A stretch of 54,416 nt of DNA, taken from positions 62,001 to 116,416 of the forward strand of contig CAUYUJ010000243.1 in NCBI GenBank assembly GCA_963575745.1. Direction: 5' to 3'. The position numbers were made by a program, and so were the translations under genes. Of this stretch, positions 1 to 54,416 are shown piece by piece; position 1 is the stretch's first letter; each line of letters starts with the position of its first letter. Under the pieces are notes generated by a model. That model worked only from the letters and a program-made list of their open reading frames with translations, searched no databases and was not told the origin of the DNA. The stretch comes from Prorocentrum cordatum. Lineage: Eukaryota.

Positions 1-70
1 GGTACCCTTGGAATCCGCAGGGTCGAACTACTCATCAGCCTCGACTGCACGCTCTGCTCCTCCGTCTTAC

Positions 71-216
71 CTTCGAATACCCTCGGCAGCCTAGCCAAGT
101 ACCGAACGGATTGCACGGGAGCCTCAGGGCCTCCTTCAATGGGGCTTGACATGTCGACTCGCTCCACCGGGCAGCACTGCACGAGGAAGTCAAGCAGGAG
201 CCGCAGCCGCCTAAGT
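71..216 (-). CDS. Candidate internal exon of a host gene (LRRLRLLLDFLVQCCPVERVDMSSPIEGGPEAPVQSVRYLARLPRVFE)
   Basis: Minus strand shows a tttgcag| acceptor at 217/216 and a canonical GAAG|GTAAG donor at 71/70, with an open GC3-rich frame between them. Product not recognised. Confidence 0.5.
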
Positions 217-392
217 CTGCAAAAGAGCAACAATGCTCCTCGTGCACCCTGCTACCTCCTCATTCCTCCCCTTTATTGCCCCCTCCCCTCCTGCACGGTT
301 TTCCCTCCCCACAGGCCTTGCGATGGTCTCGGCCACATGGCGTCGGCCGTGGCCAGGAAAGCTCGCGGTAGCTAAACGCCGCGGCCAGGCCC

Positions 393-683
393 GAGGAGAA
401 ACAAGAGGAGGAACAGGAGGAGGAGGAGGAGCAGGAGGAGGAGGAGGGAGGAGGAGGAGGAGGAGGGAGGAGGAGGAGGAGGAGGAGGAGGAGGAAGGAG
501 AAGGAGGAGGGGGAGGAGCAGGAGGAGCGAGAGGAGGAGGAGGAGGAGGAGGAGGAGGAGGAGGAGGAGGAAGGAGAAGGAGGAGGGGGAGGAGGAGGGG
601 TAGGTGGAGGAGGAGGAGGAGGAGGAGGAGCAGGAGGAGCAGGAGAAGCAGGAGGAGGAGGACGAGGAGGACGAGGAGGAGGA
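393..683. repeat. (GGA)n microsatellite
   Basis: Directly visible imperfect GGA array. Confidence 0.95.
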
Positions 684-1117
684 CGCTCCTCTTGGCGCTC
701 TCGTGGGAGCCCCTTGGGGCCCACGGCAGCGGGGAACCGACCGGGCGGCCGCCAGCCCGCCTGCATCTGGTCCGCCTGCGCCTGCCGGGCCCCCGCCCCT
801 CGAGGCCTGCCCAGGCGTCCTGCGACCGCTGCAAATGTGAGCAGGGACCGACCGTCCCGGCATTTCTATCGGCCTGACACGAAATATTCTTAGAACCCAG
901 AGATGTGCTAAGAACGCTGTCCTTAGAATATAAAGCCGACGTGTTAAAAGAAGGAAGTCCCAACCAGAAATGTTATAAAAATATTTCGTGGAAGCCACAG
1001 AAGGCTCTTATCAGTGTTTGGTGGGCCTATAGGCACGCCAGGAGGCTTCGCAACTGCTTGACAGATGCCCTCACCCCTGCGAAGCCAAAAAATCCCTCCG
1101 CCGCCGCCGCCTCCGGC

Positions 1118-1680
1118 TCCTGCCTCCTCCGCCTCCTCCTCCTCCTCCTCCTCCTCCTCCTCCTCCCACCCCGCTTGACGTTGCGCCAACTTGAATCCTC
1201 TGTTTGTAGCGTTCTCCTCCTCCTCCTCCTCCTCCTCCTCCTCCTCCTCCTCCTCCTCCTCTTCCCCCTGCCTCCTCATCTTCCCTCCCGCCGCCTGCTC
1301 CTCCATCCTCAACCGCCGGCTCCCGAAAGTTGGACTCCTCGTCCTCGCACCCCCTCGCTTCTGACAGGAGGAGGTATGGTAGGGGGAGGAGGAAGGGGAG
1401 GGGGAAGGGGAGGGGGAGGAGCCATCAGGGCTCCTCCCCCATCCCGCTCTCCCCCCCTACTCGGGGGGGCCTGTCGAGGCCAGCAGGGGCTACCTGGGGA
1501 GCCCCTCTGTGTGCAATCCGAAACCTTACCGAGAAGGAGGAGGAGGAGGAGGAGGAGGAGGAGGAGGAGGAGGAGGAGGAGGAGGGGGGGGGGTCCCTCA
1601 TCCCTGGAGGAGGAGGAGGAGGAGGAGGAGGAGGAGGAGGAGGAGGAGAAGGGGGGAGGGAGTAGGAGAAGGAAGAGGAG
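1118..1680. repeat. (CCT)n and (GGA)n microsatellite blocks
   Basis: CCT runs at ~1118-1310 and GGA runs at ~1533-1680. Confidence 0.9.
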
Positions 1681-2099
1681 TGGCAGCATCCCGGGAACAT
1701 TCTGATGACGCCATCGAGTCGCATCGAGGAACAGGAGGAGGCAAGCCGCCCCCGCGACGCGTTGAGGCCCCAGGCGCCCGCTTGGGCAAAGTTGAAGGTC
1801 TGCGCCGAGAGCCTCCGGCCCAACACCTCGCAACGGCCGGCCGCGGCCCTCTCCCGCTGCTCCGTGTGCCCTCGCCCTCGCCCTCCTCGTGGTCGTCGTC
1901 GTCCTCGTAGTCGTCGTCGTCGTCGTCCTCGTCCTCGTCCGCGTGGTCGTCCTCGTCCTCGTTCTCGTCCTCGTCCTGATCCTCGTCCTCGTCCTCGTCG
2001 TCGGCGGCGGCGGCGAAGGCGTCGGCGTCGGCGGCGGAATCATCGTCCTCCTCCTCCCTCCTCCTCCATCACCTCCTCCTGTCTTTCCTCGGGCACTGG

Positions 2100-4309
2100 T
2101 CATCTTCAATCTGCAGATACTTTAAACAATTGCATTGGCCGGCTTTCACACGATTCTTCCAGAATTTCTGGTTAAGCGGACGTATCACGACAACATGTTG
2201 AACAATCGGGCTGAAGGCACTGTTGAGTCGTCTGGGAGCGGTTGTCTTGGGACCTACTGGATACAGCAGGCTGGAGGCTACTCCCCCACGCTTCTGCAGG
2301 ATTGCGATGGATAGCAAGGCCACGGACTGGGATGGGGTTCGCCCGTACTCGATGCCGAACAAGGCCCTCTAAGACCACTGCAATATCTCGGGCCACCTTC
2401 TGCAACTTCGCGCTCGACAAATCCAACTGGGTAAGCGCTGGGCCAATCGACCCACTCACCTTAGGAAGTTCTTTGTGCATTACTCTGGACAGCATCTTCT
2501 GAGAAAGAGAGTTCACTTACGTCGACAAGGTCCCTCTCGCTTTCTGCATGCCATTGGCTCTTTCAGCTGCGAGACGACCTTAAGGTCTCGGAGGTGCTCG
2601 ACCAAGGTCTTGTTTTACTGGGATGGCTGACGACAATCGGCTTCTGCTGGATGCGACAAACTCGTCTTTCTTCACTGCCATAGACGTTGCCGTGCAAAAA
2701 GCCAGGCAACTTACAATTGCGATCCCGCTGCCATCTGCGGCTGTCCAGGCCGAGTCGCTACACCACAAATCGGCCGATCTCGAAACCTAAATGCCAACGC
2801 TCCCGTGGAAATGCTGGCTCTCCTCTGAGACTCACGACACCGAATCGTGCGATGCGAGGGCTTCATGACACAACGAGATCTTACGAATCGCCTCCGACAA
2901 ATTCACGGGGTCCAAAACGTATGCCGAATACTTACGCCGTCAACTTTCCATTGTCGTGCCAGTGCTGTCGGCCGTTATCGAACAATCGATCCATGTCTTT
3001 GTGCGAAACTCAAACGGGTGTCATATCATGCATGCTCTGCCTGCGATTCCGAGGGCTCGAACGTAGACGAGTTGTACAACTACGCTGGTCTTCGCCACCC
3101 TCTTCGGCCACGTCCTTACGTTGACCATGCCAAGCGAGTTCGATGTGGCAATGACCGTGGCTCTATCATCCTAGTTCAAAGAGCCGCCCAAGAGGAATGA
3201 CGAGGACGGAACCGACGAAGACTGGCACAAGTAGCACAGTGGTGGCGGCAAGGGCAGTTGAGACAGCAGCGGCAGCAACGAGGGCAGCGGCGACAAGCTC
3301 GCGGTGCCCCACAGGCGTCTCACCATCAACCACGCCAGGCACAAGGCCGATGTCAGCGGAGTGCTGTGCCTCAACTACGGGCAGCCCGACGCGGGGGCGG
3401 GCTTCCCGCTGACGTGCAAATCCGCAGGCGTCGCCTACAGCAAGGAGTCCCACGGGCTGAAGGAGGAAGCCGAGTCACAAAACGACGTCGACTACAAGAG
3501 CGGAGGGGGGCGCACCCGCACGTGGTGATGTCGGCGATCTTGCACGGAGCGCGCACGTCCTTCACGGAGCAGAGCGATGAGTTACAGGCTGTGCCCAGGG
3601 ACGAGGCGAACAAGTTCGACCAGCAGCACATCTTCAAGGCGGGCCTGGCACAAGTGGGTCGCAGCATTCCCTACTTTCGCTGAAGGCCGTTGAAGGCACA
3701 AGGGAGACGAGAAGCCGCAGGTGATCACGATCGGCAACACCGTGGCGGCCCAGCTCGAGAAGCTCATCATATTCGAGAAGAGCCAATTCATCAGCGGAGC
3801 GGCCCCGAAGGGGCCCGCTGGAGAGAATGATCGGAACGGAGGTCGAGGCGAAGGACAGAAGCTTAGGGAGAAATGCAATTCGGGCCTCGGTCTCGGGAGG
3901 GTTTTCTCTCAGGCAGCAGTCGGTTCAGGGAATCGGTGATGAGAGGAGTTCTTTCGGAGGGGTCCCACCAGACCTCCTTTGCGCCTGGGTTGACATATGC
4001 TGCAGCGCGCCTGGTAGGCCCCCCTCCCAGAGACCTCTCTAGTTGTTGCCCCTAGGCCGAAAGCAGATCTCAAAGGCAAAAGAAAGGTCGTGGAGTTTGT
4101 GGTCGGAACGGGGCTGGTGGTGTCGTGTGACGCCCCGTGCCTTTGGAGCCTGCCTCCACCTGGATGCGTGCCACGTGGGGGGGTGCAGGACGTCCAATGC
4201 CGCTTTGGGGATCGCGACAGCATGTAAGATGGCCACGGTGAATACGCAGCGATCGGGCTCAGAATTCCACACTTTCAGGCGAGTTTCCCCCGAAACTGAA
4301 TCCCAATCC
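2100..4309 (+). mobile_element. 5'-truncated, decayed LINE-B copy (end of ORF2 with C2H2 remnants, downstream ORF, 3' UTR, AATCCC tail)
   Basis: CEGFMTQRDLTNRLRQIHGVQNVCRILTP (from 2847) aligns with CGHGFQTKRDLMNHMRQIHQVHNLSATLTP of the 24-29 kb element. LQYLGP (~2380) resembles RYLGP. The downstream ORF is homologous and the copy ends in aatcccaatcc at 4299-4309. Left boundary approximate. Confidence 0.65.
3150..3860 (+). pseudogene. Disrupted 3' ORF (ORF3) of the LINE-B copy
   Basis: DKLAVPHRRLTINHARHKADVSGV...SAGVAYSKESHGLKEEAESQNDVDYKS...GAAPKGPAG aligns with IKLVLILGRLVLADSRARAEVPST...SA-GAGYNGQAEELKAEAEQGEAVDLQSRG...GPTPRGPLK at 24915-25623. Several stops and frameshifts; ends approximate. 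Confidence 0.6.
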
Positions 4310-5426
4310 AGAGGCGCTATCGGCGGGGCTCCATGAGATATCACTTTCAGCGATTCTTGTCGGAAGGGGGGGGGGACATGCCCGCCCCCCCTTCAGACGA
4401 AAAACTGTGGGTCGCGTGGATTGCCCGGGGCGCGGGCGCACCCCCTCCCCCCCTTCCGACGGGGATCGCGGTCCATTTTGGCGATCAGTACCCAGGGTCA
4501 ATCCATTCTCGCCCTCCAAACATGTGATACATTGTATTGCAACCACCCTTTCCGACAGGGATCGCGGTCCATGCCAGGAGTCAGCAACCAGGGATCAGGC
4601 CACTCGCTGGGTCTGAGTTCTTGCCAGGACAGTCGTGCCAGATCAACGCGAGAACAACTGTTAGCAAGCGTTGTCTCCAAAGAGTAGGTTCTTAACAATA
4701 TATGGTTTGCAATATATGTGGGGCCGTGTATGTTTGCCATTGATGTGGTGCGATCTAGGTGCGCAATGTATGGTGTACAATCGACGTGGTGCACCGTAAA
4801 TGGTGCGAAACATGTTGCGCTGTATCGGTGGTGCTATAATGCGATATTTGCACACGCGCTCCCGAGGTTATGAGCCATGTCTTTCCCCTTCATTGCAACT
4901 ACCCGCATCCGCCCTGGGGCCTATCTCACCTAAACTCTGATGCGGAGGAATTAGAAGTGGTACGATATTTGAGGTGCAGTCCATGTTGTGCAGTACATGT
5001 GGTGCAAACTGTATTGTGCCATCTGTGGTGGGCAACGTGGTACAAACGACCTGGCGTAGTCTAAACGATCTAATGTATGTGGTTTTGGATCGCGTGTGCA
5101 TCTATCCATGAATGTGGTCAGGGCGGGTTCCGCCACAGAACCTATTACGACGGCAACCCTTTAAATGTCGCATCGCAAGCGCGTTCAAAAGATAGGCGTC
5201 CGACAACGAAAGCCTTTGAATATGATGGCGGTCCCGTGAAAGATTTACGGATTGTCCTTTTGCGGGGCTCTCCTGATGTTTTTACCTAACAGCTTTTGCT
5301 GATAGGTTTCTAGGGGTCTCAAAAGAGAGCAGCAGATGACTCCACAGGGGGGTCGGGGCGGGACCCGGGGCGGTGCCGCCGAAGCCGAAATCGCTTGGGA
5401 CATCCTCGCAAAATCGCTCTTGGCGC

Positions 5427-5753
5427 TCCCAGAACTCCATTCCCGGGCCACATTTTGAATGCCCGGAGCCAACTGTAGGCCACTTCGTGCTCTTCGACTT
5501 CCCAGAACTCCATTCCCGGGCCACATTTTGAATGCCCGGAGCCAACTGTAGGCCACTTCGTGGTCTTCGAGTTCCCAGAACTCCATTCCTGGGCATGATT
5601 TTGAATGCCCGGAGCCAACTGTAGGCCACTTCGTGGTCTTCGAGTTCCCAGAACTCCATTCCTGGGCATGATTTTGAATGCCCGGAGCCAACTGTAGGCC
5701 ACTTCGTGTTCTTCGAGTTCCCAGAACTCCATTCCCGGGCCACATTTTGAATG
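5427..5753. repeat. 73-bp tandem minisatellite, ~4.4 copies
   Basis: The agaactccatt anchor recurs at 5431, 5504, 5577, 5650 and 5723, an exact 73-bp spacing. Confidence 0.95.
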
Positions 5754-6081
5754 CTGAGGCAGGCTGATGCTGAGGCTGAGGCAGGCTGAGGCTGAGGCAG
5801 GCTGAGGCTGAGGCCGAGGCTGAAGGCAGACTGAGGCTGAGGCTGAAGCAGGCTGAGGCTGAGGCTGAGGCAGGCTGAGGCTGAGGCTGAGGCAGGCTGA
5901 TGCTGAGGCAGGCTGAGGCTGAGGCTGAGGCTGATGCAGGCTGAGGCTGAGGCAGGCTGAGGCTGAGGCCGAGGCTGAAGGCAGACTGAGGCTGAGGCTG
6001 AAGCAGGCTGAGGCTGAGGCTGAGGCAGGCTGAGGCTGAGGCAGGCTGAGGCTGAGGCTGAGGCAGGCTGAGGCTGAGGCT
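5753..6081. repeat. (GAGGCT)n / GAGGCAGGCT hexamer-based microsatellite
   Basis: Directly visible. Confidence 0.95.
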
Positions 6082-7239
6082 GTGACTGCGACTGCCGTTG
6101 CCACTGCGACTGTCATCGCGAATGCGACTACGACTGCGAGAACAGCAGAATTCTACAACTGGATTCTCATCTGAATCTTAAGGGGAATGCTTCCAGATAT
6201 GCTCCTACACATCGCTGTTAGGTTGCTTTGCCGGGATACTATTGTATTAAGCAACAACAGCCAGCGAAACCAACAGCATCAACAACAACACAACTAACGA
6301 CCACGACGGCGACACGAACAACACATATAAAAGAAACCAGACCTCCCGGTCGTTCGGCCAGCCTTGTGCTCAACGAGCCCAGGTGGGACAACCACTTTCG
6401 GCGAATACACCGAGTGAACAAAACAGTAACACCAGCACCAACAGCAACATAAACGACTCTGATCGCCCCTCCCGTAGCGCTTGTCACGGGGTGTCCGCCT
6501 CCCCCCTCCCCTTCCGCAGCGGTAGCGATCGTGCGGCGGGAGGTGGCGCGAACCCCGCCTCCGCGTGCGCGCGGTTGTCGCAAAATAAATACCCATCGAA
6601 ATACACATCGGAGGCGTACACAGCCTCTATTGTGCACGCAGGCGATGTTGAGTACACCAGAGCTGCTCTGCACGCGGCTGTTGTGGTGTACGCAGGCGCT
6701 GTGGTGCGCGCGAGCACCTCTGCCTTGGTGACAGTAGAAGATGATGTTCCGCCATCCCCCCATCTTCTTGTCACAGACCCTGGTTGTGCTCGCGGGCTAC
6801 TGTTGTACTTGCACGCCGCGGTGCTCTCAGGTTATTGTCTTGTTCGCACCGCAAACGAAAAAAAGGAATGGGAGAAGTAGTGAATGCAGCAGAGCGGGGA
6901 GGAAACAAGTACCTGACAACAATTTGCATTCTTCCACGCTTCCACGTGGCACGGGACACGGTGGCGGCATCTTGGCCTCCTGCTGCTGATCCGCCTGATC
7001 CCTTATGTTGACGCCGTTCCGCGCGCATCTGGTGGTGCTCACGGGCGTGGTGGTGCATGCAGATGATGCCGCAGCAGCTACACCGGTCCCAAACATTACA
7101 GTGTCCGCAAGCAAGGAGGTGCACAGAGGGAACGATGTGTTCACAGGCGGCGGCGGCAAAAAATCGGAGGACCGCCCCGGGCCAAAAACGTCAATTCTCA
7201 CTCGCAACTTACAGATTGATGTTGATGCGTTCGGGGCCC

Positions 7240-7815
7240 CGGTGTGCACGCGCCGCTCTGTTGCACGCGGGCGCTGCCTGAGGGTTAATAGGAGCTGCGG
7301 TGCACGCGCACGGCTACGGCAGCACGTCTGGCGACGGTTCAGTGATGTACACTGCTGTTGTGGCGTGCGCATGCCATGTGGTGTGCACGCGCGCTGCGGT
7401 GCACCCGGGCCCTGCGACGCAGGCACTGAAACGCGTCTTTCTGGTGCACGCAGGAGCTGTGGAGCACGCAAGGACTGTGGTGTACACTCGCGTAATGTTG
7501 CACACGGCTATTGTGGTGTACAAAGGCGCTGTGGTACACACGCACGCAGTGCGGTGTACACAGGCGCTGTGGTGCACACGGCTGCTCTGGAGCACGCGGG
7601 CACTGCAATGTACACAATCACTGTGGTGCACGGGCACTGCGGTGTGCACCCACGTTGCGTTGCGCCACGGCGGATGTGGCGTAATTGCATGGGCGATGCG
7701 GTGTGCACGGGCGCAGTGGTGCACGCAAGCATTGCGATGCGCGCTGGCGCTGCGTTGCGCACGGCTGCTTTGGTGTGCGCAAACGTCGCGGTGCGCGCAG
7801 GCGCCGTGCACAAGC
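7240..7815. repeat. Degenerate ~18-bp minisatellite (consensus ~GGTGCACGCAGGCGCTGT)
   Basis: Consecutive units such as ggtgcacgcaggagctgt / ggagcacgcaaggactgt / ggtgtacaaaggcgctgt at 7443-7640; related units near 6630-6720. Confidence 0.75.
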
Positions 7816-7913
7816 AGGCGTGCCCCTCCCCCCCCTCCGGACCCCTGCCCAATCGCTGCCGTTGCCCCCTCCTGCCCGGCTCCCCCCCTGGCCACCGTCC
7901 CCGCATGGCCCAG

Positions 7914-7962
<49 letters not shown>

Positions 7963-7990
7963 ATACATATATATATATGTCTATATATAT
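7914..7990. repeat. (TA)n microsatellite
   Basis: Directly visible. Confidence 0.95.
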
Positions 7991-8280
7991 ACACACATAT
8001 AAACACCCATCCACAAACATACTTCATCCAAGAAAGCTATCCCAATGGCATCAATAGCATCGACAACAATATTACGGACAACAGCAAACCAAGACACCAA
8101 CATCAACATACCTCTTACATAAAAATACGCATCGCGACCATGCTTGGTTAAGCATCGGAACGACAACCCCAACAACTACTACAAATCAGATGACCCGTGC
8201 ACCAAAAACAGCAGCAAGCCAAAACAAACATCGCCGCTGTCCGCCTGGTCCCCTTGGCCCCATGCAGAGCGTTTATGTAA

Positions 8281-8411
8281 GTAGAGGTTCTTGTCCCTCG
8301 CAAGAACACGAAAAGCCAACGGGGCCCCCACCCGACGCGATCAGGCCCCTGTAGAAGCCAAAACGGCGGCGGGGGAGAGGCAGTAGAGCATACCAGCGCC
8401 TATCATCAACA
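8281..8411. repeat. ~130-bp interspersed repeat, copy 1
   Basis: Aligns in direct orientation with 10054-10185; shared core caaaacggcggcgggggagaggcag. Confidence 0.85.
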
Positions 8412-10053
8412 ATGACTCTCATCATTTCTCTGCTTCGAACCCCGCCCGCCCACGCCCAGATCTCTGTGACGTGGGCGCTGTGTGGCCGCGTGCGGCTCAA
8501 GAACTGTGAAACGCATGGATTCAGGAGGCTTCTGCTCGCGCGACTGGGGCCGCCAGCCGTCAGTTGGGCGTGCACTCTCGGGGCCCGCCTTCTCCCTGCC
8601 CGCCGCTCAGAGAGGACTCCGTGCAGGCGGGTTCATCATCCTCTGCCACAGAACACCAAGGGTAGCACGCCTCGCTTCTTGACACGCCGCCATCGTCGGC
8701 CCCAGCTAAGGGACGCCCCGAATCCCCTCCGTCGCTGCTTTCGTCGTCTTCACGCTCGTCGTTCCCAGCGCCCCTCGGCTCGCCGTCCTCGGCAGAGCTC
8801 GGTGACGCCGCCGACAGTTGCAGCTGCGGTCGCAACCGCCAATCGGCAGTGCACTCGGGGGGCGTCGCCGATGCCACTCGGCGCCCTCGGGGCTCTCCCT
8901 GGTACGCGTTCCCCGCAGAGCACGCCGCAGCTGCTCACAGGTGACTCTCTCCGCGCCCTCTCGTCGCCATCGGAGCTCTTCTGCAACTAGCCCCACCAAC
9001 TCCGCCTTCCGCACCTTCCACATGTTCGGCTGGCCGGCTACGCTCCGCGCTGCGCCCGAGCGGGTATGCGGCCCATGTTGCCGTCCGGGTCGGAGCGTGG
9101 TTTCGATCCACGGCGCCTGCCCACGGCGCCGCCACTCCTGCCGCTCCTGGCGAAGACCCCACTGCCAGCCCTGCTTGTTCCGTCTGCGCCTGGTCTGACG
9201 ACTGGCGCACGAAGGGCTGGGCCCGCCCCACTGGGCGCTGCGGTACTCCAGGCGCCGGCGCCAACCGCGCGAGCCCAACGGGGCGTTTCCCTGTCCTCCC
9301 CAGGCTTGGTTGGACCATCCGTAGGCTTTGGAAGTGCCGCCTCCCCGCCCGATGTCCGCCGACCACCTCCCTTGCCGCTCCTCCCACGCGCCGCCCGCGG
9401 CAGACTATGGCCAGGCTTGGCGGTTCCAGCCGCCGCCCGCTCCGTGGATGTCGGGGCGATTGTTCGTGATCGAGGGCCCGCCAGTCAGCTGGGCGGCCAG
9501 CTCCGCTGGCACATCATCTGTCGCGGGTTCCGACGTCGCGCAAGCTCCGCTCGACCGCGTTTCCTGTCTGTTCCGCATCGCTATCCCGCAGCGTGGCGGC
9601 GTCGCGGACATGTCGCGCGACCGCACCCGCGAACGGTTGCGGGCTGTCATCGTGTGCCCGCGCTGCATCGCCATCGCACTGGATTGCGACGTCGCGTGAA
9701 CTCCGTTCCTCGGCGCGCCGCGCCATCGCCGCGGCTTCCCCCGCCAAGGCGTCTATGTCACGCTCCGCGGGGAAACCCGTACCTGCGTGCGGACTAGACA
9801 TCGCGGCTGTGTATCTCGCTGTCCCACTGGCGCTCCGCACTGTGAAGCGTTACCGTCGCTCGGCACGGCACCGCCGTGTGTGTATGTGCTGCCCTAACTT
9901 CCAGGCGCAACCGCGTCACCGACGCGCAAGGGCCCAAGCCACCGACGTTCCGCAGAGCACCGCTGTGGGTTTCCTGCCCTGACTTCCAGGCGCAGCAGTT
10001 CGTAGACCCGTGGACCGAACAAGCTTCACTAAAGCCCCGCTACCAATGTTGAC

Positions 10054-10185
10054 GTAGAGTTCCTTTTCCCTCGCAAGCGCGCGAAAGACAAAAGGGGTCC
10101 CCTCCCGACGCGGTCAGGGGCCCTGTAGGACACAAAACGGCGGCGGGGGAGAGGCAGGAGAGCATGCCAATGCCGACCATCAACA
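10054..10185. repeat. ~130-bp interspersed repeat, copy 2
   Basis: Direct-orientation copy of 8281-8411. Confidence 0.85.
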
Positions 10186-10749
10186 CATAGAATTAAACCG
10201 ACTCGCCAACACAAACAACATCCATATTTGTCTCTGATAGGAGGAGGCGGCAAGAGAGGCGGGGAGGGAGGGAAACGGGAGAACAAATGGATGGACGAAG
10301 CGGGATAGGTGGAAGCGGAATAAAAGGGAAGAGGAGGGAGGTCCTCCTTAATACTCAACGACTTCTCCCCAACTCCTCCAGAAGCTGGAAGAACGGCCCA
10401 AGAAGATCGAATCAAGCGGGAGGGGAGGGAGCGGGAACCCGAGAGTGTTACTAAAAGGGGAGGATGTGAGGAGGGAGGGAAGCGCATCCTCCTTTTCCTC
10501 CTTCTGCTACTCCTCCCGCTCTTCGGTAGTGACGTGCTGCATGATGCGGGAAGCAGGGCTCGGTCATGCTCATACTGTGCACGTTGATCAGATAATGTCG
10601 TTCGCAACGCTTCATGCGTGAGTCCCCTCCTCGAGAAATGGCAGAGAAGGAAAGGTGAATAACAAGATGATGCTCTCCCCAATCCTACCCTCCCTCCGCC
10701 ACTTGCCCATACCATCGTCCCACTGCGGACAGGCCACCGCACACGATTG

Positions 10750-11070
10750 CCCTCGTCGTCGTCGTCCTCCTCCTCCTCATCATCAGCAGTCGTCCTCCTC
10801 CACCTCCTCATCCTCGTCCTCGTCCGCAACCTCCTCCTCATCCTCATCCCCCTCCTCATCCTCGTCCCCGTCCGCATCCTCATCCTCATCCTCATTCCCG
10901 CCCTCATCCTCATCCTCATCCACATCCTCATCCACATCCTGATCCTCATCCTTTTCCTCCTTCGTTTCCTCCTCCTCCTCCTCCGCATCATCATCGTCAT
11001 CATCAGCATCATCAACAGCATCATCAACATCATCATCGTCATCATCAACATCAACATTATCATCATCACC
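10750..11070. repeat. (CCT/CAT)n trinucleotide low-complexity tract
   Basis: Directly visible. Confidence 0.9.
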
Positions 11071-11539
11071 ATACATCTATTCCTCCATCCGTCTCTCCAG
11101 CCGAACGCTCCTGCTCCTCATCATCCGCCTCCTCCTCTTCCTGTTTCATGCTCCTCATCCTCTCCTCGATTATGATTATGATCGCTCCTGGCACTCCCTG
11201 CTCCTCCTCCTTCTCTGTCATCCTGTCGGCGGCCGTCGATGACAGGGGGAAAAGGAGACAAAGAGAAAAAGAGAGAGAGAGAGAGAACAACAACAATAAA
11301 CAATCCAAAAACAGAGGGGGACGCCCGCGCCCACCTGCGGCCACGTCGGGTGGGCGTAGTCAGCCCACGAGTCCTGGGCGGGAGAACGGTAAGAGTAGCG
11401 GGCGGGGCAGAGGAAATGCCCGCTAGCCGCTGGCACTTGCTTCTTAGCGGAGGGCCGTGTGTCAAAGATTCGTTGGTCAGGCACCCCCGGGAGGGTCAGG
11501 GCACGGAGCGAGGACCTGGTGCACGCGTACGGTTCTCTA

Positions 11540-12800
11540 GTCTAGTTCTACGCAACGTTTGACCAAACGCCGAATCCGCCGACCCGGTCGGCGTGTGTAA
11601 GGGGGGAGCTCTGGGTCCGTCGTCCCCAGGTGCCCCTAAGAGACGATCATTATTGCATGTTCATTCCCGGAGGTTCTCTCGAGACCCTCTTGGGCGCGTT
11701 TCGCACGCCAAGCTCGTCAATTTGAGTTGAATGGAGCCAGGTCGTACTGAGTCGAAGCCTGGGTCCCGCCCTTGCGCATCATCGACCATGCGCGTCCAAA
11801 GATGTAGGCCACTCATATAGCACTCTCGCCAGCCGACTTGTTTGGCGCGAGTTTGCAAAAAAACGACGGGCCTTGAACTGGCCAAAACAAAACAGACTCA
11901 ACCACACCAGCTCTTAGGACTACGGTGGGCCTGCATATTCTGATGTGGGGATTTCCCGCCCCTTCCTGCTTTGATTTTTGCAGATGAGAGGTTACGATGT
12001 GCAAGAAGGTACGTTTCACCCGAGATGGTCCGAGAGGGCCTCCAATGCAACAACATGGCCTCCAATGAGTGCTGCCCAAACAGACTCGTCGAAAAGGAGA
12101 TGACGCCGGCGATGGTTCATGTGCCAATATCGGGGACGAACCGACATCACAGACCTCGCAGTCGCCTGTCGGATGGGACTCGACAGCCGCTTCCTGGTTC
12201 AAACGGGGGGGGTCGACTTGACTGATCCCCCTTCTTCCGACGAGACGGTTACGTGTGCCGGAAGGAAACACGTAGGCTTGACAAACGCTGGCCGGCAATG
12301 GTTGTTTGTCCGGGTTGGTTGATCCGTACCACTCGGTGTCCGCCTCCGCCTAATCTGCTTCCGTCTGTGGAGTGTGACAGCAGCTGGGGCTTTCGTCTGC
12401 AGGCGTTTCCCCCGACGACAGCGAAAAACTCTTGCTGAGATTCTGGGAAGAGGGCGAGTCGGAACCCCTTCCCGCAGTCAATGGATTCGGTCTCGAAGAT
12501 GATATGTTGAACTCCTTTTGAGCCGTGGCATTGCTCTTGATTACTTGGTACACCCAAATTCAAGGCAGGAGGCACAACTTCGTGATCTCGAAGTGAAGTT
12601 TGCAGCTGATCACCAGCATGTTACATTTTCATCCTGGATTCGGGCTAACCTGGATCCTGTTCCTAGGCTATTGTTCTGAATGTTCGGGTAGGTCATCTTT
12701 TAGTGGTGGTCCCAAGCTGAATCTCGGACGGGATGTACTTGAAACCGTGGCGTGTTCTTGAGAGTACCCCGTAGAACGTACTAAGGTATTGCGTGCATGT
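11540..12800 (-). mobile_element. Highly decayed 3' fragment of a LINE ORF2 (RTE-like C-terminal region)
   Basis: Minus-strand peptides RRHLLFDESVWAAL (~12120-12080) and RQTSRLARVLYEWP...RAGPRLRLSTTW (~11850-11735) resemble RLRLFD and W-P...RGRP..RW motifs of LINE C-termini. Many stops; ends approximate. Confidence 0.35.
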
Positions 12801-13989
12801 AATGATGTGCGGTAGCGGCCGACCCAGGCGTGGGGAAGGGTGCGAGCTTTTCACTCTGAACACAAAACGTTGCAGTGATCAAAGCAGTACATGTCACGTT
12901 ATCATGCGATGGCGCCGCCAACACTCAGTCAGAGAGTAATGGCGACGCAGGAAAATAACACACGATGGAAACGTCGCTAATGATTGCATCCTTCTGACCA
13001 TTGAACCGAGCCTCGCATGATGTTCCGATCGAACTGTGCCAGAACACAATTCTTGGGTCGTCAACGCCGCGAATCACCGATACTGTTGCGTCTTGGCGGC
13101 CCTGCATCGTGCCCGGGCACCACCCCTGGAAATTCAGCGCCGCGAATAAACGTAACTGCCGCGCCCCGACAATCTGGCATCGTGCAAAAACACACATTCT
13201 GAGACGGTAACCATTGAAGTAACCATTGAAACAACAATAGACTCGAAAACGAATGCGCGGAGCGCTAAAACGAGATCCGCCGATTGAAAAAGAACCGCCT
13301 TCCATCCGTGAAACTGTTGCCAATTTGTATCGGCGGAGGTATTGCAAAGCCTTCAAAAACGACCGTGGGCGGCGCTTAGACGATAACCGCATTTTGAAAG
13401 CAGACCGCCCGCCATTCGTGTGCGTGGCGCTCAAGCGAAAACCACATTTTGAAGAGGAACCGCCCTCCATCCGTGATGCCCTTGCTCAGTTCAAGCCTCA
13501 GGATCGCAAATGGACAGAACATCTCAAGTGAAACGCCCGACCCACCCCTTCGACCAACCTCAGATAAAAGGGAAATTGGGACACACAAATAAATGCACAC
13601 AAATAAAACTATTCCCCATATTTTCCCATATTTTCTGGGTTTTCGTCCCCCCCCCAATTCCCATATTTTCCCATATTTTCCTGGGAACCGACGGTTAACT
13701 GCGTCTGTGTGTTTTTTCCTCTTCAGCCTCAGAGAGCGACAGGGAGAAATCAGTTCTAAGGAGAAGGAATGCGAGAGGACCTCCTCGCCCACTCCTTTGC
13801 GTCCGCCCCCGCCCTCCTCCTCCCCTTGAACGGGCGGTGAGGGCTGGGCATCCTCCCCTCCTCCCCTCCCCCTCCTCCTCCTCCCGCCTCCTCCTCCTCC
13901 TCCCCTCAGCGACGCAGCGACAATAGGTCCAGACGAGCAGAACACTAAAGCAAGCTAAAGTGGACACAGCTCAAATCCGACCAAGAAAA

Positions 13990-13996
13990 AGAGAGA

Positions 13997-14063
<67 letters not shown>
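13990..14063. repeat. (GA)n microsatellite
   Basis: Directly visible. Confidence 0.95.
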
Positions 14064-14066
<3 letters not shown>

Positions 14067-14119
14067 TGGAAAAGAGGAGAAAGGAAGGCAAAGGAGTGCA
14101 AATCTCCCTCCATGCCCCT

Positions 14120-14179
14120 CCCTGCCCTCGGAGCTGGTGACCAGCTCGCCGAACGTGGTGGCCACGTTGTAGGGCAGGG
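14120..14179. other. Y-shaped three-way-junction hairpin
   Basis: Stem ccctgccct (14120-14128) / agggcaggg (14171-14179) encloses hairpins gagctgg-tga-ccagctc (14131-14147) and aacgtgg-tgg-ccacgtt (14152-14168); all pairs are Watson-Crick. Confidence 0.8.
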
Positions 14180-14445
14180 GGGAGGAGGGGGGGCGGGACC
14201 CTTCTACCCCAGTTCGATTGCTCCTCCTGCTTCCACTATCCTCAAAGCCTCCTCATAATGATGTTAGGCCCCTTTTAAAATCAAACCCCAGCAACGCTGA
14301 CTGGACGAGCTGGCACCAAAAAGCGCCTAGGAGGACCTGGTCTACTCCTAAATTGTAGGGCGAGTACTGTTATAGACAATGAAAGGTAGACCCTTATATA
14401 AACCCCTTATTCTTACTCGCCCTACGCTGCCTAACTGGGCAGCCC

Positions 14446-14841
14446 TCAGTCCACGTCAGAGCTGCTGGAGACGCCATGGCCCCTCAACTTGCACTTGAGG
14501 TGGCGGACATATTCCTGGACCTTTGACAGGTTGGCTTTCAAAATCTTCACTTGGTCAATCTTCAACTTGCGCCTGGTGACCCTGGTGACCCTACCCTTGC
14601 CCTTGCTCTTGCTCTTCAAGAGGTGGGCCGGGGGCGGCGCACGCGGGAGCGGTGCTTTCCCGCTCCCGCCCGAGGCCTTCGGCCTCAAGTACGGCACAGG
14701 ACCATAGAAGCCATATTCACCAGGCTTGGTCCCGATCTGTCTCGGCGCAAGGCTGCTGCTGCTGCTGCTGGGCTTAGGCCTGGGCTTGGGCCTGGGCGAC
14801 ATGCGCTTGCTCTTCGGCATATTCTTGGCCACTGGCTCCAT
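14446..14841 (-). CDS. Small basic (K/R/P-rich) protein with a C-terminal amphipathic helix, 131 aa; candidate ORF3 of LINE-A
   Basis: Intact ATG (14841) to TGA frame MEPVAKNMPKSKR...KLKIDQVKILKANLSKVQEYVRHLKCKLRG, on the same strand as and ~550 nt downstream of ORF2. No family recognised. Confidence 0.5.
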   Translation of the reverse strand: MEPVAKNMPKSKRMSPRPKPRPKPSSSSSSLAPRQIGTKPGEYGFYGPVPYLRPKASGGSGKAPLPRAPPPAHLLKSKSKGKGRVTRVTRRKLKIDQVKILKANLSKVQEYVRHLKCKLRGHGVSSSSDVD

Positions 14842-15386
14842 TGCCCTCGCCCTCCAAGCCAAAGTCCCTAGGTTTGATAGAAAGGCTACTTATAGACAGT
14901 GTTATATGTCTGCGCTGTCACTGCTGGTGCTGCTGCGGGGCGGGGGGAGGGCCTCCTCCTCCACCACGCGCGCGCGCAACAAACAGCACACACACGCACA
15001 CAAACACACCCACGCACACAGCCTCCTCCTCCCCCAGCCGGCTGCCATAAGCAGCTCCGAGGTCGCGGAGGCATCCCTTCCCCATGAACCCACGCACGCA
15101 CGCAGGCATAGGGGCAACGCAAGAACAGCAGCAGCGCACGCAACAAGAGATAACCCCCCTTCCGCCCTCCCAAAGACGTCTGGTCCCCCATAGGGCCTGG
15201 CATGGCTGACAGTGCCGTTGCTGCTGACTGTGCTGTTACTGAGGCCCTCCAATGTCAGCCATCACCATGGGTCCCCAAGGGCATTCCCAGGCGACAGAGT
15301 CTAGAAGGATGCGGGGAGCAGCTTCGTCATAAAACCATTTCCTTGCGTGTGTAGCAGAGGAGGCAACACCAGAAAGCATACAACCC

Positions 15387-18300
15387 CTAGGTTGGGCCTA
15401 CATCTTCAAAATGAAGAGTGGTTGCTGGTACCTGTCCACGGCGGAGCTTGCGTAGCTCCGAAGATACTTTATCATCACACGGCTTCATGGGCTTTTTGCC
15501 CAACTTTGAGCCAGTTGCAAAGGCCCCGCAACGAACACAAAAGAGTATAAGCAAACGGGACCCTACTATCCAACCAACCTGCAATGCATGTTGCAGGGGC
15601 CTCGCAGTCCCAAGAGTGTTCCTGAGCGCTACAGGCTGTGCCCTGCAAGGTTTGGTGGATTTGGGCCCTACCGCCGCAAAGCAGCGGATACATCGAAAGC
15701 TTACTCCAGTCCAATGGGGCTGGTGATAATCCACAAAGGGCCTCGGTTTTCGAGGTGCCGATGCTTTGATTAAACTCCCATAGAGCTCCTCCCTGTGGGG
15801 CCAGAGGTCTATCCTGCGCCCTACTCCTATAAGAAGGTTGGTGTAGAGCTCTACGCTGGCGCCATGCTCTTCTATGATGTCAGGGTCAAGGTCATGGCTG
15901 GCTGCCGCCGAGCCTGCGTGCCAGTCCGATCCTGATCTGTAGTGGCTTCAGAGGTGCTCCTATGGGCTTTTACCTTTTGGAGCTCTGGCCAATGTTGGGG
16001 ATCCACTGTGCGAGCAATGGCCCGCCAGAAGCCAGCAAATTGGTTGGTGCCTGTTAGCACTCTGATGGGGTCTTGACCTTTGAAAAGTCCAGAGTAGTCG
16101 GCGATAATGGGAGCCGTCCGTGGGTAGTCAGAGAATGCGACTGCTAACCCTAGCCCACCGTGCTCTGCGTGCCCCGAGTTCTGGGGGTAGTAGCCAGGCA
16201 GCGGGGCCCGAATTGCTCGAAGGAGGACCCCTTCCTGGTTAAGCTGTACAGCTGCACAGCCTCCCCTAGCAACCCCAGGTAGAGTTGGGTGGAGTCCACT
16301 CCCATCTGTGAAGATCGGGAGGTCTCCTGCGAATTTGCCAGGTGGGCATATTCCCCTTTCGTTAAAATGAAGCACGTCCCAGTCTTCTATGGGACTCTCC
16401 AGTTCTTGCCTGGGTGCCCATAGCCTGCTGAAAAAAAAAAGGTCATCAGGCCCCTGGGCCAAGGCATTGGTTTGAAAGTCTTCTAGGTATTCGTCCCTAG
16501 CTTCTTGAAAGAAAGGGCACTCCCATATACGATGGTATGCCGTGTCCAATGTATGGCAAACTGCGCATAGCCCGTCTGTTTCAAATCCCCAAGCTTGAAG
16601 CTTGGATCCCGTGGTACAACTTCCACAATACATAGACCTAACCAACTGCACCTGCTTAAACGTGGGCTTCTTCGAAGCTCTCCTAAGTGCAGTTTTAAAT
16701 CCCTCCGTCCACAGCCCCCTTTCGACTATGGGGCTGGTTGGCGGTAACACCCTACCTACATGCTGCTGGATCAACTGTTCCTTTACATCTGCAACGAACT
16801 CCTTTGAGACCACTCTGGGAGGTGTCTCTGTTATGTTGAATTCTTCGCCAGTAGATGAGGCAAAGTGTGCTGGACTAAAAGTGGCCCACTGTCCTTTCCT
16901 AAGCCATAGCAGCATCTGTGAGATAGGGCCGTACACCTTTCCAAGCCATGAAGTGCACCTTGTGTGGGCCAATCGATCCTGAGCAATTAAGAAAGCATCC
17001 CGCAATTCAAATACTGTCAGTTGGTCAGCGTGCCGTTCTAGCTCAGGTCTTGGAGATGTGGCTCGCCACCATTCCTGGCAGTAGCGCTCTAGACAAGCTC
17101 CTGCAAGAGATAGCGGGTCCTGAAGATCCAGTGTGGCCCACCACAGATCACTCTGTCCTGACCTGAGGTGGAAGGCGGAAGCACCTGCCGAAAGAGATCG
17201 CAACCTAGATATTTCTGACGGCGTGAACCCAGAGGTTCCCGCCCCATAATGGATGGTGGACCTTACTCCCGTGAGGTAGAATCGGGACCGCAGGGCCTTG
17301 GATTTCTTGCCCCTGATCCCCTTGAGGCGCTTGGCCCTGGCTGTCAAGGCCAGCCACCTACGCCGACGGACTTTTCGGGCCCCCGTATACCTAGCAGTTT
17401 TACCTGCAGGAAAGTCGATACCTAAGTTCTCAACTCCCCAGCCTGCAGTACCTGCTAGAATCCCAAGAGTCTTCTTTGCTCTTTCCACCAGCTCTCCTGA
17501 GCTGCCCACAATGCTAATCTTCGGCATCGCCAACTTCAGCTTCAAGTCATGGAGTCGGCTGCGGATATGGAGGGCCAGCTCAATCAACTTCTCTAATACA
17601 ACATTGATGCTCATGCCAAAGCTCGAGAGCGTGAGATCATCAATATGCAAGCTAGTGCTCAAACCTTCGTCTAGCTGTTCTGTCATGACAGGGAGGAGGT
17701 AGGTCTTCGCCTCATATGTGGCTGGGGATGCCCCTGCCGTTATCCCCCTCCCTGGGAAGAGCTTGGTAGAATAGCATCCATCCATAAAGACTCTTCTTGC
17801 CCAGCGATACAAATGCAGAGAGAATACCATGACGTGCTGGGGATAAGAGAAAGCCAACCCATGCTCATATAGGAAATGGTGGTCCACCATCTCGTAGAAA
17901 CTCTTGAGGCCCCATAGGAGAGAGAGGTAGTGTCCTCCTTGGCCCGAGAGGGCCTCGCTCCTAGTAGATTGCCGCCGTGCCGTATCCTCTGGGGAACGGC
18001 CCTGGCTGGCACTAAACGGGGCACCAAGACCGTGCTCCCTTTCCCATTCTTTGCAGTATCGGCTTCCCAACTTGCCATGAACCCTAATGAAAGCATACAG
18101 ATGACCAATGCATCTTCTGCCTCCTCCCTTATGCTTCCTGGCAAGTAATAGCTGCAATTCATGCAAGGAGGAAGGTGCTACCCCTAGCAAATCCATTAAG
18201 ACGTAGATCTTCCCCAGCGTGATCAGGCCGTCGTCGGAGGCCATACCAATGCGCTTCGGGCGGTACCCGTCTGGCTGACAGGTCCTGGTTTTAAAACCTC

Positions 18301-19940
18301 GGGCAATCTTCCTGAGCTTAGCAGGTGGGACTTCTGCTGGGACCCAATATCGTGTCCGAAATTGGAGCCATTCGGGGAGCCTCTGGGGTTCTGGAGTAGA
18401 CTGCCACTTCTCACCCCAAGATTCAAGTTGTGCTTGGACGGGGTTGGGCAGAGAAGATGAGGGCCCGTGGTCTGTCAGGGTTACTTCTTCGTGTAATTCT
18501 TCGGTGCCCTTCAGATGCCTGTAAATCGGGGAACCTTCTCCTTCCGCAGCTTGCTCGCACCAGGCGTCCCAGCTTCCCTTGCTAGTCTCCCTATCTGCCC
18601 CTTCAAACTTCTGACATGCGTTCTGATACCCAGAAACAAGTCGCTGGAACTCTTCGATGTCGACAGCCTTGAGTCGCAATTATTTGGCCGACTCGCTGAG
18701 TGGGGTGTGAAAGATCTCCCCTTCCTTCCAGAACTTGCGAAATGGGCCTCCATGTTCGGGTAGGTCTTCTAACTGCTTCAGCAACTTATCGAGGACTCTA
18801 CCAATAGGAGTGCCTGCTGGGGCCTCCACCCATGTAACATAATGTGCCCCAATCTCTTCGAGGCGGTGTACGACCCACCCTAGAGCCCGCTCGGGGCTTA
18901 CTCTTCCATACGACTTGCCCATTAAGAGTGCAGAGAGTGGTACTTCTTTAAACTCTGGCGTCGAACCAATCAGAAACCCTTCTGGAGCTGTTTGGGTCGC
19001 TTCATAGACTTCAGAACGAAGCTTTTCATTCCAAGCCGCGTAAGATTCGTCTAGGAGATGAATGCCGTCATGGTACATGGCATCTTCAGGAGAAAAGGCT
19101 CATGTATCCTTCTTTGCCTGATTCCTCAGGGTCTAACTTCATGCCTGCCAAGAACTCTTCCAGCTTGTCTATGATCTCGTCATAGCTTGGAGGGGGCCCC
19201 GAGGGCCCAATTGCTTCTTCGACTGGGACTTTGTGATGTTTCTTGGCAATTCTGACCCTAATATGATGGGTGTCTTGCCTTAACTGGAGCAACGCTGCCT
19301 TGTGAGGTTTGCTCGGTAAATCCAAATCTACTTCTACCTTCTCAACTGCATGTGAAAGAAGACTGCTAATCAGGAAGTAGTCCAATATAGACGCATGCTC
19401 ACCTGAAACGTACGTGTGCATGCTAACATCCGATTGGAACCGCATGTCCAGCTTGTCGACCGCCAGGTAGTCTAAGCTTATCCCGAGTGGGATGTTCCAA
19501 TCTCCCCCTATAATGCTTGCTTTACCATGCGATAATACATGATCCCCTATCTTCCTGATCAATTCCAAATTGGCCTGGCCTACCCCGCCTCCCGATATGA
19601 GGTAGATGCTGTACAAGGAGATGACCCCGTAAGCGTGCGTGCGCATGTAGCACTGGGTGGCCCTACCTGCTATCTGGAACTGCCCTGGCCCTTCTTCGCT
19701 CCAAACATCATGGTGCCTTCTGACCAAGATCATCGTTCCTCCAGAAGGATTCTTGCGGGGCCCAGGGACCGCTGGGGTTGCGAACACCTTCCAGCCCTTT
19801 TTGCGTAGCGAACCCGCTACACTTAGGATTCTGCTTTCCAAAACTCTGCGTTCCTGGATGAAGATGACATCCGCCTCTATCCCGCTGATAAGAGGCTCCC
19901 CTGAATTCCAAGAATTGAGATTCAGAGTCACAAACCTTAG
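15387..19940 (-). pseudogene. LINE-A ORF2: APE endonuclease + reverse transcriptase + RNase H + C-terminal Cys/His region, disrupted
   Basis: APE motifs VTLNLN, FIQE, IIGGDWN, LDYFLIS, PH (~19940-19280). RT motifs LLWGLKSFYE, GITAG, LHIDDL (17636-17647), NLGID. CxxC-D-H-R-W-C knuckle. RNase H motifs IFTDGS, AEHGG, IADY, KVKAH (~16320-15950). Terminal CIRC/CVRC. Lesions: frameshift ~19080, in-frame TAA at 18680, frameshifting deletion ~15925. Confidence 0.93.
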
Positions 19941-20028
19941 AGGGACATCTTTCTTCTTCGCCCCTCTCTTCTTGGTCTCCTTCTTGTGCTTAATGGGGTA
20001 CTGGTGTGGAGGCCCTCCAGGGTCAGCG

Positions 20029-21372
20029 CTAGGAGCACGCTGGCTCCGCGTCCCCCTCCTTAGGTGCCCCTTCGGGTCCCGAACCTCTGGCGGTGGCGTC
20101 CATCCTGGTGGCCTCGGGTGGGCCCTTGCGGTAGCCCTGCTTATCTTCGGGGTGGGTACCTTGGGCTTTGAGCATCTTCCCGTAGCCCCTGACGTTCTTG
20201 AAGGCCTCCAAGGATTCTGCATCCTGGTCCCCCCCGATAGCCTTGAAGGACTCTGGTTCTTGAAGTTTGGATATACGCCCACTGAGGTCCAAATCAGAAG
20301 GTCTTTTATTAATGCCACCTTTACCACCTTTCTTCTTCTGACCTTTGCCCACGCTCTTAGCCAGGGGCTTGGGTATGAAGTCTTCGAGATCGCGATCGTA
20401 CCAGCCTGTCTGATCGGATGTGACTGCTTCCCCTTCCTCATCCACTGGCATCGCAAACCCTCCTTGAGGCGGGGTGGGACTTTCCTCTTCCCCTGCCTTA
20501 GCTGCTTGAAGCTATTCCTGCCAGCGTTGATATATATCATCCCTGACGTATTCTGGTAGACCGCCGACGACACGATTCCAGGCGCCCAACTGCTTATCTT
20601 TCTCTGAATCTTCCTGAGGGCCTCCGTGCCGGTCTGATCCGTCCCGAAGATCCGAGATTTCTTGTTGGACTTCAGCTTCGAGCTCCTGGAGGTAGGCTTT
20701 CTGGGCTTCCACGGCTTCCAGGACCTTATCGCAATTTTGGATGTCCCCTTGGATGCCTTCCAACTGGGATTCTTTTGCTTTGAGCTTCCGTTCGATACGA
20801 TGTATGATCTGAGACCGAGGGAGCTGGGAATCTTTGGACTGCTTGACCGATTCATACAAGGCCTCGATCGTGGCCACATGTTCTGGTCCAAAATCAGTGT
20901 TGGGAGACCTGGCCTGCTGCAAGAGCTCATGGACCACTTGGGTCCCCGTTTTCTTCGGCTTCCTGGGCCTTTGTCCTTCCCAACTCTCCCCATGCTCTCT
21001 GTGGTCTCCTGCCCCACCCTTTCCCGGCCTCGTCCCGTAGCCGCCGTGCTGCTGGTACTGGTCGAGCATGTGGCCTGACGGACCTGGTCCACCTGGTCCT
21101 CCTGGCCCTCCTCCTCCTTTAGAAAATTCCTTGCCTCCTTTAGCTCCTCCCTTAAAGGTTCCTTTCGGCCCACCTTCGGAGGTTCCTTTGCCAGTCCCCG
21201 AAAACTGTCCCCCGTTGGGTGGTGGGGGAATGGCTTGGGGATACCCATTTGGAATGCCCCATTGGCGAAGGTCAGCCTTGCAGTGATAGCAAGAATGGTA
21301 CCAAGGAGGATTCTTCTTATTCCCACATTGCCCGCATGTAACACCAGTGATCTGATACCCATGCTTATACAT
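20029..21372 (-). pseudogene. LINE-A ORF1: N-terminal C4 (RanBP2-like) zinc finger, Gly/Lys-rich linker, coiled coil; one premature TAG
   Basis: CGQCGNKKNPPWYHSCYHC; GGKG repeats; heptad-rich IERKLKAKESQLEGIQGDIQ...LQELEAEVQQEISDL. ORFs 20512-21372 and 20029-20451 share one frame, separated by TAG at 20512-20514. Confidence 0.8.
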
Positions 21373-21533
21373 TGCTCTACTGCCAAGGAAGGGCTGAGAG
21401 CGGCCGATCGCAATCGGCAGGGCGGGTTAACGACAGGGTTGTGTGGGAAAAGAACGCCTGCTGCAGGCGCGCACGCCTCGGGCCAACCCCTCGGCAGCAG
21501 ACAAGCACGAAGCCGCAGGGCGACGGTTTCGTA

Positions 21534-21555
21534 CTTGAGCCAAAATGGCTACGGA
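21534..21555 (-). other. Full-length dinoflagellate spliced leader (DinoSL) copy
   Basis: Reverse complement is TCCGTAGCCATTTTGGCTCAAG, a 22/22 match to DCCGTAGCCATTTTGGCTCAAG, 161 nt upstream of the ORF1 ATG. Confidence 0.98.
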
Positions 21556-21914
21556 GCCCTCCTCCCCTCCTCCTCCCCTCCTCCTCCCTCCTCCTCCCCT
21601 TGAACGGGGGAGGGCATCGGGCGGCCCGGCGGTCTGTCCCCGAAGACCAGCACCGTCCAGCCCGCCATCGCCGCCTCTGGTATGAAGCACCCCTCGGGGG
21701 GCGCCGGGGGGCAGGCCATCGCGCTGTGCTGGACGGGGTGGACACACATTTTGGTCTCGAGACACGCCCTGAGAGTGGATCGATGCTCGGGCGCTGTGCC
21801 TCGGCTTCGGGTCTCTCCAGGGGTTCCGCTTCAGGATCCGAGGCCATCCAACGGCGGCGCCGGATGAGGCTCTAGCTCTGCGGGAGCAGAGGCCTCCCAG
21901 ATCCTAAATGGGGT

Positions 21915-22085
21915 CTGGATGATGGGGTCGAGGGAACACGCCGCATCGCCGATGCATCGGTGACGCATCGCCGATGCATCGGCGACGTTTGTAATGCATC
22001 GAAGACGTCAGCGTGGAGAAGATCAGGCCCAACATCGAGTTGCATACCCGATGCATCGGCGATGCGGCGCGATCCTCCGATCCCA
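21915..22085. repeat. Palindrome-rich interspersed repeat (CCGATGCATCGG units)
   Basis: Three ccgatgcatcgg palindromes; 22048-22084 is an inverted homolog of ~36640-36675. Confidence 0.65.
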
Positions 22086-22639
22086 TCTATTCGGACACCG
22101 CCTGGGAGGCCTAGACTGCGTCGCCTGCCCCCGCAAAGAGGTTTTCTGATATAGTGTGTCCCCCCGCAGCTGGGTGCCGCAGGATATTGTCTGCCCGCCT
22201 CCCATTCCGCGCACCGCCTTGTACTCTGAAACCCCACGCTTCTGAGGAGCCCCTGTCACACTCCCAGGCATGTCTTACGATGTGTTCGTTTCAACGCAAG
22301 GCCCCAGACATCCCGACAGCTTCACGGGGAGACGGGGGAACTTTCTCGTCCGGGATCCATAACGCAGGTCTCAACGCCAAGGCTGGAGACACCTCAATTG
22401 CGCCACCAAGGTGGAACGGGCGGTCGCGGTCGAGGGACTGTGAGAAGCCGCGATGCTTCAATGAAAACGGGCAGGCGGGAAAGACGGGTGGAAATGAGGA
22501 GCAGGAACGTTAGCAGCGAGATTGGGAAATGGGGGGGAAAAGAAAAAGGCATCAAGGTATGAACAGAAAGGGAGTACGGGAAGGGACTGAAATCACTGCA
22601 GCCACTTCCCAGGCGTTGCTCCCCTTCGCACCGCCCGTC

Positions 22640-22800
22640 CTCCCCCTCCCTCCTCCTCCTCCTCCTCCTCCTCCTCCTCCTCCTCCTCCTCCTCCTCCTC
22701 CTCCTCCTCCTCCTCCCTCCTCCTCCTCCTCCTCCTCCTCCTCCTCCTCCTCCCCTCCTCCTCCCCCTCCCCCTCCCCCTCCCCCTCCTCATCCATCCCA
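22640..22800. repeat. (CCT)n microsatellite
   Basis: Directly visible. Confidence 0.95.
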
Positions 22801-25375
22801 CCCCTCGTCATCCTCCTTCATCCTGATTTCCCCTGCCCCCCCCATCCTTTTCGGCATCCTCGCCCCTCCATGATTACACATTACGAATACTACGCCACTC
22901 TCTCCCCTGACTCCGTGCGCCAGATATTCGGCCCTATCCGCGTGCTGCTGTTTGCGCAACACATGTCGCATATTGTGTTGTTATGGACAGGAGGTGTTGC
23001 AATCCCATTGATTATGTTTTTTTTCCGGATCGGCACTGTGCTCCCGCCGTTCAGAATGGTGCTCTCGCCCCAACGCAGAGCTGTGTGCTTCCTGGATCCG
23101 AACCATTCACTCTTGTTATTTCCCATGCTTGCCTCCCCCTGCTCCTCCGGTTTTTCCCGCTCTTGATCATCCCCCTTCTCATCCGCCACCTCCTCCTCCT
23201 CCTCCTTCTCCTCCCTTTCCTCCTCCTCTTCTTCCTATACACGCAATTATCCTCGATGTTCCCAATCGCGCATGACAGAATTGGGTATGTTTGTTGGAAT
23301 TCCAGGTCGGTTCTAACACGCTTTCGCGGGTAGGGAAAACAACAACAAGTTGGGACGGATGACAGGGATAGGATGTCCGACGAAGCGCGAACGCACCTAC
23401 TTTGCCCCTCTCCCTCTCTTCCGCAAACTCTTGCTGCTCCTCCCCTTTCTCCTGCTCGTCCGCCTTCCGCCATCCGTCCTCCTCCCCATCCTCCCCCCAC
23501 TGATGGGGAGGAGAGGGAGGACGGGGACGAGCGGGGAAAAAGGAGGGGGAAGACTTCCGCTCCTCCCTCCTCCTCCTCTTCCTCCGTCCCCCTCCTCCCT
23601 CCCTCCTCCTGCCTCCTGCCTCCTCCCTTCTCCTCCTCCTCCGTCCTCGACCCTCTTACCTCCTGCCCCCCCTCCCTCCCCCCCTCCCTCTTTCCCCCTC
23701 CCCGTGGGGGGTGCCCGCGGGCGCCTCGTATGGGCGCCCCGCGGGGTGGCCCGCGCCGGGGCACGCGCGCCCGCGGCGCGCGGGTGCCCGCCGCTGCTCG
23801 CGCGGGCGGGCGGCCGCGGCGTTGCAACCGCGTCGCGCAGCGCCGTCCCTGGTCGTCACGAGCGGCGTCGGCGTCCAGAGGCGAGGAGTTGTTCCTCCTC
23901 CTCCCTCTTCCTTCCCCTCAGTATATCCAATCCTTCCAAATCCTTGTTTCGCCTTTTTCCTCCTCCTCCTCCTCCTCCCCGCCCTCCTCCTCCGTTTCCT
24001 CCTGCGTCCTCCTCCTTTCCGTTTCGCGTCGTCCGGGCTAGGGCATCGCATTTCCTGATCCTGGGCGTCGTGCCTCCTGATCCTCCGTCTTCCTTGTTTT
24101 CCGTTCCCTCGTCCTCCCTCTCCTCCTCCTCCCTTCTCCTCCTGTGTAATCCTGCGGCCCAGCATCCGAAGGCTTCGCTCTGCTGCTCGGAAGTGCAGGG
24201 CAGGGCGGAGCGATCGGACGGCGGACGAGGAGGGAAGCAGGGAGGGTGGAGGAGGCTCATCGAAGGGGAGGGAGACGGGAGAAGGAGGCGGAGGAGCAGG
24301 AGGAGCAGCAGGATATGGTGAGGAGGGTGAGGAGGTCAGGAGGACGGTGGGTAGGGGGAAGGGCAGGAGGAGGAGGATTGGGATTGGGATTGGGCCCGTG
24401 GGAGTTCAACTGCTGCAACTAGACGCCTGACAACACCGCCTACCTTCACAGTTAAGGGAACTCCGGGGGGCGAATCGCGATTCGCCAAACCGTCTGATGC
24501 GGCCCGGGGCACACGACGGACGCCGCTCGCCCCCACGAGCACCCCCAGGACGGCACGCAACCTACGGAGGGCCCGCTCTTGGGGACCAATGAGAGTGCTA
24601 CCGACCACCCGTCTTACCCTTGCCCGTGCCCTTGGCCCTCGAAGGCCCCCCCCTCTCTTTGGATAGTCGGGGTATTGGACACTCCAGAACCATGAGCTGA
24701 GGGCAAAGGGGGGGTCGAGGGTTCAAAACTTCAGAAGACACTAAACCCTTGCGGATTAAGTCAGCCAGCCTTTCACTCGCCCGCAGCGGATGTTGGTGAC
24801 TGACACCTCGGGATTCCGACACGGGCCCTCTGTTCACGGGCCAACTACTTGTCTGTAAGGCGCTGCTACCGCTACTGCTGCTACCTCCTTTTCCTATGCC
24901 TAAGCTGCGCCCCTCTACTTGAACTCCGCCAGCAGCTTCGACGCGTCCCGCTTCAAAGGGCCCCTCGGCGTGGGCCCGATGCGCCTCTCCGCCTTCACCG
25001 TCTCTAGCGTGGCAGTCACAATCTGCATCCAGTGCTGCGTGTCGAAGGCGACGATCAACCTGCCCTTCGGCTTGCTCTCCGTCTTGTTCTTCCACTGCCA
25101 ATGTGGAACCAGCTCCCCCACTAGTACAGCCGACGCCTTGCAGTGGTCCTCTTTGTAGAACTCGTGAGCGGGGGCCATCCACGGCTCTTGCTTCACTCCT
25201 TCTTTGTTGTGTTGCATGGCCGCCCAGTGCGTCGTCGTCGCGAAGATGGTCACGGAGGGAGGGCCCCTGCTCTGGAGGTCGACGGCTTCTCCTTGTTCTG
25301 CCTCGGCCTTGAGCTCCTCGGCCTGGCCGTTGTAGCCCGCCCCGTGCGCTCTCGTTCGTCGCCGCGAATTCTGCG

Positions 25376-29637
<4,262 letters not shown>

Positions 29638-30074
29638 CCGCCCGCCTGCGCCGCGGCCGCCCCTCGCAGGCTGTGTGCCAGGGGGGCAGGCGGGTGAGGA
29701 TAGGAAAGTGAGAGGGGCGAATAGCAGGGGGGGGCATCGGGGGGGGATCGGGAAAGGGGGAGAAGGAGCACGAGGAGGAGGAGGAGGAGGAGGAGGAGGA
29801 GGAGGAGGAGGAGGAGGAGGGGAGGATCATGAGGAGGAGGATCATGAGCAGGAGGAGGAGGGGAAATGGTGAAGGACGAGCGTGCAGGAGTAAGAGCGAA
29901 GAGGAGGAGGAGGGTTTCGATGAAGAGATGCATGAATGACAACACAAATGACTTCTGAGAGGCTTGAGCGCCGATTCCAGATATCCGTGACCTCCGACAA
30001 CTTGTTATGCTTGTGCTTGTGTGTGTGGACAGTATTATTGAAGACGTCTCCGAAGTCAACGAGGGGACGCAGGA

Positions 30075-30290
30075 TCCATTCCGATCCAATGGATTCGATT
30101 CGGTATCAATCCTGGCTGGCTCTGTCCGATTCGATTCCGATATTCCGACAATCCGTTGCGGCCTGTTATTGGTATTGCATGGTGCCGCTGTGCATCGGGG
30201 CGCGGCCGATCCGATTCGAGCTTGACTGCGTGCCGGCTCGGCCAAATCCGACGCACGTTCCGATGCGATCGGGTTACCCCAATGCGATGT
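30075..30290. repeat. ATCGG/ATTCG pentamer-rich interspersed repeat (related tracts at ~35750-35915 and ~43975-44245)
   Basis: Recurrent ccgattcgattcg / gatcggatcgg 5-mer pattern at three loci. Confidence 0.55.
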
Positions 30291-31524
30291 TCATTGATTT
30301 GTGGCTGAGCGCCACAGCCGGATACCTCTCTAGCTGCGTCGGAGGAAGAGGATGAGGAGGAGGAGGCGGTGGAGCAGGAGAGAGGAGGAGGAAGAGGAGC
30401 ACGAGGAGGAGGAGGGAGGAGGAGAGAGGAGGAGGGTGAGGCAGGAGGAGGAGGAGGAGGAGGAGGAGGAAAGGAGGTGGAGGAGGAGGAGGAGCAGGAG
30501 GAGGAGGAGGAGGGCGAGGAGGAGGAGGAGTCGAACGGTGAGGAAAAGGAGGAGGGGGCGGAGGAATACCTCCTGTTCCCCCATTCCTCCTTGCCCCCCC
30601 CCTCCCAGCCTCCTTCCATCTCTTCGTCGCCAGGGGCGATGGACGGGCGGCGTTGTGCCGTGGAAGCCTCGGGCGGGGCGCTGCTGACCACGCTAGCGGG
30701 ATGCGGCTTGTCCGCGGGCCCCTCCAGTGTGGGAGCGCGGCTGCTTTGTGTTGCTGAAGTGTTTCTATATGCAGCCGCCGCAGCGCTTCACGCTCGTTCC
30801 GGCGCCAGCAGCGCCCGTTCCGGCGCCAGTGGGAGGGATGGCGGCGCTTCGGCGCCGACGGCGTCCCGGCGGGCGTGGCGGCGCGTGCCGCGCGGCGGCC
30901 GCTCACAGAAATCTTGAAGTCCTTGGCGACGGTGCAGGGCAGGGTGCGGCGGAGGTGGGTGGCAGCGGCATGGCAGTCCACGAGGTGGTCGTGTCTTTCG
31001 ACGACGGCTGGGCAGACGATCTGCCGCCGCGCCCGTCGGGCAAGGGCGAGGGCAAGGACAACGACAAGGGCCCGCCCACCTCGCTCTCCGTCGGCATGCG
31101 TGCTCGTGTTTCCCGCGGCCCACGTATGGGCATTTCCCGCGTATCGGGTCGCTCGGCGAGGACACCGCGAAGGTCATCCTCGTGGAGGGCGGTTGAGCGG
31201 CCCCTGGCCCTCCCATCGCGGTCGTGGTCGACATGCTCGTGCCGCTGGGGCCGCTGGCGAGAGGTCGTGGCAGTGGGGCACGGTCGGGGCTCTCGCCTCA
31301 CTGCGTTACAGGACCGCCGTCCCTCCCCACCTCCCGTCACATGGTGTTCGCCGTAGGCGCACACCTGTACAGGTTGTTCTAAGCCGCGCGATACCGTAAG
31401 AATCGGTTGCGCTGCGGTTGTCTTCCCTTCATTGTTTCTTCCATTCCAGTTTCCTCCTCCCTTCCACCCTCCCTCCGGCGCGTGTGCAGATTCAGGCCAG
31501 AGGTCTCACGAAGATGCGACCCCT

Positions 31525-32395
31525 TCCTTTCCTCCTCCTCCTCCTTCTCCACCCTACTCCTCCTCCTCCTCCTCCTCCTCCTCCTCCTCCTCCTCCTCCT
31601 CCTCCCTCCTCCTCCTTCCTCCTCCTCCTACTCCTCCTCCTCCTCCTCCCCCTCCCCCTCCTCCTCCTCCTTCCTCCTCCTCCTCCCCTCCTCCTCCTCC
31701 CCCTCCCCCTCCCCCTCCGCCCTCCCCCTCCCCCCCCCCTCCTCCTCCTCCTCCTCCTCCTCCCTCCTCCTCCTCCTCCTCCATCCTCCCTCCTCCTCCT
31801 CCTCCTCCCCTCCTCCTCCTCCTCCTCCTCCCCTCTCTCCTCCTCCTCCTCCTCCTCCTCCTCTCCTCCTCCTCCTCCTCCTCCTCCTCCTCCTCCTCCT
31901 CTCCTCCCCCTCCTCCTCCTCCTCCTCCTCCTCCTCCTCCTCTCCTCCTCCTGCTCCTCCTCTCCTCCTCCCCTCCCCGCTCCTCCTCCCCTCCTTCCTC
32001 CTCCTCCTCCTCCTTCCTCCTCCCCCTCCCCCTCCCCCTCCCCCTCCCCTCCCCCTCCCACTCCTCCTCCTCCTCCCTCCTCCGCCTCCGCCTCCTCCTC
32101 CCTCCTCCTCCTCCGCCTCCTCCTCTCCTCCTCCCTCCTCCTCCTCCTCCTCCTCCTCCTCCTCCTCCCTCCTTCGCTCCTCCTCCTCCTCCGCCTCCTC
32201 CCTCCTACTCCTCCTCCTCCTCCTCCTCCTCCTCCTCCTCCTCCTCCTCCTCCTCCTCCCTCCTCTCCTCCTCCTCCTCCTCCTCCTCCCTCCTCCTCCC
32301 TCCCTCCTCCTCCTCCTTCCCGCCTCCTCCTCCTCCTCCTCCCTGCCTCAACCGCCTCCTCCGCCTCCTCCTCCTTCCCTCCTCCTCCTCCTCCC
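31525..32395. repeat. ~870-bp (CCT)n polypyrimidine microsatellite
   Basis: Directly visible. Confidence 0.97.
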
Positions 32396-32806
32396 TCGTT
32401 CACTGGTCGCCACCGTCCGCCTGGCGGCCTGCGGGCCCCGCTCGTGCCGGGCGCCGGCGCGGCGCTGCGGTGGCAGCAAGGGGAGGGGAGGAGGAGGGCA
32501 GGAGGAGCGAGGGAGGAGGGACGGAGGAACGAGGGAGGAGAGGAGGAGAAGGCAGCAAGGACAGGGGCAGCAAAGAGACGAGCAGCAAGAGGAGGGGATG
32601 AGGGAGGGCAGCAAGAAGAGGGGAGGAGGAGCGAGGGCAGCAAGGAAAGGAGAAGAGGAGGGAAACAGGAACGAGGGGGCAAGAATGATTGGAACTACGC
32701 AACAACCGCGCCGATGACCTGCCGCAAAAAGCCAGATCTAGTGAAACGAAGTGCGAACAGGGGGGGAATGGGATGGGGGACGGGGAGAGGAGAAGCATGG
32801 GGAAGA

Positions 32807-32906
32807 NNNNNNNNNNNNNNNNNNNNNNNNNNNNNNNNNNNNNNNNNNNNNNNNNNNNNNNNNNNNNNNNNNNNNNNNNNNNNNNNNNNNNNNNNNNNNN
32901 NNNNNN
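32807..32906. other. Assembly gap (100 N)
   Basis: Run of n. Confidence 1.
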
Positions 32907-32944
32907 CTCCTCCTCCTCCTCCTCCTCCTCCTCCTCATCCTCCT

Positions 32945-33478
32945 ACTAGTATTCTTGATTTTTGTATGTTTATTGTTAATATTTGTATAAATGTTAGTGA
33001 TACTTTATTGTTCCTATTATTAGTAGCAGTATTATTAGTTGTATTCGTCGTCCTCGTCTTCTTATGTTCGTTAGTATTCGCATGTTTAGTATTAGTATTA
33101 TTATTATTATTATTATTATTATTCGTATTCAGATCAGTCTGGTTATTCGTATTATTAGTCTTACTATTCATAGTATTATTAGTGTGGTGATTCGCCTGTC
33201 TTCTCTTTTTCTTATAATTACTAGTACTATTGTTATTATCATTAGACTTACAACTATTAGTATTAGTCCTCCTCCTCCTCCTCCCCCGCCTCCGTTCCGC
33301 CTCCCCATCCCCCTCCTCCTCCCCCTCCCCCTCCCCCTCCTCCTCCTCCTCCTCCTCTCCTCCTCCCCTCCCCTCCCCCTCCCCCTCCCCCTCCCCCTCC
33401 CCCTCCCCCTCCCCTCCCCCTCCTCCTCCTCCTCCATCCTCCTCCTCCTCCTCCTCCTCCTCCTCCTCCTCCTCCTCC
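32945..33478. repeat. Degenerate (TAT)n tract followed by a (CCT)n/(CCCCCT)n tract
   Basis: TAT-rich at 32945-33266; CCT-rich at 33267-33478. Confidence 0.9.
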
Positions 33479-33505
33479 TGGCTCAAGCAACCGTATTGGC
33501 TCCAG
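33479..33505 (+). other. Tandem spliced-leader relics
   Basis: TGGCTCAAG (33479-33487) equals the last 9 nt of DinoSL; CCGTATTGGCTCCAG (33491-33505) matches CCATTTTGGCTCAAG at 12/15. Confidence 0.8.
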
Positions 33506-33545
33506 GTGCCCGCTAGCCTTCCGCCAGCTTCCGTACCACAAGCCG

Positions 33546-34728
33546 ATGTGCGACTGGGAGCGTGCCGCCTGCAAGGTGACCGCCTCATATATTTCGGCGT
33601 CGATGGCGCGGCGATCTCGGCTCCAGCGCTCTGCGGCCCGCAGGGCACAGCGATCTGGCTTGGAGTTGCGCGCCGCACTGCACAAAACACCATCGGCACG
33701 GCCTCATCCTCCCCCTGGGCTTCCACAGCCAGACTGCGGCGTCCGAGGCAGGCCTCGAACGGGGTCCTGCACATGCTGGGACCAAGTACATTGTCGTGGA
33801 GGTTCCTGACCTGCGCGACACAGCCGTCGACACCCTCATCGACTCCTATTGGGAACCTTGTTTCCGGGAGTACGGCCTCGTGCAGATGGCGTTCAGAGAT
33901 TGCGCTACGCCTGTGGAAGAGGAACAGCTAGATGCTCTGTTTGACAGCCCGAAGGCGCAGCAGACCGAGTCCCGCTCAAACATAGACGCGACGCCCCAAG
34001 TGGCCAGCAGGAAGCGGAGCCACACCACCTTCGAGACCCTGGAGAGCATCGACAAGCTGAACCACAACATTGTCAACAATGTCGAGGAGGCAAACCCGCC
34101 CAACGTGGACAGCAACGAGCTGATCGTCACAACCGACGGAAACGACAAGTTCGAGCAGTGCGAGGCGGCGATGCGCAGCAACTTCGCTACCGAGGGCGAG
34201 GCTGTGGACAAACTGCCTGCCCCCGCCTCGCCTTTCATCACGAAGGTCACCGAGAACGCTAACCTGGATGACGCCTCCCTGCAGCAGGAGACCATTGAGG
34301 CACCGCCGGTGCAGCAGATCGTCGAGAGCGACACCACAGTCCAGGAGTACCGCGTCGGGGACACAGCGGTGGAGCCCACAAGCGAGGTGGCGCTGCACAA
34401 CGGCCTCGGCATGGACCCGAAGGCCGCAATAGCATCGAACGCCAACGCGGACAACACGGAGCTGAAGGACACCACCTTCACGACTCTCGAAGCCGTTCCG
34501 CGTTGGCAATACAGAGATGACAATGGATTTTGGAAGGACTTCGTGGACGCCCGTGACAGTGCCAAGTTAGGCAAGAGATATCACAAGTTCCTTCAGCACC
34601 CTGGGAAGAGCATCATCACGATATTGTTGTTCAACTCGGACGGCATGGAGGTAGATTTCAGGGCCATGGAGATGTGGCCTCTTGTGAAAGGAGGCTTTCG
34701 TAACCGTAGCAGCCTCCGCAAGCTGTAG
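33546..34728 (+). pseudogene. Intronless retrocopy encoding an acidic protein with a C-terminal WWE-like domain; one frameshift near 33700-33740
   Basis: ATG 40 nt after the SL relics; GC3-rich 310-codon frame 33796-34728 ending in RWQYRDDNGFWKDF...MEVDFRAMEM...RSSLRKL (WWE-like). The N-terminal part (MCDWER...PPPGL) is in another frame. Confidence 0.7.
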
Positions 34729-35185
34729 GGGGCTCCCTGTGCGGCGCGGGCGCGAAGATAACCGCGCCTTGGGCGGGCTCTCCGCGGGCCCCCCCTGGGG
34801 CCGCCTCGCCCGCCCCTGTGCTCGCACTGTTTGGGGCCCTCGTTCGTTTTCCCGAATAAGCCTCTAGGCCGTAGTAGGGTTTGTGATTTGGATAGGAATC
34901 CCGTCTCGGATAGCCGATTCCGCCACGAGCTCCTCTGGGCAGGGGCGCAGGCGATGGAGATAGATCGACTGTCAGCGAAGGAGACGGTAGGCTAGTGAAG
35001 ATATTCTGGCCTCGGATGGGGGCCCCCGATTTCCTTCCCTCCCTGCTGCCGTGCTCCTCAAGGAAGGCGCAACACGGCTGGTCGGCGGGTAGTGGAGAGG
35101 GAGATCGGATGTCACCCCTGAAGGTAGAGGGTTGGGTCGGGTCGGCCAACCCTCTGCCTTCCCCCCCCCCTTGAGAATGTGATGG

Positions 35186-35620
35186 TCCTCCTCCTCCTCC
35201 TCCTCCTCCCTCCTCCTCCCCCTCCTCCTCCTCCTCCTCCTCCTCCTCCTCCTCCTCCTCCTCCTCCTCCTCCTCCTCCTCCTCCTCCTCCCCTCCTCCC
35301 TCCTCCTCCTCCTCCCTCCTCCTCCTCCTCCTCCTCCTCCTCCCTCCATTTCCTCCTCCATCTCCTCCTCCTCCTCCTCCTCCTCCTCCTCCTCCTCCTC
35401 CTCCTCCTCCTCCTCCTCCTCCTCCTCCTCCTCCCCTCCCCCTCTCCTCCCCCTCCCGCTCCCCCTCCCTCTCCTTCTCCTCGCCCACCTCCTCCTCCTC
35501 CTCCTCCTCCTTCCTCCTCCTCCTCCTCTTCATCTCCTCCTCCTCCCCGTCCCTCTCCCCCTCCCCCTCCTCCTCCTCCTCCTCCTCCTCCTCCTCCTTC
35601 TCCCTCTCCTCCTCCTCCTA
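35186..35620. repeat. (CCT)n microsatellite
   Basis: Directly visible. Confidence 0.95.
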
Positions 35621-35990
35621 CCATCCATGTCGAACACTCGCGTTCTTTGGCGGGGTGGTCTGTCGGGCAATGATCAGCAATCAACTTTCCGATTCGGGGC
35701 CGATGCTTCCTCCCGTTAACCTATCCCCCTAACGTTGCCTCTGAACTGTGCGTCGGATCGGACCGCATCCGCATGGAATTGAAATCGGATCGGATCGGCC
35801 GAACAATGCTTCACGACCGCACCATGCAAGCATCAGGTCGCATCGCATCGTCGGAAAACCAGGCTCGAATCGAATCGAGCTGGCGGGAGAAGCGACATCG
35901 AATCCAATCGATAAGGGCGAGACGGACCCTGTCAAGATACCGCCTGGCAGCGGCCGGCAGTGGCACAGCTCCCGGCTCCCGAGCATGCGC

Positions 35991-36150
35991 CTCCAAGAAC
36001 ACCTCGTCCCCCGAGAATATGAGCGTGCCGGCGTCTAGCGCGGCGCCGTCGCCCGCGGCCTCCGCGCTGAGCGCCTCCTGCCGGATGCTATCAAACAGCT
36101 CGAAGGGGAAGTCCCAGGGGGCCAGGCCGACCCAGTGCTCGTCCTCTCGG
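35991..36150 (-). CDS. Candidate internal exon of a host gene (REDEHWVGLAPWDFPFELFDSIRQEALSAEAAGDGAALDAGTLIFSGDEVFLE)
   Basis: ctccttgcctgcag| acceptor, GAG|GC donor, strongly GC3-biased open frame. Confidence 0.55.
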
Positions 36151-38299
36151 CTGCAGGCAAGGAGTGACCCTACGGCAGGCTCGTGTCGTGACGACTTTGG
36201 AATTGGCTTCTGACATCGCGCGAATTGTTCAACGACGAACAGTCGGCGGCATTTCGATCGCCAGATCGTTCCATTGGACGACTCTGGGCCGCTTGCGACT
36301 TTTAACCTTGACCGCCCGCGCTGGGTTGTCGCCGCGTCGACACCATGCAACGTGTGGCAAGAACGACCTCGTGCGCGCGGCTTTTCGGGGGGGGGGACCC
36401 TGACCGCACGTGGGCCCACACCCGAGGCTGCTGCTACGAATGTGGCGGCCTCCCGACTGGGGTCCAAACATGAGGGGCAACGATAGGGGCGGACCTGGAA
36501 TCGGCGATACATCGCCGAATCCGCTCGTTCCTGGGCAGGTTGGGGCTGTCGGGCCCCTATCGGCGATCAGTGGACGATTGGGGGTCGAGGCATCCCCCCC
36601 CAGGACTGTCCCCCCCTATCGTTGCCCCTGAAAGCAGCTGGGGTCGGAGGACCGCGCCGCATCGCCGATGCTTCGCCGACGCATCGGCCACGGGATGGGG
36701 GGCTGCTCGGCTGTCGGGGGGCGGCGGGGCAGGCACCACCTTCGGTGGCAACTCATGGGGGCCTTCCATACCATCTTGTCGGCTCTTGCGAAGCAAACCT
36801 GGACGGACGCTAATCGACGCCAAATCGGCGCTAAAGACAGAACTCCGAGGGTACAAAAGGCTCCCATCATTCGCTACCGAACGCCTCCCAAGCGCGCAAG
36901 CCGCTGCCGTCGCACCGATCGGAAGACCCTCCTTGGGCCCACACCAAAGAAAACACGGGACAACCCTGGGGGAGCCGTCACGGGAGCCTCTGTGGACCCC
37001 GCGGCCGCCTCGTAAGCGTGATGTCGACCAGGTGTCGTCCAGATGTCGACCGCCCCTCTTCATCCTGTCGTCGATATTCCGTCCCAGTGCCGCCCAAAGC
37101 TTGAGCAAATCCTTTTTGAAGAAAAAGCCCAACACCGCGAGGAAACTAGGGACCCTGTGGTGCTCCCGTCAAGGACCACACGAGACAGGACGGGACCTGG
37201 GGGAAGCGGGCCCTGGACCTCTGGGGCCTTCGCCCCAGGGCCAGCGTCTCGTCCTCAGCCGCTGTCGGATACCCGCGGCGGCGCGCACAAAGGGGGTAGG
37301 GGGGAGGGGGGGGAGGCTGCTTGGAAAACGTCTTCAGAAGGGGGTTGTCGTTTTCGAGGGCGCGGGCCTCGCATCTACAGACAAGGCCCACGCCTCCCAA
37401 GAAGCAGGGGTGCTTCTAAGAAGCCCTCCCCCTGCCCAGTCCCCCCCCCTCTCTACGCGTGGCCGACCCCCCCCCGGGCCCGTGGAGGACCAGTTTCCCT
37501 CAGGATCGGCTTGTTCTTGTCGTCGTCGCGTCAAGTCATAACTCGAGCTTCGGGCGGCCATTCGGCGCGATCTGGGCAGGCCCAGCAACCCCTCGCCGCG
37601 GCGCAGCCGCTGGAGGGCACACCCAGGCCGAAACGTCGCCGACTAAACCACGAGCGCGCCTCAGGACTTCGAGGTTCGAACCGCCCATGCACCAGGGACC
37701 GTGGAAGGGAAGGTAGAAAAGAAAAGGCGACAGGACCCCGAGGCGCGAAGGGGGGGTGGGAAGGAAAGGTAAGAGAGAAGGGACAATGGGGGGGAGGAGA
37801 AGGAGGAGGAGGAGGAGGAGGAGGAGGAGGAGGAGGAGGAGGACAAGGAGAAGGAGGAGGAGGGGGAGGAGGGGGAGGAGAGGGAGGACGAACACGAGGG
37901 GAAGGGGGGGAGGAGGAGGAGGAGGAAGAGGAGGAGAAGGAGGAGGAGGAGGAAGAGGAACAACTTTTTCGGTGGAGGGGGCGCACGTCGTGCCCCACGC
38001 CCACGCGCGCCCGAGCCGCGCGCAACGCGCGCGGCCGACCCGTGCCCCCGCGCAGCCGCGGCGGCATCATCCCGCAAACGGCAGCGGCCGCCTTCGCCGC
38101 CTCCTCTCTCCAGCTCTGGCGTGTTGCGCCGAGCCTGGCCCTGCCATGCAGCAGGAAGCGGGTGGACGATCCGCCGCGCTTTGCGCGCTGCGTGCGGGCA
38201 CGCTTTGCCTCTTGTCCCTCGGCCTCCAGGCACCTGCGGTGGCGCGGGCGCCCTCGCTCGCGCACGGCAGCTGAGCACTGCGGCCGCGCGCTCGCCGAC

Positions 38300-41200
38300 C
38301 TTCCGCGCCGTCGCCTCTCCAGCCGAGCCCTCGCCAGCTGCGTTGACCTTGGCCAGCAGGCTGGCTCGCCAGTCCGCGCGAGCGGAAGCGCCTTCGCGGG
38401 CTGGTCGCTGGGCCTCTGCCTGAACCCCGTCAGCGGCGCTGCTGGGGCTGACTGCCTCCTGGCCCGCTGCCCCTTGGAAGCCCCGCGCGGCCGCTGCTGC
38501 AAGGCGTCGGGCTTGCTCGGCGCGCAGGCGGGCTCTGCCATCCTGGGGGTCCATGGCGCCACTGGTCGCGGCCTGTGACTGGCCCTCATGGCCCCCCCCC
38601 AGCCGCCCTGGCCGCTTCGCCACCGTCGCCCGCGCCTTGGCTTGGCCGCCGGTGGCGCGCCTGCGACCACTGGCCTGCAGCGGCGATGGCAGGCCCTCCT
38701 GCGCGGCCGCCACGACGGCCTGCGCGGCTCTCCCCAACGGTCGTGGCCGCTTTGCCGCCGCTGCGCCCTGGTCGCAAGTCAAGTGTTTGCGTCCCGGTGC
38801 CTGCTGCAGAGCTGCCTGGGTCTGCTGAGCGGCCATTCCGACAGCGGCAGCTGTCGGCGCGGTACCCGCGGCAACACCAGCCGCTCTGCCTTCGGCGCCG
38901 CCCAGCTCGGGTACGTTTTCATCACCTTTTCCATCGTGGTCGCCGCGGTCTGTCCCGGACGATGCAGCGCGGCCCTGAGTGCGGTCTGTTGCATGCTGGC
39001 CGTTCTGGCCGCCGCCCTGCTGCGACTGCGCGTCGAAGGTGTCCGTCAGCAGCAATTCGAAAGCTCGGGCCTCATCGCGGAGCGCGTCGGCGCGGTCGGT
39101 GGAGTGTTCGACGGCGTCAGCGACATCTGGCCCGACCCTCCTCCTGCCAGGGCTGCTGTCTGAGCTCCACTTGTCGCCGGCGGGGCTCGCTGTCGACGAT
39201 CTCGATGGCCAGGGCGAGGACGGGCTGGCAGGCTGGACTCCTGCTCACGCGTGGGCTTCACTAGCTCCGCGATTGCTTATTTATGCTCCAGCTGCTCGGC
39301 TGTTCCTTCCACGCCCCGTGGGTCTCCACTGTCGCTGGAGCTGTCCAGGCAGAAGCTGTCGTTCTCTTCCGCCACTGGCTGGACCTCAACCACCTGCCTG
39401 CGGGGCCGATCGTTGTCATCTTCGCCGTCTGGATCAGACCTCGGTGGCCATGACCTGCTCGTCCGCAGCTGGGCCGCCCGATGGTCGCTCGGTGGCTGAG
39501 TGCTGTTGCCGGCCGCGCCCGTGCTTTCGAGGGCAGCCCTGATCGCCTGTTCATGCGCCTGGTGCGCAGCAGGCTCGCGTTCATGTGCTTCTCCCTCGAA
39601 ATTTTTACAATCGCGCCCGTGTCTCCTGCCGCGCATCCCGGGTGGCCTGCCACGCTGCCTCGCGCCATTCGGCCGGCCTGCGCCGCCGTCCACGCTCTGC
39701 CGCTTCATCGTCCAGCCCCATGAAGAGCGGCCAGAAGATGGGAGCGCGAAGGGCTCGATGACTGCGTCGCCGCACGTCTCGGCCCACTCCGTCCCATTGC
39801 AAGTCGCGAAGGAGCCTGAATGGGCCGCGGAGCGGCCCAGCGTCGTTTTCGCCCTCCTGCACGCAAGGGTCGGACGCGTGCTCCGGTGCATTCCCGCCCT
39901 TGCCGCAGTAGGGTCGGGCATGAGCTCCTTGCTCTGGGCGCCGCTGCCTCCTGGGCGGGCCTGCTCGTCGCAAGCGCGGCGGAGGCCGCGCGGGGCCCCG
40001 CTCTGGCGGCGCGTCCCCGCCCTGTGGTCGCCGCAGCTACTTGCCGCTGGGTGTCGCGCCCTCCTGGGCGGGCCTGCCCCTCGCCTCCGCTCGCGGCCTG
40101 GGGGAGGGGGGGCATGTTCCCCCGAGCGCGGTTCTTCCCTGCCCTCTGGGCGCCGCGCATTCGTCCGCCCGCTGCTCGCCCCTGCGCGCAGCCTGGAGCG
40201 GGCTGCGAGGTCCTCTAAGCTCGGCAAGGGCCCCATCAGGGTGCCGCTCTGGCGGCTCTCCCCCGTCCTCTGGGCGTCGCGCCCACCGCCCTGCTGGGCG
40301 CCGCGCACCCCCATGGGGCGGTCGCGCGGCCGCCCCTGGCTGGGGGGAGGGGCCTCGGGATGCTCAGCAGCCCGCCCCCCGCCCCGCCATGACCGACGCG
40401 CCGCCCCTCCTGGCTGCCGAGGCCCCGCCGGCGCCGCCCCCCCGGCGGCAGCCCGTTCTGCCCGCCGCGCGCCAGCAGCGCGCGGGTGGCCCACGAGCGC
40501 CCGGGCAGCCTCGTCCTCCACCAGCAGAAGGGTGTTTCTCCGTTTTGCTGCCAGCTGCACCAGCCTGCAGCATCTTGTCACTGAGCCCCGCCCGTGCTCT
40601 GGGCGACGCTCATCGCCTGCCTGTTGCCTGCGGTTGTGAGCAAGGAGGCGAGGGCGAGGGCGACGGCGGGACCGGTCGGCTCGCGCCTCTGTTCGCGGAT
40701 CGGCTCCTGGATATCGCACGGACAGGCGTGGTGCGATTGAGTAGCTGCTGGCTGGCGGCTTCGCGGGCATGGCGTCCTCGTCGCCAGGCCTCCTCGCGCA
40801 GTTCCAACGCGCGTTGGCGACGCATGCGCGTGGTGCCGATCGGCGCCATCTCTTCGCACGATGCGTGGAATGGCTCGGTGGGAAGGAGCTCGGTGGTCTG
40901 CTCGAGGCAGAGCGTCATCCACGATTGGTCGCCTGCTTCCCTCCGCGCGGTGTCAAGGATCCACTGCCCCGCCACCTCCGCCAGCTCGCCCGCGAAGGTG
41001 CTGAGCCTCTGCTCCGCCTGGTGGGCGTGGTATCCTGTGGCCGCCCGCAGCTCCGAACCAGGTGCCCTGTTGTGGTCATCTCCACGAGTCTCCTGTCTGC
41101 CGTGCTCGTCACTGCCCAATTTGGTATGGCCCAGGGTCGGCTCCGACCCACGTGAATTGTGAGGGTGCCCCCGCAACTCTCCACTACGCCATGGGTGCCA

Positions 41201-41750
41201 CCTCCTGTGGCCAGTACCCCTCTACTTCCGCCAAGTTTCGTCCGTGCTGAGATCCTCGTCGCTCACGTCCACGCAACGCTGGAGAAAAAATGCCCCCCCC
41301 CCACCCTGACCGCACAACGGCCGTCACAACCGTAACACCTCAAGGCGCAGGTCCCTCTGGGACCCGTCGTTAGGGCAACCATCCGGTTGCGCAAAAAGAC
41401 TGCAACCAGGAGGCTCCGATATGACGGTGTGTGGGCCTCGGGCGTGGGACCTCGGCGCGGGCGACCGCCGTCCCGACAAGGGCATCCCCGTATTCAACTC
41501 CGCGGCGTGCTCGACGCTGTCGCTCACGGCCTCCTGCCCATTCGGATCCGTCGCAACCTCGCTCTCTGCTCCGTCCTCAGCGTGGTGACGTCGATCAAGG
41601 ACTTCTTGACGAGGAAGCGCTGCTGCCGCCTGCTGCTGGCGTGTTGGAGAGCCCTTGAGCTGGCTCTGCGGTGTCGTCGCCGCGTGCAGCCCCTGTCTCG
41701 GCTCGCTCATCGACGTGCCGATAACATGTGTGCACATAGGCGTCCTGAAT
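38300..41750 (-). mobile_element. Heavily decayed LINE, probably LINE-B-related
   Basis: Collinear remnants: GPHTVISEPPGCSLFAQPDGC (APE-like, ~41440); ALELREEAWRRGR (~40810) vs ALLDEIEEAWQARR; GETPFCWWRTR (~40540) vs TPLRWRIS; ALHRPGQTAATTMEKVMKTYPSW (~38970) vs ALQGKATTKVDGKTRSW. Boundaries approximate. Confidence 0.45.
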
Positions 41751-42068
41751 GACGCCGTCCCTGGCCTAGGAAAAGGAGGAGCTCTGGAACTCTTGATTGA
41801 AATGCGACCATGTCGGTTACAAGCATGAGAGTATCATGCATCGAGGTGACTGACAGACACACGTACGCATGCACAAACGATGCGGGTCGCAGATACGATC
41901 TGACCTTCAATTACCTGCTGCGGGACACCGTGCCTCCTCACGGGTAAACTTGTCACCCTATTGCCATGGAGGAGGAGGAAGAGAGATGAAGAAAGAGGAG
42001 GAGAATGAGGAGGAGGAGGAGGATGAAGAGGAGGATGAGGAGGAGGGGAACCCATAGCGATCCTTCAC

Positions 42069-42183
42069 CTGCTGCCCCGGCGGCACGAGCCCTGCGAAGC
42101 CGAGGCGGGACAACTCGTGGCTGCTCACCCCGAGGTACTCGATCAGTCTCGACCCGCGGTCGGTGCGCCCCCCCCCAAGGGTC
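42069..42183 (-). CDS. Candidate internal exon of a host gene (TLGGGRTDRGSRLIEYLGVSSHELSRLGFAGLVPPGQQ)
   Basis: ctgccag|G acceptor, CAG|GTGAAG donor, open GC3-rich frame. Confidence 0.5.
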
Positions 42184-42209
42184 CTGGCAGGTGCGAGCCC
42201 AGACCTTGA

Positions 42210-42305
42210 TATACACGCGCGCACACACGCACGCACGCACGCACACAACCACAGACACAAACACACAAACACTCACACACTCACACACACACACACACAC
42301 ACACG
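42210..42305. repeat. (CA)n microsatellite
   Basis: Directly visible. Confidence 0.9.
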
Positions 42306-42794
42306 CGTCCCCCGCAATTGCGGATCAGGGTGAAGGGGGCGACGGGGTCGCCGGCAGTGTGCGAAGCTCTGCATAAGCAAAAAGCAGGCACCTTTTACAT
42401 TACACACCGAACCCGCCGCAGGCGCGAAATTTTCGTCAAAACAACTTGGATGGGTCGCGGGTGGGTCGCGGGGTGGGTGGCGGCAACCCAGGGACACTAG
42501 GATGGCCAACCATACCTCGAAGACGGTCCATGTCTCAAGACGGCCGGCCACCAGCCTTTTCGGGCGCGAGTGGTTCAGAGCGCTTACTCTTCTAACCCCC
42601 ATGTCTCCCCCTTTTCGGGAAGGGGGGTAGCTCTCCCCCGACCCCCTACCCCTGGGTCTGGAGGTAGAGCACCCAATATGGCCTTGACGAGACAGCCAAC
42701 AACATTGATGTACTAACGTGTTGGCCACATGCTGGTTCCCTTGGGGGAGGGACTCCACTCCTGGAATCGAGTTCCTCCAAGATAGCTGTCCCGA

Positions 42795-43400
42795 AAATGG
42801 CACCCAAGGCTCTCAAGGGTGCCGAAAGATGGCCCCAAGAGGTCCCCAGGAGGCCTCAAGAGGCTCCTCAGAGGTCCCCAAGACGCTTCCAAGAGATCCC
42901 CAAGACGCCCCAAGGGGCCTTCCAGAGCACCAAAGACGCCAGAACGGGCGTCGGCGAAAAAGCAGCATTACTGATATAACTAGGGTGTTGGCCAGAGTTT
43001 GGCCTCCTGGGGGGGGCGCCAAATGTACTACGGTCCCTCCTTTGATCGATCTCTTCAAGGATAACCCCAAGATGGCCCCCGAGGCCCCCAAGTGTGCTAC
43101 AAAACCCACGAGGCCCCCAAGATGCCTCAACGAAATTGCCAAGACACCCCCAAGAGGCCCTAAGAGGCACCCCAGAGCTACCCAAGACGCCCCGAGAGGC
43201 CTCGGCAAGAAGGCAACATCACGAATTTGACGCGAGGTTTTGGATACATGTTGGCCTCCTGGGGGGGGGCTCAGGACCCCCCTCTGTTGATCGACCTCTT
43301 CCAAGATGGCCCCAATATGGCCCCCAAGAGACCCCCAGGACGCTTCAATGAGACCCCAAGGAACTCTCGAAAGAAATCCGAGAAGACTCCGACCGACATC
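42795..43400. repeat. CCCCAAGA-rich degenerate repeat with an internal duplication
   Basis: ttggcctcctggggggg...ttgatcga.ctcttc occurs at ~43000-43085 and ~43251-43330. Confidence 0.6.
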
Positions 43401-44739
43401 CAACAGGCCTCTGGCTTTTCTGCTCGCCCTCCTCTTCATCCAGTCCTCCAACATCGATCCCCCTCCCCCTCTCTTTCCTCCTCCGCCTCCTCATTCTCCG
43501 ACTCCTCCTCCATCCTCCCCCTCTTGGGGTACGCCCAGCCCATGATTCCACTGCATTATCCTCCGCACACCTGATCAGGGCAAGACGCCAGGGCATCGTC
43601 TCTGGATGGGCTGCGATTGGTTCGAAGCGGCCCAAGATGTCCCCAAGAACCAAGAGGGCCCGAAATGGCCACACAAGGGCTTCCAACGGGGTCCGAAGAA
43701 GACCGAATCACTGATTTCCTTTCTAGGTTTTGGAGTGAGGTTGTCATTCTCACCTTATCAGGGGGCGGCGTCAGTTCGAGACCGCCAAGGAGGACTCGAC
43801 GATAGCCCGCGAGGCATCCAGGACGGCAAGGGAGGGTTCCCCGCGGGACCTCATACGGCCTCAGCAGACCCTTTCAGCGACAATGGACGGCCGACGGCCG
43901 GGGAGGGCTCTGGGAGCCAGAGGTCGGCGAAGCTCCTCGGGACCCGTCTCCTTCACGGCAAGAGCTCAGTCGACATCGAGTCGGGAAATCGGCCCGCATC
44001 GGAGTGTGCGCCGGATCGGGCCGCATCGGCACGAGAGTCGAAACCGAACCGGATCGGCTGCGCCAGGATGCACAAAAACACCACGCACACATCGGGCCGC
44101 ATCGGGATTTTGGTGTCGAATCGCAGTGGGCCCGCCTCCATCGAACATGATCGAAACGGACTGGTCGGATCGAAATGGATCCTGTCATGGCGACGCGTGC
44201 TCGCACATCAATCGGACGGCCCACACGGCCGGACCGATCGAAGCGAGCCCAACCTTGCAGGCAGGGAGACCGCCCACGGCGTCGTCGGGTCGGCGCGTGC
44301 CGCGCGCAGACATCGGCACGGCGTTGCCGACCCGGCCAGCTCGCAATCGCTCACCCCCCCTCGGGCCACAAAGCAGCCCAGATGCGATAGCACATGCTGG
44401 AGATTTCCAGGCCTGCGGAGTGTTCTGGGATTGGCCCCTGCCCGACTATCTCTGGTGCTCGTGCTGGAGGACTCCCTGGGGTCACACGCTCCACTCACGT
44501 GTGGATGCTGTCGAACGTCCGTCGCCTTGAGTCGAACTCGAATTAACCTTGAGTCGAGCTAGAAAACGAACCGAAGTCGAACCCGAGCCGGAGAGATCCG
44601 CGAGGTGGGGCCCAGGAAGGTTCCCTCGAAAGAACATCTGAACTACCCAGCGCAGTGAGCCGATCACCCCGCTTCCAGACTTCTCGACCATACAGGCCAT
44701 ATGGGGCCCAGGCCACGCCCGTGGGGACAGGTACGGAGC

Positions 44740-45035
44740 AGGATGAGGAGGAGGAGCAGCAGCAGGAGGAGGAGGAGGAGGAGGAGGAGGAGGAGAGGAG
44801 GAGGAGGAGGAGGAGGAGGAGGGGGGAGGGGGAGGAGGAGGAGAGGGGAGAGGGAGGAGGAGGAGGAGGAGGAGAGGAGGAGGAGGAGGAGGAGGAGGAG
44901 AGGAGGAGGAGGAGGGGGAGGAGAAGGAGAAGGAGAAGGAGAAGGAGGAGGAGGAGGAGGAGGGGGGATGACGGGGAGGAGGAGGAGGAGGAGGAGGAGG
45001 AGGAGGAGGAGGAGGAGGAGGAGGACGAGGAGGAG
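44740..45035. repeat. (GGA)n microsatellite
   Basis: Directly visible. Confidence 0.95.
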
Positions 45036-46331
45036 GGATTGGCCAGACGATGCCACTTGAGGGCGCCTCCAAGAATTGGGCGCGGCCAGAAAGCTTCCCG
45101 CGTGCCTGCTCCGGCGCCAGAGCGGCCCCCTGTAGGGCTCGACCAGCATGCCTCGCCAGGGGCATTGCAGCCACGACGTGACCAACAGGAATTGAGTTTT
45201 TTGTTTCCTTGAGGACATCCTTCAAACGAATTATGGAAACATTGTTCTTCAATGGGTTTTGACTTGATCGCGGATTTCTGAAAAATTGCTTCAGGAGCTG
45301 GTTCTTGACAAGCCAACACCTTAGCGACACATGCGCAGAACCAAAAGGAAGGAATGCTGTGCGCGCGTGGTGGCACGTGCTGGCATTGTTGGACATAGGC
45401 TGGAACAGTCATTCGCCAACTCGTGGCAAGGAAATTCATGGGCCTTGTGATGCAAGCCGCTGTGAAGTAGAGGAAAAATAATGAATTGAGGTTTGGCGGG
45501 GGGAGCGGGGGCGTCAGGGAAACGGATGGCAGAGGCAAGACATGAGAAAGAATGGCGGAGGGAGAAATGAGGGATAACGGGGGGGGGGGGGGGGTCAGAA
45601 GAGGGAGGGGAAGCTGGAAATTATCAGAGAGGGAGGGACGTGACATCGATTATCCTGGCAGCTCTATCAAGACTGCCCAACCTAAGCTGGCCACCAAAAG
45701 GGCTCTTCCTAGACGACTCCTCCTAGACTGCTCCCCCTAGACAGCTCCACCAAGACAGCTCGGCCCTAGACTGCCCGCCGAGACGCCCCCCCAAGATGAC
45801 TGCCCACCGAGACGCCCCCCCAGACGTCCTATCCCAATCTTCATGTTGACCTCAAGCCGTCTCTTTCCTAAACGGCACAAGTATTTCGAAACATTGCGAC
45901 AGGTTGGCCAGTTTCGCCTGAGATACCCTCGCAATCCTGAGCTCACAAACGCTATGTAGCATACGGCGCATGCCATTGGATACAATATTGTTTTCTTGTT
46001 ATGTTGTCTGAAGGGCGGGTGCTGCCTGCAGTCGTTCAGTGGCAGCCTCGCGCCTCGGGTGAACTCACCACCCGAGCAAAGACAGTGGTAGTGCAACCTC
46101 GTCAAACATGCGTGTGTGTGTTATTGCTCATGGTATGTGTCTGGATGCTGTCATGCCATACTGTGGGTGCTCATGCACCACTTCTGTTGCACAAACCACT
46201 GAGCCAGCAACAACTGAATAGCGCTGGTCTCGCCAGCCATGCCAGCAGCAAATGAATACAACTGTGAGCAGCGATAATTGAATAAAACTGGCCACCGAAC
46301 CAGCAACAACTGAATAGAGCTGGCCGCCTGC

Positions 46332-49300
46332 TTAAAGAGGGAGCAACTTGATGGCGTGCTCCGCGCACTTCTTCACCGACGCGCGCACGTGCTCCCAGCT
46401 GCTCGGCTTGGACTTCTCAGCGGCATTCTTCTCGAGCCTCACCTTGGACTGCAACGTGTTGCGATTGTCTTTGAACTTCGCGAAGATGGCCATCATCGTT
46501 GCCTCGCGCGAGGTCGTGACCGCCTTGGCGATCCTCGCCGCCTGCTCGACCTCCCACTGCGTGAGAGGCTTCACGTCCAGCCCCTCCCTCTCGAGCTGGG
46601 CGTCCCCGAACGCTTTCTGGAACTTAGAGACCGCAGCCTTGAACCTGATGGGGTCCAAGCACAAGATCGTTCTGGCAGCATGCTTGGAAATCACGTCGTA
46701 GTCCGCCGAGGCACTGATGACATCATGCCAATTGCTCCCGTCGAACGTGCCCTGGTAGCAATCTTTGAGGCTGCCGCTGGCGGTATCATCAGGGTCCATC
46801 GGCATCGTCCAGATCTTGTCGACCTCTGCCCTCGCGGCCTCGTACCTCGCCTTGGAGTCGCAATCGATGAGCTCGTCGATCGCAGCATGGAACGTAGGCA
46901 TGGATACGCTGTCAATGTATTTGTCGTCTGCCTGCCTGGACTGTGCAAGGACCGATTTCTTGGCACCGAACAGCCCCCTGAGAAGAACACCAGATTTATC
47001 AGAAGCAACCCTGGACGCCGCATCATTGCCAAGAGACTTGTAGTGAAGAAGGGCGGTCCTGGCGTCAACTGCAGTGGTCATCAGCCTGCGCATTGTAATC
47101 CACTCCTGCCTCGGCGGCGTCGAAGGGTGAAGGAGCTCCATGACTTTCCCCACGACGGGCAACATCTCCGACGCCTTTTGTCCAGCCATGCCAGCCTCAT
47201 CACTCGTGATATGCTCGAGCAGCTTCTGGAGCAACTCTTCTGCAGCGGTGGTCACGTCAGCAGGGAAGGGCGACTCGAGGTCCGCGACCCTCAGGATCTC
47301 GGTGAGGTGGTCCATGAAGGTGGCCTTCTTGGCCTGGTCGAAGAAGTCTGTGACACTGATCTCAGTGAGACGGCCAGCGAACCCGATCTTCGATAGTTCG
47401 ATCGACATGTGCCTCGACAGGTCCTTGCATGCTTCTGATGCCGCGGCGCATCTGGGCGGCATGCATGCAAGGTTGCCAGAGGAAGCATACTCCAAGAAAG
47501 TCGAGATCTGCTTTAGCTCGTCGATTGTCGACGTCAGCTTGGGAGCATCGTAGGTGACACTCGACTTCCACAGGGTCTCGATCGCAAGAGCCTTACGGGA
47601 GCCGAAGCAACCCAAGGGCTTGCCACCGACACCCGGTTACGAATCACCAGTGGGTGGGGGGGGGCTTGAAAACACATAGTGTCACACAAAGGTCAGCCGT
47701 AAGCTTTGCAATCTGGCGCATGCGAAGCGCATGAAGGCAACCCCGAACTATATGACGTTTTACACTTTTCATAATCGGTCTCGGGACCACCATCTACCTG
47801 AATGGGGGCGGCTGCCAACATACGTGTCAGACCACAATGCCTCGGAACGCATGGGAAACACCACCGAGATCATAACGCCCAAGACACCCATCGGCCATGA
47901 ACTCGACCAAAATTCTCTGATTACCTGGGCACTAGGTGTAGGACAAGTCGGTTAGCAAGGACAAGGGCACCCAAAGAACCAAAGAACACGCGCAACAGAA
48001 CGTATACAACGTATTTAGTTACGTGTTCTCCATTGGCCTAGGGCAGACACCAGAGTAAAACCTCAATCGTTTGGAAGGCCCTGCAACACCACAACCAGAA
48101 CTTGTCTTATTGAGATCCGTTGCTGTGGGTCAACAAAACCGACCCGCTCAAAAACACGAAGTACGGGTGAGATGATCAGTGACGGACCTTCCTAAAACAA
48201 CCTAAGTGCCCCCATGCCCCGACGTGCCACCAGACACTGACATTCTCTAGTTGGACCCCAGTCGTGCCAACAGTCCTGGTCAGCGACGCGCCCGCAGAAC
48301 GTTGCCAGCTTCTCGTCCAGGACGCGCATCGACTTATCCCTCGACCCAGCCCTCAAAGTAGTTAGATTATTCACCGTGTCTGTCATTGACGCCCGAGTGG
48401 CCGTGACCTGCTCATCCGTTGCATCACCAGATAGAGATGACAAGATCTGCACTGCCATGTTGATCTTCTCGACGTTGACTGCGTGGGTCACCTTTCGCAC
48501 AATCCCCGCGCGAAGCTAATCGGCATAGATCCCACGATGGAACGGGGTGGTCGAGGAGAGGACGACGATGGTGAGGAGGTGGGGCGGCAACTGAGGATGG
48601 GGATCCTGGAGAGGAGGAGGCAGGACATAGCCAGGAGGGAGTGCGAGGAGGAGAAGGCCAAGGAGACGTAGGAGGAACGTGGAGGGGAAGGAGAACAAAG
48701 GCGAGAAGGATGGAGTATGGGAGCAGATAACGCTAAATACTAGCTTCCCTTGGATGGCGCATGACCTCAGTCCTCCCGATGGACAGGAGCGGCGCCTTGA
48801 AAGAGCTGCACTCGCCCATCTGCTCGTGCGCGTTGTAGAGGATGCCCTTCCAGCCGCTGTCATCCAAAGCCGTCGCCGATGAGAGGCTCTCAAAGTCGGG
48901 GAGGTTGGCGACATTCAGCGGGTTCTGAACGCACAGCGCATCGCGCATGCACTCGATGACCTTGTTGATCGATGCTTGGGTCACCTCGGGGGCGTCATGG
49001 GGCGTGTTCTCGATCAAGAAAGCGCCCACATCTGTCGCCGGCTTCTCGCGCGCATCGTGGGACAGCGATGTGCCCCAAGCATTGAAGAGAGGCTTCACAA
49101 AGTAACTGAAGGTGGCGCTCTTGAACCGAATGCACACGCTGGCCTCAGTTCCAGGGGCGAGGCGGGCTAACGGAGGTCTCCAGTCGTACTCCTCGCTGGC
49201 GTCGACTGCAGCATGCTCGTTGCCGTCGCCCGCCGCGGCGCCCACAGGCATCACCGCATTGAAGAAGTCAGGGATTTTAGTATGACCATCCTCTTCGAGT

Positions 49301-50250
49301 AACTTCTTGCCAATCTCGGAAGCCTTCCTGTTGTTGATTTCAACTGCCAAGCTCACTGGCATGACCATGCCCGCAGCAGACAGGCCCTCGAGCTTCGTGC
49401 GAAACTCGGCGTCACTCATCGAGAACATGTGCTCAGGCTTGCTGAGGTCCTCTGCGTCCTGAGCCAAGTTCAACTTGTCTGTGATGATCTTGGCGGCCTC
49501 GCTCTCCTGCGAATTGGCCGACATCGTAAACTGGTCCCTCTTCGACTTCATCCTGGCACGGCGGTGGCCCAGCATGGACACTCCCGATGCAATGGTGGTG
49601 AGGTTGAGAGCCTTGAGTTTCTCGGAGAGCACCTGGTCGAAATTCTCGCCGAGCCCGTTGGCCAAGTTGGCTGCAGTGGACGCCGTGCTCACAGCAGTCT
49701 CGTTCTCATCCGCCACATAATCGTCGGAGGCGCATGGGACGCACGTGCGTACAAAGGCCCAGTCCTTGGCATTCAACTTTGCCCAATATCCAATATCTTG
49801 CCGTTGTGCGGGGACGTCGTGACCGCCCCCCACCTGCGCGGCCTCCTTGCCATCGCCGCCCTCGTCTAAGCCGTCATCCTCCGCGCCGTCGTCGTCGCCC
49901 TTCTTGTCTGGGAGCGCCTTCACCGTGCAATCCTCAGCCGTGAGAGTGGCAAGGCGAGCGCGCTTGTACGCAGGATCCTCCAAACCAGATGCGCTTATCA
50001 TATCTGCGAAAACACTCTTCGCTCGCTTGGCATGCAACTGCGTTTGGGCCAAAACCTTGTACTCCGACTCTGAGGTCAACCTCTCGATGCCGTATTCGAT
50101 CGCGATGCCGATGTTCGCCTCGCGGAGCTCCTTGCTGTCCGCCATCGCAACGACCTGCATTTTGGACGTCGGGTCGTCGGGGTTGTCGACCAAACTCAGC
50201 TTCCACCCCTTGGCCTCGCGCGACTCCTTGAAGAAGTCTTCCCTCCGGAA
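46332..50250 (-). CDS. Large multi-exon protein of unknown function (at least ~990 aa); exons ~50245-48766, 48515-48276, 47591-46332
   Basis: Three long stop-free GC3-rich frames joined in phase 0 by GAG|GT...ttag| (intron 48516-48765) and CAG|GA...taag|G (intron 47592-48275); TAA at 46332. 5' exons unresolved; no domain recognised. Confidence 0.75.
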
Positions 50251-50409
50251 GGAAACACGAACCATGACGCAACACAGGCTGGCGGCTGGCAAACATAGGC
50301 CCATCAATGATAGAACCTTGAAAGCATGGCCATTGTACATATAACTCGCGCATCAACAAGTGCGAATGCGATCCGACCAGCGGCCATCATACCCCCTTTA
50401 GCTTTTTGT

Positions 50410-51992
50410 TCGCAGCCATCCTGTGGTGTTGGGTCCTCGTTTTGAAGAGACTTTCCCCCGCGTCTCCTCTTCCTTCTTCTCCTCCTTCCCCCCCCTCCCT
50501 CCTCCCTCCTCCCATCGACGACATCACCACCATCATCAGCATTGCCCCACACGCTTCGTAGCCCCATAGGGAGCTCCACCGAAGGCTCCAGCGGCAGCGT
50601 TGACACGCGGAACAGCAGGCAATTTCGGCACACCCCTCACACGCTTCGTGGCCCCATAGGGAGCTCCATCGAAGGCCCCAGCGGCAGCGCTGACATGCGG
50701 GGCCGCCGCCCATGTTGGCACACCCCTCACACGTTTCGTTGCCCCATAGGGAGCTCCACCGAAGGCTCTAGTGGCAGCGCTGACATGCGGGACCGCTGCC
50801 CATTTCGGCACGCCCCTCATGCGTTCCGTAGCCCCATAGGGAGCCCCACCGAAGGGTCCAGTAGCAGCGCTGACACGCGGGACCGCCGCCCATTTCGGCA
50901 CAACCCCCACGCGCTTCGTGGCCCCATGGGGAGCCCCACCGAAGGCGCCAGCGGCAGCACTGACATGCGGGACCGCCGCACATTTCGGCACACCCCTCAC
51001 ACGTTTCGCGGCCCCATAGGGGGCTCTACCGAAGGCTCCAGTGGCAGCGCTGACATGCGGGGCCGCCGCTCATTTCAGCACACACACCTCGCACGTTTCG
51101 CTGCCCCATAGGGGGCTCCACCGAAGGTTCCAGTGGCAGCGTTGACATGCGGGTCCGCCGCCCATTTCGGCACACCCCTCACACGTTGCGTGGCCCCATA
51201 GGGAGCTCCACCGAAGGCCCCAGTGGCAGCGTTGACATGCGGGTCAGCCGCCCATTTCGGCACACCCCTCGCACGTTGCGTGGCCCCATAGGGAGCCCCA
51301 CCGAAGGCTGCGATGGCAGCGTTGACATGCGGGGCCGCCGCCCATTTCGGCACACCCCTCACACGTTTCGTGGCCCCAGAAGGAGTTCCACCCAAGGATC
51401 CAGCGGCAGCGTTGGCCCATGCGGGACCGCCGCTCATTTCGGCACACCCCTCGCACGTTGCGTGGCCCCATAGGGGGCTCCACCGAAGGCCCCAGTGGCA
51501 GCGCTGACATGCGGGACCGCCGCTCATTTCGACACACCCCTCGCACGCTGCGTGGCCCCATAGGGAGCCCCACCGAAGGCTCCAGTGGCAGCGTTGACAT
51601 GCGGGACCGCCGCCAATTTCGGCACGCCCCTCACGCGTCTCGTAGCTCATAGCGAGCTCCACCGAAGGCCCCAGTGGCAGCGCTGACATGCGGGACCGCC
51701 ACCCATTTCGGCACACCCTTCACACGCCCCGTGGCCCCATAGGGAGCTCAACCGACGGCTCCAGTGGCAGCGCGGACACGCGGGACCGCCACCCATGTCG
51801 GCATTTCGCTCACGCGTTCCGCGGCTATGGGGCTACGGAACGTGCGAGGGGCGACGTTGGCGATGGTGGTGGTGCCGTCGATGGGGGGAGGGGGAGGTGG
51901 GAGGGAGAAGCAGGATAAGAATGAGGAGGAGACCGAGACGCGGGGGGAACGGCTCTTCAAAACGAGGACCCAACACCACAGGATGGTTCGGA
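50410..51992. mobile_element. Non-autonomous foldback/MITE-like element with ~160-bp terminal inverted repeats
   Basis: Perfect 34-bp inverted match 50416-50449 vs 51953-51986; imperfect inverted similarity continues inward to ~50569 / ~51824. No coding capacity; no clear TSD. Confidence 0.8.
50549..51815. repeat. 90-bp tandem satellite, ~14 copies, inside the foldback element
   Basis: gccccat anchor at 50561, 50651, 50741, 50831, 50921, 51011, 51103, 51193, 51283 and onward. Confidence 0.97.
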
Positions 51993-52599
51993 TCCACCCA
52001 GAACGGCGGTGGTGGTACGAGAGGAGCAACGAGCAATCTTGCAACGCGCTGTATTTCAAGAAAGAACCCAATGCCACAGGACGGTTGGAAAACGCTGCCA
52101 TGTCGCTACCGTTGGGCCCCCTGTGCGTCTCGAGGGGGAAGAAAGGGGGCTGCGGTTCGAAAGCAGCTTAGTGTGCTATCTTGGAATAGGCGCAAACCAA
52201 CTCTTTAGCACGACAGTGATGCCCATGCGTGGGCCACCTAACCGAATATGGATTCTCACCATGCCCATGCTATTGTGACACGCTGTGTTGACGCGCATGT
52301 CCAAACCATAGCACGTGCTCTCGATTCGGCGACGCACTGCCTTGTGTTCCCAAACGTGGTCTTGCATCAGAAATGCACCATGCGACACTACAAAGAGCGA
52401 ATTCGAAACCCACGCCGTGCAAAAAAACATTGCGCCTGCGAGGTCAAGCGCATGGCCACAGGGGACGGCTGTGGCGCAGCTCTCACATGCAACTATTGCT
52501 TCCCAACGGCTGCGTTCGCATGCGCCCCCTTGCCAGATGTTGGCGCGCCCCTCGCGCGTTTCGCGCCCCCAGCAAGAAGCCCAAACCGCCCCGAGGCAC

Positions 52600-53130
52600 C
52601 CCGGGACCCCCCAAAACCCCAAGACCCCCCAGGACCACCAAGAACCCCCAAGAGCCCCCAAGAGCCAAGACCCACAAAACACCCCAAGGCCCCCAATACA
52701 CCCAACGACCCCCAAGGCCCCCAAGACCCCCAAGACCCCCCAAGACCCCCCAAGACCCCCCAAGAACCCCCAAGACCCCCAAGACCCCCAAGACCCCCAA
52801 GACCCCCCAAGACCCCCCAAGACCCCCAAGACTCCTAAAGACCCAAGACCCCCTGAATGTCCCAAACGCCCATAAAGACCCCAAAAGGACCCAGGACCCC
52901 CAAGACCCCCAAGACCCCTCACGACCCCCAAACCACCCCAAGACCCCAAGACACCCCAAGACACCCAAGACACCCCACGACATCCAAGACCTCCAAGATC
53001 CCCAAGGCCCCCGAGACCCCAAAGAGCACCCCACGACGCCCAAGAGGCCCAGGGGGCCCAAGGCCCAAGACACCCGATGGTAGCCCGAAGCGCCCAATGC
53101 ACCCGAGACGCCCAAGACGCCCAAACCACC
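52600..53130. repeat. (CCCCCAAGA)n 9-bp minisatellite
   Basis: Near-perfect units at 52719-52830 with degenerate flanks; more degenerate copies at 53800-54416. Confidence 0.9.
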
Positions 53131-54416
53131 GAAAGACATCGGAGACGCCGCGAAGGCCGCTCCTTGGCGCTGCCAGCGCGCGCAACTGTGGAGGAGAGGG
53201 GAAGAAGCGGGCGATTTGTATTTCGTCGGTCCCCAGGGTCTGTCTCCCTCGTCGCCTCGGCTCCGTTCGCAATCGAAATTCTCAGAACGCACGAAACCGA
53301 ACGAAAAAAATCAAAGGGAAGCGAAGCCCCGCCACCACGAGGCGCCCTCGGGCGCAATGCCCGCAAGGGGAGGGCAACTCGCTCCCTGAGTTCCGATCAG
53401 TGCCCCCCCCCCCCCCCCCCCAGTCGGAGGGCAAGGATGGATGGGCCCCCTCTGCCCGCATTCCGCTGGGACGGCGAACGGAAGGACCGAGTGGAGCAGG
53501 GCCTCATTGGCGGCAGAGGCCCATTGCCGATCGGGCCGCGGGGTGACGCACAGAGAGCGCCCAGATAGCAGCCCTGCCCATCCTCTGAGGGAGGGCGACC
53601 CCCAGCGGCAATTGGACTTACATGACTTGTTGTTTGTCTTGGCCTCCTATTTTGCCCAGGGAGGTGAAGGGCGGAGGAAGATCCAATGCGACCTTTGAGA
53701 CACCATCCGGGACGACCAAACGGCCCGTCAAAAACCTCCTTCCCAGAGGCCCAACAAGAATAACCAAAAGGATCCCCAAGACGCACTGGGTCCTGAGGGG
53801 AAGCCGAAGCCCAAAGGATGGCCCAAGACCCCCCAGACGGCCAGACGGGGCTCAGGACCACCTGCGCGAACAACAAGACCACCCAAAGGAAATGCAGGGG
53901 GGCCCCTAACGAAGACCCAAGACCCAGAAACCCAAGGCGCCCTACGAAGCCCAAACCAAAACCGCTCCAAGGCCACCCAAGAGGCCCAAGACCCACAAGA
54001 AACCCAAGGCCCCCAAGACCCCCAATTCGCCCTACCCTACCGGCCCAAGGCGGTCAATACCCCCCAACTACACCCAAAAGACACAGCAAGACACCCAAGG
54101 ACCCCGAGGAACACCCGAAGAACGCGATCCTACTGAGGCTGGAGACACCCGAAGCCGCCCCCCTCCTTATCCACCCCCCCCCCCAGCACGACCTCCCCCC
54201 CCCCCCCCCCCGGGGCCCCCCAACCCCCCCCCCATCGCCCCCCCAAAGGGATGGAGGTGCCCGCCAGGACCCCTCAATGACCCACACTACCAGGCAGAAA
54301 CAGACCCTCTTTTCCCAAGACATCCAAGACCCCCTAGACACTCCAAGGCCCCCAAGACCCCAACATGCACAAGACCCATAAACAACCAAAGACACCAAAG
54401 GGACCCAAGACCCCCA

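Follow-up and report, generated by a model that had tools for sequence, protein, structure and literature searches.

The question raised by this locus is how a LINE gains a defined, capped 5' end in a host that caps its mRNAs by trans-splicing. Elsewhere the known answers are internal promoters and ribozymes; here the spliced leader (SL) of the host would serve, and it would be inherited by each copy. Dinoflagellates splice a 22-base leader, DinoSL, onto mRNAs. In the window, the whole stretch of 54,416 nucleotides of Prorocentrum cordatum DNA that was analysed, a DNA-encoded DinoSL stands at the head of a LINE-type element. We consider it probable (roughly 70%) that this element is an L1-like LINE copy made from a trans-spliced RNA that was reverse-transcribed to the first base of the SL.

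The spliced leader and its immediate surroundings

The complete 22-nt DinoSL, TCCGTAGCCATTTTGGCTCAAG, with T as its first base, runs on the minus strand from 21555 to 21534, and the plus strand carries its reverse complement. It corresponds to the consensus quoted in PMC7245778 and in the available part of PMC5585692. A pattern search with the 21-nt DinoSL core found this single match in the whole window at up to 3 mismatches, and core matches were found in none of 100 dinucleotide-preserving shuffles of the window. The SL is followed by a 5' leader of 161 nt (21373 to 21533, minus strand) that has no ATG, and the ATG of ORF1 at 21372 is the first downstream of the SL. This is the arrangement expected if scanning of a capped mRNA begins at the SL. 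The preliminary description had placed an exact 22-nt DinoSL at 21534..21555, followed by a 161-nt untranslated region and then ORF1, with CCT flank beyond the SL. The coordinates are correct, although that description does not mention that the element is on the minus strand; the untranslated region (21533-21373) and the ATG at 21372 are as described, and the flank is a (CCT)n run on the plus strand at 21556-21602. In the orientation of the element this flank is a (GGA)n run (TRF 21558-21600) between a direct repeat and the SL, and about 30 nt of it fall within the unit bounded by that repeat. Arrays of the (CCT)n type, counted as perfect runs of at least 4 units, cover 4.9% of the window. The T of TACGAAACC provides a reference point for aligning the 5' ends of the LINE family.

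One alternative is that the SL is host gene sequence and that a site-specific LINE inserted within an SL RNA gene. SLACS, CZAR, and CRE of trypanosomatids and NeSL-1 of nematodes are, like the element in the window, LINEs joined to a spliced leader; their target is the SL exon of SL RNA genes, and their endonuclease is restriction-like (PMC4640811, available text). Thus, LINE clades targeting SL exons are known, and SL and LINE are physically linked here. However, the SL in the window is whole and is followed by the dinucleotide TA, so that the leader begins without an SL-intron donor, whereas the SL-gene introns reported for Fugacium in the available part of PMC6616646 all start with GU or GC. 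For this reason the identification of 21534-21555 as an SL RNA gene was rejected. Furthermore, neither a second part of an SL nor an SL intron follows the element, the window has one SL at up to 3 mismatches, and the flanks consist of a microsatellite and a 23-nt duplication rather than SL-gene sequence. The endonuclease is of the APE type and N-terminal, in contrast to the restriction-like enzymes of the CRE and NeSL clades (same source, available text). Insertion into an SL RNA gene is contradicted by the sequence and is the least probable of the readings considered.

Anatomy of the element

ORF1 (20029 to 21372, minus strand) has a zinc-ribbon-like N-terminus of the CxxC...CxxC type, a Gly/Lys-rich stretch, and a putative coiled coil, for which a coiled-coil-type Pfam family gave a weak match (NPV_P10, E 3.6e-3). 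ORF1 begins with a 286-aa ORF from the ATG at 21372 and is interrupted by an in-frame TAG at 20514-20512. Past the TAG the same frame has no further stop as far as 20032, and its GC pattern remains of the coding type (0.64/0.46/0.55 by codon position before the TAG and 0.64/0.49/0.60 after it). The long ORF2 frame is also open across ORF1, and overlapping coding was rejected there because the GC by codon position fits the ORF1 frame only. The ORF1 of this LINE is without a DNMT.

The unit behind the SL had been called a LINE, and the APE-type endonuclease, reverse transcriptase (RT), zinc finger, and RNase H-like end that were found uphold this. The first part of ORF2 (19089 to 20006, minus strand) encodes an APE-type endonuclease of the EEP fold, as judged from homology, a fold model, and motifs (LNLNSW at 19925, IFIQE at 19865, GGDWN at 19508, LDYFL at 19385, and SKPH at 19313). 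Residues 41-265 of protein P0002, which are its Pfam Exo_endo_phos region (31.2 bits against a cut-off of 24.5 bits), matched 19928-19251 of the window in tblastn (E 7e-10). In a fold model of low confidence (pLDDT 50) nearly all listed fold matches had the EEP fold (AP endonucleases, exonucleases, and phosphodiesterases, including the LINE-1 and TRAS1 endonucleases; TM of about 0.5-0.6). A direct Pfam scan of the endonuclease piece gave no match. ORF2 is split at 19093 to 19096 (minus strand) by a frameshift in a T-run, and related public contigs of two runs (X1 and X3, described below), among those listed, are one base shorter at 19093/19095.

The second part of ORF2 (15872 to 19099, minus strand) was assigned from Pfam, homology, and motifs to an RT, a CCHC-type zinc finger, and an RNase H-like end. 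Its motifs are HIDD at 17647-17636, the CCHC-type zinc finger at about 16567, and FTDGSG at 16312; an in-frame TAA is located at 18682-18680 and the stop of the ORF at 15872-15874. Residues 238-538 of protein P0001, its RVT_1 region, matched 18124-17210 (E 1e-13). The RVT_1 match of ORF2 itself (E 7.8e-5, 22.9 bits) was under the Pfam cut-off of 29.6 bits, and the zf-RVT match was weak (E 1.2e-3). A PDB profile search with ORF2 matched five sequences, all of them human LINE-1 ORF2p (E 2e-3 to 7e-3). One of these five entries is titled 'RNA-directed DNA polymerase'. A protein search with ORF2 gave 2 distant proteins only, at 23-24% identity. Single lines of evidence for an RT domain downstream of the endonuclease are weak, yet all of them agree that such a domain is present. 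The element and P0002 have their domains in the same order (endonuclease, RT, zinc finger, RNase H), and self-BLAST found no LTR or other long repeat in the window.

Beyond ORF2, a region of about 2 kb (13908 to 15871, minus strand) also falls between the two repeat copies. Within it are a TG-rich simple repeat at about 15020-14965, a 131-aa ORF at 14841-14446 with no Pfam match, and a (CT)n array at 14064-13990. The region may be the 3' untranslated region of the family or a 3' transduction. A (GGA)n run lies just inside the 3' boundary of the unit (13849 to 13907, minus strand; TRF 13851-13907); it could represent a 3' tail or belong to the target microsatellite. In sum, the element appears from its sequence to be a nearly full-length, L1-like dinoflagellate LINE, the best PDB matches to human L1 ORF2p and the weak zf-RVT match being what points to L1. 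This copy is dead, with two in-frame stops and one frameshift.

Boundaries of the insertion

The insert, 7.75 kb long, lies between the two copies of an exact 23-nt direct repeat, CCCGTTCAAGGGGAGGAGGAGGG, and has a (GGA)n run just inside each end. The upstream copy is at 21586 to 21608 and the downstream copy at 13812 to 13834, both on the minus strand; these are its only two matches in the window, and 100 shuffles gave 0. Looser similarity extends over about 21615-21580 and 13844-13806, and a gapped alignment of these two stretches scored 51, whereas every other tile scored 40 or less. We read the repeat as a probable target-site duplication. Because it brackets the insert, the SL lies at the 5' end of the inserted cDNA, and the earlier proposal that the SL is the 5' terminus of a reverse-transcribed RNA gains support from a repeat-bounded unit in which the SL is 30 nt inside.

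However, the SL does not directly adjoin the direct repeat; the upstream copy is 30 nt 5' of the SL, with (GGA)n in between, and this counts against the favoured reading. LINE RTs are able to switch templates, as in the U6/L1 chimeras. It could be supposed that the RT, having copied an SL-less LINE RNA to its 5' end, jumped onto a separate SL-bearing RNA, with the 30 nt as filler between duplication and SL. A jump onto an mRNA would have added a 3' part of that mRNA, however, and a jump onto the SL RNA would have left an intron between SL and leader. Instead, the leader follows exactly on the 22-nt exon with nothing else between them, and the same junction is found in a contig from a separate run (X3, below). 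Template switching is thus considered very unlikely.

Related copies and other SL-headed units

The possibility that the junction is an artefact, derived from cDNA or from a chimeric assembly join, was also considered. The window contains a 100-N gap and hence is a scaffold, but the gap is at 32807-32906, 11 kb from the SL. The SL has a genomic microsatellite on one side and the element on the other, copies of the direct repeat flank the unit, and the 21307-21547 bin is covered by DNA-run contigs of three other studies. An artefact is extremely unlikely.

Among the contigs listed, relatives with 94-98% identity covered the element in 30/30 bins for the public run X1 and in 26/30 each for runs X2 and X3, with up to 4 distinct X1 contigs at one place. 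No contig among those listed bridged the SL. One short X3 contig among them, from a marine run, is a diverged copy that aligned from 21525 into the SL. Its 30 letters ahead of that alignment, compared by eye with window positions 21494-21524, matched in 22/31 columns, including a block with 14/15 identical. On the basis of this one short contig, the X3 copy would appear to keep the same junction of SL and leader.

These results bear on the possibility of a one-off retrocopy, in which a LINE residing in a host transcription unit gave a read-through RNA that acquired the SL by chance at a cryptic AG 5' of ORF1 and was then retroposed as any host mRNA might be, the normal 5' end of the family being longer, with its own promoter, and the SL standing outside the life cycle. 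A single copy with a visible 5' junction is present in the window, and the roughly 2 kb that separate the ORF2 stop from the 3' repeat, with their additional ORF, would be expected of a read-through template. However, the diverged X3 copy has the same leader joined to the SL, the ATG of ORF1 is the first after the SL, and related X1 and X3 contigs, among those listed, share the 3' region and extend to at least 14845-14871. Thus, the long 3' part is probably a feature of the family.

Additional evidence came from SL sites in public contigs. L171, a 3.7-kb marine metagenome contig (GC 0.51), has the exact 22-nt SL followed by a 497-nt leader and an ORF1 of apparently the same build as that in the window (zinc ribbon, Gly/Lys-rich stretch, putative coiled coil), with sequence similarity that was not significant (E 0.14). 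Its APE endonuclease matched P0002 (E 1e-8) and the endonuclease in the window (E 3e-5). L171 appears to be an unrelated LINE-like contig with the same SL-headed layout, which argues against a one-off retrocopy. It was the only clearly LINE-like locus among 17 SL sites with at least 2.5 kb downstream (13 metagenome and 4 MAG), which is a point against the favoured reading. Endonuclease and RT HMMs run against every six-frame ORF of the loci from metagenomes and MAGs identified only L171, which is itself in the model, and tblastn with the ORFs of L171 and of a second locus, L147, gave no additional relatives.

L147 has weak RNase H and Exo_endo_phos matches 5.6 kb behind its SL, L165 a DNMT domain 2.5 kb behind its SL, and L243, also SL-headed, a weak RVT_1 match that is not similar to P0002. 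None of the three is established as a LINE; they are SL-headed units with retroelement-type domains. L243 and L165 show that any trans-spliced RNA can be retroposed, which speaks for a one-off retrocopy. With the evidence on both sides, that explanation is regarded as unlikely. Among the 75 sites with 600 nt or more downstream, 4 (L124, L160, L178, and L197) had a zinc-ribbon first ORF behind the SL, and none of these 4 is established as a carrier of a LINE ORF1.

Broader searches were negative. ORF1 gave 100 pattern matches in metagenome contigs and an ORF2 profile gave 41 in viral contigs, with 0 confirmed in each case. The frame that is open across SL and leader, searched against proteins for partial ORFs of other copies, gave 24 candidates and 0 significant. 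In IMG/VR, a DinoSL scan found AT-rich contigs of giant-virus bins and no LINE, and tblastn with the LINE proteins had 0 matches.

Comparison with known systems

DNA-encoded DinoSL is known from retrogenes formed by 'mRNA recycling' (Slamovits and Keeling 2008, as presented in papers citing it; Song et al. 2017, PMC5585692, available text). As in those retrogenes, the DinoSL in the window heads a unit without introns, has the same orientation as the ORF, and would be a scar of a retroposed trans-spliced mRNA. It differs in that the copied mRNA would be that of an autonomous LINE and thus a candidate source of RT, and in that the SL is complete with no stacked relic. No stacked relic SL (CCATTTTGGCTCAAG) was seen behind the SL at 21534-21555, so that repeated cycling through an SL-bearing master copy would be hypothetical.

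A case similar in kind, in another phylum and with another SL, is Schistosoma mansoni, in which the SL was found inside 32 gene bodies, 6 of them transposable or retrotransposable elements (Boroni et al. 2018, PMC5832876, available part). Boroni et al. suggest 'trans-spliced retro-transcribed elements' as a possibility and note assembly chimeras as an alternative; the available part of that article describes no element anatomy, junction, or target-site duplication.

L1Tc/ingi of trypanosomatids and the R2/HDV-like-ribozyme LINEs share the need for a defined, translatable 5' end. The R2 ribozyme acts by co-transcription followed by processing, functionally like excision from host transcripts. 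In L1Tc/ingi, the Pr77 internal promoter yields unspliced transcripts (PMC1874656 and PMC8190864, available portions). The LINE in the window differs from ribozyme-processed LINEs in having no Rfam ribozyme match, and its 5' end would come from SL trans-splicing by the host. When 13000-23000 was scanned with Rfam, allowing E values up to 1, the leader showed no ribozyme, with 9/9 matches far under the gathering scores; a ribozyme of an undescribed kind is conceivable.

Among dinoflagellate elements, SymbioLINE-Dnmt and the LINEs that lack DNMT (de Mendoza et al. 2018, PMC5890265) have, like the LINE in the window, an ORF1 and an ORF2 with endonuclease and RT. The absence of a DNMT from ORF1 sets the element apart from SymbioLINE-Dnmt. 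'Spliced leader' and 'DinoSL' have 0 occurrences in PMC5890265, and 'trans-splic' has 1, in a general remark. No earlier description of an SL-headed dinoflagellate LINE was found in the literature; the supplementary lists of genome papers may hold overlapping cases.

Proposed origin and role of trans-splicing

In the reading that we favour, the LINE RNA would have been trans-spliced with the 22-nt DinoSL, the acceptor being an AG that immediately preceded the 161-nt leader of ORF1. The machinery of the LINE itself would then have carried out target-primed reverse transcription up to the first base of the SL, and insertion of the cDNA at a (GGA/TCC)n-rich site would have duplicated about 23-39 nt of target sequence. 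What is now an SL encoded in DNA would be the scar of the true 5' end of the LINE RNA. The roughly 2 kb and extra ORF beyond ORF2 count against the standard family RNA as the template, which could instead have been a longer read-through or hybrid transcript. In favour of this reading, DinoSL-tagged genes were enriched for the GO term 'RNA-dependent DNA replication' in the available text of Song et al. 2017 (PMC5585692).

Trans-splicing may, with a chance slightly better than even, be the regular means by which the family makes and caps its 5' ends, the AG of the genomic SL permitting re-splicing at that point. That the LINE lacks a promoter and relies on read-through transcription from the host is a tentative proposal, less likely than not. 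Pfam searches of 18 large ORFs in the window for host genes and their direction gave nothing usable, and a sigma-70 promoter scan was set aside as not relevant to a eukaryote.

In the most far-reaching proposal, these LINEs are obligately SL-dependent, promoterless passengers that are released and capped by trans-splicing. Every full-length daughter would carry the SL, the terminal AG of which, perhaps with its T-rich core, would prime the next round, and the same simple-repeat-preferring machinery would make the DinoSL-tagged retrogenes. As a whole, this proposal is doubtful.

Implications for mRNA recycling

A second question is which RT makes the thousands of DinoSL-tagged retrogenes. In PMC6050394 and the available part of PMC5585692, that RT is described as unknown or LTR elements are favoured, Ty1/copia in the case of PMC6050394. 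In the available text of a 2019 preprint (10.1101/783902), genes with DinoSL relicts and RT genes had no overlap in enriched functions, and the processes were called independent, which counts against the favoured reading. In the window, the LINE and a retrocopy at 33.48 kb both adjoin (TCC/GGA)n arrays, and no target-site duplication beyond the microsatellite was found at that retrocopy. Simple repeats that immediately precede an SL were 13 times commoner in public contigs than in controls. The link between the LINE RT and host mRNA recycling is circumstantial, and SL-headed LINEs are a concrete candidate source of the enzyme for dinoflagellate gene recycling.

Both questions can be tested with existing data for sequenced dinoflagellates. 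Copies of a LINE that extend to the first base of the SL would be direct evidence that SL-capped RNAs undergo target-primed reverse transcription of the LINE type, and the evidence would be stronger if such copies share the simple-repeat junction of the retrogenes. If the SL at 21534-21555 is a one-off, the element is an ordinary processed copy. If obligate SL dependence and shared machinery are true, the long-sought engine of dinoflagellate mRNA recycling would have been named.

Spliced leader and coding capacity of the LINE

The minus strand of the window carries a complete 22-nt dinoflagellate spliced leader (SL), TCCGTAGCCATTTTGGCTCAAG, at 21555-21534, with the reverse complement on the plus strand; the published consensus is DCCGUAGCCAUUUUGGCUCAAG (PMC5585692, PMC7245778). 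The 21-nt SL core had a single match in the window at up to 3 mismatches (0/100 shuffles). On the 3' side of the SL, 161 nt without an ATG (21533-21373) lead to the ATG of a 286-amino-acid open reading frame, and the other flank is a (GGA)n run (21556-21602; CCT on the plus strand). The preliminary description had reported the SL, the 161-nt leader, ORF1, and the CCT flank, and the window sequence and pattern searches bore out every checkable detail. An SL RNA gene was rejected as the source of the SL because TA lies directly 3' of it. In the 18 Fugacium SL genes described in PMC6616646, every intron begins with GU or GC. An Rfam scan of 13000-23000 returned no ribozyme or other family at threshold, and the scaffold gap is 11 kb distant from the SL.

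ORF1 (21372-20512, minus strand) has a CxxC...CxxC motif at its N terminus, followed by a Gly/Lys-rich stretch and a coiled-coil-like part (weak Pfam match). It closes at an in-frame TAG (20514-20512), beyond which the frame is open to 20032 and keeps a coding-type GC pattern. Therefore, ORF1 is read as extending over 21372-20032, with a premature stop in the window copy.

The assignment of ORF2 relied in part on two distant proteins found with it (P0001 and P0002, 23-24% identity). A Pfam scan of the N-terminal endonuclease piece gave no direct match, and this piece aligns with the Exo_endo_phos region of P0002 (E 7e-10). The fold matches listed for a low-confidence model of the endonuclease (pLDDT 50) were nearly all EEP-fold AP endonucleases, exonucleases, and phosphodiesterases, with the LINE-1 and TRAS1 endonucleases among them. 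The reverse transcriptase (RT) is weak in Pfam (RVT_1, 22.9 bits versus a 29.6-bit cut-off) and aligns with the RVT_1 region of P0001 (E 1e-13). When a profile of the three proteins was compared with the PDB, all 5 matched sequences were human LINE-1 ORF2p (E 2e-3 to 7e-3), one under the entry title 'RNA-directed DNA polymerase'. The RT is followed by a zf-RVT zinc finger (E 1.2e-3) and, at the end, by an RNase H-like part with the motif FTDGSG. No long terminal repeats and no second copy of the LINE were found in the window. These comparisons and the modelled fold place the SL-headed unit among APE-type, L1-like LINEs.

Insertion of a CRE/SLACS/NeSL-type element into an SL gene was also rejected, because the SL is whole and single in the window and its flanks are not SL-gene sequence. 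The endonuclease of those elements is described as restriction-like (PMC4640811), in contrast to the APE-type endonuclease of the window LINE.

ORF2 is disrupted in the window copy by a frameshift in a T-run (19093-19096) and an in-frame TAA (18682-18680). Related contigs from X1 and X3, two of the public DNA sequencing runs compared with the window, have one base fewer in the T-run, and thus other copies of the family probably read through it. The ORF2 frame is also stop-free across the entire ORF1 (>450 codons), both in the window (21548-19086, minus strand) and in the metagenome contig L171 (290-3709, plus strand). Codon-position GC fits the ORF1 frame alone, and thus the stop-free frame probably reflects composition rather than overlapping coding.

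Boundaries of the insert

An exact 23-nt repeat, CCCGTTCAAGGGGAGGAGGAGGG, occurs twice in the window, both times on the minus strand (21608-21586 and 13834-13812; 0/100 shuffles), and gapped alignment widens the likeness of the two copies to about 36-39 nt. The copies enclose, from 5' to 3', a 30-nt (GGA)n stretch, the SL with the LINE, a 3' region of about 2 kb, and a 57-nt (GGA)n run. The 3' region holds a TG-rich repeat, a 131-amino-acid ORF without a recognised family, and a (CT)n array. We read the repeat as a target-site duplication flanking a 7.75-kb insert, which would put the SL at the 5' end of the inserted material; simple-repeat filler alone separates the SL from the duplication. 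A repeat-bounded insert with the SL at its 5' end is the strongest evidence within the window for a template RNA that began with the SL.

The 131-amino-acid ORF (14446-14841, minus strand), which is basic and lies downstream of ORF2 inside the repeat-bounded unit, could represent either a third coding frame of the element or host sequence acquired by transduction. At 21921-21987, a palindromic tandem repeat of 11/22 nt, built of GCATCGCCGAT units, has summed contig depths of hundreds to thousands in X1-X3 and appears to be a high-copy repeat family adjoining the insertion site.

Other copies and SL-headed units in public sequences

Logan contigs of four (X1-X4) of five listed DNA runs were aligned to the window at a likeness of at least 80%. 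Short contigs of 94-98% identity span the element in 30/30 bins for X1 and in 26/30 bins each for X2 and X3; X4 contigs match simple repeats only (2/30 bins). Up to 4 distinct X1 contigs overlie one place (19070), which points to several copies of the family or to several strains in the run. It is possible that these contigs are orthologous loci of related strains. One X3 contig aligned from 21525 onward, covering the final 9 bases of the leader and entering the SL. Ahead of 21525, 30 letters were too diverged for alignment, and by eye 22 of 31 columns match window 21494-21524, including a block with 14 of 15 identical. By this comparison, the single contig represents a diverged copy of the family in which the SL joins the leader at the identical point.

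A scan of metagenome contigs for a T-initial SL not followed by G gave at least 121 sites at no fewer than 120 loci. Most SL-bearing contigs are too short for judging LINE content, and among the matches listed 13 sites have at least 2.5 kb downstream. The clearest case is L171 (3709 nt, GC 0.51), in which an exact SL (76-97) precedes a 506-amino-acid ORF whose first ATG is at 595 and which has a zinc-ribbon-like N terminus, a Gly/Lys-rich stretch, and a coiled coil. Residues 756-890 of the downstream frame are 28% identical to the P0002 endonuclease (E 1e-8) and 22% identical to the endonuclease of the window (E 3e-5); the contig stops ahead of any RT. The SL is followed at a distance of 37 nt by a decayed SL-like 15-mer with 3 mismatches, for which the chance expectation is 0.15 per contig. 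L171 represents an independent SL-headed, LINE-like unit of another organism.

Other units are less clearly assigned. L147 is a candidate retroelement, with weak RNase H and Exo_endo_phos matches 5.6 kb behind the SL. In L165 (824-4262, minus strand), an exact SL lies 2.5 kb upstream of an ORF for a C5 cytosine methyltransferase (PF00145, E 2.7e-36), and this unit is possibly an SL-headed element of the SymbioLINE-Dnmt type (PMC5890265); neither an endonuclease nor an RT is reached before the end of the contig. Contigs of prokaryote genomes and metagenome-assembled genomes (MAGs) yielded 7 SL sites, 4 with at least 2.5 kb downstream. In L243, a 209-kb contig filed as a Rhodospirillaceae MAG, an exact SL, the sole one in its 3.7-Mb record, is followed by a 489-amino-acid ORF and then a 1333-amino-acid ORF with a weak RVT_1 match (E 1.1e-5) and a TDAS-type RNase H-like motif. 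The L243 unit is not similar to P0002. The contig is probably of eukaryotic (dinoflagellate) origin, binned with bacteria, and the SL-headed retroelement on it is probably not a LINE. Thus, among the matches listed, 1 of 17 sites long enough to judge was clearly LINE-like and 3 more had retroelement-type domains.

At three further loci (L124, L160, and L178), SLs with stacked relics precede first ORFs that open with a RanBP2-like W-x-C-x2-C...C-x2-C zinc ribbon and also have basic or coiled-coil stretches. Their build resembles that of the window's ORF1, to which no sequence similarity was detected.

The exact 21-nt SL was also present at 134-136 distinct sites in IMG/VR contigs (L001-L119), mostly from giant-virus MAG bins. 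These contigs are very AT-rich (median GC 0.20), and the SL is nearly always preceded by A and recurrent AT-rich motifs. An ATG-initiated ORF of at least 100 amino acids begins 0-192 nt (median 52) after the SL at 111 of 134 sites; the products include DUF4116 repeats, RING and CCCH fingers, NADAR, and ABC_tran. These sequences suggest that viral genes encode the host leader at their 5' ends, an arrangement for which no paper was among the literature matches, as listed by title. One IMG/VR contig with an SL at its end (L067, 5319 nt) codes for an RNA-dependent RNA polymerase of viral type (RdRP_1, E 4.5e-7); it may derive from an RNA-virus-like gene with a host leader, either as a transcript or by retroposition.

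Simple repeats at the junctions

Upstream sequence was evaluated at 106 distinct metagenome SL sites with at least 20 nt upstream, after 15 of the 121 listed sites were left out as near a contig end or duplicate. The 20 nt directly upstream were simple repeat at 16 of the 106 listed sites versus 24 of 2120 same-contig control windows (Fisher p 5e-12). The repeats preceding full-length SLs in L120-L246 included TA, CAT, AC, GGGT, TC, GA, TACA, and others, and by eye 3 of the 7 MAG sites had a simple repeat upstream. Both retro-units of the window lie between plus-strand (TCC)n arrays, at 13851-13907 and 21558-21600 for the LINE and at 33267-33479 and 35186-35619 for the retrocopy at 33.48 kb that the preliminary description had named. 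This retrocopy begins on the plus strand at 33480 with the last 8 SL bases (GGCTCAAG), behind which lies a decayed relic (CCGTATTGGCTCCAG). Poly(A) is absent, as is any duplication extending past the microsatellite, and the 382-amino-acid ORF of the retrocopy had no Pfam match. These junction sequences are consistent with a single type of machinery that integrates at simple repeats, but they do not prove a shared enzyme.

Mechanism and implications

A LINE inserts by target-primed reverse transcription, with its own mRNA as the template. In the mechanism proposed here, the element RNA would be trans-spliced at an AG just upstream of the leader and then reverse-transcribed as far as its first nucleotide. 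The AG at the end of the genomic SL directly adjoins the leader, and a daughter copy whose transcription starts upstream could therefore undergo re-splicing there, regenerating the same 5' end. The element may also have no promoter and ride on host read-through transcription. Use of an SL-internal AG instead would produce stacked relics, such as many retrogenes have; by eye, approximately 17 of 121 listed sites have relic-like sequence immediately 3' of the SL. The SL is put on nuclear mRNAs by trans-splicing, and DNA-encoded SLs are described as marks of retroposed transcripts (PMC5585692, PMC12014239, PMC7245778). Song et al. proposed that the T-rich core within SL relicts serves as a promoter-like motif (PMC5585692). 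The trypanosomatid LINE promoter Pr77 is reported to yield unspliced transcripts (PMC1874656, PMC8190864).

Full-text literature searches found no description of a dinoflagellate LINE with an SL as its 5' end. Song et al. 2017 reported the GO term 'RNA-dependent DNA replication' as enriched among SL-tagged genes (PMC5585692), and De Mendoza et al. 2018 described Symbiodinium LINEs with no mention of the SL (PMC5890265). In the review literature sampled (PMC6050394), the RT responsible is called unknown or Ty1/copia is favoured. For Schistosoma, Boroni et al. 2018 suggested that SL-containing retrotransposons are possibly trans-spliced, retro-transcribed elements (PMC5832876), and thus the idea is already in print for another phylum.

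The present results demonstrate a LINE copy whose inserted DNA starts at an exact SL and is bracketed by a duplication, with no SL-gene or ribozyme features, in an arrangement that recurs. For this copy, there is good support for the proposal in the preliminary description that the element RNA was trans-spliced and reverse-transcribed up to its first base. It is plausible, but unproven, that such trans-splicing is a regular strategy of the element, that the element has no promoter, and that it is the engine of mRNA recycling.
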